IMG/VR virus record: IMGVR_UViG_3300045049_000079
Coordinates: 1-64,000 of that record
Reading direction: 5' to 3' (one strand)
Source: a virus
DNA: 64,000 nucleotides
How positions within the stretch are numbered: the stretch's first letter is position 1; each line of letters opens with the position of its first letter. Made by a program: the position numbers and the translations under genes. This document shows, piece by piece, positions 1 to 64,000 of the stretch. The notes under the pieces were generated by a model that was given only the letters and a program-made list of their open reading frames with translations, was not told where the DNA came from and did not search any database.

Positions 1-220
1 CGGCAACGATGTCTTTGGTTTTTGCGTTGAAGCGGGCTTTCACGAACTTAGTGATGATCTTTTTATCAATCTTCAGTTCAGAAGCTGCCTCTTCCATAAG
101 AGACTTGAAATCTTGTTTCTGATCGTCCAGTTCAGCCAGAACACCAATGCCACGTTGCAGAAAGCCTGCCAGCTTGGTTACATCAACAGTTCCGATATCG
201 AGGGTAATTGCTTTAGTCAT
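1..220 (-). CDS. dsDNA-binding protein, T4 DsbA / GapR-like (runs off window start)
   Basis: Hand-translated, not in ORF track: MTKAITLDIGTVDVTKLAGFLQRGIGVLAELDDQKQDFKSLMEEAASELKIDKKIITKFVKARF...; AGGAG RBS upstream; helical pattern like DsbA (AKDELGVDGKMF). Confidence 0.6.
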   Translation of the reverse strand, partial: MTKAITLDIGTVDVTKLAGFLQRGIGVLAELDDQKQDFKSLMEEAASELKIDKKIITKFVKARFNAKTKDIVA

Positions 221-843
221 TGTTTCTCCTAAGATTAATAAACTTCGGCGTAAATTTGGCCGAACGGTTGAAAATACAAACTGAAATAATTGCCGGCTGG
301 CATAAAAGCAACAGGGATTAGATCACCATTGCCATTTGTGTCGAACACTCTTTGCACAGAGCCGTTTGCGCGATAGTGCAAGCTTACTCCATCAATTACG
401 GCGGCTTTAACAATTTTGTTATTCATTGATTTCCTCCGCATTAGTAACTTCAAACATCAGCACATTCTTATGATTAAAGAATGCGGCCTCTTCGTTAGCG
501 ACATCAATCCGAAGATAGTTAGCATCCGTGGTATCCACATGAAGAACGTTTTTAATTTTGTGCTTATCATAATCGGTAGTGCACACCAAAACTTCGAGAG
601 CCATTGGTTTCTCCTATATGTTAGGCGAACACTTGCACATGCTGCTTACCATCTTCGCCCGTAAAGCTTGCCCACAGCTTACCCTTGCCGACATACGCAC
701 AAGCATGAAACTCGGCGTTGATGTAGCGGGCAGCTTTCTCTTTCGATGCACCCGTACGCAGAATGGCGTTAACGCGGGTAGCAATCTGTTCCATCATCGT
801 CATAGTATTTCTCCTTAAGTTATTTGTCCCAATCGACAAGAGC

Positions 844-872
844 ATTCTACAGATGAGCCTGCTCTGTGTCAA
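844..872 (-). promoter_or_regulatory. sigma70-like promoter
   Basis: TTGACA-17 nt-TAGAAT on the minus strand, upstream of small ORFs and the dsbA-like gene. Confidence 0.75.
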
Positions 873-887
873 TAGGAATTTTAAGAT

Positions 888-1148
888 TTATTTCAGGGCT
901 TCAAACTGCTCGTCGGTAAGCTTGGTAAGAGCTTTGTAGTCGAAGACATGTTCATATGAAAACGTACTGGCGTTAGCCTTGAAGAATTGCGGCAGAGAGC
1001 GCAGACCTAGCATCTGCATGTGGTGGAATGCATCTTCGTTCTCGTCCACTTTTTCAACCTTAAACGGGATACCTTTTTCCTGAAGAATCCTTGCTGCCTG
1101 CTCGCAATTCGCACAACCCTTCATTGAGAACATAATAATCTTAGCCAT
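888..1148 (-). CDS. glutaredoxin (NrdH-like)
   Basis: CANC motif and LRSLPQ cis-Pro motif; directly downstream of nrdB. Confidence 0.9.
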   Translation of the reverse strand: MAKIIMFSMKGCANCEQAARILQEKGIPFKVEKVDENEDAFHHMQMLGLRSLPQFFKANASTFSYEHVFDYKALTKLTDEQFEALK

Positions 1149-2104
1149 CAATACTCCCATTCACCCGTCAAAGAATCTTTGCTGTACGCGGTGATCGTAC
1201 GTTCAAAGAAGTTGCCAAATACGCCGTCGCCGGTAATATCTTCCACAAACGGAAGAGGATTCTTCTCCACGTTAAACTGTGCCTTGAACCCCATCTGCTG
1301 CATGCGGTAGTCACAGACAAAACGGTTATTCAGCTTAACTTCTGCTGCCGTCATGTTAGGCGGTTGCCAAATCTTGTAGCACAGATCGACAAAGTTGTCC
1401 TCCATCTCCACAACAATACGTGCTGTGCTGTAAATCGTCCGCTTAAATTCTTCCGTGACGACAGAAGGATTCTCTTCTACAAAGATGCGGAATAGGTCAG
1501 ACAGCCCTTCAACGTGCATGGACTCGTCAATAATGCTCCACTGGTTCACACTCACCATGCCCGGCAGCAGGCCAAGACGAGAGAAGTTCAGCAACATAGT
1601 GAACGATGCAAACAGGTTCACGCCTTCCATGAGAATCTGTTTTGCAAGGTATTCAGCAATCCCTTTGTTGGATCGCATGTTTGCTTGCTCAACCATGAAA
1701 TGATGTTTATCCGCCATTTCTTTGTACGACAAGAACTCTGTCATGAATTCCACAGTGTCGTAGCCAAGTGTCTCATTCAGCAGCTTGTAGCCCAACATGT
1801 GCGTCACTTCGCGATTCGCAAACGACAGCAACATCGTACGAGCGTCAGCGTTCTTAAACACTGGCAGAAGCTTCTCAACATAACCTGCACATACGTTAGT
1901 ATCAGCTTGGGTGAACAGACGAAGAATCATTTTAATGAACTCTTTCTGTTCGGGCTTAATCTTCCCACCCTTCCATTGCTCTACATCTTGAGACATGTCT
2001 GCTTCACTCTTTACCCAGTGGGCACGCTCGTGCTTGTCCAGCACTTGTTGCAGCTTCAAATACTTCGGAACGAAGATTTCAGTTGCTTCTGTGATCTTAC
2101 TCAT
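1148..2104 (-). CDS. nrdB: ribonucleotide reductase class I beta subunit
   Basis: FTQAD, ExxH (EVTHMLGY), MEGVNLFASF, DESMH di-metal ligands; NFFERTITAY C-terminus. Confidence 0.95.
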   Translation of the reverse strand: MSKITEATEIFVPKYLKLQQVLDKHERAHWVKSEADMSQDVEQWKGGKIKPEQKEFIKMILRLFTQADTNVCAGYVEKLLPVFKNADARTMLLSFANREVTHMLGYKLLNETLGYDTVEFMTEFLSYKEMADKHHFMVEQANMRSNKGIAEYLAKQILMEGVNLFASFTMLLNFSRLGLLPGMVSVNQWSIIDESMHVEGLSDLFRIFVEENPSVVTEEFKRTIYSTARIVVEMEDNFVDLCYKIWQPPNMTAAEVKLNNRFVCDYRMQQMGFKAQFNVEKNPLPFVEDITGDGVFGNFFERTITAYSKDSLTGEWEY

Positions 2105-2682
2105 TGTCCGTGCCTCTCACTGTAATCTGCTCCTTGTTCATTTAACTCCTTTATCATTTTTAGGCGGAACTCAACCGCCAATTTGAATGCAGGCATCAAG
2201 CCAAGCTTATCAATTGAAAAGCATTTTTGCCTCTGTTTCATCTCTAAGTCTCTCCAACAAGCACACCAATAATACGAGCCTTTACCGTTAGAGATACAAC
2301 TCACACCGCTAACTCCACTCGAATTATTATTCTGCTTTTTCTTATTTCTGCTATTAGTCTTAAGTGTTGTTAACCTCAGATTGGAAATCTTGTTGTTGTG
2401 GCTGTTACCGTCAATATGGTCGATAAACATTCCTTGCAGGTTTCCTTTCAGAAGTGACCAAATTATTCTGTGTACAGCGTAGTCTTTCAAATTAAACATG
2501 ACGTGCCAATAGCGCTTCCCGCCGTTGCTCCCGGCAACACTGCCAGCGGGAAGGCGCGTGTACTTCATTCCTCTGCCGTTCTTAACATCTACTTTCCACC
2601 TTAGACAGCTTGGACTTGTCTCATCATAGTAGAAATATTGCGACCAATCTACGTCGTATTTGCTGTCATTGCTTTGCGCCAT
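2101..2682 (-). CDS. free-standing HNH homing endonuclease between nrdA and nrdB
   Basis: VHRIIW...IDHIDGNSHNNKISNLR HNH motif and AP2-like C-terminal region; own promoter at 2709-2737. Confidence 0.9.
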   Translation of the reverse strand: MAQSNDSKYDVDWSQYFYYDETSPSCLRWKVDVKNGRGMKYTRLPAGSVAGSNGGKRYWHVMFNLKDYAVHRIIWSLLKGNLQGMFIDHIDGNSHNNKISNLRLTTLKTNSRNKKKQNNNSSGVSGVSCISNGKGSYYWCACWRDLEMKQRQKCFSIDKLGLMPAFKLAVEFRLKMIKELNEQGADYSERHGQ

Positions 2683-2708
2683 AAAATCTCCAATATTCTT
2701 AAAAGTGT

Positions 2709-2737
2709 ATTATGACACAAAGCAACAGTTTTGTCAA
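2709..2737 (-). promoter_or_regulatory. sigma70-like promoter for HNH/nrdB
   Basis: TTGACA-17-CATAAT on the minus strand. Confidence 0.65.
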
Positions 2738-2752
2738 GGCTAAGAGTTTGAA

Positions 2753-4600
2753 TCATCCGCCGCAGGCTACGCATTCCTCGGTGGTCCAGTCTACTAACGC
2801 TTTCCTCTCAATCTTTTTAGCGTGGTCTGCACTTCCTTCTCGCTCCGTGCGAAGATAGTACATCGTGAGAACGTTTTTGGCCTTCAAGAATTTTAAATGT
2901 ACAGAGTTAACATACTTACGACTACTACCGAAGGGAAAGAATGTATTCAACGATTGCGCTTGCATCCCTGCGTATTGTCCACGGTGATCTGCCAATTCAA
3001 CAACCCAGTGTTGGTCAATCTCCATAGCCACTTTGAACACTTCTTTCTCGTGCTCAGACAAAAACTCAAGGTGATCTACTTTACCATCGTTCTTGTTGAT
3101 ACTATCCCACACCTCGTCTGTGTTCTGTCCGTACGACTCCAACAGCTTTTCCAGATGCCGGTTCTTCACCTTAAAGTTGCCTGCACGAGTATCCTTCAGG
3201 AAAACATTTCTGAAGTATGGCTCAATACTAGGTGACGTGTCAAGCAGGTCAGCGCTATTCGCATTCGGGGCAATCGCCATCGTGCGACTATTGCGCAAAC
3301 CTGTACCAATCATGTCATCAGGCTCACCACGTTCAACAGCGAGACGACGGCTCTCTTCTTGTGCGCGCTTACTAATTTCGCTGTACAGCATGTTAGTGTG
3401 CATAACTGCACTATTGAAGCCTCCACTCTCAAACGCAATACCTTTGCTTTGCAGGTAGCCATGCCAACCAAGAGTGCCAAGCCCAAGAGCACGCTCTTTC
3501 TCTGCACTAAACTTCGCCTTTCGCATACCATCAGGAGCGTTGTCAATGAAGCTTTGTAGCACGTTGTCAAGAAACCTGATAAGGTCTTCAACAATCTTAG
3601 TGTCCTTCCACTCTTCCCATTTCTCCAGATTCAAGCTGCTGAGGCAGCAAACAAACGTGCGTTCCTCATCAGTCGGCAGAACAATTTCACTGCACAAATT
3701 TGAGCCACGAATCTTAAGACCTTTCGCCTTTTGTGTTTCGGGCATACGACGATTTGCTTCATCAATCTTCAGCAGGTACGGTTCACCAGTGAATGCACGA
3801 GTCTCAAGAATCAGTTCCCACACTTCACGAGCACGCAGAGTGTCACGCACTTCACCAGTGTGAGGGCACTTCAAGTCGTACGTAGTGTCGTTCAGAACAG
3901 CATCAATGAAATCATCTGTAAGATTGACAGCATTGTGAAATTGCTGTCGATTATCACTACGGCGCTTCGTGTCCCCGCCCGGCTTACGAAAGTTAATGTG
4001 CTCAAGAATGTCAGGATGGTCAACATCCATATACACTGCGATCGCACCCTTACGAGTCTTACCTTGGCGATAATATCCGATCGTGCTGTCCAACACTTTC
4101 ATATAAGGAATCGGTCCCGGAGACTTATCACTTACAGCACGGATGCTAATATGCCCACCTGTGCCACCTCCTGCTGTTGAAAGGTCTGCCAGTTCTACCA
4201 TCGCATCCTTTTGGCCTTTCAGCGTATCCGGTACATCGAAAGCAAAACACGAAATAGGTTGTCCAACACTCTTCTCTTCCGCAGTGAATGTGTTTACAAG
4301 GCTCCATAAGCCATGCTTTGCGTAATAGTCCGCTTTAGCGTTCTTAGTCCAAAAACCCTTGCGAGCGTTCGACAGGACAGGACTGGCGTACATAAACCAA
4401 CCGTTATACACATAATCATAAATGCGCTGCGCAAGTTCCATGTCCCCGTAACAGAAAGCTACAGCAGGCCGTGCCAGTGCTTCAGAAATCGTTTCATCGT
4501 CACGTTTGTAGAAACCATCAAGAAGGGTTTTCGAGAATTCCGTAATGTACTTCGGATTTTCCTCGTTAATTAAAATACCTTTGTATGCCTTTTTACTCAT
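2753..4600 (-). CDS. nrdA: ribonucleotide reductase class I alpha subunit (no ATP cone)
   Basis: PISCF, SNLCSEI, VCCLSSLNL, AIAPNANS, TMYYLR, C-terminal CVAC. Confidence 0.97.
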   Translation of the reverse strand: MSKKAYKGILINEENPKYITEFSKTLLDGFYKRDDETISEALARPAVAFCYGDMELAQRIYDYVYNGWFMYASPVLSNARKGFWTKNAKADYYAKHGLWSLVNTFTAEEKSVGQPISCFAFDVPDTLKGQKDAMVELADLSTAGGGTGGHISIRAVSDKSPGPIPYMKVLDSTIGYYRQGKTRKGAIAVYMDVDHPDILEHINFRKPGGDTKRRSDNRQQFHNAVNLTDDFIDAVLNDTTYDLKCPHTGEVRDTLRAREVWELILETRAFTGEPYLLKIDEANRRMPETQKAKGLKIRGSNLCSEIVLPTDEERTFVCCLSSLNLEKWEEWKDTKIVEDLIRFLDNVLQSFIDNAPDGMRKAKFSAEKERALGLGTLGWHGYLQSKGIAFESGGFNSAVMHTNMLYSEISKRAQEESRRLAVERGEPDDMIGTGLRNSRTMAIAPNANSADLLDTSPSIEPYFRNVFLKDTRAGNFKVKNRHLEKLLESYGQNTDEVWDSINKNDGKVDHLEFLSEHEKEVFKVAMEIDQHWVVELADHRGQYAGMQAQSLNTFFPFGSSRKYVNSVHLKFLKAKNVLTMYYLRTEREGSADHAKKIERKALVDWTTEECVACGG

Positions 4601-5180
4601 CAACACTCCCTTCTTTACTCTTACGCTTCTTATACTTTTTTCTTAGCTTCTCAGCAGGCTTCGGATTATTGTACTCTTCTAAGGTCTTGTAACTTCCATC
4701 AGGATTCTGTTGCGACCCTCGGATATGGTACAACAAATCTTCCAGTTGAGCAATCTGATTTGCAATCTTAATTTCCTCATCCTTATACTCTGCATCTTCA
4801 CGCCCCGGCACATTCTCGTCCAACGCATGATCGCCACCATAACCTGAGCATCGAGAGTTCATCGCATACAGTTCCTCGTACAACGATTTGTCTTGAGCCT
4901 GAGCAGCAAGCATAACGTCCTCAAGAGTGCTGTATGGCCCTTTGATGTGTTCCCGTGCAAAATTATGTTCACCAGCAAACATGTATCCAATCTTCACTTC
5001 ATTCGTCAATGTGCGGTGCTGCGCCGCAAATGCATGAATTGCTTTGTTAGTATCGAAGCCAAGCATTCCCAGTACAGCATGAACTTTCTCAATATTGTCA
5101 AGATGGACAAGATCAAATTGCGTCATGCCTTGAAGTGGGTCTGCAAGGAGGAGATCGTACGCGCTAATTACTTTAGACAT
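4593..5180 (-). CDS. hypothetical protein with basic C-terminus
   Basis: ORF in operon context; RBS (GGGGAG) before MSKVIS. Confidence 0.7.
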   Translation of the reverse strand: MSKVISAYDLLLADPLQGMTQFDLVHLDNIEKVHAVLGMLGFDTNKAIHAFAAQHRTLTNEVKIGYMFAGEHNFAREHIKGPYSTLEDVMLAAQAQDKSLYEELYAMNSRCSGYGGDHALDENVPGREDAEYKDEEIKIANQIAQLEDLLYHIRGSQQNPDGSYKTLEEYNNPKPAEKLRKKYKKRKSKEGSVDE

Positions 5181-5181
5181 G

Positions 5182-5631
5182 TTACTCCCCTGTCGATCCG
5201 AAACCTGCTTCACCGCGAACCGTATCAGAAAGCTCATCAGCAACAACAAACTTAACCTGCTCGTACGGAATCACCATGCCTTGTGCGATTTTATCGCCGT
5301 GCTTGACAAGTTTGTTCTTACCAAGAAGATCGTTCGTAAGCTTTACCATAAGCTCTCCTCGGTAATCACTGTCAATAACGCCCACACAGTTCGCAAGCCG
5401 CACATCGTCCTTAAAACCTTGGCCGCTTCGCGAGAACACAAGCATTACATGTTTCTCTGGAATCTCAAACTGAAGGCCTGTCTCCAAAACTGCACTGGAA
5501 ACAAGCTCACGATTGATGGGAAGGCCTCCATGCTTGCCGTACATCTTAATATCAAAACACGCACTGCCTTCCGTTGCATATTCTGGCAATTGCACATCGT
5601 CGTACATCTTCTTAACTTTCACTTCGAGCAT
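5182..5631 (-). CDS. dut: trimeric dUTPase
   Basis: ACFDI, SRSG, GVIDSDYRGE, IAQG and RGEAGFGSTG motifs; start placed at MLEVKV by RBS. Confidence 0.95.
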   Translation of the reverse strand: MLEVKVKKMYDDVQLPEYATEGSACFDIKMYGKHGGLPINRELVSSAVLETGLQFEIPEKHVMLVFSRSGQGFKDDVRLANCVGVIDSDYRGELMVKLTNDLLGKNKLVKHGDKIAQGMVIPYEQVKFVVADELSDTVRGEAGFGSTGE

Positions 5632-5699
5632 ATTCTCTCCCTTTCGCATCTCTGCGAGTACATCAAAACCTTCCATAATCTCCTTGAAGAGATTTCGCT

Positions 5700-5915
5700 T
5701 CATTTCGTCCACCCAAGTTCAACAGCTTTCTGCAAAGCTTTGATGAGGTTTTGTACGTCATAACCTGAGACAAGAATGTAATCTTGTCCGTCGTCTACAA
5801 ATTTGATGTAAGTTCCTCGCCTCTCGATTTGTTTGCAGTGGTCTTGCTCATTGGAAAACACAATAGTGTCAATTTCACCAATCTCGTCACGAATATCGAT
5901 TGTTGCCATTATCAT
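5700..5915 (-). CDS. hypothetical protein
   Basis: ORF abutting neighbours in the operon. Confidence 0.6.
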   Translation of the reverse strand: MIMATIDIRDEIGEIDTIVFSNEQDHCKQIERRGTYIKFVDDGQDYILVSGYDVQNLIKALQKAVELGWTK

Positions 5916-6871
5916 TTCCCCACATTAGTAAGACTCGTAGCAGCCTTATGTTCAGAAACATTCTTGCGTCCACGATTTTGTTTCCCACAAGACAGGCAAT
6001 TATACATCAAATATTCGCATGTGGCAGTGAAATATTTCTTATCAATCTCACTCAGCTTGTCGCTGCCACAGCACACACAGCGAGGTTTGTCAGCAGGACC
6101 ATACAGCGAAACATTAGGATGTGTCTTATACCACGGACGAAGCTTCATGTACAGTTGCTCAAGCACAACTACGTCTTGAATGTTGTACGTCAACATCTCT
6201 TCAAATGCCTCATCGTCCATCTGCATGCACTTCACCCACAACTCAAAGCCACTATGTGACTGCTTACGAGCCAAGCCAAGATATGCAGCAATGTTATCAA
6301 GGCTATTGCTAGGAAAGCGAAACTCTCGCTTAGCCATGCGCAGCGTATCAACAATTTTACTAGGGCTTGGCGGGTTCATCCCAAGGGCCAGCATGCGAGT
6401 CTTGATGAGAGGTACGTCAAAGCGTTCAGCGTTGTGCGCTACCACAAGGTCGGCCTTGTCCATCAGGTCGGCAAGCTCTCGCACAAGACATTCATCGTTT
6501 TCTGCTTCGTAGATGCGATTGCTGTAGATCGTAGGCTCTCCAAGCCACTTTGCAGAGTACGTCAGCAGGTAGCCTTCTTTGATGACTTGCTTCTGTGCCA
6601 CTGTCTGATCGAAACGTCCCCACACGAATGCTTGAGTAGGAGCACATTCAATATCCAGCAGAAGAATCTTAGCACTCTTAGAAACTTCCCCTTCTGCGGG
6701 TTCTACAGCAACCTCGCGGAACTTGAGATACTTGCTCATATGATCCCAAACCGTTGCCCAAGGTTTATCCAGAGTGCGGGCAATCTCACGGAGAGACATT
6801 TCAGGGTGGTCATTCTTCAACTTGCAGGCGAGAACCTTCCATTCGCCAATATACGCTTCTTGTTCGCTCAT
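5912..6871 (-). CDS. DnaQ/RNase H-like (DEDD) exonuclease with N-terminal HTH and C-terminal Zn ribbon
   Basis: SLREIARTLDKPWATV HTH; LLDIE, AHNAERFD, YNIQDV; CVCC...CLSC. Confidence 0.85.
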   Translation of the reverse strand: MSEQEAYIGEWKVLACKLKNDHPEMSLREIARTLDKPWATVWDHMSKYLKFREVAVEPAEGEVSKSAKILLLDIECAPTQAFVWGRFDQTVAQKQVIKEGYLLTYSAKWLGEPTIYSNRIYEAENDECLVRELADLMDKADLVVAHNAERFDVPLIKTRMLALGMNPPSPSKIVDTLRMAKREFRFPSNSLDNIAAYLGLARKQSHSGFELWVKCMQMDDEAFEEMLTYNIQDVVVLEQLYMKLRPWYKTHPNVSLYGPADKPRCVCCGSDKLSEIDKKYFTATCEYLMYNCLSCGKQNRGRKNVSEHKAATSLTNVGK

Positions 6872-7004
6872 TTAACCTCCGGGTTAATACTCTTAAGAAC
6901 CTGCATGGCCTTCAGAGATTGTTCGTACTGACATTGCATCAACAATCGCAATGCTTGAAGTTGTGCAAGAATCTCAGCCAACAATACAGTCTCACGAGTT
7001 TCCA

Positions 7005-7697
7005 TTACACACTCCCTTTCAATTTCCCCATCTCAGCCTTCATCTGCTTCGCTTTAACAAGCTTAGGAGACTCCTCACCTTTTAGCTCAGCAATCTTTTC
7101 TTGCAAGTCTTCTTTGCGTTGCTGGTAGTTGCCGATGAGACGTTCCTTATGAGCAATATCTTGTTGGTTCAGCTTTATAGACTGGTCCAATGCCGCAATT
7201 TGTTCGTTGAAGTCTTTCAGTTGGCGCTCTTGTTCGGGTGTGAGAGGTTTCTTGTCAAGCAGCTTCCAAGTACCTTTCTTGAACTGTCCTTCAAAAGTCT
7301 TTGCTGAGTAAGGTCCATCACTTACTTTACGCTCAACCAGCCCTGCTGCGTTGCACGTGAAGGCGTCCCATTTATCAGTATTCCGTTTGACGAAATACGT
7401 CCAACCAAGGTACTCGAAGTAGAATTCGTCCGGCAGAGAACTTGCAAAGTCCTCCTCCTTCTGCTTCGGCTTGTCTTCAACGATGATCCAATCGCCAAAT
7501 TCTAGACAGACATGCACTTCATGACTATCAAACACAACTCTCGGCAACTCACCAAAAGCGAATGGAAAGCCTCGTGCCCATTTCACTTCGTAATCGCCCC
7601 ATCCGTTAATCTTAACTTCATGCGTGAAGCCTGGATACTTCTTAACGCGCATCTGAAATTTATTTGGTAGTGCAATCTTCTTCGAATCTTGCATCAT
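7005..7697 (-). CDS. hypothetical protein with C-terminal coiled coil
   Basis: 230-aa ORF; heptad-rich C-terminus. Confidence 0.7.
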   Translation of the reverse strand: MMQDSKKIALPNKFQMRVKKYPGFTHEVKINGWGDYEVKWARGFPFAFGELPRVVFDSHEVHVCLEFGDWIIVEDKPKQKEEDFASSLPDEFYFEYLGWTYFVKRNTDKWDAFTCNAAGLVERKVSDGPYSAKTFEGQFKKGTWKLLDKKPLTPEQERQLKDFNEQIAALDQSIKLNQQDIAHKERLIGNYQQRKEDLQEKIAELKGEESPKLVKAKQMKAEMGKLKGSV

Positions 7698-8236
7698 GCT
7701 TTCTCCTTAAGAATTTTACGAATCGCTTCTTTTCGCTGCTCATCGTTCTTGCAATTATACTTGAACTCGCTCAACATTACAAGCAAATCTTTCCTGTTTT
7801 CTTTCTTCATCCAATAGTTGACAAGTTTCTCAAACTTGGCTTCCTCAAACGTCATACCCGGATTCTTCTGTTGCAACGTGTATGCGTCATGGTCATCATT
7901 GCAGAGTACACGAAGATTGTCCACTTCGCAGTAGAGATTGTTGCAGAATTGCCCTACATCATCAATGCTAAGAATGCTACCAGCAGCTACAGGGTAATGA
8001 TCGACAACAACGTCAGCAGCTTTGAACCAGCCCTTGCAAATGGCGCATTGATATTCGTACTTCTGCCGCTTGTTATCACCTTTGTAGGGGCGCCTTGCCA
8101 GTTCTAGTGCATCCGTGCGAGGTTTCCAGCGTAGGCTTTTAGAACGCAGGGCAGAGCGAATCCAAGATAAGAATTGCGATTCGGTCATTGTGCCAGAACA
8201 TCTAGGAAGCTTTTCTTTCGCTGGCTTTTTAGCCAT
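7694..8236 (-). CDS. HNH-type endonuclease (conserved replication-module type)
   Basis: IRSALR...CAIC...VVVDH...NLRVLCNDDH. Confidence 0.75.
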   Translation of the reverse strand: MAKKPAKEKLPRCSGTMTESQFLSWIRSALRSKSLRWKPRTDALELARRPYKGDNKRQKYEYQCAICKGWFKAADVVVDHYPVAAGSILSIDDVGQFCNNLYCEVDNLRVLCNDDHDAYTLQQKNPGMTFEEAKFEKLVNYWMKKENRKDLLVMLSEFKYNCKNDEQRKEAIRKILKEKA

Positions 8237-8592
8237 ACGAATACCCTTCATTCTCATTCTTAACAAGCGCATAAAAGTGAGCATCCAGCACAGCGCAATC
8301 TCTCAAGCAACCGATAAACTTTTTAACAGTTTTACGCTCTGGAGACAACGTGTCGACAACTTTGTACCCGTACCACGTCGACACAACCATGTAGCGTACG
8401 GGGAAGGATTTTTGGTTTGTCATACAACTTTCCCTTCAACAATGTAAGTGCCGTCTTCCACAAACCCGTTGAACTCTTTCTCAGACATGTAGTGCCAAGT
8501 TTCATAGCGGGGGTGAAAGTACTCCTGTTTGAAATAATCGTATGTGTAAAGGTTGGAGTCGGCATCTTTTTCACAGTAGCTGAACATTACTT

Positions 8593-9549
8593 TCATAGTT
8601 CAATCTCCAGTTTTGTAAGAAGCTTACGAGTGTCGAACACATCATTATCAAAACGTTTCATGTGAGCACACGCAGCGTACATATCCATAATTTCGACAAC
8701 ATCCTTAGTGTGCTCTGTGCCGTCCCACGCGGTGTATGTTACAGGTTGAGGATACCACTTCTTGTATTGGTTGTACACTGCTTGTACAGCGCTCTTATCA
8801 TCATTACAATCTTTAAGCAAATTGCAGCATGCTACATCACCAAACTTTTTCTTAGCAATTTCGGACGGTTTAAATGCATCTACGGGGTCTCCCATCACCC
8901 ATTGGGCATAGAACCATTTCCGCCCTTTGCCACGAAGCTTCTTATCCTCGTCTAACTCGATTTCACCAAAACCTTTGATACGTTCCGGCTTATCCATCTT
9001 GGTCCAGTTGTACAGCCAAGAATCAACACCATAGCTATCTTTGTCAAGACTGATAACAATGTTCTTAGTTCCTTGTTTGAAACCTTCGTAAGCTCTGTGC
9101 GCAAGCCTGTCGTCTGCTTCCATGCCATCTACAGGAATAGCACCGTGACGCTTCACCAAGTACTCTCTGCACTCTTTCAACTGTACAGGTCGAATGTTGC
9201 CTTCTCGCGTTCCTTTATATCGACTTGGAAGGGGTAGCTCATCTCTAAAGTTTCCTTCACCGCTGATGTATATCTCGTAAGAATCGGCTTCACACTTTTT
9301 CATCCAAGCTTCGATACAAGTGTTGATGGCATGATAAGCATGGCTCAGGTCTTCGCATGTTTGTACATCTTCAATGTCGAATTCAGATTCTTCAAAGCTT
9401 CCACGGATGTGCTCGCGGAAAGCTGTGCGATGTGCGTGCTCAGTTTGTTGTCCTGTTACTTTATGCGTTACACGGATGCTGCGAGTTTCGTTGGCAGCGG
9501 CACAGCGAAAACTTAGGATATCGCCGTCAATGATTAAGATTGTTTTCAT
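8593..9549 (-). CDS. 5'-3' exonuclease (T7 gp6/FEN-like)
   Basis: IIDGD, NFR...YKGTR, MEADD, SLDKD, MGDPVD motifs. Confidence 0.9.
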   Translation of the reverse strand: MKTILIIDGDILSFRCAAANETRSIRVTHKVTGQQTEHAHRTAFREHIRGSFEESEFDIEDVQTCEDLSHAYHAINTCIEAWMKKCEADSYEIYISGEGNFRDELPLPSRYKGTREGNIRPVQLKECREYLVKRHGAIPVDGMEADDRLAHRAYEGFKQGTKNIVISLDKDSYGVDSWLYNWTKMDKPERIKGFGEIELDEDKKLRGKGRKWFYAQWVMGDPVDAFKPSEIAKKKFGDVACCNLLKDCNDDKSAVQAVYNQYKKWYPQPVTYTAWDGTEHTKDVVEIMDMYAACAHMKRFDNDVFDTRKLLTKLEIEL

Positions 9550-9563
9550 AAACCTCCTAAACG

Positions 9564-9592
9564 AAAACCCTGCACCCTCTCGGATACAGGGT
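9564..9592 (-). terminator. probable intrinsic terminator
   Basis: ACCCTG...CAGGGT stem followed by a T run on the minus strand. Confidence 0.5.
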
Positions 9593-9597
9593 AATTG

Positions 9598-10137
9598 TCA
9601 ATCGCTTTGCTTCCAGCGACTTCCTTTTTCAGTCGTTTCTAACAACAAACGGTCTTGTTCGTGATCATAGTCTCGATGAACTTCTGCGTGATGCTTGGTG
9701 CAGAGCCAGATCACATCTAAAGGCATGTCATAATGAACATGGTGCCCCTCTATGTTTTCGGTAGTTCCGCATACCCAGCAAGGCCACTTTTCGAGCTTGC
9801 CGCTCTGTAGAGCACTTGCAACTGCCGTTGTAGCTGCCTTTTTCTTTGCATCGTATTCCGACGACCAAACCTTTTTGTAAGCTTTAATCTTGGCTTTTCT
9901 TGCAGGCTTGGACTCGTTAACTTTTCTATACTCCTTGCGATGCTCTGAAGTACTCCTTATGCGGTCATAAGCATTATAGTAATGTTCTCTTTTCTTACGG
10001 TTTTCACGCACGTCTCGTTTGTTGCATTCCTTACACTTGTTTACATGCCCATCTAGCATTTCTGGATGTTTGTAAAAGTCGGAGAGAGGTTTAGTCTCTC
10101 CACACTTAAAGCACGCCTTAGTTACTGGCGCATCCAT
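9598..10137 (-). CDS. HNH homing endonuclease with N-terminal Cys4 domain
   Basis: CFKC...CKEC; CWVC...EGHHVHY...WLCTKHHAEVH. Confidence 0.8.
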   Translation of the reverse strand: MDAPVTKACFKCGETKPLSDFYKHPEMLDGHVNKCKECNKRDVRENRKKREHYYNAYDRIRSTSEHRKEYRKVNESKPARKAKIKAYKKVWSSEYDAKKKAATTAVASALQSGKLEKWPCWVCGTTENIEGHHVHYDMPLDVIWLCTKHHAEVHRDYDHEQDRLLLETTEKGSRWKQSD

Positions 10138-10144
10138 TCACACC

Positions 10145-11197
10145 TCAGAATGGGCAGCTTGAGTCGTCTTCTTCCTGTTTTGGAGCAGGCTTCTTAGGCT
10201 TCTCTTGCTTTGCAGCAGGCTTAGCTTCTTGCGGAGCTTCGCCCTCTTGAGGCTTACCTTGTGGGAATTTCTCAAGAATCTCTTGCAGGTCTTTATCCGA
10301 TTCTGCGATCTTCTCTGCAATTTCCTTAGCCTTGGCGATGATTTCTTTCTCACCATCTTTGCCATTGCGCTCTACAACAGCCTCTTGCATCTTGGAGCCT
10401 TGATACTCTTCAGCCAGAACAATCTTACGAAGATCGGCCATTCGCAGAAGGTCAAACTTAGCAACACCACTGAGTTCTTCTTTCTCTTCCAGCAGGTCTT
10501 CGTCATCAAAGTTGACAGCAACAGCAGGAATTAGTGCTTCAGGAGGATTCATACCCTTCATCAGCGGAACAGGCGACTTCAGTTTGGTGTTCACAAACGT
10601 CTTACCATCCTTCTCAGTCTTCTTCACTTCAAGATTGAACATAAATGGCTTGCCGAGCAGTTCTTCGATGTTGTTCAGCTTAGGATTTTTATATTCAGCC
10701 TTAAAAATCGTATCTGCAACCTTTGTACCATCTGCATACTTGGTGACACCAGCAATCTTGTAGAATTGCGAAGTGCCAGCCAGAATCCACGGGCGACCTT
10801 TGATGTACGCCTGCGTCTTCGGATCACGTGGAGCAACAGTCGTGAAGTTCAGACCTTCAGCCATGCCACGATTGACAGTGTGCAGCGGCAGACGAATGTT
10901 CTTCACACCGATGTCACCCTCGTAATCATGCGTCTGGTCCAGCAGATCAATGTAGCACGAAATCTTCTGCTCAACAGCACCCTCTTTAGGCCACAGAATC
11001 TTATCGTTGCCATCTTCATCTTGCTCACGATTACCTGCGTTGTCCTTGGCAAACTTCGGCTGCTTCTTGTGCGAGCCAAGATCAACAAGCAGGCCAACTT
11101 GCACAGGAACCAAGCCCTCTTCAGGGATGATAGGCACGAATTCTTTTTGTTCCGAGTTTTCGTTACGTGCAGGTTGATTGATATTACGTGGTTTCAT
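10145..11197 (-). CDS. probable single-stranded DNA-binding protein
   Basis: Lies between polymerase and exonuclease; acidic tail ending EEDDSSCPF, typical of SSBs. Confidence 0.6.
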   Translation of the reverse strand: MKPRNINQPARNENSEQKEFVPIIPEEGLVPVQVGLLVDLGSHKKQPKFAKDNAGNREQDEDGNDKILWPKEGAVEQKISCYIDLLDQTHDYEGDIGVKNIRLPLHTVNRGMAEGLNFTTVAPRDPKTQAYIKGRPWILAGTSQFYKIAGVTKYADGTKVADTIFKAEYKNPKLNNIEELLGKPFMFNLEVKKTEKDGKTFVNTKLKSPVPLMKGMNPPEALIPAVAVNFDDEDLLEEKEELSGVAKFDLLRMADLRKIVLAEEYQGSKMQEAVVERNGKDGEKEIIAKAKEIAEKIAESDKDLQEILEKFPQGKPQEGEAPQEAKPAAKQEKPKKPAPKQEEDDSSCPF

Positions 11198-11264
11198 AAG
11201 TTATATTTCCTTTAGATTAAAATGTTATGCGCAGAGCCAGCGCGGGCTTTGTTAGTGAAACGCA

Positions 11265-11465
11265 CTAACCACGTCTATCACGCTTCACCAACACAAAAAT
11301 TGTACAGATCAGCATAATAACCATTAATGTATTAACAAACGGCACAAGACTCAAAATAGTCCACATGAGCGCAAAGCCGTTAGACACAGGTGGCTTCGTG
11401 TAATACAAATTAGACAGCAGCGAAATAAAACACAGCAACGCGCTGATGATGTATAGAATAATCAT
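11265..11465 (-). CDS. small membrane protein
   Basis: Two hydrophobic segments. Confidence 0.6.
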   Translation of the reverse strand: MIILYIISALLCFISLLSNLYYTKPPVSNGFALMWTILSLVPFVNTLMVIMLICTIFVLVKRDRRG

Positions 11466-11466
11466 A

Positions 11467-11748
11467 TTACATGCATAGGTGGATTACGTAGCCTGCGATC
11501 AGCGCTACAACAGACACTACAAGATGCTGAATAATCGCAGCCGTCGAATCCATATCCTTGAGATCATTCTTGTAAGGATTAAACATGAATGTTTTCACAA
11601 GCATCTCAAGGCCAAGCACTGCTGGAATAGACAGTGCAGGCAGCCCAAACACTGCTACAACAAACCAACTCCACAGCATCGTAATCGTCCATGCTTCGAA
11701 CGCTGTTGTGGCGCAACCAAATAGAAATTTACCAATTGCTTTAAGCAT
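11467..11748 (-). CDS. membrane protein
   Basis: About three hydrophobic helices; AGGAG RBS. Confidence 0.7.
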   Translation of the reverse strand: MLKAIGKFLFGCATTAFEAWTITMLWSWFVVAVFGLPALSIPAVLGLEMLVKTFMFNPYKNDLKDMDSTAAIIQHLVVSVVALIAGYVIHLCM

Positions 11749-11757
11749 ATGTTCTCC

Positions 11758-12240
11758 TTAAACCTCAAATGTCAGTGTTTGCTCAACCTGACGAATCACC
11801 ATAAACTTCAGCCCAAGCTTCTCGATCATCGGCCTTACAACATCGTTGATATAAATTCTGTTAGCAGGGACGGTATTAATTTCGTCGTTATGCAGGTTAA
11901 TCGCTTTGCCAGGATTCTGAATAGCCTCTGCAATTTGCTTCATAGCGTGTGCTGTTGTCTTACCACAACCTCGCTTATTCTCTACAATATCCTTGATCAT
12001 TTCTTTGCCAAAGTGGCGATCCCCGTACAACTCTTGTTGAAGCTTGTTCAGTTTTGGTGTAAATCGCTGTTCAATAAGTTTTTCAAACTCTTCTCGAAGT
12101 TCTTTTTCGTTGCGCCCGTAGACAGTGAAGCTATTTCCGGCGCAAACATTACTTAGAAGACCAACACTGAAACTTTTAAACTTGTCAGTTTCCCCGTCGA
12201 GAACCTTATTGCCATTTGAATCATAAATATAAAGACTCAC
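11758..12240 (-). CDS. hypothetical protein with a truncated terminase-like P-loop
   Basis: RGCGKTT...A...NPGKAI; ends before any Walker B. Confidence 0.6.
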   Translation of the reverse strand: MSLYIYDSNGNKVLDGETDKFKSFSVGLLSNVCAGNSFTVYGRNEKELREEFEKLIEQRFTPKLNKLQQELYGDRHFGKEMIKDIVENKRGCGKTTAHAMKQIAEAIQNPGKAINLHNDEINTVPANRIYINDVVRPMIEKLGLKFMVIRQVEQTLTFEV

Positions 12241-12491
12241 ACTTCCTCCATTTTGTTATCAAACAACTTCAACACTTCCCGCTCAATCTCCCCGAACGTC
12301 TTATCCCCAAGAAGATTGCTAATCTCAATCTCGTCAACATACACAGCTTCGATAATCACTTCTTCAGGGCTAGGCGGTTCATCAGCCGTGGCAGGAATGG
12401 CTTGGTAGAACCTGAACTCGATTTCTAGCTCTACGCCTCTGAAGTTAATTTTGCGAGTGAAGAATTGTTTAGGGCTCTCTGAATAGATCAA
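12237..12491 (-). CDS. hypothetical acidic protein
   Basis: ORF with GGAGG RBS. Confidence 0.65.
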   Translation of the reverse strand: MIYSESPKQFFTRKINFRGVELEIEFRFYQAIPATADEPPSPEEVIIEAVYVDEIEISNLLGDKTFGEIEREVLKLFDNKMEEV

Positions 12492-12550
12492 GAATGTCCT
12501 CCCATAGCAGTAGTAATCCTATTTTTACAAGCATCCATCTGTAGACTAAT

Positions 12551-12793
12551 TCATTCATCATCTACTCGTACTTCTAGGGGGTCATCCATGAAGGCACCCT
12601 TGGGGATATTGTCATATTCATCGGGCAGTTGACCAACCTCATATGTGTACTCGTTGTCGATGCCTTGTTCAAATAGCTTACCTTTCACACTACGAAGCAG
12701 CTTCCAGTTCAACTTGTGATCCTGTGCAACGCATTTGCCGTCGATGTACAGAGCTTCCCAGTCATCGTAATTTGTAACTAAGATTGCCGCCAT
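12551..12793 (-). CDS. hypothetical protein
   Basis: AAGGAGG RBS; promoter TTGACA-17-AATAAT inside the upstream gene. Confidence 0.65.
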   Translation of the reverse strand: MAAILVTNYDDWEALYIDGKCVAQDHKLNWKLLRSVKGKLFEQGIDNEYTYEVGQLPDEYDNIPKGAFMDDPLEVRVDDE

Positions 12794-13218
12794 TAATTTC
12801 CCTCCTTAATCTCAAAAACGTCATTATTGCATATTTCCAAGCTCGTGTCAACAAGATTTTCAGGATTTGTAAGAAGCCTATCAATCTCGCCCCACAAGTT
12901 GTTCACGGTGCGCATGGACTTCATAGTGCCCTTGGCATCTGTTGCAAGATATCCGTGAGCGTGAAGCCAGTCAGCAGCTTTGAAGACTTTTACTTTGTAA
13001 TAGTCATACTGTGCATCCTTTTTAATCAAGATGCCACGAGGCCAGTCATCAGGCAGCTTTACAAAATACGGGAAGCGAATTACTAAATCGCGGCACTTAT
13101 GTGCAATTGCCGAGACTACGTATGAAGCTAAACGCTTGTAGTCTTCGTCAGATGCTGGGTGTGTAGCCTGCCTTTGTGCGTTGCTGGGTTTAACGCGCTT
13201 AACTTGTTTTGAGTACAT
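12793..13218 (-). CDS. hypothetical protein
   Basis: 141-aa ORF, TAATG-coupled to the next gene. Confidence 0.65.
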   Translation of the reverse strand: MYSKQVKRVKPSNAQRQATHPASDEDYKRLASYVVSAIAHKCRDLVIRFPYFVKLPDDWPRGILIKKDAQYDYYKVKVFKAADWLHAHGYLATDAKGTMKSMRTVNNLWGEIDRLLTNPENLVDTSLEICNNDVFEIKEGN

Positions 13219-13367
13219 ACTTATCTTCTATGTGCGCATTCCACCAACCAATCATCCACATACGCTGTTCGGCCAAAGTTTGATATGGACAATCATAGAC
13301 AGACTCGCCTTTACTGTACGCTTTTACACCTTCGTTATAATCGTAAAAATCGTAGCACATAACATCC

Positions 13368-13583
13368 TCACAGCATCACAGCCAGCACACTATACCCAAT
13401 ATCTTCCGCATCCTCTGGATCATCTGTCCACTCGTCCCACAGGTTGTGGTTATTGCTGTTTGTGTAGATATATCCCGGTCCGCTCACCTTCTCAGGGCTC
13501 TGCCCATGATCGCAGTAAGCATACACTTCAAGATTGCCGTCGAATTTCTTCAGTGCTTCGATAATCTCTTTAACTTTCATCAT
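13368..13583 (-). CDS. hypothetical protein
   Basis: MKVKEIIEALKKFD start common in phage small proteins. Confidence 0.65.
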   Translation of the reverse strand: MMKVKEIIEALKKFDGNLEVYAYCDHGQSPEKVSGPGYIYTNSNNHNLWDEWTDDPEDAEDIGYSVLAVML

Positions 13584-13738
13584 TCCTCCATAACAAAATC
13601 TTGCTCATCTTCGTAAACCAAACGTGCGCATGTGTGGCAGAACCAGTGATCTTGAATATACCATTCACTGTCAATGCACCTGTATTGCACCACTGAATAG
13701 TGGCCTTGCTGCCTTTTGCAATGTGGGCAAGTCATCAT
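13580..13738 (-). CDS. 52-aa Cys4 zinc-ribbon protein (not in ORF track)
   Basis: Hand-translated MMTCPHCKRQQGHYSVVQYRCIDSEWYIQDHWFCHTCARLVYEDEQDFVMEE; ATGA overlaps at both ends. Confidence 0.7.
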   Translation of the reverse strand: MMTCPHCKRQQGHYSVVQYRCIDSEWYIQDHWFCHTCARLVYEDEQDFVMEE

Positions 13739-13888
13739 TGTATCTCCATCTTCGTAATAGTCGCTTCAAGTCCCCCTGCAATCTCTTGCAGCTTCCCTTC
13801 GATGAACCCTTGCGTGTAAACGTATTGGTCGTCTGTGAGGTAGCCTGCGTCGATTTCTGAGAGGGTTAGGGTGATTTTAAGTTGCATG

Positions 13889-15829
13889 TTAGTGGATGTC
13901 ACTGTACTTATCTCCAAATTTAATATCGCAGGCAAGCTCTCGGTTAAGCTTCAACTGATCGTTCACTGCCTTAAGTCCATCTGCCACAACATTCTTATAT
14001 TCCTCTTCCTTATCGTCGTCAAGCTCGATAATAAGCTCATCGTGGAACTGCCCAACAAGACACCAACACAAACCCCGCTTCTTGGCAATGCGCTCACAGT
14101 GATAAAGCCACAAATCAAGAATATAAGAGCCTGTACCCTGAATCAAAGTAGAAAATCTGTCCTTATCAGATCGCAGCGAATACCACATCTTGTTGATCGG
14201 GTTGATCTGCCATTCGCCAAAGTCCGTCTTCTTCACAACCATCATCTTAGCGATCTTGGCAATTGACCAGTTCATTTGATGGTACGCAGCGTGCAGCTTC
14301 TTGGCAACAGCAGTACTCACTTTGGCTGTGCGTGCAATCGTCGCAACACCGGCCCCGTACTGACACGCATAGTTAGTGGACTTGCCAACAGCACGAATCT
14401 CGTCAATGCGCTTAAACTTCTTATCATTCTCTGTTGCGTGCTCACTATCTGGCAAGCCTTTGTAATATGCGTGCCAGTCTGCCTCTTCTTGCGTCATCAA
14501 CCCTGCAATCACGGCAATGGTGTTGTGCGGGTCGAAGCCCTTCGTCATTTGCGACTTGACGTATTCGGGATCAAGCTTCCACTGGAAGTGATGTTTCAGA
14601 CGATCCTCCAAACTGCTCAGGTCTGAACCGAGCAGGCGCTTGCCGGGACGTGCCACAAGCAAGCCACGAAGCTCCTTGCCGTACTTCACACGAAGACTGG
14701 GGAGATTGACACACTCTCGATGCTGAACCCTCAGAGTGTTGGTCAGCCCCTGCATTCGTGCCGTCACTTCACCATCGATATGATCCCGCAAGAAGCCTTT
14801 TACAACACTAACACGATGGTTGAGAATACCCAAACCTGCAATGTGCTCAATACCTGCACATTTAGGAATCAAATCTTTCACGCTCTGGCAAATCTCGCCC
14901 CCCTTAAGATTGATCTGTGGGATGTTCCTATCAGGTTCACCATTTTCACCTCGCACAAATTTTAAAGTTTGCGGTTCCCAACCCAACGAATCGAGCCAAG
15001 CTTTAATCTGCGTGTGTGAGGCTGGATTGCCTTCCTTCCAATCTTTGATAACCTTGATGTCGTCCTTATGCTCAAATGGCAATCCCGCAGCTTCCGTCAC
15101 TTCCTTCCAACGCTTGCCTGCCTCAGAAAGCTCACCATTCTTCTTAAACGGTGCGGCAGGGCGCTTCCGCACAACATATTCAGGAACCTTCGGCATCACC
15201 TGACGAAGTGCCTCAGTCTTCTCAATGATTGCTGCTTCAAGTTCTTCTTGCAATTTGATTGCACCCTCAACATCAAGCTTCCAACGATTTTCCTGCTGCT
15301 GGCGAAACTCTTCCATCTTCTGCATCAAGTAGGCAATAATCTTCTTATGTGCGTCAGGTTCTTTGCCATACAACACGTTCAACTTTGCCACTTGCCTCTG
15401 CCACAACTTTTTCTGAATCTTACAGTCTTCTGTTACACGATGGTTGTACTCTTCCTGAGTTTGATTCTCCCAGTCTTCAATCTCAGGCTTTGGCACTCCA
15501 AACTCTTCGCCGTATTCTGCCAAGCCATGCTTCATGCGGTTAGGCTCAAGATACCAGCTAAGCGGCAAAGAATCAATAAGATTTACTTTGGACACATCGT
15601 AGCCGAGAAGCTTAAGGGCTTCCATATCAAACAACTTACCGTTGTGCATAATGAGGGTATGCCCTTCATCCAAAAACGCCTGCACTTTGTCCCGCTCGTG
15701 CCCTTCAATGAGAATCGTCAAAGGTGAATCAATGTCGATTGCGCAGATGTTATGCAGCCTCGGATTGGCCTGTTTTTGCATCTGCTCCAAAAGCCCGCTA
15801 GTTTCAATGTCTGCTGCAAATACACCCAC
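13889..15829 (-). CDS. family A DNA polymerase with 3'-5' exonuclease (T7-like)
   Basis: ExoI ADIETSG, ExoII HNGKLFD; motif A DLSSLEDR; motif B KSTNYACQYGAG (Tyr at the T7 Y526 position); motif C QFHDE. Confidence 0.97.
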   Translation of the reverse strand: MGVFAADIETSGLLEQMQKQANPRLHNICAIDIDSPLTILIEGHERDKVQAFLDEGHTLIMHNGKLFDMEALKLLGYDVSKVNLIDSLPLSWYLEPNRMKHGLAEYGEEFGVPKPEIEDWENQTQEEYNHRVTEDCKIQKKLWQRQVAKLNVLYGKEPDAHKKIIAYLMQKMEEFRQQQENRWKLDVEGAIKLQEELEAAIIEKTEALRQVMPKVPEYVVRKRPAAPFKKNGELSEAGKRWKEVTEAAGLPFEHKDDIKVIKDWKEGNPASHTQIKAWLDSLGWEPQTLKFVRGENGEPDRNIPQINLKGGEICQSVKDLIPKCAGIEHIAGLGILNHRVSVVKGFLRDHIDGEVTARMQGLTNTLRVQHRECVNLPSLRVKYGKELRGLLVARPGKRLLGSDLSSLEDRLKHHFQWKLDPEYVKSQMTKGFDPHNTIAVIAGLMTQEEADWHAYYKGLPDSEHATENDKKFKRIDEIRAVGKSTNYACQYGAGVATIARTAKVSTAVAKKLHAAYHQMNWSIAKIAKMMVVKKTDFGEWQINPINKMWYSLRSDKDRFSTLIQGTGSYILDLWLYHCERIAKKRGLCWCLVGQFHDELIIELDDDKEEEYKNVVADGLKAVNDQLKLNRELACDIKFGDKYSDIH

Positions 15830-15838
15830 ACAACCTCC

Positions 15839-16069
15839 CTATTTCAACCTAACATATTCATCACAAACCCTCTGCTGCATCAAGATAACAGTCTTGCCAA
15901 CAGATTGAGGCCTTAGTGAAGTGTGCGCTTTGCTACATTCCCACTCGTCCTTATAAAGTTTGAACGTAGGAGTAGTGGCATCGTGGTAGAGCAGCATTAC
16001 CAAGAATCCTACCACAACCACAGATAATGCGATGACAACCACTTTGCCTGTGTCCATCATCACTCCCAA
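15839..16069 (-). CDS. small membrane-anchored protein
   Basis: N-terminal TM helix, two Cys. Confidence 0.6.
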   Translation of the reverse strand: MGVMMDTGKVVVIALSVVVVGFLVMLLYHDATTPTFKLYKDEWECSKAHTSLRPQSVGKTVILMQQRVCDEYVRLK

Positions 16070-16488
16070 ATAACGTTGCCATCACCATCAACGTAACCAT
16101 CAAACTGTTGCAGAGGAGCATTCATGAGATTTTCAAAATTCCACTCGTAGCTTTCTTTCCTCATCCACTCTTCAATGCTCTGCTCATGCTTCAGATGGGT
16201 TTTCAAGGCGCGCTGCACTTCTTCCAGCTTAGCAATCTTCCGCTTGAACTTGTTGATGTATGGCGTGTAGACGGCGGCTTGCGCGCGAAAGGTGTTTGCC
16301 GCTTGTTGCGCCTCTTCGGCAGCTTCAAATTGCTCATCTTGGTCCAGCTTGAGCGCTTTCTCGGAGTAACCATCAGCCTCTTCGTTATATTCCTTACGAG
16401 TCTTTCGCAGATTCGCATACTCCTGGTGCAAACCAGAAAGCACTTGCTCGTTCAGCTTGATTTGCCGTTGTAACAGTGCTGCTCGCAT
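16060..16488 (-). CDS. coiled-coil hypothetical protein
   Basis: Helical, charge-rich ORF. Confidence 0.65.
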   Translation of the reverse strand: MRAALLQRQIKLNEQVLSGLHQEYANLRKTRKEYNEEADGYSEKALKLDQDEQFEAAEEAQQAANTFRAQAAVYTPYINKFKRKIAKLEEVQRALKTHLKHEQSIEEWMRKESYEWNFENLMNAPLQQFDGYVDGDGNVIWE

Positions 16489-16955
16489 TATTTAGCCTCC
16501 ATAGCATTCTTAATCCACGTTTTAAACTCTTCACTAGAGTCCGCACGACGCCATCGAGAATTGAACTCATCCACAAAGCGGCGTGTCAAAATCTCTTGCA
16601 ATTCTTTAACATCGCAGTGCTCTACATCCCACTGATCTTCCAGTCCGTAACACGAGCAATGGCTACCATGCACTTCAAAGAATTTCTTCTCTTCGGTGTC
16701 ATACCCGAGAACATATGCATCACCCGAGTAATCTTCGTACGTATAGTCAGCATATAGAATCTTATATTTCTTGGCAAGCGCTTTCAGCTTCTTTGTCTCA
16801 GCTTCTTGCATTTCCTTTTTTGCATCTCCGAAGTAATACACCCTCAAGCCATCAACTTCAAACCCCTTAAACACTTCGGAATCTCCTTCACTGAACCCAC
16901 TCAGGAATTGTGGTGTGGCTGCCAACAAAGCTTTCTTAGTAAGTTTCATCCTCAA
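16488..16955 (-). CDS. hypothetical protein (EVHGSHCSCYG motif)
   Basis: HCSC motif, possibly metal-binding. Confidence 0.7.
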   Translation of the reverse strand: MRMKLTKKALLAATPQFLSGFSEGDSEVFKGFEVDGLRVYYFGDAKKEMQEAETKKLKALAKKYKILYADYTYEDYSGDAYVLGYDTEEKKFFEVHGSHCSCYGLEDQWDVEHCDVKELQEILTRRFVDEFNSRWRRADSSEEFKTWIKNAMEAK

Positions 16956-17055
16956 TCTCCAAAAATTTTATACAGCAACATCACCACCCCGGTGGCGACC
17001 AAAAACCTGACACAAGGCATCCAACAGTGAACATCACGAATACAAAAGTAATCAT

Positions 17056-17490
17056 TTACATTTTCTCCTTCAACTCCTCCCACCACTCACTAGGCACTTC
17101 CTCATTCTTCTTCAGCACTGCTGCCATAGCTTCGAGGATAGCAATCTTGCGCTGACGGTCGTGTTCGGCTTTAGAGGGCAGCGTTGTAGAGAAAATAGCA
17201 CTCCAGTTGAACGTGGAGACAGGTTGCTTGTAGTAGTCCTTCTTCACAAACCCTGCCGGTGTAAGGAAGTGTTCTTCATTATCATGCTGCTCAAAATACC
17301 GGCCGGCGCTAGTTTCCTTGGTCGTTTTCAAGATATCACCATTCGCGTAGACGTACAACTCTGTAGCGTCTAGAAATCGCGAGTCTCCAACAACATTTTC
17401 GTATCCTGCTTCTGCGAGCGCCTTGCTAACAACGTCAAAGTTGTTTTGCTCTGTCAGACGAATCTTCATTTTCTTCAATGCCATATCCAC
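17056..17490 (-). CDS. hypothetical protein with own promoter
   Basis: ORF; TTGACC-17-TAGAAT promoter at about 17516-17544. Confidence 0.65.
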   Translation of the reverse strand: MDMALKKMKIRLTEQNNFDVVSKALAEAGYENVVGDSRFLDATELYVYANGDILKTTKETSAGRYFEQHDNEEHFLTPAGFVKKDYYKQPVSTFNWSAIFSTTLPSKAEHDRQRKIAILEAMAAVLKKNEEVPSEWWEELKEKM

Positions 17491-17544
17491 CTCTTAAGAT
17501 TTGTTGATGAGCGACATTCTACAGCAGAAAGCGCTCGCGGTCAA

Positions 17545-19194
17545 TTAGAATTCTGCAACCATCTCGTCTACAAGCAACACGTCCCATGTGTCTTCGTCAA
17601 TCGAGAACTCGTCAGCTACACCAAGATAGCTCCAAGGACGATTCTTAAGCACTGTTGTCCGAACATTACCACGGCTACGATCTGGCATGATTTGTGGCTC
17701 AAGACCGATAATAATCCAGCTAAGCTGTTCCAAAGCGGCAGAACCCCGCATCATTTCTTTCGTCACCTTCACCCAAAACGGCTTGTCCTCTTCGCCCTTC
17801 GGAGGTTTAAAGTCTTGTGCTGCTGTGCGGTTGATATGTGAGACAGCAATGATGCCAACATCATTAGCAGCGCAAAACGCAGCAAGCTCAGTCATAACCA
17901 TGTCAAGCTCTTTACGCTCGTTAGCAATGTCACTGCCGCTGATGACCACGCTCAAATGGTCCAGAATAATGTACCCACACTTCTCTACAAGGTGCATATG
18001 CTTGATTTTAGCCATAAGCTCTGTAATCGGCAGAGAGCCAAAGTGACCAAGCATAACAACGCTATCATTCGCAACAATCTTGTCGTAAGCAACCTTGATG
18101 TCTTCCTTGCTGGCGCACGACAGAGGGTCATTCTTAAACTTGTTATAGTTTACACGAAGTTCAGCAGCAACCATTCGTTGAAGCGTCTCGCGGTTGTTCT
18201 CTTCCAGATAGATCATACCGACGCGCTCACCCGCCTTTTGCAGTCCACTGCCGATAATACTCGTCACTGTCGATTTGCCAACACCAGATGGTGATGTAAC
18301 AAGAACAAGCTCGCGCTTACGGAAGCCGTGAATTTTACGCATCAGGCCGGGGAAGCAGTCGATGTAGATGCCCTCTTCACGGGCTTCAATAAGCTCGTCA
18401 AAGCTGATGTCAGACGCCTTAACAATCTTCTCCGCACTATACGCACGCTTGCCGAATTGCACAAGCTTGGCGAGTTCCTGAGAGCAGCCATCTTGCATCA
18501 TGTCAGAGGCGTCTTTGTAGCTCCCCGGAGTCGTCAGCGTAAATAGTTGAAGATTCGATCCAACAAGAGCATTACCAACAGCTTCACGAGCCTCGTGACC
18601 CTTCATGATGTTCTTTTTCTTCTCCGCTGGCGTACAATAATCGTCATCGAAGAACATCGTCAAGGATTCAAAGCCGTGCACAAATTCATTGTTGTGCAGT
18701 ATGGCTTCGACAGCGTTTGCGGTTCCGAGCGGGATACTGACAATGAATGGTTCAAGGCCAGCGTACTTCGTACCTTTCACATCGTCAACGACCGCCTGAA
18801 ATGCGGACAACATGTCCCATCCACCTTCTGTCACAACAAGATTAGTCTTCTTACGTTTCACCTCTTCAGCAACATCTTGACCAAGAAGCTTATTACCGAT
18901 GGACACACTACCAACAGCAGTCCAATGTCGCTTCTCGCTCTTATCAAGAGTCCAATCTTGTTTCATGTAGCCAGTGACTTTGCCCTTCTGATTATAAGAA
19001 GGGAAATACACAGCTTCAATCGTCTTACCATCTTTAGGTGATACAGCAGCACGTACACCGTATTTCTCGCAAGTTTCTTTGCGAATTCCGCGAGACGGAA
19101 TGTCTAGAAATGGAAGTTCCAGAACATCCTTAACTGTCTCTTTTGGAACATAGTCCGTCATTGATTCCTCCTTTTGACCCTTCCAATATCCCAT
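17545..19194 (-). CDS. T7 gp4-like primase-helicase lacking the N-terminal zinc-binding domain
   Basis: TOPRIM TEGGWD, FDDD, KDASD; SF4 helicase SPSGVGKST, ILDHLS, VSHINR, RGSAALEQ, LKNR. Alternative start 19161 (AAGGAGG). Confidence 0.95.
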   Translation of the reverse strand: MGYWKGQKEESMTDYVPKETVKDVLELPFLDIPSRGIRKETCEKYGVRAAVSPKDGKTIEAVYFPSYNQKGKVTGYMKQDWTLDKSEKRHWTAVGSVSIGNKLLGQDVAEEVKRKKTNLVVTEGGWDMLSAFQAVVDDVKGTKYAGLEPFIVSIPLGTANAVEAILHNNEFVHGFESLTMFFDDDYCTPAEKKKNIMKGHEAREAVGNALVGSNLQLFTLTTPGSYKDASDMMQDGCSQELAKLVQFGKRAYSAEKIVKASDISFDELIEAREEGIYIDCFPGLMRKIHGFRKRELVLVTSPSGVGKSTVTSIIGSGLQKAGERVGMIYLEENNRETLQRMVAAELRVNYNKFKNDPLSCASKEDIKVAYDKIVANDSVVMLGHFGSLPITELMAKIKHMHLVEKCGYIILDHLSVVISGSDIANERKELDMVMTELAAFCAANDVGIIAVSHINRTAAQDFKPPKGEEDKPFWVKVTKEMMRGSAALEQLSWIIIGLEPQIMPDRSRGNVRTTVLKNRPWSYLGVADEFSIDEDTWDVLLVDEMVAEF

Positions 19195-19197
19195 CCC

Positions 19198-19395
19198 TCA
19201 CCCCTGAAAAACAAATCCCGGCTGCACCTTCAAAGCATCCTCGAACGTCTTGCACATAACTGTGTTCTCAGAAACGCTACCCCAAGCTTCCGCCGAAACC
19301 TTTACAAACCAACCGCCATAACGCTCATAAGGTTCACTAAGAACCTCTACAACGTGCAAATCGATAAGATTCATAGTGTCTCCTAAGCCATCCAA
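19198..19395 (-). CDS. hypothetical protein
   Basis: Small ORF in operon. Confidence 0.55.
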   Translation of the reverse strand: MDGLGDTMNLIDLHVVEVLSEPYERYGGWFVKVSAEAWGSVSENTVMCKTFEDALKVQPGFVFQG

Positions 19396-19553
19396 TACAA
19401 CTCGCCAATCTTCTTCACCAGCGCATCATAACTCTTCTGCAACTCGTCTTTCTCACTCAGCAAATTGTCATAATCATCAGAATGAACAAAGCTGCCCCAA
19501 TCGCCAACAACTTCCATACCATCTTCCGACCATTCGTAGTGTTGTGCAATCAT
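19383..19553 (-). CDS. small protein related to 45261/45464 ORFs (not in ORF track)
   Basis: MIAQHYEWSEDGMEVVGDWGSFVHSDDYDNLL...; AAGGAGG RBS. Confidence 0.55.
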   Translation of the reverse strand: MIAQHYEWSEDGMEVVGDWGSFVHSDDYDNLLSEKDELQKSYDALVKKIGELYWMA

Positions 19554-19939
19554 CAACCCTCCTTAAACTTCACCTCATGTCCAGACATCGCCAACAAGTC
19601 ATAAAGTTCTTGTGCCATCTCCTGCAACGTTTGCGACTTGTTAAACTCAGCAACCAACCCATGTCCACCTTTCCAGTTTGTTGCCCAAACATGGACACCT
19701 TCAGAGTGTGCTTCAATTTCAAATTTATCATCAAACTTCGGCATATTTATCTCCAACGCTAAGCCAGCTATCCTTCTCCACCTTGACAATCCACATATCC
19801 CTATACTTCAACACAAATTCGCCCTTAGCCTTGTCGAGCAGAGCAGCCTCCTTGTCACCTAAGAAGAGATATTTAGGGCTGCGTCCAGTTTCTCCGACAT
19901 AACTGAGCCATTGATGCTCGATCTTGTCTGTGATGGTCA

Positions 19940-20320
19940 TCACCACGCCTCCAAACGCTCAACAATGCCGATGTCGGTATAGAATCCGCTAGGCTCTGGA
20001 AATGGCTCTTTATGGTATCGCAGCTTAACTTTAAGCATATCTTTAGTACGAACATCAATCTTATGCTCAGCTATAACATGCGTCCATTGGTAGCCCGATA
20101 ATTCCCATGCGATATCTTCACGATAGTTCACGAGGACAACTTGCCCGCTGCTGCTCGACACATAACGCCCAGAACTGGCCTTATATACACCCAGCCCAGT
20201 CCAGTTCTCGACAAACTGCAATTTCTGTCGAATATTGTTGGCAATCAAACAGACAAAAGCGTTAGGATCATTATCCGCAATAGTTACAGCTTTGTATAAC
20301 ATATCTTCAAAACTTTTCAT
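19940..20320 (-). CDS. truncated, degenerate paralog of the terminase large-subunit ATPase domain
   Basis: Aligns by eye to this phage's TerL from just after Walker A to past Walker B (see findings). Confidence 0.65.
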   Translation of the reverse strand: MKSFEDMLYKAVTIADNDPNAFVCLIANNIRQKLQFVENWTGLGVYKASSGRYVSSSSGQVVLVNYREDIAWELSGYQWTHVIAEHKIDVRTKDMLKVKLRYHKEPFPEPSGFYTDIGIVERLEAW

Positions 20321-20453
20321 TGCAGCCCCTTCTCAAACTCACTAGCAAACGCAAGAATCTCGCTCTTAAGCGACTCCAAACAAAACTCGCCATCAAAATG
20401 AAAGCTGTCCTCGTTCATTTCGAGGTAGGCTATTAGGTCGTAAAATGTTTGCT

Positions 20454-20684
20454 TCATGGTTTGTCTTTGAATGTCTCGCAGAACGCATCAATCTCTGTCC
20501 AAAGGGCTTCCTCATCAATCTCAGGAATTTCTTCGTACCAACCTCCGCACGTTGAACAGCCACTTTCTACGTAGTTTTCCTTATCGGTTATAAAATTGCT
20601 ACGATTAGATTTCAGCCAGCTTTTAAGCTGCTCAAAAACTTCTTTCATTTCACACCATCCGGGAAGAAATAATCGTAACTCCAT
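20454..20684 (-). CDS. hypothetical protein
   Basis: Small ORF with CSTC. Confidence 0.55.
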   Translation of the reverse strand: MELRLFLPGWCEMKEVFEQLKSWLKSNRSNFITDKENYVESGCSTCGGWYEEIPEIDEEALWTEIDAFCETFKDKP

Positions 20685-20905
20685 CCGCGCAAATCATAAA
20701 GAATCTTGTCATATTGATCTACCAAACTATCATACTCGACAAGCTCTGGCCCTTGCAAGCCATTGCCCCAATTGTACGCACGAAGGCGCTTGCCATTTTC
20801 TTCACCAATTTCACGAATACGCCGCATAACAATTCTGTACGTGAGTTCGTTCCGAACAAGGAATAGTACAGCGGTTACTAGCACCACGCAAAGATAGATA
20901 GTCAT
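20645..20905 (-). CDS. small membrane-anchored protein
   Basis: N-terminal hydrophobic helix. Confidence 0.6.
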   Translation of the reverse strand: MTIYLCVVLVTAVLFLVRNELTYRIVMRRIREIGEENGKRLRAYNWGNGLQGPELVEYDSLVDQYDKILYDLRGWSYDYFFPDGVK

Positions 20906-20911
20906 GATTTC

Positions 20912-21898
20912 TCAATCCCAGCTAGAACCACTATCAGATGACGAACTGCCACTATCCCAAGAAGATGACCCACTGTCATACGAACTAGAAGAACTGCCGC
21001 TGTCCCAGCTTGACGAGCTACCAGAAGAATAAGACGAGCGATTTTCTTCATAATCCGTATAGCTTGGTGCGGTAGGCGTGTACGAATAGCTGCTCTGCGA
21101 TTCTTCTTCACGACGCTTGCGACGGCGTTCTTCTTCGTAGTCGTAATCACTGCTGCGAGAGTGGCCGCTGAACATATGACGTGCACCATCGTACAGAGCA
21201 TTACCTGCCGCGACACCCACAGCAGTACTAGCCACATCTCTTGCAAAGCTGTTTTGTTGTACAGGTTGTTGCGCAGGGGTTTGATACACAGGCGTCACTT
21301 GAACACTATGAACAGGTGGCACATACGTCTGAGGGGCACTTGCTGAAAAGTCCTCTGGCGGGTTATATCGCACACGGCTCGCACTGCCAGAACATACAAC
21401 ATTTTCAACAGTGGTAGTTTTCACAGGTCGCGAAAGAAACCACACAAGTGCAAGAGTAATCACAAGAAATGTCAGAAACACATAAATCGCTGTATGAGAC
21501 GACGATTGTACAACAGGTTCTTGCGAATATGTAACAGGTTTCTGAGCAACAGCTTTTTGCGATGGCACTTGTGCAACAGGTTTAGCCGTCTGAATCTCCG
21601 CAACCGTACGACCGAACAACGAGCTATTCTGCACATCACCCTTCTTATCCAGACGTTGTGCCGTCTTCAGTTCCGCAGATGCAGCTTGCGGATTATGCTC
21701 GCCTTTGAGCAGGACATAAGCGTTCAGCAGGTGCGCGCGAGCACTATCAGGCTTCTCTCGCAACACTTCGTCAGCCATGCTTTTTGCAGATTGATAGTCG
21801 TGTGCCGCAAGCGCGTCTTCAATCTGTTTTGGCGAAGGCAGAGCGAACGCTGCAACCGACACAACAGAAAGAACGAATGCTACGATAATTTTTTTCAT
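20912..21898 (-). CDS. exported TPR-like membrane protein with Ser-rich C-terminal tail
   Basis: Signal peptide (AFA), TPR-like helices (AKSMADEVLREKPDSARAHLLNAYVLL), central TM helix, (S)nWDSG repeats. Confidence 0.8.
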   Translation of the reverse strand: MKKIIVAFVLSVVSVAAFALPSPKQIEDALAAHDYQSAKSMADEVLREKPDSARAHLLNAYVLLKGEHNPQAASAELKTAQRLDKKGDVQNSSLFGRTVAEIQTAKPVAQVPSQKAVAQKPVTYSQEPVVQSSSHTAIYVFLTFLVITLALVWFLSRPVKTTTVENVVCSGSASRVRYNPPEDFSASAPQTYVPPVHSVQVTPVYQTPAQQPVQQNSFARDVASTAVGVAAGNALYDGARHMFSGHSRSSDYDYEEERRRKRREEESQSSYSYTPTAPSYTDYEENRSSYSSGSSSSWDSGSSSSSYDSGSSSWDSGSSSSDSGSSWD

Positions 21899-21975
21899 GT
21901 TTTCTCCTTGTTCACGTCCGTGAAACGGACAAATAGTTGAACAGAAAGAGCGCCTTTCGACGCCCATCCTACAAA

Positions 21976-22335
21976 TTACAGCGTTTCAGTGCCCTTCTGT
22001 TTCTTCCGACGAGCAAATTTCGTCACGCCCACCAAGCCGAACAGGCCAAAGCCCAGGCCTGCCATTGCAATGCTGTCGGAGCCTTCGTCAGCTTGCGGCG
22101 TAGAGACACGGCCATCGTACGCCATCGAAACAGGGCTAGACACCGTGCAGCAATCTAGCGTTGCAACGCTAGCGCCGACACTCGGAGCAGGGCGCTGATT
22201 GTCTTTCGGATCGACAGCAGCAGTGCGAGCGGAAACGTCCTCATCAGCGACAGCGGAAGCGGAGACGGGCAAGCCTTGTGCGAATGCTTGAGCAGCCATC
22301 AGCGACAAAACCAGTGCGGAGATAACATTCTTCAT
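21976..22335 (-). CDS. secreted protein with a PEP-CTERM-like C-terminal anchor
   Basis: Signal peptide (AFA); C-terminus DEGSDSIAMAGLGFGLFGLVGVTKFARRKK. Confidence 0.7.
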   Translation of the reverse strand: MKNVISALVLSLMAAQAFAQGLPVSASAVADEDVSARTAAVDPKDNQRPAPSVGASVATLDCCTVSSPVSMAYDGRVSTPQADEGSDSIAMAGLGFGLFGLVGVTKFARRKKQKGTETL

Positions 22336-22388
22336 TGTGATTCCTTTCTTGTGTTGTTTGTAGAAGCGCCTTTGTTCAGCGCAAAGAC

Positions 22389-22417
22389 ATGGTACAGGGC
22401 TGTTGAGCGGCTGTCAA
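22389..22417 (-). promoter_or_regulatory. sigma70-like promoter for the envelope module
   Basis: TTGACA-17-TACCAT on the minus strand. Confidence 0.65.
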
Positions 22418-23133
22418 GGATAATTTTCAAGCAGAGCATTTAAGCTTGCAGGGAAGCGATCCTGTACGATTGTTTTAATTTGTTCCGCCACGATGCGAGT
22501 TTCAGCTTGCGTGTATGGAGACAAGCGCAGCACCAGCATGTCAGCAAACGCACCAAGCGTACCGCTCCAAATCCACTCTGTCATGACCGATTGTGGAAGC
22601 ACCATGCGGGCCTGCTCAGCACACACTTTGTTCGCCAAAAGCCAACTGTAAAGGTTCAATGGAAGTTGGGTGAAATCCGCTGTAGACCACGCTTTGTCAA
22701 TGTCCTCGTAGTCACCAGCAAAAAGGAACTCTTTGTTAGCAACTTCCTCAGCACTTCCTTGCTTGACATTCTCAGCTTTTAGGCGCCATTCACTGGGAAC
22801 ATAAAACTCTGGCTCACTATCAACATAACGACGGCTCACCTCATTCCAAGGCATGAACTTATGCTTTACAAGTTGGCGGGCTACGAAAACCGGGGCCTTC
22901 ACACGGACAGTAATAAATGCGTGATTGAAGGGCGATTTATGCTTATGTTTGGCAAGATAGTTAATAAGCTTCTTATCAGTATCTTTTAACACAAGATTAT
23001 CGTCACCGAATTTGTCTGTCCCTACAGATGCCCACTCGCTTTGTTTGTCGAACGACACTCTAGCTGCGTTCACGACACTAAGATCGCTGCCGCAATGGTC
23101 AATGTATTCTACTTTAATATCCGCTACCTTCAA
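22414..23133 (-). CDS. thyX: flavin-dependent thymidylate synthase
   Basis: VNAARVSF, HKSPF, VARQLVKH...NEVSRRY, EQARMVLPQ, TQAETR. Confidence 0.95.
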   Translation of the reverse strand: MKVADIKVEYIDHCGSDLSVVNAARVSFDKQSEWASVGTDKFGDDNLVLKDTDKKLINYLAKHKHKSPFNHAFITVRVKAPVFVARQLVKHKFMPWNEVSRRYVDSEPEFYVPSEWRLKAENVKQGSAEEVANKEFLFAGDYEDIDKAWSTADFTQLPLNLYSWLLANKVCAEQARMVLPQSVMTEWIWSGTLGAFADMLVLRLSPYTQAETRIVAEQIKTIVQDRFPASLNALLENYP

Positions 23134-23366
23134 TTCTTTTCCTTTCCAATTACCTTACCCTCATGGCACCAACCATCCCCGTCATCGTTCCACCAAGGAT
23201 TCTCTTTACTAGTCCAAAACAAATTGTCGTTCAAATACACGTACCCAGCTTCTTCGTGAAGCTCAGATTTCATAAGAGGGTATAAATATTCACTACAAAT
23301 AGCAATGCCACACTTACGAGAAAGCAGCTCAAGTTCGATGATGAAATTGCGTTCGTTGTCAGTCAT
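23130..23366 (-). CDS. hypothetical protein
   Basis: ORF in operon. Confidence 0.6.
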   Translation of the reverse strand: MTDNERNFIIELELLSRKCGIAICSEYLYPLMKSELHEEAGYVYLNDNLFWTSKENPWWNDDGDGWCHEGKVIGKEKN

Positions 23367-23369
23367 ATC

Positions 23370-23738
23370 TCACCAATCATATTCAAAAGAGTACAAGTTC
23401 TTGGACAGCACATCTTCCTTGAACGCTACAATGTCAATTTCTGCGACATCATCTACCATTTCTTCCAAACTCTCTAAAATACGATCTACACTCACTGTCT
23501 CATGGCGTGCAGCAGGCACATAACCATCATACGAAACAAAATCGTCAGGTACACCTTTAAAGTATTTGAGGAAGCAGTAGTGTTGTCGCAAATCAGCAGG
23601 TGCATTCATGAACACTTCCCAGCGCTCATCAAGCGGAATCGATTTGTCTGCAATGTACACCTCAAACTCTCGCTTGATTGCTTCAATTTGTTTGTTGAGG
23701 TCTTCTACTCGTTCTTTGAAGTTCACACAGCCTCCCAC
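23370..23738 (-). CDS. hypothetical acidic protein
   Basis: ORF in operon. Confidence 0.6.
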   Translation of the reverse strand: MGGCVNFKERVEDLNKQIEAIKREFEVYIADKSIPLDERWEVFMNAPADLRQHYCFLKYFKGVPDDFVSYDGYVPAARHETVSVDRILESLEEMVDDVAEIDIVAFKEDVLSKNLYSFEYDW

Positions 23739-24028
23739 GACACAACAGTTTTCGTCACAACTTTCTCAACACGCTTAACTTGCGTAATATCAGGTTGTCC
23801 GTAATACCAGTCGGTGTGGTAACTGCCTTGACGATTATTGTCGATTCGGAAGTAATTGCCCTCCCCATCTTTGAAAACTTGAGTGAGATATTGCGATTTG
23901 TGCTCTTGTGTCCAGTCGTCATCTTCGACAAGTTCAAAGTCTTCTGGAAGTTCGTCTTCACCAATGAAGCCGCATTTATACTCGTCCAGATGCTCTTTAA
24001 CATATTCTTGCAGTTGTTCCAGTGTCAT
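23723..24028 (-). CDS. hypothetical acidic protein
   Basis: ORF with RQGSYHTDWYY motif. Confidence 0.65.
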   Translation of the reverse strand: MTLEQLQEYVKEHLDEYKCGFIGEDELPEDFELVEDDDWTQEHKSQYLTQVFKDGEGNYFRIDNNRQGSYHTDWYYGQPDITQVKRVEKVVTKTVVSWEAV

Positions 24029-24586
24029 TTAAAACCTTTCGTAGAATTCAATAAGTTTTTGATGCGCCTCAAGAGTAATAACCGTTTCGTATCTTTCGGC
24101 TAGTAAACGCGCCGTATGTAGTTTGTGCTTTCTGTAAGACTCCGCCGCAGACTCTACGCACGGGTACGTTCCAAGATACACGTACTTCCCATCCACGTCT
24201 GTACTAGAAACTTTAAAACCACACTTTCTTGCAAACACACCTACCGGCAAAGTTTTATTGCTGCACAACCTTTGTCTTAAGAAAATGTTTATCTTTCTCG
24301 GTATAAATGTGCAAGTCTCTTTGGAATATATGTTAAGCTTTGGATTGATTAAGTCCTTATCCAAATCAAAGTGGTTCCCATGTTCATCCTTAAAATTTAA
24401 ATTAAATTGCGAGGATGCCCACTCAGCAAAAATTTGAAAATCTTTAAAATCTTCAGAAATTGAAACGCTCTGATAACTCACATTATTCGTATGGTTTGCT
24501 TTGACCCTAGACTTCATCCCTTTCCATAACGCACCTAATCTAGTTTTTACAATCACACCATCGATTTTTTCACTTTGTTTATACAT
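24029..24586 (-). CDS. HNH-like homing endonuclease
   Basis: W..MKSR...FQIFAEW...LDKDL...YSKETCTFIP..IN motif plus an AP2-like tail (YLGTY). Confidence 0.8.
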   Translation of the reverse strand: MYKQSEKIDGVIVKTRLGALWKGMKSRVKANHTNNVSYQSVSISEDFKDFQIFAEWASSQFNLNFKDEHGNHFDLDKDLINPKLNIYSKETCTFIPRKINIFLRQRLCSNKTLPVGVFARKCGFKVSSTDVDGKYVYLGTYPCVESAAESYRKHKLHTARLLAERYETVITLEAHQKLIEFYERF

Positions 24587-24593
24587 AAAAGGC

Positions 24594-24812
24594 CTATTTC
24601 TCCAGCCCCTCCAATCGAAAATAAGGTTCAGTAAGCTCGACCGCAATCCATCGAGTTTGCTCTTTCCAACGCACTTGTTTATCCTTGTGCCAATACTTCT
24701 GACCTGCATGAAAGCTACTTTGCAAAGAGTTCTTAGCTTTCCAAGCGATTTTGCCGTTGAACTCTGCGAACCGGCCTGTTTCTGTGTCAAGAATTGCGTA
24801 GATGGATGTCAT
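24594..24812 (-). CDS. hypothetical protein
   Basis: Small ORF coupled to the upstream gene. Confidence 0.55.
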   Translation of the reverse strand: MTSIYAILDTETGRFAEFNGKIAWKAKNSLQSSFHAGQKYWHKDKQVRWKEQTRWIAVELTEPYFRLEGLEK

Positions 24813-25024
24813 TCTTCGTCCTCCGGGTAACGCTCAGCATACGCTGTGTCAAACGCTTCAGATTGCCCAAGACATTCGTGAAGCGTATCGCAATCAAAAT
24901 CCTCAAACACTTCAATCAGTTCGTCGTAAGCTTCTTCAAGCCCGTTTCCATAAAAGCCATCATGGAGGTATTCCATGATAGAAATAATACGCTCACAAAC
25001 TTCACTACCTCGACTCCAAGACAT
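24809..25024 (-). CDS. hypothetical acidic protein
   Basis: AAGGAG RBS. Confidence 0.6.
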   Translation of the reverse strand: MSWSRGSEVCERIISIMEYLHDGFYGNGLEEAYDELIEVFEDFDCDTLHECLGQSEAFDTAYAERYPEDEE

Positions 25025-25033
25025 GATTTCTCC

Positions 25034-25447
25034 TTAGTTATCTCTACAAAACCTATGATTCCCAACAACCCTGTCACATGTCATCTTACGTGCCCATTCT
25101 GGCCTGATGTCCTTGCGGAAGTAGTAGAGGTAGTCACTTGTCAGAACACGCACTGTACCAGACTCGTCCCACTTTAGCAAGAACTTTTTATCGTATCTTA
25201 CGTGGCTAAGTTTCATACCACGTCTGTAAGACGAAAACTGGCCCTTGCGCTTAACAATCTTACAAGCCCCTTCCCCGCTACGACGAGAACGATTGCGGAT
25301 CACTTGTCTCACGGCTGCAATGCCTTTTGCACTTTCTCCGCGTGCTTCCAACCATGTGATAGATTTCTCACAGGTGTTGTCAGCCTGTTTAGCATGCGCT
25401 CCTTGTGCCAGCATCAACACTAGCAGCAGAGCGTTACCTGTGCTCAA
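25034..25447 (-). CDS. SleB-like cell wall hydrolase with signal peptide
   Basis: LEARGES...AVRQVIRNR...CKIV...QFS...YY...PEWA...VGNHRF. Confidence 0.9.
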   Translation of the reverse strand: MSTGNALLLVLMLAQGAHAKQADNTCEKSITWLEARGESAKGIAAVRQVIRNRSRRSGEGACKIVKRKGQFSSYRRGMKLSHVRYDKKFLLKWDESGTVRVLTSDYLYYFRKDIRPEWARKMTCDRVVGNHRFCRDN

Positions 25448-25632
25448 CTTTTCCCTTTCTCAGCAAGCTTGCCAATCTCCACAGCGCATTGCAAACAGAA
25501 GTGAATATGTTGACCACGATTGCGCCGAGAGTATGTGTAAATCATGTCAGTGCCGCGCACAATCTCCTTGTCACATCCCCGGCAGAATGCTTCTCGTTGT
25601 GCTGGACGGCGTTCAATAGGTGATGTGCTCAT
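25444..25632 (-). CDS. small Cys4 zinc-finger protein
   Basis: CRGC...CLQC. Confidence 0.6.
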   Translation of the reverse strand: MSTSPIERRPAQREAFCRGCDKEIVRGTDMIYTYSRRNRGQHIHFCLQCAVEIGKLAEKGKS

Positions 25633-25907
25633 CGTTCGCAGTCTCCTACAACAATACCAAGTTCCTGCTTAGCACGCTCAGACTCCGACCTTTGATCGTC
25701 TACACGAGACATCTGCACAACGTTCTGCACGGTCACTCGCAAGCCACGTTGCACATCTTCTGCAATAGCTTCGTCGCAATACGACCAATATCCCCAACAC
25801 TCAACATGCACCACTTTGCACTCTCCAGAGTGATTCTCACAGCTTCCGTCACATTCATTGTTCCATGCTCTACTGAATGCTCTAGACAGTTCTTGTTCAG
25901 GTGTCAT
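25629..25907 (-). CDS. hypothetical Cys-rich protein
   Basis: CDGSCENHSG...WSYC. Confidence 0.6.
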   Translation of the reverse strand: MTPEQELSRAFSRAWNNECDGSCENHSGECKVVHVECWGYWSYCDEAIAEDVQRGLRVTVQNVVQMSRVDDQRSESERAKQELGIVVGDCER

Positions 25908-26194
25908 ACTTCCTCCAAGACAATATCTTTATTAGACTGCAACAGGTTGTTCACTTTCTCTGTGAGCCACTGTTGTGTATCAGGGGGATAACGCTTCAAG
26001 CGAAGACCTTCTTGAAAACTGAAAAACTGCTCCTCGCCAAACCCTTGTACAGTAACCATATATCCTTCCTGTTTCTTAAATTGTCGTGTAAGATACTCTC
26101 CATGTGCCCCGACAATCGTGCATTCTTTTCCTAAGTAGGGCTCTCTTGTTGCGCCCACCAATACGCACACAGTACCAACTTGAAATCTAGCCAT
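25904..26194 (-). CDS. hypothetical protein, first gene of the leftward arm
   Basis: AAGGAG RBS, directly after a promoter. Confidence 0.65.
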   Translation of the reverse strand: MARFQVGTVCVLVGATREPYLGKECTIVGAHGEYLTRQFKKQEGYMVTVQGFGEEQFFSFQEGLRLKRYPPDTQQWLTEKVNNLLQSNKDIVLEEV

Positions 26195-26225
26195 GTTAGC
26201 TCCTTAAGTTTGTTCAAACACGCAC

Positions 26226-26330
26226 ATCTTACACACAAGTGAGTCGTCGTGTCAACACAAATTTCTTACGACTTCTTACGCACACTGACGCAACAAGGGG
26301 CTTGACGCGTTCAAAATTTGGCACTACAGT
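26226..26330. promoter_or_regulatory. divergent sigma70-like promoter pair
   Basis: Minus: TTGACA-18-TAAGAT (26255-26226). Plus: TTGACG-17-TACAGT (26302-26330). Confidence 0.75.
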
Positions 26331-26355
26331 GGGCACATCACAACAGGAGATTGTT

Positions 26356-27063
26356 ATGTCCACCTTCAAGATTGCTGGGAAAAGCTTCTACGAGTATGTT
26401 GGTTATCGTCTTAAGAAAGACGGTCTTGGGTATTTGCCGTCTAGTCGCTGGGAGGATGGCAGCACTGACATGAAGACATTCATTAAAGCTGTTGTTCCAG
26501 CCTGTGCATACGATTTCCTAGTGTACTGCCATGAGCTAGGCCACTGCAAGAGCAGGCAGTTTCCCGGTTCTGTGATGGCGTCCTTTCAAGGATTCGTTGA
26601 CGAGCCGCGCCTGCTTAGCGAATTCAACGCTTGGGAGTGGGCTATTCGATATGTTCGGCGCTTGGGGCTTTCTGTGACGAAGCAGGAGTGGGTGAGCGCA
26701 CTCAACAAATCCTTCAAGAGCTACACGAAAGCTGCGACGGACAAGCGTAAAGCCAATGATCTTATTGAGAAACTAAATGGCATGCTCGATGTTGATCTCG
26801 AGATGGAGTCTGTAACACCAATTCTAGACAAGTCTAAATTTTCAAACATCAATGTATCGTGGTCCAACACTGTCATCGATTGGAGGGATTCATGGACGAA
26901 GCTTGATGACATTTACGGCGGGTGGGTAAGTGAAAGTCAAGAGAGAGTTCCTAAGAAAACTGTTGCACCTGTTGTACAAAACAAGAAACACAAACCATGG
27001 ATGGACTTGCTAGACAAGCAAGCTAAGAAACATCGTAAACATGATATGAAGCGTTGCTCTTGA
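26356..27063 (+). CDS. HExxH zincin-like metallopeptidase
   Basis: YCHELGH plus downstream E (SEFNAWEWA); AGGAG RBS. Confidence 0.7.
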   Translation: MSTFKIAGKSFYEYVGYRLKKDGLGYLPSSRWEDGSTDMKTFIKAVVPACAYDFLVYCHELGHCKSRQFPGSVMASFQGFVDEPRLLSEFNAWEWAIRYVRRLGLSVTKQEWVSALNKSFKSYTKAATDKRKANDLIEKLNGMLDVDLEMESVTPILDKSKFSNINVSWSNTVIDWRDSWTKLDDIYGGWVSESQERVPKKTVAPVVQNKKHKPWMDLLDKQAKKHRKHDMKRCS

Positions 27064-27132
27064 CAAGCGTATCAATGTTGGTGTACGATGACAGCAATTA
27101 GCAGATGGCTGCTAACATTCTTAGGAGGGTGT

Positions 27133-27588
27133 ATGAAACAACTTAAAGTACGTTGCATCGACAGTCTGAATGCAGAGGGCTTCTTAACTGAAGGTCAAGT
27201 CTACACAGTAAAGGGCGAATATTGGGGGGGTGCTGACTATTGGTTAGAAGAGTGTGACATGTCATGGAGCAAGAGTCGCTTTGAGATTGTTGAAGAGGAA
27301 ACATCACAACAATCACAAGAGGAATACACAGGTGGCAGCGTCAGCTACTACAGTATTTCCGTTGACAACCCAACCGACCCTGACAAGGCTCCCTACGTAG
27401 CAGAGTGTAACGATATCATTGAGGCTCTTGGCATGAACTACGCTGAAGGGAACGCTTTCAAGGCCATCTGGCGCTCTTGTGCTGCACGCAAGCTTGGCAA
27501 TGCTAAGAAGGGCTATGACGACGGATTGTATGACGCTGAGAAGGTTGTATTTTTTGGCAATAGGATGGTTGCAATGGCTAAGAATTGA
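27133..27588 (+). CDS. DUF3310 (T7 gp1.7-like) protein
   Basis: YY...ECNDIIEALGMNYAEGNAFKAIWR...YDAEKVVFF. Confidence 0.7.
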   Translation: MKQLKVRCIDSLNAEGFLTEGQVYTVKGEYWGGADYWLEECDMSWSKSRFEIVEEETSQQSQEEYTGGSVSYYSISVDNPTDPDKAPYVAECNDIIEALGMNYAEGNAFKAIWRSCAARKLGNAKKGYDDGLYDAEKVVFFGNRMVAMAKN

Positions 27589-27589
27589 A

Positions 27590-28309
27590 GGCCGAGTTCA
27601 TTTTCGATTTCTTGTTCAGTTTCTAGCCAAAAACTCGATCCTGGTCCGGGAATATGCACCTACTGGGATCAACGAGGCATGTTTAGAATTTCCCCCAACA
27701 ACATGCCTCTCTTCCCTCTCCCTTCACATCCTCCACAACACACCTAACAATCTCTTCCCGGCCCCTCTAGACAAGGCTCCGCCCTGCTACCTCTTGGGCT
27801 GCATCTTTTAGGCAAAATCCTCCCCTTTCCCCGTTGTAGAACGTGGCTTAGTTTTCTTCTGGCAATAAAATCCCTACCTTAATCTACTAGGGAATTCGGC
27901 ATATTCAATAGTACGCCTGTCCTGTAGAGGCTTCCCTATCAATTCTGATAGGGCGGCTGAACTATGCTATGCGTTAAGCATCTAACAGAAGCTAGAAAGC
28001 GCAAGAATTACAATCCAGTTACACCACTATAGACCCTGTGGAGCAGTCTGTACAGCAAAATTATCACGCAATTCTCACATTCGTGTGAGAGCATGCCTAC
28101 AGGGTACTGGTTGCATATACAGCAATGGTGTGAGAATTCGCGCATATCACGGTTGAGACAAGAAAGATAGGGGTATATGAAAATTTCTATTGACAGCGAC
28201 AACCTATACGTTTAAGATTCACTCCATCGACGCAGCAGAGACAACAGTTAAAGCGGCGACAAGACAACTAACTTAACGTACACACGCATATACATACAGG
28301 AGAAATATC
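27590..28309. other. long non-coding block, left boundary of the early region
   Basis: No credible ORF; C/T-rich tract at 27690-27835; several hairpins. Confidence 0.6.
28190..28218 (+). promoter_or_regulatory. early sigma70 promoter
   Basis: TTGACA-17-TAAGAT with an AT-rich UP region. Confidence 0.8.
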
Positions 28310-29002
28310 ATGGCACTTCGTCAATTTGTGGTTCGCACCTCGCCCCTGACCCATGAAGCAATGATTGTGGACGCGGCAAGCCGAGACAACGGCCGTCTTC
28401 GTGCGATTGTTCAAGGCAAGGAAGTTGAAATCGGCATGGACACGTATATGGCTTCCGGTTCTGTTGATCTTCCATCGGCAGAGAAGATTGTGCGAGCGTG
28501 GGCCAAACAACACAACATTCCAGAGACGGACGTAATGGTGCGAGTTCGACTCCCGAAGACTAATGTTAAGCCTCGTGAAAAAGCGCGCAAGACGAATGAT
28601 GTGACAGCAACCAACCTGTCCCTTGTCAAGAGCGCTGAGAAGCCGGAACAAGACTTGACGGCAATGGCTCAAGCGATGCAAAATGCTCACAACGAGCAGA
28701 AAGCTTCGGCAAACAATCCTGAGGGTGCAACTGTCAAGCGCACTGAGGAAGAAAAGAAGGCAACTGCTGACGGTAAGAAAAAACGTGGCTACACTCGCAA
28801 GACTGAGGAGCAATCTGCACGGAGCAAGGCAGCAATGGCCCGCTACCTCAAGGAGCTAGAAGCTACCAGCCAGCAATCGCCCACGATCATGGAACCCGTC
28901 AAGCCCGGTCCCGGCGTTACGCAAGAACAGATTGACTCTGCGGTCATGGAGCTTGCGGTTGCGATTGCGAAGGTTCTGAAGGCTAACCCCGGAGCACTGT
29001 AA
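28310..29002 (+). CDS. monocistronic early hypothetical protein
   Basis: AGGAG RBS, own promoter and terminator. Confidence 0.8.
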   Translation: MALRQFVVRTSPLTHEAMIVDAASRDNGRLRAIVQGKEVEIGMDTYMASGSVDLPSAEKIVRAWAKQHNIPETDVMVRVRLPKTNVKPREKARKTNDVTATNLSLVKSAEKPEQDLTAMAQAMQNAHNEQKASANNPEGATVKRTEEEKKATADGKKKRGYTRKTEEQSARSKAAMARYLKELEATSQQSPTIMEPVKPGPGVTQEQIDSAVMELAVAIAKVLKANPGAL

Positions 29003-29038
29003 AGCATATCCCTCCCTCGTGCATGTTGATGCATGTTT

Positions 29039-29069
29039 GCCAGCCCTAACCCGGCTGGCTTTTTCTTTT
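29039..29069 (+). terminator. intrinsic terminator
   Basis: GCCAGCC-loop-GGCTGGC followed by TTTTTCTTTT. Confidence 0.85.
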
Positions 29070-29087
29070 GTACGATACGAAAAGTCC

Positions 29088-29116
29088 TTGACAGCTAAGA
29101 TTCTTAAGCCTACACT
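29088..29116 (+). promoter_or_regulatory. early sigma70 promoter
   Basis: TTGACA-17-TACACT. Confidence 0.85.
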
Positions 29117-31615
29117 GAAGGCTCTTAAGAATTCAACACAAGGAGAACACCATGACCAAAGATGAAGCTATTGCCCTGTCTAAAACTGAATTCTGGACCG
29201 CTATGTCCTACCGCGAGCGGGCGATGTTCCAGATGTTTGAAGACAAACTGTGTATGCCATTTGATGTATTTCATGAAGCTTTAGAGAAGACGCTTGATCG
29301 TCCTGTTTGGACACATGAATTGGCGATGAACTATGATGGCATCAAAAAAGAACTTCTTGGAGAACGGCCTGCACCAACTTTTGAAGATATTCTTAATATG
29401 ATTCCCGCTGAGAAGCGTGTTATTGTGTTTGCGGGAGAATAACATGCAACTTACACCCATGACCGTCAAGAAATTTCTCTCCGCACCAATCGACGTAAGA
29501 CTGTGGAACGGAAACTTCAACAAAGCTGTCGTCAAAGTGAAGAACAACAAAATTGAATATGTACTGGAGCTATCGGACACTCACCTAAGTTTGCGAGAGT
29601 TTTCCATAATCAAGAGCGAGCGAGTAGAATTTGTTGTGTGGAGAAGTGCGCACACTGGAACTCATGAAGCCTTACCTACCGAACTTGAACCCGTCGTGCA
29701 AAAGATGCGCGAGAAAGTAAAGATGACGGACGAGTATGCGATGCGGATTTACGGTGAAAACCTCGCTGCCGTTCGAGAGTTTCATGCACAATTTTTGCTG
29801 TAAAGGAATAACATGAACACACAAGAACACATCGCAGAAATGCTGACACTCTTGCGGGATGCAGCCCGTGCTTGGAACAATGAAAATGAAAGCGAATTGG
29901 ATGCCGTTATGGAACGTGTCGAATGCTTCTTGATCGATTCTCGCGACAGTGTATATGTGCAGCGTGACCCTCAGTATCCGCCTCGGAAGATCGCCTGTCG
30001 TGAGCCCTACAAGGTCGTAGGTACAATTGACGACAACACAAAAGTTCTCGGAACCACTCATGGTGAGGTGAAGAAGGTGATTGAGGAAGGGTTTGCAGAG
30101 CAGTTTCGCATGATTGGTGAGAAAGAACATGGAAAATAAATTTATAATCGTTATTGAAGCGGACAACAAACGTGCGCATGCAGCCTACACAAAAGGTTTG
30201 GAAGACCTTGACCTGTTGTGGCCGCAGATTGTTGAGCACTCCACACGGCGCGATGCCCGTAACCAAGCTTGGTATGAAAAGGAGTTGGCAATTTACAAGG
30301 AACAACAAGTCAAAGCAGAACAAATGCAAGCCGCCTACGACGAAGAGCTTAAACGTTGGCGGAATTCTATGCGAATGTCTCCACGTCCTGTGGAACCACC
30401 CGAACTATACATGGCGCGATCTTACTACTTGCGTATGGAGCCTCTTAAATACCCGCCACACATCAAATACTACGAAAGCATCCGGGCAGAACTGAAGCGT
30501 ATGGCAGACCTAGCTGGTGCAGCATTAGGACCATACCGCATGACTGAGCATCAAGTTCAGGAGATGATTGCGTGGGAGGATGGCAGTCGTATCGAATCTA
30601 TCAAGCTAGAAATGCAGAGACAAACAACCTAAAATAATTTCGCTTGCCCATTGACTAACAGCCGTTTCTACTCTAATATCTGTTCACTAACCAAAACAGG
30701 GAGAGCAGAAATGGCTGACCAACTAACGCTAGACGAAATCACGATCATGGGTGTAACCCAAGAGGAGTTGTTCGGCTACATCAGGCGCTCATCGTCAGGT
30801 AAGGAATGGCCTGCAACGATTGTAAAAGGTGCTGTAGAATACTCTTTCGATGTTACGTATGAGCTTCCTGTCGAAATGCGAACCTACATTCAAGCTGCGA
30901 GGTATGTGAGAAAATGAAAATGAGCAAAACAGTTGAAGACGTTATAAATTTTCACCCTGAGATTGTGCAAGGATATCGTGAAGACAATTTGCTAACAATC
31001 CTTGTGGCATACTTCATGACTATCGAGAACATCAAGGAAGCGGCTGCAACTCGTCTTGCTAAAGCTTATATCAATTTGCTGTTGAAACACTTGGAGGAAT
31101 GATGAACAATGCTATTACAACAGTTAAGCATGTGCTATACACCGGGTGTACGCTTTTAACGTATGCTTTCGGCTTGACCCTCTTGAATCAAGCACAAGAG
31201 CTTAACGACCTTGCAAAAGCGCTCTCATTAGCAATCATCGGGTTCTCTGGCTATTTGAGCTACGAGTTAATGACAACGAAAGATTACAAGCTTATGCCTG
31301 TGTTGTTGTTCGGTGCTGCCATTGCAACGATGATTGGCATGATGTGTCTTTATTACTGAAAGGGGCCAACATGAAGAAAGCATTTATTGCTGTAGGGCTG
31401 GCGTTTGTAGCATTCGTTGCGACAGTGGACTATCTACAGGCGTCCTACAAATTACAACATCAACACGAAGAAATTGCTTCGACGTATGAGAAATGAAATG
31501 TGTGTATGCACAGTAAGGATTTCATTTTGGAATCTGAAACGTGTTCATATCGGCAATTTCGATGCCAAGCCGGGATGCATACACCCTTGGGATCAACGAC
31601 CTATATTCCCTTTTT

Positions 31616-31650
31616 AGCCCTGCACAGCAATGTGTGGGGCTTTTGCTTTT
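31616..31650 (+). terminator. intrinsic terminator
   Basis: AGCCCTGCACA-GCAA-TGTGTGGGGCT followed by a T run. Confidence 0.8.
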
Positions 31651-31799
31651 GTGGAGATGGGAAGAGGAAGCGCCGCAGTATGCAATTGCTTATCGTGATA
31701 ATGAATTTTCTTGTTGGTTGTAGGGCGGCACAGCAGGACAAGTCTATATAGAGATGTGCGAAAACCTTGTGTTGATTGCTTTTTCGTGCTTTAAAGTGC

Positions 31800-31828
31800 T
31801 TGACATGTGTTTTTGTGTGGTCTAAGAT
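31800..31828 (+). promoter_or_regulatory. early sigma70 promoter
   Basis: TTGACA-17-TAAGAT. Confidence 0.8.
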
Positions 31829-33797
31829 GCTCTACATGGACAGCGCAATAGGGCGCTAACAACACAAGGAGAGCAACATGCAAGCTATCATCACCAAGTA
31901 CTACGAACCTACTAACACTCGTGGATCGCGCATTACTGCAAAATGTGACGCTGGCAGTGTAACGATCCCCTATCCGTACGAACTGTCAGGCGAAGCCGTG
32001 CACCGTAAGGCGGCAGAAGCGTTGCGTGATAAGCTTGGTTGGAACACTGACTATTACGGCAACATGGCTAGTGGGCAGATTCCTGGCGGTGATTACGTTT
32101 TCGTTTTTGTTAAGTGAGAACATCATGGCAGAACAATTCGGAAACTACCTCGTCTCTAACAGTAACGGAAGCCGTAATCAGCAACCATGCGTGACAGTGC
32201 GTCGCATCGACGGTGCAATTGTGGCACGAGTACATTCGCCACACAGCCAGCCCTTGAGGCATCTTCGCAATTGGATTGACTCAGAAGAACGGGCAGAGCT
32301 AATTATGAAGCTACAACAGGCAGGCGTTGATGAAATTACGATTAACAAGATTCTGCGAAAGGGTTGATGTATGGACAAAATTATTTACACACTCATCACT
32401 AAAGGTGGCGGAGTTGATGGACGAGATTTCATGGACAAAGGTGGCCACGTAATCGCAGCGTCCTACGATCGAAAAGACTTAGAGAAAAATAAAAACCTTC
32501 CTTGGTGCGATATAGTTCCACAAGTTGTAGATACAGACAAAGCAAAGAAAGTCGCATTGGCTAAGCTTTCACCTATCGACAAACTTGTGCTAGAACTTCC
32601 TACTGTAAAGAGGTAACACGATGCTCACCCTCAAATGGTCCTACGCTACAGGCAACGAATACGATTTCTCATGCAATGACTCGTCAAAGATTGGGCAACT
32701 CTATCGCTTGAAGATGCTGGAACAAGGAGTTGTCAAGGTTGAATTGTGGAGCGACAACACACTTTGTCTTGAGTGGCAGAAACAGGAAGGCGACGAGTAA
32801 AATTCTTATGAATGTGCTTGACAGGCTTACCAAGCTTAAGCAATAATAAGCACATAGACAAATAACGGAGGATCAAATGAGAGCTTGGAAACACATTATT
32901 AACATTGCCCAATACATCACCGAAGATAACAGCAAAGAAGCTGTATTGAAAGCTGCTAACGGTGTTATGTCAGAACTTGCAAGGCTGCCGCAAGACGAGG
33001 AAACAGAACATTTCAAATGGGAATTTGAAGAGATTGCAGAACAAGCTAGGCATGCAAGTGATGACGAAGCGGATTATCTTGTCGATGAATTTAACTATAA
33101 ACTAAACAATCTCTATGATTGGGCAGATAATCGTCGTATTTGGCTGGGGATTTAATCATGCGGCCAATCAAAACAAAATACTACCAAGGGAAGCGTTATC
33201 ACGATCCTGTGCAAGTGAATAGTGCAAGTGATGCTAATTGGGCTGTTGCTAAGTGTGTAGCTCACATGCAAATCAACCATTACGAAGCATCTAGTGCTGA
33301 AGTGTATGACGACGAAACAGGAGAGCTACACGCGATTGTGACACGAAGCGTTAACGGGCAGATTCGCATTGATTACCGTCGTGACCCTGTTAAATTTGAA
33401 ACACGCCTAGCCATTGGCGCATTGTTTGGAAAGGGTAAATGAGAATGAATAATTTTCAAACTGTTTGGCTTGAAATTGCCGACCATATCAAAGATGAGTT
33501 TGTCCGCAAGTTCGGATATAGCAAATGGTATAAAATGTTTGATGAGGCTAAAGACGAAGAAACTGGATTGGACCTATATAAGCGCGCTGTCTCGGAGCTT
33601 GCAAAATGAACAAACAACAAGCCCACGAGCTAAAGCTTAAGATTGCCATATTCGCCGAACTCACAGCCATTCTCCATTGGGCACAAGGGGCTGGGCAGGC
33701 AGAGCTTGAGAGCGCACTTGCGCAGAGGGATCGGGCGAGGGATGATGTTTACAGCTATATAGACTCGCTCGTCTGCAACAGCACAGAATGAAATGAT

Positions 33798-34751
33798 TCA
33801 GATTGTAAATTCGGCCGCCATATGCATAATGTTTGAAAATTCCCGGATGTGCGCGGCCTCTCTTTTGAAGCCATTTATTTCTGTGTTAATTATTGGTATT
33901 TCATTTAAAACTTTCTTTTCAAGTAAGTATGCCGCCTCCCCTGACATTTCAAAGAGGTAAGTTTCTTTAATCTTATACCCGGATTCTGAAAGGTATTGTT
34001 TGTGTCGTTTAACCCGTTCACCAAAATCTTTCGTTATTCCAAACCCTACAAACGAATTATGTTCACTTTCGCACACCAATACGTAAAATACTGCGGGTTT
34101 AGATCGGTCAAAACCAGACTCGGCGCAACTTGGACAACCTATGTCAAGTCTAAGGAAGTTAGATTTCATCGGAAACCAGTTTCCATGATCCACACAGTTC
34201 ATCTTTAATCGCTCGTTGTCTTCGCAAACACCTTCACATTTCCACTTTTTGTTCCTCGCATGCTTGTTGGCTTTATATATGAGCTGTTCTTCAGTTAACG
34301 CTCGGTATCCACCTAAACATCGACAAGGGGTGTTGCCTCGCATTAGTGAATTGTAGTTTACCTTAAATACACACCCACCTATCCCGGCCCTGCTGTATTC
34401 ATCAACTTCGCAAAGCTTGCATTTTACTTTCCATTCAAGTTTATGCTCTCTACAGAAAATATATTTATCGCCATAAATTCCATTCTCCAATATCTTATTA
34501 ATCGATACTTCTAGATTATCGGAGCTTTTTTCTCGGAAACATTCAGGACATCTGCGACCTACTCTAACGTTAGTTAAAGTAGTTGTATTCCATGTGTGCC
34601 CAGCTTTACAAATAAAACTCAACTTTGTCTCAGATGTCAAATTCGTAAACGGCCCTATAAAAGTGTGCCCTTCTAACTCGCATAACTCTTTTATGAATCT
34701 CAAATACTCTGGTTGCCGCGCGGCAACTGGTCTTCCTTTGAGGGTCGTCAT
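33798..34751 (-). CDS. putative homing endonuclease (Zn-ribbon repeats plus GIY-YIG-like C-terminus)
   Basis: C..GH.W...CPEC; C.DHG.W...GCPSCA..GFD.SKP..FYVL...GFGIT. Confidence 0.75.
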   Translation of the reverse strand: MTTLKGRPVAARQPEYLRFIKELCELEGHTFIGPFTNLTSETKLSFICKAGHTWNTTTLTNVRVGRRCPECFREKSSDNLEVSINKILENGIYGDKYIFCREHKLEWKVKCKLCEVDEYSRAGIGGCVFKVNYNSLMRGNTPCRCLGGYRALTEEQLIYKANKHARNKKWKCEGVCEDNERLKMNCVDHGNWFPMKSNFLRLDIGCPSCAESGFDRSKPAVFYVLVCESEHNSFVGFGITKDFGERVKRHKQYLSESGYKIKETYLFEMSGEAAYLLEKKVLNEIPIINTEINGFKREAAHIREFSNIMHMAAEFTI

Positions 34752-34954
34752 ACACCGTACTCCTCGGCGTATTCTTTCATCAACTTAAAAATCTTAGACA
34801 ACTTTTTAGACTGTACGAGCTTCGCGACCATTGCGGAGTCTTCTTTCTTGGTGTAGTATGTAATCAGTTTGTGATAGCTCTGATCTTGTACAGTGTTAAA
34901 ACGAACGGCAATAGCGTCAACAGACGCGGATTGATAGTCAAACGAGCGTGACAT
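34748..34954 (-). CDS. small protein co-transcribed with the endonuclease
   Basis: AAAGGA RBS; ATGA overlap with the endonuclease. Confidence 0.65.
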   Translation of the reverse strand: MSRSFDYQSASVDAIAVRFNTVQDQSYHKLITYYTKKEDSAMVAKLVQSKKLSKIFKLMKEYAEEYGV

Positions 34955-35022
34955 TGTGTTTCCTTTAGGTTGGGAGTTGAAACAGACTTACGAACGTAAC
35001 ATTGCATTACGCTAATAACAAT

Positions 35023-35051
35023 ATTATATACCTAGGACGGTGTATTGTCAA
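35023..35051 (-). promoter_or_regulatory. consensus sigma70 promoter
   Basis: TTGACA-17-TATAAT, perfect. Confidence 0.9.
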
Positions 35052-35150
35052 ATATCAACAGATATGCATAGTAAATATCTCTTGTAAACCCGCCCTCGCT
35101 GTGCTACATTGAACACATGGGCTAACACAACACACACAACGGAGGAAAAC

Positions 35151-37908
35151 ATGAGCAAGCTTAAAGCATTCATTGCACATATGTTTGAAAGCAAATGGAT
35201 TTATAACGAGGACGCCTCTGTGCGAGTACACAAGGAGACGGGGAAGACGGAATATAGACATTGTGATGGATTTGGCGGCTGGTGGGCAGATGAACCGTTT
35301 TAAGAGAATGTCATGCAATTAAACTGGAAATCCCCAGCAACACGAAAGCGCATGCAAGAGGCAATCTTCACACTGACGAATCCTCATTTTCCTGATATCA
35401 AGTTGATTGACGAGTGGGAAGACACTTCTGAAGGAGCTTTGCAAGATTTCTGTGCGGAGTATTCTTTCATTCCTTGGTGGACAGGCATTGGTATTATCGA
35501 GGCTGCATATTTGCTTGTTGAGACAGCTTTTGAGAATGGGAATATTGATTCTGACGGAAACGTTAAACTGTAATAACAACTAAGGAGTTTCAAATGGCAT
35601 ACCCTGAAAATGATAGTCAGTTTGAAGAAGCAAAGATTTCCAGTGTTAAGAAATATGAATCCTCGTGGTGCATTGAACGTGATGATGGCTGGAGCTTTTC
35701 TGTTGACAGCAATTCTCCTGTTGTGCCGGAAGTCGGTATGACTGCACGATTCTACGGCAAGGGTATTGGTTATGTTGTGCGCGGGTTGTATCTGGACGGA
35801 AAGAAAGTGTTCTATAGATCGGAAGAAGAACAAGAGAAGCACTTCGAGCTTGAAACATATGGTAAAGACGCACAAGAATGGCTCAATCGTTGGGATGAAG
35901 GGCGTTCTGTTTGGTCTGTCTCGATGGGAGGATTTGGGCCAGGGTACGAACAAGCTATTCAGATTGCAGCCGTAGAGGTTGTACGATTCCTGCTGGAAAA
36001 AGCGTACGATGCTTCATTGTGGAGCAATGCGGAAGTGTGGAAGGGTGTAAGCAAAGAGATTGAAACGGAGATGTTTAATCGCCTTGACAAGCTTGGTTTG
36101 TCCGGGGCGCAGTACGGTGCTTCTGTGAATCTTGCAACCGTAATTTATCGTCAAGGGCCAGCTTACGTAAAGAGTGCACCAAGTGACAGACAGATTCAAG
36201 TTAGTAAGAATTTTCCAAGCTTGTGATAAAATCCCCTTGACAACCGCTCGTAATCGTCCTATCCTGTAATAGCTCGCTAACAATCTTATGAATCTTACTT
36301 GGAGGAGTGCATCATGCAAACCACAAAGCCAGCTAAGGAAATTGTAAGGCAATATATGCAGCAGCGTATTACGGAGCGTAGTGCTCCTCCGGGATTGGAA
36401 GCGATTAGGACGATGTTAGGGTGGAAATTAATAGAGGCTGGGAGGAAATAATATGGAACGTGACAAGAACGGATATGCAGTGCTGACAGTAGCACGTAAG
36501 AAATACTACATCACACCTTATCAGGGATATTATGCTGTGCGCGACGTTACAGGCGCTATTGTGCGGATTGACGGCAATCAGCAACTTATCTTCGAGAGTG
36601 AAGATGCAGCTATCAACTATTTGAGGCAACCATGAGCCGCAACAAACAACAAGGGAAATATGCCGGGAAGCTTGGCAGGAAGCATTATAGGACGCGCTTA
36701 GAAGATGCCAAAGTGTCTATTGTGGATTGTTATTATGAGGAGTGGGCAAGGGATCATAGGGCGCCTAGCAAGGCTGCTAGAGACTTCTTTGGAGGTGGGG
36801 ATATTGGAATCTTTCGATTGATGCGGATGAGGGTGTTATAATGGACTACAGAGCATTGCTTAAGAAGTACATGCTGTTCTTGCTGTATCGTGAAGGTAGC
36901 TGTTTTGTTGATGAAGATGGGCCGGAAGAGTTGTACGGAGAAGCTAAGCATATGAGTAAGGATGAGAAGCAAGAACTTGCAAGGATTTCTGATGAAGTGT
37001 TTGATGAGGATACTTTATGACACGCCTATATTATTTTGAAATCAGGGATAAGTACATCGGAGAAGGAAATATCGATGTTCCTGTTAGTTATCACTCTTTG
37101 TGCAACGCTAGGTTTTTCATGTCCGAAGATTCTGCACAGTTTTGGTGTGATACGTATTGCAAAGACTTTCCAGACGCTGTATTGTGCTCTTTTGAGGCTA
37201 CAAATTGGCGGAGGGAGGAATGATGATAGAGTACGAACCTAGAACAATTGGCAACTTATACGCCATCTCTGTCAACGGAACAATTCTAGCCCACAAGAAC
37301 GGCGAGCCTCGTACATACAAAAGCCACAAGAAGGCTTTTAAAGCCTCTCAGAGCCTTGGAAATGGTGCGCATGTGGTTTCTGTCATGCTAACTGTTCCGG
37401 AGGCTTTACAGCCTGTTAAAATCGATTCTAGCACGGTTGCAGAAGTGTTGAGGGAGATTGCTAACCAATATGACACGGGACATCCTAGAATTGCTATCTG
37501 TGACTTGCGTTCAGATGTGTATGTTCGTACGCTTCGTCATACTCCGCTTGGTGAGAAACCAGTGATCGAGAAAGGAGATAGGGATATGGTGTATGAGTTG
37601 CACTTGAAATGGTATTGCGATGTTGCTACTGTGAGGGACAAGGAATGATTACAGAAAACCAAGTATGCGTGTTGCGTGACATGCTGCACGAAGCTAACAC
37701 AGACTGGCTCATGTCCCATCTGTCCATCGAGAAAATGGGGAATAGGCATTTTGTTATTGTTGTGGAAGGGGCGAGTGAGCAGGATGTGGAGGAGTTGTTT
37801 TGGGATGCGCAAGCCGCATTAGAACTTACTGACGAGGACTTGAGCAAGCCTCACACTTGCGGACTGTCGGGTAAATATTATGGAGTTTGCCCATTGTGCA
37901 AGGATTGA
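35151..37908 (+). other. cluster of small early hypothetical genes (incl. 35594-36226, 210 aa)
   Basis: Packed plus-strand ORFs; promoters at about 35082 and 36237 (TTGACA-17-TATCCT). Confidence 0.7.
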
Positions 37909-37978
37909 CAGCAGCCGTCCTTCAGGACAATTCCCGACAAGGGTGCACAAGCGTCTTTTGTTGTGTGTGGCTTGCGCG

Positions 37979-38647
37979 TTATGCCGTTGCTGGTTCTATG
38001 ACCATCTCAACTACTCGGATAGGCTCGATATTCAATTTAGACTTATGGCCCACTGTGTCGCGCTTATTCCATAGTGGTTGATGCTCAAGAATCATCTGCG
38101 CTTCGTAGAATAAGACATCTGGACCGGAATCGAAAATGTGAAACTCCATACGGCTAATTTCTGCGATGTCTTTATCCTTAATATGGCTGCTCCACCGAGT
38201 AAAGAAGTTATTTGTTTTACCGATATACAGCACTTCGCCATCACAATCAAAGAAGAAATAACAAACGTAAAGAGCATCCCTCAATGCCCCTTGCACATCT
38301 GGCGGAGTTACTAAGTGCTTCAACGGTTCAGGTTTAATTGACTCTTTTCTGTACCTTGAAGAGATGATTAGTTTCTGATACTGATCTTCAGCACTCTCTA
38401 GCTCTGCGTACGCTTTTAACATATCGCGTTCTGACATCTTCTCCACTACATCGCACCCTAGTTGCTCGTCTAGCGATAGCGAACTTTCATATTCCCTTCT
38501 GTCGTACTCTATCCACTTGTCCTCATAAGACGGTGCGCGATGATACGCAGCATAAGCCGCAATAATATTCTCGTCCGGTAATTCCCACGCTTGATTGTCG
38601 TATAGAATTCTAGCCAGAAAAATCCTCTTCTGATGTATCGTACTCAT
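37979..38647 (-). CDS. protein with a C-terminal GIY-YIG nuclease domain
   Basis: YVCYFFFDCDGEVLYIGKTNNFFTRWSSH...EAQMI...PLWN. Confidence 0.8.
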   Translation of the reverse strand: MSTIHQKRIFLARILYDNQAWELPDENIIAAYAAYHRAPSYEDKWIEYDRREYESSLSLDEQLGCDVVEKMSERDMLKAYAELESAEDQYQKLIISSRYRKESIKPEPLKHLVTPPDVQGALRDALYVCYFFFDCDGEVLYIGKTNNFFTRWSSHIKDKDIAEISRMEFHIFDSGPDVLFYEAQMILEHQPLWNKRDTVGHKSKLNIEPIRVVEMVIEPATA

Positions 38648-39227
38648 TCAATAAACTTTCTTCAATATTAGTAACAACTTCTTTATCTTGAACATCTAAC
38701 AATTCTTGATTGTAGAGACTGCGCTTGACCACTTCCCGACGGATCAACAGTTGGATCAATCCACACGCTTGCATGTATCGTTGTGCTTGCCTTTCACCGA
38801 CACCGAGCGCATCACTGATGATCGCAGTAGACAACTTGTCCAGCTTCGACAGTAGACGATACACAACAGTTGTAGACAACGGACGAGTGTTGCCATTCAT
38901 GTCCAGGCGCACAACACCATGAAACACATCTTCAAACGTTGGTGGCAACGTGCATTCCTTCATACTCCACACAACACCGTCGAACAGTTGCACAAGGTCA
39001 GCATTGTCCAGCACAACAGGTTTACGCCCCTTGCTGCGCTCAGGTTCAGGCTTAATCTCATACGTCCACTCTGCATCCGGCTTCCACTTTGGAATCCGCT
39101 TCTTCAGCTTCGCGAGTAGTTGCGGCGTCATCTCCGCACACTGCAACGGCTTACGCTCGCGCTGATCGTAGTAGGGAGGTTTGCACGCTTCCCACACTGA
39201 TACGCCATACACTTCCATTACCGACAC
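38610..39227 (-). CDS. HTH-containing DNA-binding protein
   Basis: STAIISDALGVGERQAQRYM HTH; probable ATG at 39218. Confidence 0.65.
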   Translation of the reverse strand: MSVMEVYGVSVWEACKPPYYDQRERKPLQCAEMTPQLLAKLKKRIPKWKPDAEWTYEIKPEPERSKGRKPVVLDNADLVQLFDGVVWSMKECTLPPTFEDVFHGVVRLDMNGNTRPLSTTVVYRLLSKLDKLSTAIISDALGVGERQAQRYMQACGLIQLLIRREVVKRSLYNQELLDVQDKEVVTNIEESLLNEYDTSEEDFSG

Positions 39228-39282
39228 CTATTATAAGAAGAAACTATAAATCTTGCACAAAAGCAATTACCGACACCTATTA
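39217..39282. repeat. 17-bp direct repeat ATTACCGACACCTATTA, two copies
   Basis: Exact copies at 39217-39233 and 39266-39282; partial TTACCGAC at 39544-39551. Confidence 0.9.
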
Positions 39283-39477
39283 ATACACAGAATCCAACTT
39301 GGCAGACAATTCAGCAAACTTGTACAAACGATAAGCTTCCTCGATCTTGCTAGACATCTCTTTATCATCCTTCCAGTTCTTCCTGATAGCATAGATAAGT
39401 TGTTTGCTAGAACTCTTGAACTTTTCGACAATCTCTGATACAGTGGCGTTACGGTAATCAAAATTCTTACGTGGCAT
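39280..39477 (-). CDS. small basic protein
   Basis: GAGG RBS; first gene after the promoter. Confidence 0.65.
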   Translation of the reverse strand: MPRKNFDYRNATVSEIVEKFKSSSKQLIYAIRKNWKDDKEMSSKIEEAYRLYKFAELSAKLDSVY

Positions 39478-39509
39478 ACATTCCTCATAGTGTTGTGTTT
39501 AACTATGGA

Positions 39510-39538
39510 ATTATAGTATGAGAGATGTCCTGTGTCAA
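39510..39538 (-). promoter_or_regulatory. consensus sigma70 promoter
   Basis: TTGACA-17-TATAAT, perfect. Confidence 0.9.
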
Positions 39539-39708
39539 TTAATTTACCGACTTAAAATAGCATAACTAACCCTGCTAACGCGGTTAGACAAGCATAAGAA
39601 TGCTGTAAGGTCTAGCACACAAACAACAATAAACCAAAGAACAACAAAAATAAGCAATAACTAACTTATTTTAACAAAGTAAACAACCCCTCGCACAACA
39701 ATCATAAG

Positions 39709-39772
39709 AATTGTACGCTTGCGTACAATTTGTAAGAATGTGCTTGACATGCCTAGAAGTAGCTCCTATACT
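39709..39772 (+). promoter_or_regulatory. palindrome plus sigma70 promoter
   Basis: AATTGTACGC-TT-GCGTACAATT (39709-39730), then TTGACA-17-TATACT (39744-39772). Confidence 0.8.
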
Positions 39773-39808
39773 CCTTACATCAACTCAACACACAACGGAG
39801 CAACGAAC

Positions 39809-42800
39809 ATGTACAACCAAGCATTCAACACAGAAATCGAAGCTAACGAATTTGTTGCTTTCCTGCAAAAGCTTGGTAAGCATCCCCGTGTCATCAAAAC
39901 TGTGACGAAGGTTATTGTAACGTTTGAAACTCCAATCATTTAACAGGAGATTGCCATGCTACTCACTCAAATTCTTCTAATCGCCCTCTTCCTTTCCTTT
40001 GTAGCCCTCCTCTCATTCTGTGCTGTAGCTGTGCTGAAAGAGGCTTTCAAGGCTGAGAAAGCACATGAGAATAGCATTCTGTGGGAGGGGCAAAGCTGGG
40101 AGGCTAGGAAGCGTCGTTTTCAAGAGATGGGGATTTAACATGATTCATAAATTTATCTTGATTCTAATTATAGGAAACACTAGCCACACTGCCGCAGTGA
40201 CAACCCTAGGAGAATACGAAAGTGTCGAATTGTGTCAAAGTGCTGCTAGTGCTGTAAAGAAATATCTTGATGAGAAAGTTTTTTGGGAATACAAATTCAT
40301 CTGTGCTGCTAAGAATTAAGGAAATTGAATGACTCTCGACACCGTTCTCCTCGTGCTAGGCATTATTGCTGCTGTGGGCATTGTTGGCTGGCTTGTGTAT
40401 CTCATATTCTTTAAGGACTATAAATGAAAACTTACAAAGTAACTTACGATACAATAGAAGCCTACGATCCAGAATATAGCTGTTGGAAACGTACAGTTGT
40501 TAGTGCAGAATCTTATGACGATGGAATTAGCAATTTTATTGCACAGTATCCCGGCAATAAGATTTTCTCTATCGATGAAGTAGATGAGAATGGCAAGTAC
40601 ATTTAAGGATAAATAATCATGGCTAAGAATGATAGTGTACAACTCTTGCAAGACAAAATAGCTTTGTTGAAGGAGGCTAGGAGGCTGATCGAGAATCGAC
40701 AAGAACTTTACATTTGTTATGCTATTTATCGTTCCACCTCATTAGTGGAAAACACTTACAACAGGTATGTTGCGGCGGATAAGCTATGCTCCTTTATCCA
40801 GGATGCGTTAGAGGAATGTTATTATTTCGGCGAATGGTTTTCAGCTAATAGAAAGGGCTGGAAAGACGACATGGACAGCTTGCGGCAATACAGGCTGCAA
40901 TGGATCACATGGATGATCGCATGTCTGCAAGAAGACTTGGAAGCTTTAGCTTCCTCCCTTGCATCCAAGCGCCCCTAACTCAAGCAGAGCTTTCGTTAGT
41001 TGTTGCAATGTCTTGAGGAGGATTTGGCTTGGAAGAATAAGAAACACAAGAAAGCGTAAGAAAGGGCTTGCAATGTGTTGTGGGAGTGCTATACTGATGA
41101 TACTCACTAAAGTTCGTAAGTTAGGTTCATGGGCAGCACGAATAGCATTCTTGAGGAGAACATCATGATTGACTTGACACAATTTGTAGGTAAAACTGTT
41201 GCAGCAATTAAACTCTCTAGGTCCGGGGCAAGCCTACTTATCGTGTTCACCGATGGGAGTGAAATCGAGGTGAATGCACAGGAAAACAAAGGTCAATATC
41301 CGACACTGCACATTTATTAATAAGAAAGCGTAAGAAATCTGTTGACATGGTGTTTTTTTGTGCCTACAATGGAATCATCGCATCTAAGGATGCAATTCGA
41401 TAGGAGAACAACATGAAAGCATCAAAGATTAAAAATCTTACACGTGTCCGCATTAAAGGAAAGTTGTACGAATGGAATGATGTGTTTGGTGCATACTGGT
41501 CTGTAGAAGGGAAGCCTGGAGAGTTACAAGAAGAAGATTTAAAAGATGTTGACAAGGACAACTTAGATAGTGCAACTTGGAACGAAAACGATCACTGAGC
41601 CTAACATGAACAAGCTTCTTCCTCTCTGCATCCTGTCACTATTCGTGCTATACGGCTGTGTAGAGTCTTCCAAGTCGTACGCCAGGAATCATCCTCAAGA
41701 TGGGCTTATGTTGAAGATGTCTTATTGCATGGACATGCAGCGATATGAAGGGAAAGGCTTCGAGGATGTGGGCTGTAAAGTGGGACATGGGAATGGTAAG
41801 ATTGGTGTTAAGAAAGACATAATCAAGAAGCTTGTACAGCGCATCAACATCTATCGAGACAGCTACGAATACACACAGCTTGTCGGCAAGGATGGGCTTG
41901 TAGTGTGGTTTAAGGATGATAGTGTTGGTAGTAGGGAGAAATCTACAGTGTGGCAGGATGGAAAAGGGAAGCTTTACATTGTGTTTGAGAGGGAGGACTA
42001 AAAATGATTTTCGTTATTAACTTTGTTGTGCTGGCTTTCTTGTCGCTTCTGTGGAAAAAGAGCACATGGTTTAATTTCAGCATTAAAGCACTCCTGTTCG
42101 CATTGTCTTGTGCAAATGCTTTCTATGCGCTACAATCGTTTGGGTATGTTGTGAGGGTGTGAGGAGGGATTATGACAACCAAAGTGTTTATGATCGAAAG
42201 TGAGCGTGGATGGGGCTCTAAAATTGATGAAGTGAAAGAGTTTCCTACGTATGATGAAGCTTTAAAGTTCTGCGACGATTACAACAAGAAATGGAATAGC
42301 TGGCCTATGGTGCCTGATTGGTACATTGTTGCTAGAATGGAGGATGAATTCAAATGACAGCACATGAATTAGCTAAGAAGCTGCTAGAGATGCAGGATGT
42401 TGAGGTTGTGCTTGACATCGATTATAAATCATACACTGCTACAGGTGTTTATGAATACACGAACGTTTATGATGATACAGAAATAAGGATTTATTCTGAT
42501 GAACAACATTAAATCATACGAGGCAATTGCACGGGAAGCTGGGTTTAGACTGCGACACGCTACTAGCGGCTATTATTGGGTATTCCGTTGCCGTGCATCT
42601 GCAAGCTTCTACAACACACAAGAGGAAGCCTGGAAAGCTTGTTGTGAGGAGAATAGTCTATTATGACAAACGAGAAACCACAAGACACGCTTACGGTTGT
42701 GTTCATGACTGTTATTCTGCTGATCGGCTTGTGGCTGGCAGGGATGATTGCTTACGTGTTCTGGCAAGGTGTTTCTACAGCAGCTAGAGTGAAAGAGGCA

Positions 42801-43569
42801 CAGAAACAGGCGCTAGAGCACACAATCGAGATGAATCATTGCAAGACTACTGGCTATGTGTATAAGAGTGATGCAAGAGTGTTTCTCTGCGATGATGGGG
42901 AGACGTATCGAGAGGATAGGGTGCAGTACACGTTGGAGCGTATCAAATAAGTCTGTTACAAATTAGCTTGATAATGTGCTTGACGTGCTTAGGGTTCCTG
43001 TAGCGAACCCATGTCTGATAGGCTAATCTGGCGCTGCCCGATAGCTTTGCTGTAGCAGAAAAGAGACAGCGAAAGAATATTGGGAATTTGTGCTTAAGGG
43101 GCTTGTGTTTGGGTGTAGAGCGACTATAATAAACACATCGAGACAACAACCCCACCTAGGAGCAACTGCCATGAACATGACCCAAGCCACCAAGTACGCA
43201 TCTGATGCAGGACTGGAATGCGTGTACAAAAGCATCGGCAAAGTATGGAATGCATACAACAACAAGACTGGTGAGAAGGTTGTCTTTGATGCAAAGATGA
43301 TTCGCAATCAAAGCGACTACTTTAAAGCGCTTGTTGACAAGTGCGCTAATCCCACTCACTTGAAAGCATACAATGTCAAAGAGGGTGACACTGGCCAGAG
43401 CTACGGCACCATTTGGGCAACTGATGAGCAACAAGCCAAGGATAAAGTAGCACAACAGTACGGCTTTGATACGGAAGCTGATTGGTCGTCCTCTATGTAC
43501 CACACTTCGCATGTTGTGGGTATTGGTGGACAGGACAAGTCACACTTGGTTGTGGTTGAAGTAAAGTAA
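39809..43569 (+). other. cluster of small early hypothetical genes, several membrane or lipoprotein-like
   Basis: Packed ORFs; promoters at 41068, 41342 (TTGACA-17-TACAAT) and about 43103; lipobox-like LYGC in the ~41606-42001 ORF. Confidence 0.7.
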
Positions 43570-43595
43570 TCAGACAACTAAATAGCAACACAAAT

Positions 43596-43623
43596 AGGCG
43601 TCCTACGGGGCGCTTTTGCTTTT
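43596..43623 (+). terminator. intrinsic terminator ending the early region
   Basis: AGGCGTCC-TACG-GGGCGCTT followed by a T-rich tail. Confidence 0.8.
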
Positions 43624-43624
43624 G

Positions 43625-44440
43625 TGCGAGTGCTTTTCTATGTGTCTGTATGGCGTGCTGCGTAGTGTAATTGGGGACAGAGTGCTATGTAGGTCTATTA
43701 TTTAGACCGTGTTCAGTTTGACAAAAATTAGTTGTCGAATGAGAAACTGAAAACCTTGGTCATCAATGAGCCCTATCGAGCATCGATCAACACTCGCCAA
43801 ACGTGTATTCTGTACAGTGCATACACACAGATCGACGTGCAAGCGTGACGAGACAGCGCCTATCAACAGCATGGCAGCAGCTAACGAGGAGCTAGGGCTG
43901 TGAGAGGGCGATCCGTGTGAGTAGGAGCGGATAGAGGGCCACAGAGGGGCGCTATGGGGTGAGGAGAGGGGATGGGCAGCGGTTGCTACTGGTGACGGGC
44001 AGCTATCGTGCGACGGGATGCACAGGTGGAGGGTAGGCTATTGGCCCGAGTGTGAACAGGTATGTGAAGCTGTACAGTAGTTTGTGTAAAAGGCGTCTCG
44101 GTATTCGTGATTTACACAGACTCAGGAAGGCCCCTAGATGGGCCATAGAGGCGTCATGCACGAGAGTGGCTGTCTCCCACGCAGATATTTTGGAATCCCT
44201 ACTACGGCCCTTTTCCGGGCTGGGCGGCCCCATTAAGCCATGAAACCGCCTCAGCGATACTTTGGACCTGACCTTCCCATCTGTCCCAAATAACCACACT
44301 TGTCAGAAAATTTTATATCCGAAAAATGCAAAAAGGAGGCGTACCCGAAAGTACCCTCCTAGCAAATATGCAGCAACCTGCGTCAAATTGTAATATTTCT
44401 TTCTATACAGACACTTGCACGAGATATTTCAAGCAAAATC
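43625..44440. other. long non-coding block, right boundary of the early region
   Basis: No credible ORF; G/A-rich tract at 43880-44060. Confidence 0.6.
44330..44360 (-). terminator. intrinsic terminator after the recombinase
   Basis: Minus strand GGAGGGTAC-TTTCGG-GTACGCCTCC-TTTTT. Confidence 0.7.
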
Positions 44441-44443
44441 TCA

Positions 44444-45130
44444 TCAAGAAATATTGAGCCTTTCCATCAAATTACACACAGTTTTTGCATACCATGTTTT
44501 GCCCCGGTGCGTCTTCGTCCCATATTTGTTCAAGTCGGCAGCGATGGCATTCACAGACATGCCAGATTTCCGCATACGTTCAATATTTGGACGCATGAAC
44601 TCTGCGAAGGCATCTGCTTCCATCTGCACTGCCTGTTTACTTTTTTGCACAGCTTTAGGAATAGCTCTACGTACGCTTGGGATATTTGTACCCAAAGGCT
44701 CCCCACGAGCTTTCTTTGCAGCGAGTGCAGCTTTCACACGTTCTGCGATCTTTCTACGTTCTTCTTGTGCGATCATCGAACGAAGAGAGATTTCCAAAGG
44801 GGAGCAGTTGATTCCGGTTTCCACGGACATAAATTTGCGACCTTTATCCAGCAATCCATGAATGAACGATTCCCGGCGAGAGAGTCGGTCTAGTTTTGAC
44901 GTGAGGATATAGCAATTTTTAATACGTTCTGCTTTCTCAAATGCAGCCTTGAGCACAGGACGACGATCAAGGTCGTATTTACCGCTGACGTATTCTTCGC
45001 ACACTTCCACGATTTCCAAGTTATGAAGCTTGCAAAATTGCTGCATATCTTCAAGTTGTGCTTCCAAACCAAGACCAGATCGTTTCTGATCTTCAGTGGA
45101 TACACGGGCGTAGAGGATTACTTTTTTCAT
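44444..45130 (-). CDS. serine recombinase (resolvase/invertase family)
   Basis: YARVSTEDQ...GLEAQ...SG...RPVL..A...KLDRLSR; C-terminal HTH (SVNAIAADLN...GKTW). Confidence 0.93.
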   Translation of the reverse strand: MKKVILYARVSTEDQKRSGLGLEAQLEDMQQFCKLHNLEIVEVCEEYVSGKYDLDRRPVLKAAFEKAERIKNCYILTSKLDRLSRRESFIHGLLDKGRKFMSVETGINCSPLEISLRSMIAQEERRKIAERVKAALAAKKARGEPLGTNIPSVRRAIPKAVQKSKQAVQMEADAFAEFMRPNIERMRKSGMSVNAIAADLNKYGTKTHRGKTWYAKTVCNLMERLNIS

Positions 45131-45260
45131 GTTGTTCTCCTTGTTTGAGTTGATAGAAGTATTCTACACCAGAACTTTGACGTACACAACAGTGTTTTAC
45201 ACAAATACCACAAAAACAAAAAAGCCCGCCAACCTTCGTCAGCGAGCCTGCGAGCGACAA

Positions 45261-45476
45261 TCAATCCCTGTCTAGTGCATCTTTAGCATCTTTCCACCCA
45301 TCATCATAGCCATTTTCATAAGAGTCTTCAGCATCCTCTAGTTCATAAATCCGTTCCTGAAGGTGCGCTACAATCTCAAGGTAATCCTCATAACGAACAT
45401 ACCTGCCATAAGAAAGAGGAAGTTCGCCATGCTCGTTAATGTCGTAACGTGTAATGTCTGTCATCAATCCCTCCAA
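45261..45476 (-). CDS. small protein (RY...G.YVRYED motif)
   Basis: Paralogous to the adjacent ORF. Confidence 0.65.
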   Translation of the reverse strand: MEGLMTDITRYDINEHGELPLSYGRYVRYEDYLEIVAHLQERIYELEDAEDSYENGYDDGWKDAKDALDRD

Positions 45477-45790
45477 GAAGTTGAAATATCATATCCACCA
45501 GAACAATCACAAGACTTATTCTCAGCTTTCTTAACCTTCTCCTCAAGAACACCAGCAATGCGAATGAAGTCTTCGTATCGCACCATTTCTCCTGTTTCAG
45601 ACTCTTGCATACTGTCTGATGCATCATAGCGCTTCACATATTTTGGATCATTCTTACGTGCCTCTGCTTCTCGTTCTAGTGCAATCTCTTTACGAAGACG
45701 AAGCCACTCATGAAAATCCATATTTTCCAGAGTCATGACACCAACCTTCATCAAACTCTTCTTTGTTTCGTCGTTCATCAAATCTCCCAC
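45464..45790 (-). CDS. small protein (RY...G.MVRYED motif)
   Basis: Paralogous to the adjacent ORF. Confidence 0.65.
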   Translation of the reverse strand: MGDLMNDETKKSLMKVGVMTLENMDFHEWLRLRKEIALEREAEARKNDPKYVKRYDASDSMQESETGEMVRYEDFIRIAGVLEEKVKKAENKSCDCSGGYDISTSWRD

Positions 45791-46329
45791 CTAAGTTTTT
45801 CAGCCCAATATTCCACTTGATCCCTCACATCCTGCTCTGTCTGCACAATGTCAATCCCATCTTCAAAACGCTGTTTGAAGCCTTTAGGGAGAAGCATTGT
45901 CGTAGGAATGCCAAGAACATACCCTGCAACTCCTCCTGCTAGGTCGATTCCCGTTTGTCCACCTGAGATGATTTCCTTAACAGGGTAGTATTCGCTAACT
46001 TGTGCAAGAATCCTGTAAACATATTTGTTAACCACTTCCTGACACCATGCCCGCTTATGCAGTGTGTAGATTCCATTACCTGCAACATTGATAATCGCAG
46101 GGTTATTGTTTCCATTGCGAGCAAGACGTTTGAACAAAAGTCTAGCATTCTCAATGGAAGGTAACTCAGGATCAAGCTTAAGATATTTATCCCCAGCAGC
46201 CTTGTGCGTCAACTTCTCCCCTGCTGTGTTGTAATCTACAGCAATCGCAATCGTGACATCTCCCTTTGCTGCATTAGCGTACGTGCGAGGGCCGTAGCTG
46301 CTGGATGTGTGTTCAAGGATTGTTAGCAT
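45778..46329 (-). CDS. SLOG-superfamily (YpsA/MoCo-carrier-like) protein with permuted motif order
   Basis: YGPRTYANA, INVAGNG, then IISGGQTGIDLAG...PKGF. Confidence 0.75.
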   Translation of the reverse strand: MLTILEHTSSSYGPRTYANAAKGDVTIAIAVDYNTAGEKLTHKAAGDKYLKLDPELPSIENARLLFKRLARNGNNNPAIINVAGNGIYTLHKRAWCQEVVNKYVYRILAQVSEYYPVKEIISGGQTGIDLAGGVAGYVLGIPTTMLLPKGFKQRFEDGIDIVQTEQDVRDQVEYWAEKLRWEI

Positions 46330-46704
46330 GCGTACCTCAACAATAAATTTCAATCAACATAACACCAATCATATACCCCATGATAAGACCCATTGTGTAG
46401 ATGTTCATACGTGCGCCATATCAGGAAGCAAACCAATTGCTACAGCGAGTGTAATAGCAACAACGATAACACAATAAAAGAAATCACACAGTTTCATCTC
46501 AGTCTCCGTAATTCGTAAGGTCTTCAGCGAAAGCTTCTTCTGGAGTGTACCCGACATCGTAGTACATCCTCCAGTGCTCACGATCCATCTTGAACAAATC
46601 CATAAGGTCTACAAACTTCTCAGAAACCATGTGCAGGAAAAGTCTCATGAACCAGTCGTCAAATCCTGTTAGACCCACAAGTGGAAAGTCATCATCTTCG
46701 ATGT

Positions 46705-47226
46705 TCATTTCGTAAGCTCCTTAAAACGCCGCATAAAGTAAATATAGGACATATGGCTATCCCATGCAATGATTCTGTTGGGGTATGGCTGATAACCTTC
46801 ATAGCACACTTCTTTCACACACGGCTGCATGTCCCTGCGCTCTGCAAGAAACACACGGATGTCAGCCTCCTTGATACTTGGGTGGAAGGGAAACTTCATA
46901 CCAAATCGCTTGCACATATCTGCTTCTGCACGATGCTCTAGCTCGATGTAGCCTGGGAGCATGCGCTTCAGAGGGCTTGGTACATCTGCCATGAAAGCTT
47001 CTACACCATCATGCAGGAGTCCTTCTAGTGCATGTTCAGGAGGCACAAGCTTGCTTACAAGAACGCAATGTTGAGCTACGGTGTAAACACGATCTGTCTG
47101 CCCTGAGAAGCGTGCTGTATGGGACAAGCCGCGAGCGATGTCTTCAATCCCGTATTGGCTTCTCTCAGGATTCTGATAGTCGAAGAAGCCGCCTTTGAGA
47201 AGGCTGATGGATGTGGAGTTCATCAA
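46705..47226 (-). CDS. HD-domain 5'-deoxynucleotidase (YfdR-like)
   Basis: IEDIA..LS...RF.G...YTVAQH...LLHD..EA...D...PLK...IKEAD. Confidence 0.88.
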   Translation of the reverse strand: MMNSTSISLLKGGFFDYQNPERSQYGIEDIARGLSHTARFSGQTDRVYTVAQHCVLVSKLVPPEHALEGLLHDGVEAFMADVPSPLKRMLPGYIELEHRAEADMCKRFGMKFPFHPSIKEADIRVFLAERRDMQPCVKEVCYEGYQPYPNRIIAWDSHMSYIYFMRRFKELTK

Positions 47227-47516
47227 ATACTTTCAATGTAAGTTTTTTCAACTTTAACGGTAAGTTTGCTTGTGTTCCATTCCATATGATAGTTGACGTT
47301 GTACCCCCTATCTAGAAGTTTAGCACAAATTTTGTCTGTTTTCTTCAGTACACTGCGAAGTTCTTCAGCCAATTTTGCATCTGACTTCGTGTCACCTAAC
47401 TTGAACATCATTCCCTCCTAAATTTGTTTTGACAGCTTCATCATAGCTCAACATCCATAACAATGCAAGCCCTTTGTACAAATAAAAATGCCCCGCACAG
47501 AGGCGAGGCGAAAATA

Positions 47517-48188
47517 CTACACTGTGATTGTGCCACAAACATCTACATCGCCATCAATGACGGCTTGCAGCTTCTTGTTACGAGGCTTGCGAGGTTTCTT
47601 AGCAGGCTTCATCTGCTCTGCAATAGCTTCACGGATAGCATCATCACGCTTGTTAAAACGCTCCATAGCCTCTTCTGCCGTCAGATAAAACTCCTTGCCA
47701 TCCAGCACACGAGCAATTTCATTCGGCGTCAGGAAGCCTGCATACACTTCGTTGACAAGGCGATGGATAGCTTTTGTACTGTGCGACACGTTAGCATCCA
47801 TGTTGCCAGAGTGTCCATAGAAACCATAACTAGCGGTATGAATCATGATTGTAGTGTAGGGATTGATGTAGATTTCATGCGCAAGCATCATAAGAATTGT
47901 ACCAGCGCTGGCTGTATCGCTCTCTACATGCATCGCAATATGTGCATCAGTGTTGCGCATAGCTTCGATGAGAGGGATGATTGCGTGCAGCGCACCACCG
48001 TTTGTGGACAGCTTGATGTGCGCAATGTCACCCTCGTTAGCATTGTTGAGATAGTCAACAAGCTGTGCAAATTGACGGACATCGGTGAAGTCATCATCGA
48101 TAGTGCATTGGTAGATTTGGTTGAGGGGTACAGCTTTCACTTCAAATGGCTCAACTTCTCGTTTGAAGAGTTTCATCAGGTCTGACAT
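47517..48188 (-). CDS. ClpP-like serine protease
   Basis: LSTNGG, TASAGT (Ser), IMIH (His), EFYLTAEEA. Confidence 0.85.
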   Translation of the reverse strand: MSDLMKLFKREVEPFEVKAVPLNQIYQCTIDDDFTDVRQFAQLVDYLNNANEGDIAHIKLSTNGGALHAIIPLIEAMRNTDAHIAMHVESDTASAGTILMMLAHEIYINPYTTIMIHTASYGFYGHSGNMDANVSHSTKAIHRLVNEVYAGFLTPNEIARVLDGKEFYLTAEEAMERFNKRDDAIREAIAEQMKPAKKPRKPRNKKLQAVIDGDVDVCGTITV

Positions 48189-48197
48189 GGTTCCTCC

Positions 48198-48980
48198 TTA
48201 ATTGTAATAGTACATTTTTACGAATGCGCGGCACAGGCCAGAACGAACAACATCTTCTGGAGAGAACTCCACAACGCCCACATTTTGTGCGATGCAGCGC
48301 ATGTCTTCATCGTCAAGATAGTCTGGTTGGTGCTCTGCCATCTTATCGATGAGGGCTACAGTGTCCATCAGCCCGCTCTTACCCTTCAGGTCATTCTGTT
48401 TGTGGTCGCCTGTAAGAACAAGCTGACAACCCTCTCCAATACGAGTAAGAATAGCTTCAAGTTCTTCCTTCGTAAGATTCTGACTCTCTTCAACAATCAC
48501 AAGAGCGTTTTCAATGCTCATGCCACGGATGTGCTCAACGCTCAACATCTCCACTTTCTTGCTCGTCAGGCAGTAGCCAAGAAAACCTTTCCCCATAAAC
48601 TTGCCAAGATGCTCAAGAGTTTGTTTGAAGAATGGGAGCAGCTTTTCTTCCAGTGTACCGGGGAGTGCACCGTTGCTCTTGCCTGTAGAAACGTTAGCAC
48701 GTACTAGAAAAATCTTATCAATCTTCTTTGTGCGGAGGAGTTCAGAGCCGTGGTAGGCAGCGAGGAACGATTTACCTGTGCCAGCAGAGCCAATAGCGAA
48801 CACCACTTGACGACCTTCTTGCAAGAATTGTAGAAGTGTTTTCTGCCGAGGATTAGCAGGTTTGATGGTAAGCTGCTTCTGTTGCACAGGAACGACAGTT
48901 TCTCCTGCTACAACTTCCACAACAGGTTTTTCGCCCGTTTTCTGCTTTCGCGTAAGCCTTTTAGCATTGTTGGACATCAA
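48198..48980 (-). CDS. phoH: PhoH-family ATPase
   Basis: GSAGTGKS, GALPGTLEEK, HIRG.S, EESQN, LTRIG, GDHKQND, DVVRS. Confidence 0.95.
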   Translation of the reverse strand: MMSNNAKRLTRKQKTGEKPVVEVVAGETVVPVQQKQLTIKPANPRQKTLLQFLQEGRQVVFAIGSAGTGKSFLAAYHGSELLRTKKIDKIFLVRANVSTGKSNGALPGTLEEKLLPFFKQTLEHLGKFMGKGFLGYCLTSKKVEMLSVEHIRGMSIENALVIVEESQNLTKEELEAILTRIGEGCQLVLTGDHKQNDLKGKSGLMDTVALIDKMAEHQPDYLDDEDMRCIAQNVGVVEFSPEDVVRSGLCRAFVKMYYYN

Positions 48981-49063
48981 TTATCCTCTTGTAAAAATGT
49001 TAATGGGAATGCCCAACAGTGAAGCTAGACATTCCCATAATTTACACTATACAACCCTATCTG

Positions 49064-49623
49064 TCAAATAGGCCAAGTAAGATCGGCAGAGTTCTTTACA
49101 CGCTTCCCCCAGTCGTCTGCAACAATTAGGTCGATTGAACTATTGTTTTGGTGGAAGCACATAAATTTATTGATATGAAAAATTTCATATTCTCCGTTGT
49201 CTTGAATTTCCATGACAACAGCACCCTGCACAAGCTTCTTAATATTCACATCCTTGTTAGCAAACTTGACGAGTGTCTTCATTCTTTAGCCTCCGCACCC
49301 TTCTTTTTCTCAAGATTATCCATCCGCACCTTGCGAGCATTGTTCATAATCTCGACACGTTTCTCTTTAGTCATCACACCTTTGCCATCTACAGCAGCTT
49401 GAATCTTTTCTGCCGCTTCGCGGATCGTCTCAGCGTTCTTGATAAAGTTAACTTCAAAAAGCCCGTTGTAGTGTTGGAAAGGGTATGCACCTTCCTGTAC
49501 GACTTTCCAACCGTTCAAGGTGTGTTTAGCGATCTCAAATACTACCTCCATAAAGGTAGTACATACAATTTGCTTATACTCGGTAGTACCTTCTTGCGTG
49601 TTGATTTCCGTCATGTCAGTCAT
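49064..49623 (-). other. two hypothetical genes (49064-49282, 49279-49623)
   Basis: Coupled ORFs with RBSs. Confidence 0.6.
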
Positions 49624-49928
49624 ACTCTTTCTCCTTTTTCATCTTACGTTGTTTACGTTTAGTTTCAGCTTTACGAGATACGTGCTCATCTTCTAGATAG
49701 ATGTCTCCGAAGCGGGAGTCTTCAAAGTCGATAAGATTTTGTTCGTGTTGCTCGTATTCTTCGATCATTTGTTCAATATCAGTCATTTGTTAACGAGAGC
49801 GAGGACGGTAAGATTTTGCTTAAGATGATCTTTGACAAACTGGATAGCTCCTAAATAGTTGTCGTCGAAGTAACTTACGTCTACAGCAGCAAGCTTCTTA
49901 CCATCACGGTAATAGCAGCGGATGGGCT

Positions 49929-51059
49929 TCATGGTTTCTCCTTCTGGTCGTTGTTTAAAAGTTTAATAAGTTCGTCAGGTATGGATTTTTCAATCTCATC
50001 TTTTACATACGCATTATATTTTCCATAGTGTTGATTAAAACTGAATCTAAGTTTGTTATCCCTCTTCTCGACATAAAGACCAACAGTGCTAGACCTTTCA
50101 CTATTCTTAGTAATTGAATACACTAGATAACTACCTTGCGCAGAGTAATTTGCATAAGAACCTACACAATGACTCATACACGATCCCTCTTCAGCTATAG
50201 CAAATGCATTATCTAACATTGTTGCTGTGTACTCGCCAAGTTGCAAAGTTTTAGGGTTTACATTTGATACCCAAGGAAACACAGTTTTTGGATACCGCAA
50301 CGCATTGATATCCTTTGACATCTGATCGTGTTCTTCTTTCATGCGTCGCGGACTCCATAGAGGATCAAACGCGCGTCGTAGTTGAGACGCCATAGTTTTA
50401 GTGTCTCTTACAAGACGTGATACCTCGTAAATCCTATTCTTATTACTCCACTCACCTTTGTAGTAAGCAGTAAGATGTTGCATTGTAGGCACATCAAATT
50501 GATGAGTATTTTTCAACAGAGTTGTCGGAAACTTGCAATAGTCGGCAAATTGATCTGGCCTAAAATTTTTAGCAAGCACGCGATTTTTATTTGCACTGTT
50601 GTTGGCAATTACTTTCCACGCACCTTTCATGTCCTTTTTTAATTCTTTCGGACTCTTGCACGAGTATGCCACGACAGGCAGAAGATGGAACAGGCCGTCA
50701 TCGTACACCTCTTGCATAGCTTCCTTGCAAGCCCGAATTTTGTGTAAAGCATCTAAGTCGATTCTTCCCGGTCTGAAGCTTGTCTTCACAAGAAGATGAC
50801 GGTATGGCACCACAAATTTTTTATATTCCAACGCCTTGAAGTGTTTGTACATCTTTGTTGGTGCTCGTCCGAACATCTGAGATGCAGCTTTATTGAACTC
50901 TTTCTTTTTGTATGGAAGTGTCACACCATTAGCTTCCGCTACAGCTTCAACCCACTTCTTCCAGTCAGGTGATATACTCGTCCTATAAATTTTCGGGCGA
51001 TCTGTTGACCATTTTCCAATTTTGATTAGCTCTGTTGCCTCTTCCCACTCGATTTGCAC
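49929..51059 (-). CDS. PcfJ-domain protein
   Basis: EEHD...EEGSCMSHCVGSY...QHYGKYN; GTG start with AAGGAG RBS downstream of the promoter. Confidence 0.75.
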   Translation of the reverse strand: MQIEWEEATELIKIGKWSTDRPKIYRTSISPDWKKWVEAVAEANGVTLPYKKKEFNKAASQMFGRAPTKMYKHFKALEYKKFVVPYRHLLVKTSFRPGRIDLDALHKIRACKEAMQEVYDDGLFHLLPVVAYSCKSPKELKKDMKGAWKVIANNSANKNRVLAKNFRPDQFADYCKFPTTLLKNTHQFDVPTMQHLTAYYKGEWSNKNRIYEVSRLVRDTKTMASQLRRAFDPLWSPRRMKEEHDQMSKDINALRYPKTVFPWVSNVNPKTLQLGEYTATMLDNAFAIAEEGSCMSHCVGSYANYSAQGSYLVYSITKNSERSSTVGLYVEKRDNKLRFSFNQHYGKYNAYVKDEIEKSIPDELIKLLNNDQKEKP

Positions 51060-51091
51060 AACTTTCTCCTTGAAATTTGTTGAGTGATCCA

Positions 51092-51163
51092 ATCTTACTC
51101 CCTCAAACTCTGACTGTCAACAACATTCTTAAAATTGACAAGATGTTGTTCCGGGTGTACACT
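51092..51163. promoter_or_regulatory. back-to-back divergent sigma70-like promoters
   Basis: Minus TTGACA-17-TAAGAT (51120-51092); plus TTGACA-17-TACACT (51135-51163). Confidence 0.8.
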
Positions 51164-51195
51164 TTCAACAGTTAAGAATTAATAAGGAGCATAGC

Positions 51196-51564
51196 ATGAG
51201 CGAAGTGGTGCCAGCAAGCCCCAAGCCGCTATTTAGTAAGACACATGAACTGAACAAGCTGGTAAGACAGCTTAAGAAGATTAGCGCTAAAGCTGTAGAA
51301 GTGTTAGAGCAAGGGCTTTCCAGCGAAGATGAACGTGTACGAATGATCGCCGCAGAGAAACTATTGAAGTTCTACATGGATGCTGCTGAGGCTCAGCGGG
51401 CTGATGAAATCAAGGCCATGCTGCTCGATATCAAGGCTAACGGTCTTATTGGTGGCGGTAGCACGACAGAGGATGACAATACGCCAGCGTTGGATTTTGA
51501 CAACATCAACCCTGAGTTTCAAGATGTAGCTGTGGTTGATATGGGCAATGTGAACAAGATTTGA
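51196..51564 (+). CDS. helical protein, candidate terminase small subunit
   Basis: First gene of the morphogenesis arm; AVEVL...DERVRMIAAEKLL helical hairpin. Assignment is positional only. Confidence 0.45.
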   Translation: MSEVVPASPKPLFSKTHELNKLVRQLKKISAKAVEVLEQGLSSEDERVRMIAAEKLLKFYMDAAEAQRADEIKAMLLDIKANGLIGGGSTTEDDNTPALDFDNINPEFQDVAVVDMGNVNKI

Positions 51565-51572
51565 TAAAGTAG

Positions 51573-51601
51573 TTGACAAGATAGGATTGTTATGGCATAA
51601 T
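51573..51601 (+). promoter_or_regulatory. promoter of the ncRNA/tRNA operon
   Basis: TTGACA-17-CATAAT; predicted +1 near 51608. Confidence 0.8.
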
Positions 51602-51607
51602 CTGTTT

Positions 51608-51720
51608 TGTTGGGAATGCGCAGGCTGATGCGCAACTGGCGAGGGTGACACCTGTGAGGGGGGTACTCGTTCGAACTACAAGCATAGGTGTAAAGCCAGA
51701 GTTCAGCACTGGCCCCAACA
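51608..51720 (+). ncRNA. candidate structured RNA with kissing loops
   Basis: Closing stem TGTTGGG/CCCAACA; three internal stems; loop GCTGA complementary to loop TCAGC. Confidence 0.65.
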
Positions 51721-51930
51721 CTTGCACGCACTGACAAACGACTTCATCAGGTGCAGCACACCCTCTCCCGGAAGCTTCGGCATGCCGGTGATGGATTTAG
51801 AGTATGCCTTCAACTCTTACAGAATTGACAATGGCTTCGTAAGAGGCCGTTTTTAATACGACTCCTTCTCAGGTAATGTCCCCTCCTTACAGAGCTTGAG
51901 CGAGTTGAGTCGTACTGAAAACAAAGTTTC

Positions 51931-52004
51931 GCCCCGTTAGTTAAGTGGTATAACGGTTGACTTGTAATCATCTGTCGTCTGTTCGATTCAGTCACGGGGC
52001 ACCA
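51931..52004 (+). tRNA. tRNA-Thr(UGU)
   Basis: Acceptor GCCCCGT/ACGGGGC, anticodon loop CTTGTAA, GTTCGATT T-loop, encoded CCA. Confidence 0.92.
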
Positions 52005-52085
52005 GAGCCTGACCTCTGATGCATGCAGTTTTACTGTATTGCTCAAGTCAAATCCCATGGCACACGGGGAGATAGTGTGCTTTAT

Positions 52086-52164
52086 CTGAGTGTATTGTCA
52101 GTCAGGTCAGACGGCCCGCCTTGGAAGTGGGAGGTCGCTAGTTCGAATCTAGCCACTCAGACCA
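52086..52164 (+). tRNA. tRNA-Pro(UGG)
   Basis: Acceptor CTGAGTG/CACTCAG, loop CTTGGAA, GTTCGAAT, CCA. Confidence 0.92.
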
Positions 52165-52170
52165 AACAAC

Positions 52171-52253
52171 GGAGAAGTGGTGTAATGGTAGCCACGCTGG
52201 TCTTAGAAACCAGTGCCTAGTGCGTGTGAGTTCGAGTCTCACCTTCTCTACCA
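52171..52253 (+). tRNA. tRNA-Leu(UAG)
   Basis: Acceptor GGAGAAG/CTTCTCT, loop CTTAGAA, extended variable arm, CCA. Confidence 0.92.
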
Positions 52254-52259
52254 ATCATA

Positions 52260-52334
52260 GCAGGCAGAGTTTTGTTGGTAAAACATCTTCCTTCCAAGTA
52301 GAAGTCCTCGGTTCGAAACCGTGTGCCTGCTCCA
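52260..52334 (+). tRNA. tRNA-Gly(UCC)
   Basis: Acceptor GCAGGCA/TGCCTGC, loop CTTCCAA, GTTCGAAA, TCCA end. Confidence 0.9.
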
Positions 52335-52439
52335 GAATCCTACTACCTTGGGATTGTTAGCCTTACGGCTGACGAGGCTTTCAAGAGAAGCTAATGAGCA
52401 CGGCGGAATTCCGTGCCACATGAATACAAAGGAGAATAC

Positions 52440-52631
52440 ATGTCAGAAGAAAATAAGAAATCGTATCACTGGGACAGTGGCAAGGGAAGTCGCCCGCGTT
52501 CGTACAGTGTGACACAAGAAGAGTTTGGCAAGAATTGGGATGCTATCTTCGGTAAGAAGGATAAGGTTCCTGAAGAAGAATCTGGTTGCAGTACTGTAGC
52601 ATCGGAGTCACCAGAAGCCGCCGAGGGCTGA
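52440..52631 (+). CDS. small protein in the tRNA region
   Basis: AAGGAG RBS; GKGSRPR...F.KNWDAIFGKK motif. Confidence 0.7.
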   Translation: MSEENKKSYHWDSGKGSRPRSYSVTQEEFGKNWDAIFGKKDKVPEEESGCSTVASESPEAAEG

Positions 52632-52774
52632 TAATTCTCGTAACAAATTTGCTCTAATGGACAAGCTCCGACAGGGCATACCCCGCTTCGGCGGGTTAGT
52701 GGAGAGGGTGGCTACAAGGTCACTAAAGCTCACAGGCATGGTTGAGTGGCGCTGTGACACCGAATAATTTAGGA

Positions 52775-52810
52775 GGCTGCACGGCAGGGATGCTGTGTGG
52801 CTTTTTGTTG
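52775..52810 (+). terminator. intrinsic terminator
   Basis: GGCTGCACGGCA-GGGA-TGCTGTGTGGCT followed by a T run. Confidence 0.75.
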
Positions 52811-52903
52811 TTTCAAGTTTTGTGGCGAACGGATTAGCTATCCTTCTTGGGCTGTACTCTCGAGATAGTCACACTTATTTAACCTAGTACAGAGGACGAT
52901 TCA

Positions 52904-54145
52904 ATGGGCATCAGTAAGCCTTCCATTTTTGTTGGTGACATCTTCGACACTAAGAACTACGGCAAAGTAGAAATTTTAGAGTACGTCAAGTCGACGGATA
53001 TCACAGTAAAGTTCTTGAACACTGGAAGCATCCAGAAGACTAATTCATCGCAAGTTAAGAACGGCATTTTGAAAGATAAGACCGTTCGGTTGTACGGTGT
53101 GAAGGTGGGCGAGGTGTTTGACACCAGTCACTGTGGGAAATGTGAGGTTGTAGAGTACATCCACGCCAAAAAGATTCTTGTTAAATTCTACGAGAGCGGA
53201 AAACTCAAGTGGACAAACTCCTCACAACTTAGTTCAGGAACGGCGTCCGACATTGATCCTTGTGACAGGGTATCGTTGGGAGACATCTTTGAGAACACTG
53301 ATGGTTTTAAGGCAGAAGTGACGGCTTTGCACTCGGGGTCACGCTTCGACGTGCGGTTCGAGGACGGTACTGTTAAGAATGTCAGCATCACAGCGCTTAA
53401 GAGTGGGAAGTTCTTGAAGGGTACATGGAACTATAGCCAAGATGAAGCTATCGAGGCCATGAAGGTGGTTCACGGTGATCGCTATGACTATAGTCTTGTT
53501 GAGTTTAAGGATGTTAAAAGCAAGGTGAAAGTCCGTTGCTACACTCATGGTATCTTCCAAATATCCTTTGACAATCACGTCAATTCTGCACATGGTGCTC
53601 ATCCGTCAGGGTGCAGAAAGTGCGCCATCGAAGCACGTGCAAAAGCTAAGACACTCGATGCAAGTCTGTTTGTAGAAGAGGCAATTGCACTAAACGGCGA
53701 CAGGTATACGTATAACATGTTTGACTATACCACACGAGACAAGAAGATTCAGATTACCTGCAATGACTGTGGTAGTACGTTTAAGCAATCTCCAGAAAAA
53801 CATCTTGGAGGAAGAGGGTGTCCTTCCTGCGCTAAAACAGGTTTCGACCAGACGAAGCCGGGTGTTGTGTACGTACTTTCGTGCGAAAACCTTACCAAGA
53901 TCGGCATCACTAACAAGAAAGCAGAATCCCGAGCCAAAGATATCAGCACGTCGTATGGTAAAGATTTTACCGTTATACGCGAGTTTCCTATGAGTGGCAC
54001 ACTATGCGCCGCCTTAGAGCGGGCAATGCTTACATATTTGAAGAAGAATTATGAAAGGCCATCAACAAAGTTCAACGGGTATTCGGAATGTTTTCTTGGG
54101 TTGAGGCCGGATGACCTAGTGGAGATGTTGGAGTGTCTAACGTAA
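52904..54145 (+). CDS. putative homing endonuclease upstream of terL
   Basis: Three N-terminal VG(D/E)xF...V.F..G repeats; VHGDRYDY/Zn repeats; GCPSCAKTGFD..KPG.VY...KIGIT nuclease domain. Confidence 0.8.
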   Translation: MGISKPSIFVGDIFDTKNYGKVEILEYVKSTDITVKFLNTGSIQKTNSSQVKNGILKDKTVRLYGVKVGEVFDTSHCGKCEVVEYIHAKKILVKFYESGKLKWTNSSQLSSGTASDIDPCDRVSLGDIFENTDGFKAEVTALHSGSRFDVRFEDGTVKNVSITALKSGKFLKGTWNYSQDEAIEAMKVVHGDRYDYSLVEFKDVKSKVKVRCYTHGIFQISFDNHVNSAHGAHPSGCRKCAIEARAKAKTLDASLFVEEAIALNGDRYTYNMFDYTTRDKKIQITCNDCGSTFKQSPEKHLGGRGCPSCAKTGFDQTKPGVVYVLSCENLTKIGITNKKAESRAKDISTSYGKDFTVIREFPMSGTLCAALERAMLTYLKKNYERPSTKFNGYSECFLGLRPDDLVEMLECLT

Positions 54146-55569
54146 AAAAAGATAAAAAGCCAAAGTTCCAGCCTTGCAGCGAAAAGCAACGGCTGGTTTT
54201 GAAAGAAAATGAAGTAGATCTGTTCCTCACAGGAGGAGGCGCGGGAAGCGGAAAAAGTTTCCTTTCGTTGCTCAAGGCCGCAGGGGTTATACAAGACAAG
54301 AACGCTAAAGTGATGATCCTCCGTCTCACTTATCCAATGCTGAAAGACCTTATCAGCGCATCAAAACAAATTTACCCTCACTTTGGGGGTGTTTGGAAGG
54401 CACAAGCCCGTACATGGGTATTTGCCAACGGCGCGGAAATCGACTTTAAAGCAATGCCGAAAGATTTGCTTGAGGTACAGGGTTGGGAACGCACGCATTT
54501 TATCATCGACGAAGCGGCGGAGTGGCAGCAAGATCAAGTTCTAGCTGTACTTTCTCGTCTACGCAGTGCAACATATACTGGCAAAAAAAGTCTTATGATG
54601 TCCTGCAACCCGTCCAAAACTAGCTGGTTACGTCCTGTGGTAGATTACTCTCTAGATTCGGAGGGCGTACCTTTGCCGGGAACTGAACACAGAGTTCGTT
54701 ATTTTGTTGTGCAGAATTCCCACTTTAAATGGGCAGATTCCGAAGAAGAGTTGTATGAGAAATACGGTCAAGGTTTGGAGCGAGGTAAAGAGTTCGTCGC
54801 CTTGAAATTTAAATTCTGCCCGATGACGTGCTATGACAATCCAGCCTTGTTGAAAACTGACCCTGGATATGTTGGTCGTCTTCTTTCCCAGCCTCGCGTT
54901 AACCAATTGCGACTACTTTATGGGTCATGGGACGCGGAGGTGCTTGGAAGCTCGATGGTGCGGGAGGACATGTTTGAAATAGTAGAGCATCCACCAATTA
55001 ATCCGGTTGCCAAATTTAGGGCATGGGACTTGGCAAGTTCTGTGCCGAACGAAGCTAACGGTTTTAAATGCGACTGGACGGCTGGTGTACTGATGTCAAA
55101 AGACGCACTTGGGAATTTCTACATCGAAGATGTTGTTAGGTTCCAAAAGCAGATTGATGGTGTGCTGAAGGGTATTAAAGATACCGCATACAAAGACGGG
55201 CTGGATGTTACGCAAATTGTACCATGTGATCCGGGACAGGCCGGAAAGGTGGCGAATAAATTTTATGTGACTTTTTTAGCGTCTCACGGTATTAGCGTAA
55301 AAACTGAAGGTGTGAACCCGCATAGTAATAAAGTAACACGTTTTAATCCCTTCGCGAGTGTTGCTAACAACAACAGTGTAAAAATTGTAAGAGGAGACTG
55401 GAATAGAGACTGGTTTGACGAAGTTTGCTTTTTCTCTGGAGAAAGAAAAAATGTCGATGACCAAGTTGACGCCACAAGCTCGGCATTCAACCATCTTGCA
55501 CGTCAAACTGTTATGCCCGTGTTCTCATTGTCCGTTTTTACACAACCCTCACCAATCCCCTCCCTATAA
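54133..55569 (+). CDS. terL: terminase large subunit
   Basis: Walker A GGGAGSGKS, Walker B FIIDEA, SCNP; nuclease RAWDLA...DWTAG...DDQVDA. Confidence 0.96.
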   Translation: MSNVKKDKKPKFQPCSEKQRLVLKENEVDLFLTGGGAGSGKSFLSLLKAAGVIQDKNAKVMILRLTYPMLKDLISASKQIYPHFGGVWKAQARTWVFANGAEIDFKAMPKDLLEVQGWERTHFIIDEAAEWQQDQVLAVLSRLRSATYTGKKSLMMSCNPSKTSWLRPVVDYSLDSEGVPLPGTEHRVRYFVVQNSHFKWADSEEELYEKYGQGLERGKEFVALKFKFCPMTCYDNPALLKTDPGYVGRLLSQPRVNQLRLLYGSWDAEVLGSSMVREDMFEIVEHPPINPVAKFRAWDLASSVPNEANGFKCDWTAGVLMSKDALGNFYIEDVVRFQKQIDGVLKGIKDTAYKDGLDVTQIVPCDPGQAGKVANKFYVTFLASHGISVKTEGVNPHSNKVTRFNPFASVANNNSVKIVRGDWNRDWFDEVCFFSGERKNVDDQVDATSSAFNHLARQTVMPVFSLSVFTQPSPIPSL

Positions 55570-55600
55570 TATCACAACAAAACGGATAATGGCACAATAA

Positions 55601-55629
55601 TTGACAAGATTGTTACCTCATGTTATTAT
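55601..55629 (+). promoter_or_regulatory. promoter upstream of portal
   Basis: TTGACA-17-TATTAT, flanked by the 11-bp inverted repeat AAACGGATAAT/ATTATCCGTTT. Confidence 0.7.
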
Positions 55630-55657
55630 CCGTTTCAGTAAATAAAAAGGAGCACTA

Positions 55658-57145
55658 ATGGCAGCTAAAAAGCCAAAAGACAATTCGGCTGCTGCTCTAG
55701 CGGCTGATGACGGCCAAGCCGTGCCTCGCATTTCCCTCGGAGAAAGTGGCTTCGTCGGCCTCCGTACGATTTGGGGGAAAGTTATCGATGATCCGCAGAG
55801 AGCGTTTCATTGGCCTAACTTCTATCGCACCGTACGGGACATGATGAACGACGCAGTTATTGCGTCCGCCTTCAATACCTACCGAATGCTTCTCTCCCGT
55901 GTCACATGGGATGTGCAGCCCCCTGTAGACGCCACAGAACAAGAAAAAGAACGCGCAGCATTTATTAAATCCTGCATGGATGACATGGACAGCCTCACTT
56001 GGGCAGAGTTCTTGTCTGACGTGATTACATATCTCCCGTATGGTTTTTCCGTGCAAGAGAAAGTCTATCGCCGCCGCCTCTACAAAAACGGCTCGCGCTT
56101 CAACGACGGCCTCGTGGGCTTGCGCAAGCTTTCCCCTCGTGGACAAGACACTATCATTCGCTGGACATTCTCTGAGGATGGGCGCGAACTGCTTGGCTGC
56201 GAACAATCCATTGCCAATCTTGAACACGGCGCGATGTTCATGGATCAAGCTAATGAGCATGGTCTGATTCCTATTAAGCGTGAAAAGTTCCTGCTGTTCC
56301 GTGCAGACCCTACAAAGGGCGATCCGACAGGCAATTCAATCCTGAAGGGGGCATACAAAGCTTGGAAGCAGATGGACATGTTGCGCGACCAAGAACTTCT
56401 TGGCGTTGCTAAAGAATCTAATGGTCTTCCTGTCATCAAGCTCCCGCCTGAATATATGGCAGCAGATGCACCAGACGATATGAAGGCTGTGTACGCCGCT
56501 TGTCAGAAGCTGCTTGATACGATTCAAGCGGGCACTAACAAGGGCATCATCTTCCCTCGCCGCATTGATGAGACAAGCAAAGCTGATCTTTTCGACCTGA
56601 GTTTGCTTGAGAAGAAGGGTATCAACGGAGCTAACATCGATGCTGTTATCAAGCGATATCACAGCGAAATCTACTCTGCACTTGGCGTTGACATCCTTAA
56701 AGAAGTCACAGAAATTGGCTCCTTCAGCCTTGCTGATTCTGATACCAATCTTGTGTCTCTTATGATGAGCCATCGTCTTAACGAGATTGCTGATGTTCTC
56801 AACAACGACCTTATCCCGCAGTTATTTAGTTTGAATGGCTGGAGTCTGGAACGTCTGCCTAAATTTGTTCATGGTGATATCTCTGAAATGTCTGCTGATG
56901 AACTTGGCAAGCTCCTGCAACGCACTGGCTCGATTGGTTTGATTGCTAAGGACATCGCTACGGTTAATCGTCTGCGTAAAGCTTATGGTGTTACTGAGCT
57001 TCCTGATGATACTAAGATTGATGACATTGAGTTTACGATGGAATCTAGTAACTCTGGCGAAGGCATGCAAACACCCTACGATGGAACCGCGAAGAAGCCT
57101 ACAAAGAAAGATAGTAGCACAGGTAACAATGAAAATGCCGCATAA
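55658..57145 (+). CDS. portal protein (DUF935-like)
   Basis: Position after terL; YGFSVQEKVY, P.G.S.L..AY..W, LN.DLIPQL..LNG motifs. Confidence 0.9.
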   Translation: MAAKKPKDNSAAALAADDGQAVPRISLGESGFVGLRTIWGKVIDDPQRAFHWPNFYRTVRDMMNDAVIASAFNTYRMLLSRVTWDVQPPVDATEQEKERAAFIKSCMDDMDSLTWAEFLSDVITYLPYGFSVQEKVYRRRLYKNGSRFNDGLVGLRKLSPRGQDTIIRWTFSEDGRELLGCEQSIANLEHGAMFMDQANEHGLIPIKREKFLLFRADPTKGDPTGNSILKGAYKAWKQMDMLRDQELLGVAKESNGLPVIKLPPEYMAADAPDDMKAVYAACQKLLDTIQAGTNKGIIFPRRIDETSKADLFDLSLLEKKGINGANIDAVIKRYHSEIYSALGVDILKEVTEIGSFSLADSDTNLVSLMMSHRLNEIADVLNNDLIPQLFSLNGWSLERLPKFVHGDISEMSADELGKLLQRTGSIGLIAKDIATVNRLRKAYGVTELPDDTKIDDIEFTMESSNSGEGMQTPYDGTAKKPTKKDSSTGNNENAA

Positions 57146-57153
57146 AGGACAAT

Positions 57154-57990
57154 ATGAACAAACATAAACTTCTGCGGCTTACCGCTTCTTTGCGCAACCG
57201 TCCGCATCTTATCTCGAAAGAGGCATTCCAAGAAATCGAAACAGTGCTTGACGCTCGTAACGCCGGAATGCTCACACTTCCGCAAGAGCCACAACCAGAG
57301 GACGACGAAGACGAACTCAGCACTGCTGGAGACATTGGTGTTATCTCGATTCGTGGACCTCTTACCTACCGCACGACTGGTTGGGAAGGTTTGTGCGGAG
57401 GCTTCTCCTACGAGATGCTTCTCGACCAAGCAGAAGACATGATAGAAGCTGGCGTTAAGGACATTGTGCTTGATGTTGATTCTGGTGGGGGCGAAGCATA
57501 CGGTTGCTTTGAGGTAACAGATGAACTCCGTAAGATGTGTGATGCTGCTGGTGTGAGGCTGACTGGCTACATCGACGGTTCTGCATGTTCTGCTGCTTAC
57601 GCAATCATCTGCGCTTGCGACGAAGTGGTTATCAACCCTTTCGCACAGGCAGGCAGCATTGGCGTCCTCATTGCCCTCTACAACGATAGCAAAGCGCTTG
57701 AGCAAGCTGGTATCCAGCGTACGTTCGTTACGGATGGTACTGACAAAGTTCCTTTCGCTGATGACGGCTCGTGGCGCGAAGGTTTCCTTGCAGACTTGCA
57801 AGCGCGTGTTGCAGAACTTGGCGATGCCTTCCGTGCTCATGTGTCTAAGTACACCGGTTTGTCTGTGAAGGATATCAAGGATACGCAAGCACGAGTGTAC
57901 AGCGCACAAGATGCCCTGTCAATCGGTTTGGTCAACAAAATTATGACTCGCTCAGATTTCGTGGATTACATCACTAACGAAAAGGATTAA
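57154..57990 (+). CDS. prohead protease, S49 family
   Basis: LDVDSGGGEA, ACSAAY, GSIGV, A..ALSIGLVNKI. Confidence 0.92.
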   Translation: MNKHKLLRLTASLRNRPHLISKEAFQEIETVLDARNAGMLTLPQEPQPEDDEDELSTAGDIGVISIRGPLTYRTTGWEGLCGGFSYEMLLDQAEDMIEAGVKDIVLDVDSGGGEAYGCFEVTDELRKMCDAAGVRLTGYIDGSACSAAYAIICACDEVVINPFAQAGSIGVLIALYNDSKALEQAGIQRTFVTDGTDKVPFADDGSWREGFLADLQARVAELGDAFRAHVSKYTGLSVKDIKDTQARVYSAQDALSIGLVNKIMTRSDFVDYITNEKD

Positions 57991-57992
57991 AG

Positions 57993-58553
57993 ATGCTGGA
58001 CGCACTTAAGAAGAAGTTGGGCATTAAGCCTGTAACCCCGGAGGCTTCGCAAGAAGTCACAACTACAGGCGCTCTGCCTGAACAAGAAAAGGAAGAAACG
58101 ATGAGTGTAGAACAGACTCAAGGAATTGAGCTTGCTGCGCACGAAGCCATCGTAGCTCAACTTGCTGAACTTACTGCTGAACTGGCAGAGGTTAAAGCTG
58201 GCGCTGAAGCTATGAAAGCCGAGTACGAAGAAAAACTGTCGGCATATGCTGCTGCTGAAGCACAAGCAAAAGCTGATGCGCTGGCTGCAAAAATGAATGC
58301 ACGCAAAGAAAAAGCGGAAGCTGCTATGGGCACCGAGAAAGCTGTTGCGTTTATGGCTGCTACTGAACAAATGGACGAATCGCAGTTTGAGTCGTTCCTT
58401 GCAATTTTCAACACCAATGCTACTGCCGAGGCAAAGAGTGAGATGTTCCAAGAAGTCGGCGTTGAGACTAAGGCAGACGCTAAAGAGGAGCCGAAAGTCG
58501 AACATTTTAATAAATATATCCCTAAGAAATCCGCTAAGAAGGAATCGAAATAA
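57993..58553 (+). CDS. scaffolding protein
   Basis: Ala/Glu-rich coiled coil between protease and decoration gene. Confidence 0.7.
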   Translation: MLDALKKKLGIKPVTPEASQEVTTTGALPEQEKEETMSVEQTQGIELAAHEAIVAQLAELTAELAEVKAGAEAMKAEYEEKLSAYAAAEAQAKADALAAKMNARKEKAEAAMGTEKAVAFMAATEQMDESQFESFLAIFNTNATAEAKSEMFQEVGVETKADAKEEPKVEHFNKYIPKKSAKKESK

Positions 58554-58948
58554 TGACTAAACTGGCTACTCGTGGCAATAAACTCTCGGGCGTACTGGCC
58601 TTTGAAGAAATGCCGGACAAAGGTGTCTGCCGCCGTGCTGTGACTGTTACCGTTGCGGCCGGTATGGATGTTGGAGCTGTTCTGCAATTTGACGGTACGA
58701 GCAAATATAAATGGGTTGCTAACGCTGACGTTGCAACACTGAATTCTGACGTTGTTGTGCTGATTGAGAGCGTGCTGGATGTCCCGTCGCTGACTCCCGG
58801 CGATTACACACTGGTGGTTCTGCGCACCGGGCATGCTGGCGTTGTGGATAAAGGTTTGCTTTATAAGGATACCGTCACTTCGGCTAACCAAGCTATCGTT
58901 CAAGCAGCCCTTAAAGCTAAAAATATTCACGTCCGTACTGGCGTCTAA
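58553..58948 (+). CDS. head decoration protein
   Basis: 131 aa immediately before the major capsid gene; gpD-like position and size. Confidence 0.75.
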   Translation: MTKLATRGNKLSGVLAFEEMPDKGVCRRAVTVTVAAGMDVGAVLQFDGTSKYKWVANADVATLNSDVVVLIESVLDVPSLTPGDYTLVVLRTGHAGVVDKGLLYKDTVTSANQAIVQAALKAKNIHVRTGV

Positions 58949-58967
58949 TAAATAAAGGAACACTCTC

Positions 58968-60020
58968 ATGAGCATGACTATTCGCGACTACTTCTCGTCG
59001 TTTAAAAACGCGGACTTCGTTGATTCGATTTCGCAAATCCCCCTGCAAGCTGGCTACATTAATAGCCAAAATCTGTTCTCGACTAAATCGACAAACCAAC
59101 TGGCTGTCGTTTTTGATCGCGATTACGCAAACATCACCCTGCTCCCGCAAGTGAATCGTGGTGCAAAAGCATCTACGGATAACCATGAGCGCAAAGTAGA
59201 TACCTTCGCTTTGAAACTGGCATACTTCAAGCACGAAGATCGCCTGACGAACGAAGATATCCAAAGCTGGCGTGCTCCGGGCTCGACCGATTCGGAAACG
59301 TATGGCCGTGCTACCGCAGAGAAAATGACCGACATGGCGCGTGCATGGCAGCAGACTCAAGAGTATATGAAGCTGCGCGCTCTGCAAGGTCAATTCAAGA
59401 CGCCCGATGGTGTTGTTGTTGCCGATATGTACAATGAATTCGGTATCACGCAGCAAACCATTGACTTCACTCTTGGCACTTCGACCACAAACGTTGACTC
59501 GGTTATTCGTCAACTGAAAAAGGCGGTTGCAACCAACGTTATGAACGGTGGCGCAATCGGTGGTGTTAAGGTTCTTGTCGATGCTACATTCTTTGATAAG
59601 CTTATCAGCCACCCGGCCATCAAGAACGCCTACCAGTTCTTCATGGCTAACGGTGCTGGCAACCAAGCACTGCGTGACGACCTGACGACCTACGAACAGT
59701 GGGGCATCATGGACCACTTCACGCACCGTGGTATCACGTTCGTGTCGTATGACTTCACGTTCAATCTGCCAAACGGCACTACTGAACTGGCATTTGCTGA
59801 CAGCACTGGCATCGCGTATGCTGACGGTGTTCGTGACCTGTTCCGTGGCTACTGCGGACCTTCGGCAAAACTTAGTGAGGCCAATCAACCCGGCCAAGAA
59901 ATCTTCGTCCGCAATTACGTCGATCCGAAGGATGAGTATGTTGAGTTTGAAATGGAAGCATCGCCGCTCTATTTCTGCACCCGTCCGGCATCGTTGATTA
60001 AAGTTGTGTCGAGCAACTAA
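58968..60020 (+). CDS. major capsid protein (gpE-like)
   Basis: 350 aa; EYMKLRALQG, DMYNEFGITQ, FFDKLISHP, SPLYFCTRP motifs. Confidence 0.92.
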   Translation: MSMTIRDYFSSFKNADFVDSISQIPLQAGYINSQNLFSTKSTNQLAVVFDRDYANITLLPQVNRGAKASTDNHERKVDTFALKLAYFKHEDRLTNEDIQSWRAPGSTDSETYGRATAEKMTDMARAWQQTQEYMKLRALQGQFKTPDGVVVADMYNEFGITQQTIDFTLGTSTTNVDSVIRQLKKAVATNVMNGGAIGGVKVLVDATFFDKLISHPAIKNAYQFFMANGAGNQALRDDLTTYEQWGIMDHFTHRGITFVSYDFTFNLPNGTTELAFADSTGIAYADGVRDLFRGYCGPSAKLSEANQPGQEIFVRNYVDPKDEYVEFEMEASPLYFCTRPASLIKVVSSN

Positions 60021-60029
60021 AGAAACATG

Positions 60030-60047
60030 ACCCTCTTCGGAGGGTTT
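60030..60047 (+). terminator. terminator/stabilising hairpin after the capsid gene
   Basis: ACCCTC-TTCG-GAGGGT-TT. Confidence 0.7.
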
Positions 60048-60116
60048 AAATTTCTTGACTTTGTGAGCTTCTTATTGTACAATAGTAATATTGAGGCTCA
60101 CAATATAAGGGAATTT

Positions 60117-61037
60117 ATGACTAAGGCTCTAACCCAGGAAGAGTTTATCAAGAAGGCGAAGATGGTTCACGGAGACGCCTATTCATATGATAAAACAAAT
60201 TACATCCGCTCTAATCTAAAAATTATTGTTACTTGTCCCAAAGAGGGGCATGGTGATTGGGAAGTAACTCCAAACAATCATTTGAAGAGAAAATGCCCTA
60301 AGTGCGCATGCACCTTCACAAATGCAAAAGAGGCATTCTTGCCAAAAGCAAGTGCACAGTTTGGTGATTTATATGATTATTCAGAGGTTGTCTACACGCG
60401 CTCTACAGAAAAAGTGAAAATCAAGTGTCACGAGCACGGCTTCTTTTATGTCACCCCATCTAACCACTTGAACGGTTTTGGTTGTGCCAAGTGCAGCTAT
60501 GAACGAATGGCTAAGAAAAAGACAAAAAGTCTTGAAGAGTATATCACCGAAGTGCAAGCTGTTCACGGAGATAGGTATGGACTTGACAAGATATCCTACT
60601 CTCACTGCTTTGACAAAGTCACCATCATTTGTCACGAACACGGGGAATTTAGCGCACTGGCGAACTCTTTTCTGCAAGGGCACGGATGCCCTTCTTGCAT
60701 GGAAGGCGGGTTCAATCAGATGAAAGCTGGGTCGTTATACGTGATGACAGATGGAGACATTTGCAAAATTGGCATCACAAACCAATCAGCAGCGATACGT
60801 GCAGAGCACATCAACAAAATGTCGAAATTATCGTTTTCTTCTGTATTTGAGAAGAGGTTTGAAGACGGCTCTGTCCCTTTAAACATCGAGACGATTCTAC
60901 TGCGAGAACTTCGTGCAAAGTATAAATCTATTGAAATGAAATTCAATGGCAGTTCTGAGTGCTTCTACTGCGTAGATATATCTGCTCTCCTGTCCAGAAT
61001 AGAAGAACTAATAAAGGAACTAAATGCCCATTATTGA
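60117..61037 (+). CDS. putative homing endonuclease after the capsid gene
   Basis: Three HG..Y.Y/C..HG.F...C..C repeats plus GF...K.G.LY...KIGITN...F.GSSECF; own promoter TTGACT-17-TACAAT (60055-60083). Confidence 0.8.
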   Translation: MTKALTQEEFIKKAKMVHGDAYSYDKTNYIRSNLKIIVTCPKEGHGDWEVTPNNHLKRKCPKCACTFTNAKEAFLPKASAQFGDLYDYSEVVYTRSTEKVKIKCHEHGFFYVTPSNHLNGFGCAKCSYERMAKKKTKSLEEYITEVQAVHGDRYGLDKISYSHCFDKVTIICHEHGEFSALANSFLQGHGCPSCMEGGFNQMKAGSLYVMTDGDICKIGITNQSAAIRAEHINKMSKLSFSSVFEKRFEDGSVPLNIETILLRELRAKYKSIEMKFNGSSECFYCVDISALLSRIEELIKELNAHY

Positions 61038-61491
61038 TCTTACCTCCCCTGTCGGTAAGCTGCGCTACCGTCTTGGTGATTATCTTGATATCCCACGCCT
61101 TCCTGATGAAGTGTATGAAAGCGCCTTGACGGATACCAACAACAATCTTCGCGCAGCAACAATCTTGTGTGGGCAGTACATTCTTGCTGGGCTTGCATTT
61201 GACACTCAGCAGAAAATGGGCATCGTTGAAGTGTATGGTCAGCAAGCCTTTAACCAATATCTTCAGTTCTTGAAGCTTGTTATCAAAGAGCCGGCTCTTA
61301 ATCACACTTGCCCAATCCCCTACGTTGCTGGTGCAGATGAACTTCATCCTATTCTGCAATTCAAAGAGGACTTCACTAACGCGCAGAATCGCCCAACTTC
61401 AGACGAGCGACTTCACCAAATTGCTATTGGCCCCTTTGATCCTTACAGTGGAGATGTGGCTAATCTTGCACCTCCTGAGATTCCATCATGA
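61024..61491 (+). CDS. head-tail adaptor-like protein
   Basis: LRYRLGD...LPDE.Y motif; position after the capsid gene. Confidence 0.65.
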   Translation: MPIIDLTSPVGKLRYRLGDYLDIPRLPDEVYESALTDTNNNLRAATILCGQYILAGLAFDTQQKMGIVEVYGQQAFNQYLQFLKLVIKEPALNHTCPIPYVAGADELHPILQFKEDFTNAQNRPTSDERLHQIAIGPFDPYSGDVANLAPPEIPS

Positions 61492-61886
61492 TTACAGGAT
61501 TTGACAGGGTTGTTGCCAATATGGTGAATAAATTCGGCACAACGGCATACGTTAGTGTAGCCGTCTCTGAAGTTTATGACCCACTCACATCGGAAAACGT
61601 CGTCACTTATCAGGACTACCCCGTCAACGCAATGTTGTTCGATTACGTGCGTAAGAATGAAGGTGAGGGTGAAGCACAAAACACTCTCATCAGAACAGGT
61701 GACAAACAAGTGTACATTCAGCCTCCGCAGAAGACTGATATTGGCCTAGCACTGCCTCACCTCTCTGCAAATAGGGACTTCTTCAAGATTAATGACAAGA
61801 TTTATAAGATTGTCACAGTGAAGCAATTGAACCCGTCGCAGCAACAAGTTAACTGCATTTTGTACGAACTGTACATCCGTGAATAA
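61488..61886 (+). CDS. head closure/completion protein
   Basis: YDP.T.E...LIRTGDKQVY...YKIVTVK..NP...LYELYIR. Confidence 0.7.
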   Translation: MITGFDRVVANMVNKFGTTAYVSVAVSEVYDPLTSENVVTYQDYPVNAMLFDYVRKNEGEGEAQNTLIRTGDKQVYIQPPQKTDIGLALPHLSANRDFFKINDKIYKIVTVKQLNPSQQQVNCILYELYIRE

Positions 61887-61909
61887 ACAACAAATTAAAG
61901 GAAATAGAA

Positions 61910-62353
61910 ATGGCTGCTTGGACAGATTACGCTGAAAATAAAATTGTTGACGCGGTGTTCCGTGGTCAACCTCTTAACGCACCTGCAACATTCTATGCTG
62001 CGTTGCTCACCACTGCTGACAACGACGCTGGTACGGCCCGTGTGGAAGTGTCTGGTGGCTCCTACGCTCGTGTAGCTATTACTTCCTCGCTTGCTAACTG
62101 GGCTGGCACGCAAGGCGCTGGTACGACGGTTGCTTCGACAGGCGCTTCGGGAACTACTTCTAATAACATCGCTATTCAATTCCCAGCACCCACAGCTAAC
62201 TGGGGTACGGTTGTCGGTATGAGCCTTTTTGATGCTGCAACAGGTGGCAATGAATGGGTGTACGGAGCACTTGCAACGCCTAAAACTATCAACAGTGGCG
62301 ATGGCGCCCCTTCGTTCACAATTGGCTCGCTGTCGATTCAAATTGATAACTAA
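61910..62353 (+). CDS. virion structural protein
   Basis: EVSGGSYARV...FPAPTANWGTV...LFDAATGGN...L motif of small phage structural proteins. Confidence 0.7.
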   Translation: MAAWTDYAENKIVDAVFRGQPLNAPATFYAALLTTADNDAGTARVEVSGGSYARVAITSSLANWAGTQGAGTTVASTGASGTTSNNIAIQFPAPTANWGTVVGMSLFDAATGGNEWVYGALATPKTINSGDGAPSFTIGSLSIQIDN

Positions 62354-62363
62354 GAGGTGATCC

Positions 62364-64000
62364 ATGCAATTCTATGATCGCCTAAAGTTTACTACAACAG
62401 GTACAAGCGCTGCAAGTCTTTCTGACGGTACTGCTGTGCTTGGTTGCCGGAACATTGCTAAGGTTATTACTGACACTGCTGGGCAAGTTAATGCCCTTCT
62501 GGTCACTGCACAAAACGTCCCCTTTACGATTGAAGACGGTACAGGTAAGTGGGAAGATTCGTTGTTTAATCTTGGTGGTACTGCTGCTTCCCCTACTTTG
62601 ACGCGCGTTCAGGTGTTGGCAAGTTCTGCTGGCGGCACAACGCCTGAGACATTTACGGGCGCAACGCTGACAGTGTTCAACACGGTGCCGGGCAAGATTC
62701 TTTCCTGCATCCCTGTTGATAGCTTTCCTACGACATTTTCTACGACCGTTCCGCTGACGCAAATCGGCACGGCTCACATGCCTCGCTACACAGTGGCAGG
62801 CAATTTGACATTCACTGCTGCTGCCAATGCTGTGCGCGGAGCGTTTGCAGAATACCCGATGATTTCGGATGGTGCAAGCACGCTTGTTATGTCTAACTTT
62901 GTTGAGCATGAAAGTTCAACAGGAGTCCCCACAGCAGCCGGTGTTCCGTTCACTCTGATGTTCTGGAATGATGGCTATACATATTGGTGGAGCGGCAGCA
63001 AAGCTGCATACCAAGGCACCGACACGATTGCTCCGGTTATGGCTGGTACGCTGTCGTCGTCAGCAATTACTACTTCTGGATTCACTCTCTCGTGGTCTGC
63101 TGCGAGCGATAACGTTGCTGTTACTGGCTATGAAGTTAGCACTAACGGCGGCTCGACCTATACAAACGTTGGTGGCGTTCTTACGTGGACCGCTACGGGA
63201 CTTACGGCAAATACAGCATACTCGTGCGCAGTCCGTGCATACGACGCTGCCAATAATAAAGCAGCCCCGATCACTGCCACAGTGACAACTGCGCAGGTTG
63301 CGGATAGTACACCGCCTGTTATGACAGGTTCGTTGAGTACAAGCAGCATCAATCAGAGTGGATTTACTGTAAGCTGGTCTGCTGCAACTGACAACGTTGG
63401 TGTCACAGGCTATGAAGTTAGCGTCAATGGTGGTTCGAGCTACACTGACGTTGGCAACGTTCTGACGGTTACGGAAACAAATCTGGCAGCAGGAACAACG
63501 TATCAAATTGCAGTTCGTGCATATGATGCTGCAAACAACAAAGCTACTCCGCTGACGACAAGTGTAACTACTTCCGCTGCCACTGCTCCGAATGCCCCTA
63601 CTATTGGTGCAGCATCGCCGGGTGACACTCAAGCAACTGTCACGTGGACGGCACCTACTAACAATGGCGGTAGTGCGATTACTGGATACACAATTACGTC
63701 CACGCCGGGCAACATCACTGCTACAGCAGCAGCCGGAGCAACTTCTGGCACTGTCACTGGCCTAACTAACGGAACATCTTACACGTTCACTGTCCACGCA
63801 ACTAACGCAATTGGTAACTCGCCTGAATCGGCGGCATCCAACAGTGTTACTCCCGCAGCGGCTGCAACGAACGTCCGCCTTAATCGTGTGATTCAAAACT
63901 GTACTGAATCGTCCGGTACACCGTGGAAGTACACCGGTGCAGGCGGAAGCGGCACAGACGGTACGGTTGGTGCAGTGTCGATGGTGAGTAAACCTAGCGG
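62364..64000 (+). CDS. virion surface protein with three fibronectin type III domains (runs off window end)
   Basis: Hand-translated, not in ORF track: MQFYDRLKF...; SWSAASDNVAVTGYEV...VRAYDAANN twice; TWTAPTNNGGSAITGY...GLTNGTSYTFTVHATNAIG. Confidence 0.85.
   Translation, partial: MQFYDRLKFTTTGTSAASLSDGTAVLGCRNIAKVITDTAGQVNALLVTAQNVPFTIEDGTGKWEDSLFNLGGTAASPTLTRVQVLASSAGGTTPETFTGATLTVFNTVPGKILSCIPVDSFPTTFSTTVPLTQIGTAHMPRYTVAGNLTFTAAANAVRGAFAEYPMISDGASTLVMSNFVEHESSTGVPTAAGVPFTLMFWNDGYTYWWSGSKAAYQGTDTIAPVMAGTLSSSAITTSGFTLSWSAASDNVAVTGYEVSTNGGSTYTNVGGVLTWTATGLTANTAYSCAVRAYDAANNKAAPITATVTTAQVADSTPPVMTGSLSTSSINQSGFTVSWSAATDNVGVTGYEVSVNGGSSYTDVGNVLTVTETNLAAGTTYQIAVRAYDAANNKATPLTTSVTTSAATAPNAPTIGAASPGDTQATVTWTAPTNNGGSAITGYTITSTPGNITATAAAGATSGTVTGLTNGTSYTFTVHATNAIGNSPESAASNSVTPAAAATNVRLNRVIQNCTESSGTPWKYTGAGGSGTDGTVGAVSMVSKPS

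Follow-up and report, generated by a model that had tools for sequence, protein, structure and literature searches.

The gene and its parent clade

Why would a soil phage carry, in its replication arm, a small stand-alone gene that looks like part of its own large terminase (TerL)? The window, i.e. the whole stretch of 64,000 nucleotides analyzed here (positions 1 to 64,000 of the IMG/VR record IMGVR_UViG_3300045049_000079), contains such a gene at 19940..20320 on the minus strand, a strand that the earlier note on this DNA had not given. The open reading frame begins with ATG and encodes 126 amino acids; we call this cut-down TerL ATPase core mini-TerL. Its location in the replication arm, as previously claimed, is borne out: the gene belongs to a thyX/primase/polymerase operon and lies on the strand opposite to the packaging genes. 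TerL itself (54133..55569, plus strand, 478 aa), a member of the parent clade, is identified by Pfam (Terminase_6N 1.3e-11, Terminase_6C 2e-12) and by PHROG (phrog_979 1.9e-131). It contains the Walker A motif GGGAGSGKS (residues 34-42), the Walker B motif IIDE (D126, E127) and the segment SRLRS, in which R142 and R144 are invariant across 26 TerLs of the clade. We consider it highly probable that mini-TerL is a paralogue of the TerL ATPase core that has lost its N-terminal part and its catalytic activity, that it comes from the same clade as the phage's own TerL, and that selection maintains it as an accessory gene which is dispensable and shuffled horizontally.

The earlier note had aligned the two proteins by eye, and the six peptide segments it quoted are all present (at residues 8, 43 and 96 of mini-TerL and 46, 85 and 139 of TerL). 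Pairwise BLASTP leaves the claimed region unmatched (best E 0.89, elsewhere in the protein), and the ungapped 44-mer of the by-eye alignment scores 17, a value equalled in 37% of 300 shuffles. A gapped Smith-Waterman alignment keeps the same register and pairs residues 2-101 of mini-TerL with residues 41-143 of TerL at a score of 56, reached by 1 of 2000 shuffles (mean 31.4, s.d. 4.9); among the 49 ORFs of at least 150 aa in the window, TerL is the top scorer. The resemblance was then confirmed by hhalign, in which the mini family (A1, 12 sequences) matches the TerL clade (A2, 26 sequences) with a probability of 96.1%, an E-value of 3.6e-9 and a score of 64.6, aligning residues 7-104 of the ORF to residues 45-147 of TerL. 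Column shuffles score 14-15 on average and at most 22.8, so that 0 of 120 reach the observed value, and reversed A2 scores 15.4.

Is mini-TerL a copy of the phage's own TerL? When the window and 38 related loci were searched with an HMM of A1, the only other match was TerL (E 6.9e-6), and in two related records the same HMM picks up TerL too (E 3.6e-6 and 1.7e-5). Across the clade, the A1 profile matches 106 of 121 TerLs at E<=1e-3, with the window's own TerL ranked 9th, which points to an old derivative of the clade rather than a recent copy. The descent claimed earlier is better stated at the level of the clade than for the phage's own gene. Two segments, KA..I.NDP.A.V and the hairpin G..K...-W/Y-.-NG/SGG..I.F, are common to mini-TerL and the TerL clade of the window, as are G-x-x-TH-hhh and sR[LI]R[SY]. 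Because none of the 12 family members matches Terminase_6N at E<=1, mini-TerL is to be regarded as a derivative and not as a member of this Pfam family.

Pfam, PHROGs and NCBIfam hold no family for mini-TerL (the best Pfam matches, TTD at 0.014 and StiP at 0.1, fall under the cut-offs), and phrog_24138 is matched by one of the 12 members (0.0037). A search of PDB sequences with the family profile returned no terminase, the best hit being ribosomal protein L29 at 0.041; this search is uninformative, because the profile of the TerL clade itself matches no PDB chain at E<=0.001.

The remains of the ATPase core

The predicted fold of mini-TerL is confident, and its ASCE core is closest to the ATPase domains of TerL proteins. 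The TerL domains compared were those of D6E (5OE8), P74-26 (4ZNL), Sf6 (4IEE), PhiV-1 (8DGC_E) and T4 (2O0H), with which mini-TerL shares the ASCE core topology from α1 to β4; within the D6E chain the model aligns solely to residues 46-171. The structural comparison with terminase ATPases that had been proposed earlier does find a resemblance. In a BFVD structure search, 15 of the best 50 matches carry the name terminase, without any other class of enzyme being named, and an independent model from the ESM Atlas matches terminase clusters with TM-scores of 0.61-0.67. Foldseek against the PDB gives weak E-values, the best TerL match being at 0.072, with four YfiR rows ranked higher by E-value (TMq 0.33-0.37).

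The protein spans helix α1, which follows the P-loop, a β-hairpin, the Walker B strand, the arginine-finger loop and the β4 region. Unlike TerL, it has no lid subdomain, no nuclease domain (Terminase_6C finds no match in the 126 residues), no Asp-Glu pair at Walker B and no Walker A P-loop GxxxxGK[ST] with its preceding strand β1, and it is not a packaging enzyme. This supports the previous description of a stand-alone version of the terminase ATPase without a nuclease domain. On the other hand, the ORF does not start just after the position of Walker A, as had been stated, but inside it: the Smith-Waterman alignment pairs M1-K2-S3 with G40-K41-S42 of GGGAGSGKS, and only 4 codons are open upstream of the ATG. 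The N-terminus reads MK[TS] in most of the 18 family members, and K2 is kept in 16 of them.

At Walker B, the hhhhDE motif is absent, and hhalign places E85 opposite D126 and H86 opposite E127. The earlier reading of AE in place of DE was right that no Asp-Glu pair is present, but it was off by one residue. Among the 18 members, 1 has an acidic residue in the Asp column and 13 have one in the column of the catalytic Glu, where the mini-TerL of the window has His (H86). The motifs that are kept comprise α1 with its NDPxA loop, the β-hairpin, the Gly that precedes the Walker B strand, an invariant His within this strand, and an RxR motif. [quoted passage not shown] In the large terminase of D6E, PMC5727402 describes E143 as the catalytic residue and R158, between α3 and β4, as a proven trans-finger. 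RxR lies 15-17 residues past the catalytic Glu, and from the E143-to-R158 spacing we infer that the Arg of mini-TerL would be the equivalent of R158.

Because mini-TerL has neither the P-loop strand, nor the Walker B Asp, nor the nuclease domain, canonical ATP binding and hydrolysis have almost certainly been lost. As the protein is presumably non-catalytic, it must act by binding something.

Family, selection and distribution

The mini family is small and unnamed and consists of 18 distinct sequences, all full-length down to about 30% identity, with conserved N- and C-termini and without internal stops. A 70-aa fragment (P0014) is part of A1 but was left out of this count. Two longer proteins, P0009 (915 aa) and P0013 (601 aa), carry collagen-like repeats, of which 4-5 match residues 22-65; they were treated as spurious and excluded from the alignments. 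The family is rare: a search of 1.84 billion representatives yielded 11 of them and a fragment. Neither megablast nor tblastn matched mini-TerL to any of 50,697 phage records, and pattern scans of IMG/VR with P0001 and P0002 gave no relatives. Among the papers listed by literature searches, none describes the family or a demonstrated terminase decoy; the word "decoy" in PMC13581612 is used in the mass-spectrometry sense only.

Selection was estimated through dN/dS, as had been proposed earlier. The one unsaturated pair, the mini-TerLs of loci L003 and L040, gives pN 0.24, pS 0.74 and dN/dS of about 0.09, i.e. purifying selection. Of 38 primase-anchored loci, 2 carry mini-TerL; counting just the 23 whose upstream flank extends to at least 4 kb, the figure is 2 of 23. 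The two records whose primase genes are closest lack it. Between the window and L003, mini-TerL is 38% identical and the primase 86.5%; between the window and L040 the corresponding values are 39% and 27%. This incongruence between mini-TerL and the core genes suggests an accessory, mobile gene.

Could mini-TerL then be a functionless, decaying remnant of a duplicated terminase gene, or a chance resemblance? The non-significant pairwise BLASTP and the rarity of the family would fit, but we consider this very improbable in view of the full-length members with conserved ends and no internal stops, the low dN/dS of the unsaturated pair, the probable translational coupling at both ends of the gene, the confident fold and a profile match far above shuffles.

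Genomic setting and expression signals

In the window, mini-TerL lies between thyX and the primase-helicase gene, 1.6 kb from its thyX-side neighbours. It directly follows thyX in L003 and L040, and directly precedes the primase gene in L037. Read from the sequence, a Shine-Dalgarno-like GAGAAGGGG (20326..20334, minus strand) stands 5 nt before the ATG, and the stop of an upstream 46-aa ORF overlaps the mini-TerL start in ATGA (20317-20320, minus strand). At the other end, the mini-TerL stop overlaps, in TGATG (19938..19942, minus strand), an in-frame start codon (ATG) of the small ORF that follows (19731..19946), which suggests translational coupling to that ORF.

The nearest strong upstream consensus match on the same strand is a promoter-like TTGACA-17-TACCAT (22389..22417, minus strand, 10 of 12 positions), found by a consensus scan only. 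It is a candidate start for an operon that would run through mini-TerL into the primase-helicase gene; the scan returned 14 sites against 7.5 ± 2.9 in shuffles and is not evidence of function. The basis for the supposition that mini-TerL may be expressed ahead of the late TerL is its position together with this promoter-like site. Of the sequencing runs listed, the two full matches are a soil and a rhizosphere metagenome, which may be the source sample itself, and none is an RNA run.

A candidate second terminase fragment at 11758-12240 aligned to TerL by hhalign with a probability of 2.8% and had no homolog in the 38 related loci. The Atlas returned nothing above 0.80 and no model for it, and the single-sequence fold, with a pLDDT of 40, was unusable.

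Possible partners of mini-TerL

We tentatively propose, at somewhat less than even confidence, that mini-TerL would imitate the structure of the monomeric TerL ATPase domain; produced from the replication-module operon, it would be directed towards a partner that normally reads this fold. The most likely such partner would be a host immune receptor that senses terminases, of the Avs1-3 or Upx type. The proposal draws on precedent, and the immune background given in the earlier note is sound: Avs2 and Avs3 bind TerL ATPase domains (PMC13601566, PMC11564622). Ksap2 (KpAvs2-stimulating protein 2, Bas60_220; MZ501100.1 124604-124939) binds and activates KpAvs2 (PMC11564622), and T4 vs.8 (NP_049732.1, 219 aa), which is homologous to the T4 TerL ATPase, is toxic with EcAvs2 (PMC13601566). 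The outcome could be either that the sensor is blocked, with mini-TerL as a decoy or antagonist, or that mini-TerL is merely detected, as Ksap2 and vs.8 are by Avs2. The decoy previously envisaged, which would occupy sensors without activating them, is not supported as written. The published small phage proteins of this kind that were put to the test, Ksap2 and vs.8, do the opposite; the authors of PMC13601566 raise an anti-defence role of such proteins as no more than a possibility. The published anti-Avs proteins described in 10.1101/2025.06.06.658234, the ORF55 ligase and the DprA/Smf-like ORF83, are not terminase mimics.

Several points speak against the mimic. The published Avs interfaces include ATP in the TerL active site, a "bridging ATP" contact for EcAvs2 and the nuclease domain for SeAvs3 (PMC13601566), and mini-TerL is without much of this, having neither the ATP contacts, nor the rest of the ATPase domain, nor the nuclease domain. 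The link to Ksap2 has an hhalign probability of 65% only, and that of the Ksap2 family directly to the TerL clade is 3%. Moreover, a TerL protomer as the partner would more readily account for the conservation of RxR and K2-T3.

Such a partner is the essence of a second explanation, which we think rather unlikely. Here mini-TerL would be a pseudo-subunit of the packaging motor that binds a TerL protomer at the ring interface and offers its RxR finger to the ATP site of the neighbour, without an active site of its own, so as to cap, delay or poison oligomerization. The target could be the phage's own TerL (timing control) or that of a co-infecting relative (inter-phage competition). The near-complete retention of RxR opposite the invariant R142 and R144, its distance from the catalytic Glu, similar to that in D6E (PMC5727402), and the loss of the cis elements (P-loop, Walker B Asp) with retention of the trans element match the pattern of a regulatory pseudo-ATPase. 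However, the gene is dispensable, being found in 2 of 23 adequately flanked related loci, and it is not tightly paired with one TerL, as the TerLs of the records that carry it share just 39-44% identity with one another's clade members. RxR could also be structural, and it is invariant in Ksap2 as well, whose only known partner is an Avs2 sensor (PMC11564622).

Alternatively, the TerL-derived fold may have been exapted in the replication/nucleotide-metabolism module without any link to the terminase, with ThyX, RNR, the replisome or a host protein as the partner, for example; we find this equally doubtful. Mini-TerL directly follows thyX in L003 and L040 and lies between thyX and the primase-helicase gene in the window, and Ksap2 is encoded between nrdA and nrdB; both families therefore reside in nucleotide-metabolism/replication operons, far from packaging. 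Against this, the position varies (directly before the primase in L037, 1.6 kb off the thyX-side neighbours in the window), the small genes of the region are generally shuffled, and adjacency alone is weak evidence.

The mimic reading can be carried one step further, to an extension that we regard as improbable. Mini-TerL and Ksap2 would be two branches of a TerL-derived "self-mimic" class, whose native job would be to antagonize terminase sensing by Avs1-3 and Upx, filling the TerL pocket without the ATP-dependent activating contacts. Some Avs2 variants, KpAvs2 among them, would in turn have evolved to be activated by the mimic itself, and the truncation at the Walker A lysine would be adaptive.

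Comparison with known systems

Whichever reading holds, the mini-TerL gene should not be annotated as terminase. It joins a class of small terminase look-alikes that was noticed only recently: Ksap2 and vs.8 were recognized in 2024-2026 as unexpected triggers of Avs2, and their function for the phage is called open by the authors (PMC13601566). To this class the mini family adds a look-alike whose descent from TerL can be proven by sequence, beyond a weak fold match, and it probably links TerL and Ksap2 in sequence. Part of the relation between Ksap2 and TerL may already stand in Supplementary Figs 13-16 of PMC13601566 (structures of Ksap1/2 and vs.8 versus TerL) or in Supplementary Data S9 of PMC11564622 (Ksap2 homologs).

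Mini-TerL is also a natural "minimal" version in which the arginine-finger motif is kept and the ATP-binding loop is gone, so a single gene for 126 residues makes two hypotheses, the immune mimic or decoy and the motor pseudo-subunit, cheaply testable. For the latter, regulatory pseudo-ATPase subunits of RecA/ASCE machines, such as the Rad51-paralogue Shu complex (5XYN), offer an analogy in the way of working only; 5XYN has no sequence relation to mini-TerL and scores below every terminase match.

Like mini-TerL, vs.8 is a stand-alone, nuclease-less and lineage-restricted paralogue of the ATPase domain of its own TerL type, and its gene adjoins denV, away from the packaging genes. In contrast, vs.8 comprises an entire ATPase domain in which both Walker A (GGRQSGKS) and Walker B (IIDE) are intact (PMC13601566); mini-TerL, about half as large, has lost the two motifs. 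Because hhalign finds no sequence relation between vs.8 and the mini family (0.5%), they have separate origins in different TerL clades.

Ksap2 (111 aa) is the closer parallel, as a small stand-alone phage protein without catalytic motifs that shares with mini-TerL a narrow, patchy taxonomic range, a similar type of operon and the RxR motif. Pairwise comparison, and tblastn over 50,697 phage records, detect no similarity between mini-TerL and Ksap2. An hhalign comparison of the two families, however, gives 65% (41% with the single sequence) and an E-value of 6e-5 over 65 columns in the same register, an AG-aromatic-Q-F strand followed by RxRY, at a score reached by 0 of 150 shuffles. Ksap2 is thus probably a distant relative of mini-TerL. 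It lacks the N-terminal α1/β2 part and differs in its C-terminal helical tail, and the mini family matches the TerL clade at 96%, versus 3% for the Ksap2 family; for Ksap2, on the other hand, binding and activation of KpAvs2 are experimental.

Genomic setting of mini-TerL

The mini-TerL gene (19940..20320, minus strand) encodes 126 aa from an ATG start and lies within a long minus-strand gene string that runs from thyX towards the polymerase/exonuclease side of the window, which takes in positions 1 to 64,000 of a linear virus record of 89,830 bp (CheckV completeness estimate 75%). Ahead of the start codon of mini-TerL is the Shine-Dalgarno-like sequence GAGAAGGGG. The gene overlaps its neighbours at both ends: its start codon shares bases with the stop codon of a 46-aa ORF (ATGA), and its stop codon shares bases with an ATG in frame with the next small ORF (TGATG). 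On this strand, thyX (23133..22414; Pfam Thy1, 9.6e-42) is followed by a promoter-like site (22417-22389), ORFs of 119 and 351 aa, three small ORFs and mini-TerL; four small ORFs then lead to a primase-helicase (19194..17545), a family-A DNA polymerase (15829..13889) and a weakly matched 5'-3' exonuclease (9549..8593). Upstream of thyX lies a 122-aa DUF7020 ORF (23370-23738, minus strand; Pfam 4.7e-19), which shares 60% identity with its counterpart in L040, another locus carrying mini-TerL. A 160-aa ORF (11758-12240, minus strand) contains a GCGKTT motif; its hhalign probability against the TerL clade is 2.8% (E 0.016), no homolog was found among 38 related loci, its best ESM Atlas score is 0.80 and its single-sequence fold has a pLDDT of 40. 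No clear terminase match emerges from these values.

The TerL gene (54133..55569, GTG start) is far from mini-TerL and on the opposite, plus strand. Its product comprises Terminase_6N and 6C domains (phrog_979 at 1.9e-131), and it is 38.8% identical to its nearest cultured relatives, from phiPsa374-like phages of Pseudomonas syringae. A 413-aa ORF (52904-54145, plus strand), whose 3' end reaches 13 bases into the TerL gene, occupies a position in which one might look for a small terminase; by eye, its N-terminal segments are internally repeated. The genomes are mosaic, the TerL proteins of four related virus records (G002-G005) being only 38-45% identical to that of the window. The mosaicism is strong in G004 and G005, the records behind loci L001 and L005, where the primase-helicase is 85-88% identical to the window's.

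Descent from the TerL clade

The earlier note had aligned mini-TerL by eye with the ATPase core of TerL. All six quoted peptide segments are present, and the pairwise evidence for the resemblance is marginal: BLASTP gave no match in the claimed region, and an ungapped 44-mer scored 17, a value equalled by 37% of shuffles. Smith-Waterman alignment with gaps in the same register scored 56; of 2000 shuffles, one attained this value. TerL outscored the rest of the window's 49 long ORFs.

Searched exhaustively with phmmer, a set of 1.84 billion representatives contained 11 full-length relatives (121-131 aa, 30-44% identity) together with one fragment and a pair of repeat proteins. A profile search yielded five further clusters; counting two copies read from IMG/VR loci, 18 distinct full-length sequences are available. 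The repeat proteins P0009 (915 aa) and P0013 (601 aa) are collagen-like, Gly-rich and tail-fibre-like, and were set aside as spurious; their matches to residues 22-65 (E 2.6e-7 and 1.7e-4) involve 4-5 repeats of the stretch and probably reflect chance amplified by the repetition.

The resemblance was settled by homolog-based profile comparison. Alignment of 12 mini-TerL sequences with 26 TerLs of the clade by hhalign (Prob 96.1%, E 3.6e-9, score 64.6) reproduced exactly the register proposed by eye, placing residues 7-104 on TerL 45-147. Scores after sixty column shuffles per alignment averaged 14-15 and never exceeded 22.8, and the reversed TerL alignment scored 15.4. In six-frame ORFs of the window and the 38 loci, TerL was the sole other match of the mini-family HMM (E 6.9e-6), as it was in two related virus records (3.6e-6 and 1.7e-5). 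Separately, G004 has, within a 280-aa open frame (G004:C1:53273-53524, minus strand), a second, weak match to residues 10-86 of TerL itself (E 8.5e-6); this may represent a different P-loop protein or a further fragment resembling TerL. The mini-family HMM matches 106 of 121 clade TerLs at E<=1e-3, and because the window's own TerL ranks just 9th, the gene is an old derivative of the clade. The TerL-ATPase resemblance is thus confirmed, and what had been called a mini-copy of the phage's own TerL does descend from the TerL clade, though not through recent copying of the window's TerL gene.

Motifs lost and retained

The truncation of mini-TerL falls precisely on the lysine of Walker A, and the protein has no canonical nucleotide-binding loop. 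It begins M-K-S, aligned with G40-K41-S42 of TerL, so that β1 and the glycine-rich P-loop are lost; the open frame upstream of the start extends for only four codons. The Walker B aspartate is lost as well (the column is acidic in one of 18 members), and the lid subdomain and the nuclease domain are absent. The retained features are K2 (16 of 18 members), T/S3 (15 of 18), K10 and A11, the ADNDPNA loop corresponding to the TerL consensus INDPAA, the invariant G44 with the SGG..V.F hairpin, and the invariant G76 and H81. The catalytic-Glu column is acidic in 13 of 18 members and is His in the window's protein. An R[IL]R motif aligns with the invariant R142/R144 of TerL SRLRS, and 17 of 18 members have its second Arg. 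The trans-arginine finger of D6E TerL, proven by experiment, is R158, between α3 and β4; the catalytic Glu of that protein is E143 (PMC5727402). Since the spacing from E127 to R142/R144 in TerL matches that from E143 to R158, R101 of mini-TerL most likely occupies the finger position, judging from register and spacing.

Predicted structure

AlphaFold2 on the 12-row alignment gave a model (pLDDT 88.8, pTM 0.85) with helices 4-17, 30-35, 70-74 and 90-98 and strands 22-27, 45-47, 52-54, 60-65, 81-84, 112-115 and 120-122. Every aligned range opens immediately beyond the Walker A lysine and closes shortly past the β4/C-motif region, so that mini-TerL corresponds to approximately the central half of the TerL ATPase domain. 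Given the ASCE sheet order, loss of β1 would trim one side of the sheet and not its centre.

Foldseek retrieved named terminases from BFVD; matches in the PDB were weak. No PDB entry reached E<=0.001; four YfiR rows led by E-value (TMq 0.33-0.37), followed by Sf6 TerL (E 0.072, prob 0.95, TMq 0.57). BFVD gave nine matches at E<=0.001, and its top 50 comprise 15 named terminases, two intein- or homing-endonuclease-bearing proteins (760-855 aa) and otherwise unnamed or uncharacterised proteins, some of them query-sized (about 108-162 aa). Several of the latter align with the model over almost its whole length (TMq 0.54-0.67): phage proteins from Mycobacterium phages Ryadel, DirkDirk and Catdawg, Arthrobacter phage MargaretKali and Pseudomonas phage phiPMW, among others, and also three entries without a name (127-130 aa). 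Agreement is poorer for the Caulobacter phage Sansa protein (TMq 0.45, rmsd 11.4). Terminase clusters (TM 0.61-0.67) were also retrieved with the model, of lower confidence, that the ESM Atlas itself provides for this sequence, and a 115-aa viral cluster there carries Terminase_6N on 27% of its 83 members. Mini TerL-core proteins may be widespread.

Selection and distribution

In the only unsaturated pair, L003 and L040 (66% aa identity), dN/dS is about 0.09 (pN 0.24, pS 0.74), and even here dS approaches saturation. None of the mini-TerL copies has an internal stop.

Among 38 IMG/VR loci collected around a related primase-helicase gene (63-88% identity; at least 4 kb of upstream flank in 23 of them), only L003 and L037 carry mini-TerL. 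It is absent from the closest-primase records G004 (88%) and G005 (85%), both incomplete, and the third carrier, the 100%-complete 87-kb record of L040, came from a motif scan. The gene directly follows thyX in L003 and L040, directly precedes the primase in L037 and lies mid-operon in the window. The thyX stop overlaps the mini-TerL start in two carriers (L003 6048-7405; L040 9255-10381). Between the window and L003, mini-TerL is 38% and the primase 86.5% identical, and between the window and L040 the values are 39% and 27%; by these identities, divergence of mini-TerL does not track that of core genes. Sporadic presence, varying position and incongruent divergence together match a mobile accessory gene and not a core component of packaging.

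Possible function and comparison with Ksap2 and vs.8

Mini-TerL is a folded, conserved and dispensable derivative of the TerL core, and we infer that it acts by binding. One plausible partner is a host sensor recognising the fold of the TerL ATPase, an immune mimicry that we favour tentatively. The gene is accessory and shuffled, probable kinship links it to Ksap2, and both tested proteins of its kind are bound or sensed by Avs2. Ksap2 (Bas60_220) is reported to bind KpAvs2 in co-IP and in pull-down during infection and to trigger KpAvs2 toxicity (PMC11564622), and vs.8, a sequence homolog of the T4 TerL ATPase with intact Walker motifs, is toxic with EcAvs2 (PMC13601566). However, these precedents activate Avs2 rather than block it, and much of the published Avs interface is missing from mini-TerL; EcAvs2 is described as binding the TerL ATPase domain partly via terminase-bound ATP and a "bridging ATP" (PMC13601566). 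The earlier note's proposal is partly supported: it holds for a non-catalytic TerL-core derivative, but its special case of immune mimicry, silent occupation of Avs sensors, appears rather unlikely.

Regulatory pseudo-ATPase subunits retain the trans element and lose the cis site. Mini-TerL, with its trans-acting RxR kept and its cis-acting site lost, could likewise be a pseudo-subunit of TerL itself, but we consider this doubtful, as the gene is dispensable and not paired with a particular TerL. The location of mini-TerL directly after thyX in two carriers and of Ksap2 between the genes for the RNR α and β subunits places both in nucleotide-metabolism operons, and an exapted role in a replication or nucleotide-metabolism module, unrelated to terminase, is a possibility to which we also give limited weight. 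A remnant or a chance resemblance is, beside the profile controls and the conservation, very improbable.

Selected portions of the literature contain no description of the mini-TerL family and no demonstrated terminase decoy; the anti-Avs proteins known from such portions are a ligase and a DprA/Smf-like protein (10.1101/2025.06.06.658234). Mini-TerL is a new, unnamed family, of a kind recognised in print in 2024-2026. One of its closest comparisons is Ksap2, a 111-aa protein encoded between nrdA and nrdB of Bas60 (L046 24605-24940), whose family has an invariant RxR. Seven Ksap2 homologs (45-94% identity to Ksap2) align with the mini family in the same register over 65 columns (hhalign 65%, E 6e-5), and the score of 31.4 was reached by none of 150 shuffles (maximum 20.2). 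We regard the kinship as probable and not proven, because shuffles do not preserve secondary-structure likeness. Compared directly, the Ksap2 family and the TerL clade give an hhalign probability of 3%, and mini-TerL would be a probable bridge between the two. In contrast, vs.8 (219 aa) has both motifs that mini-TerL has lost, GGRQSGKS and IIDE, and is unrelated to the mini family in sequence (hhalign 0.5%), which argues for an independent origin. The value of mini-TerL lies in combining, in the replication arm, a provable TerL ancestry with a probable bridge to Ksap2.
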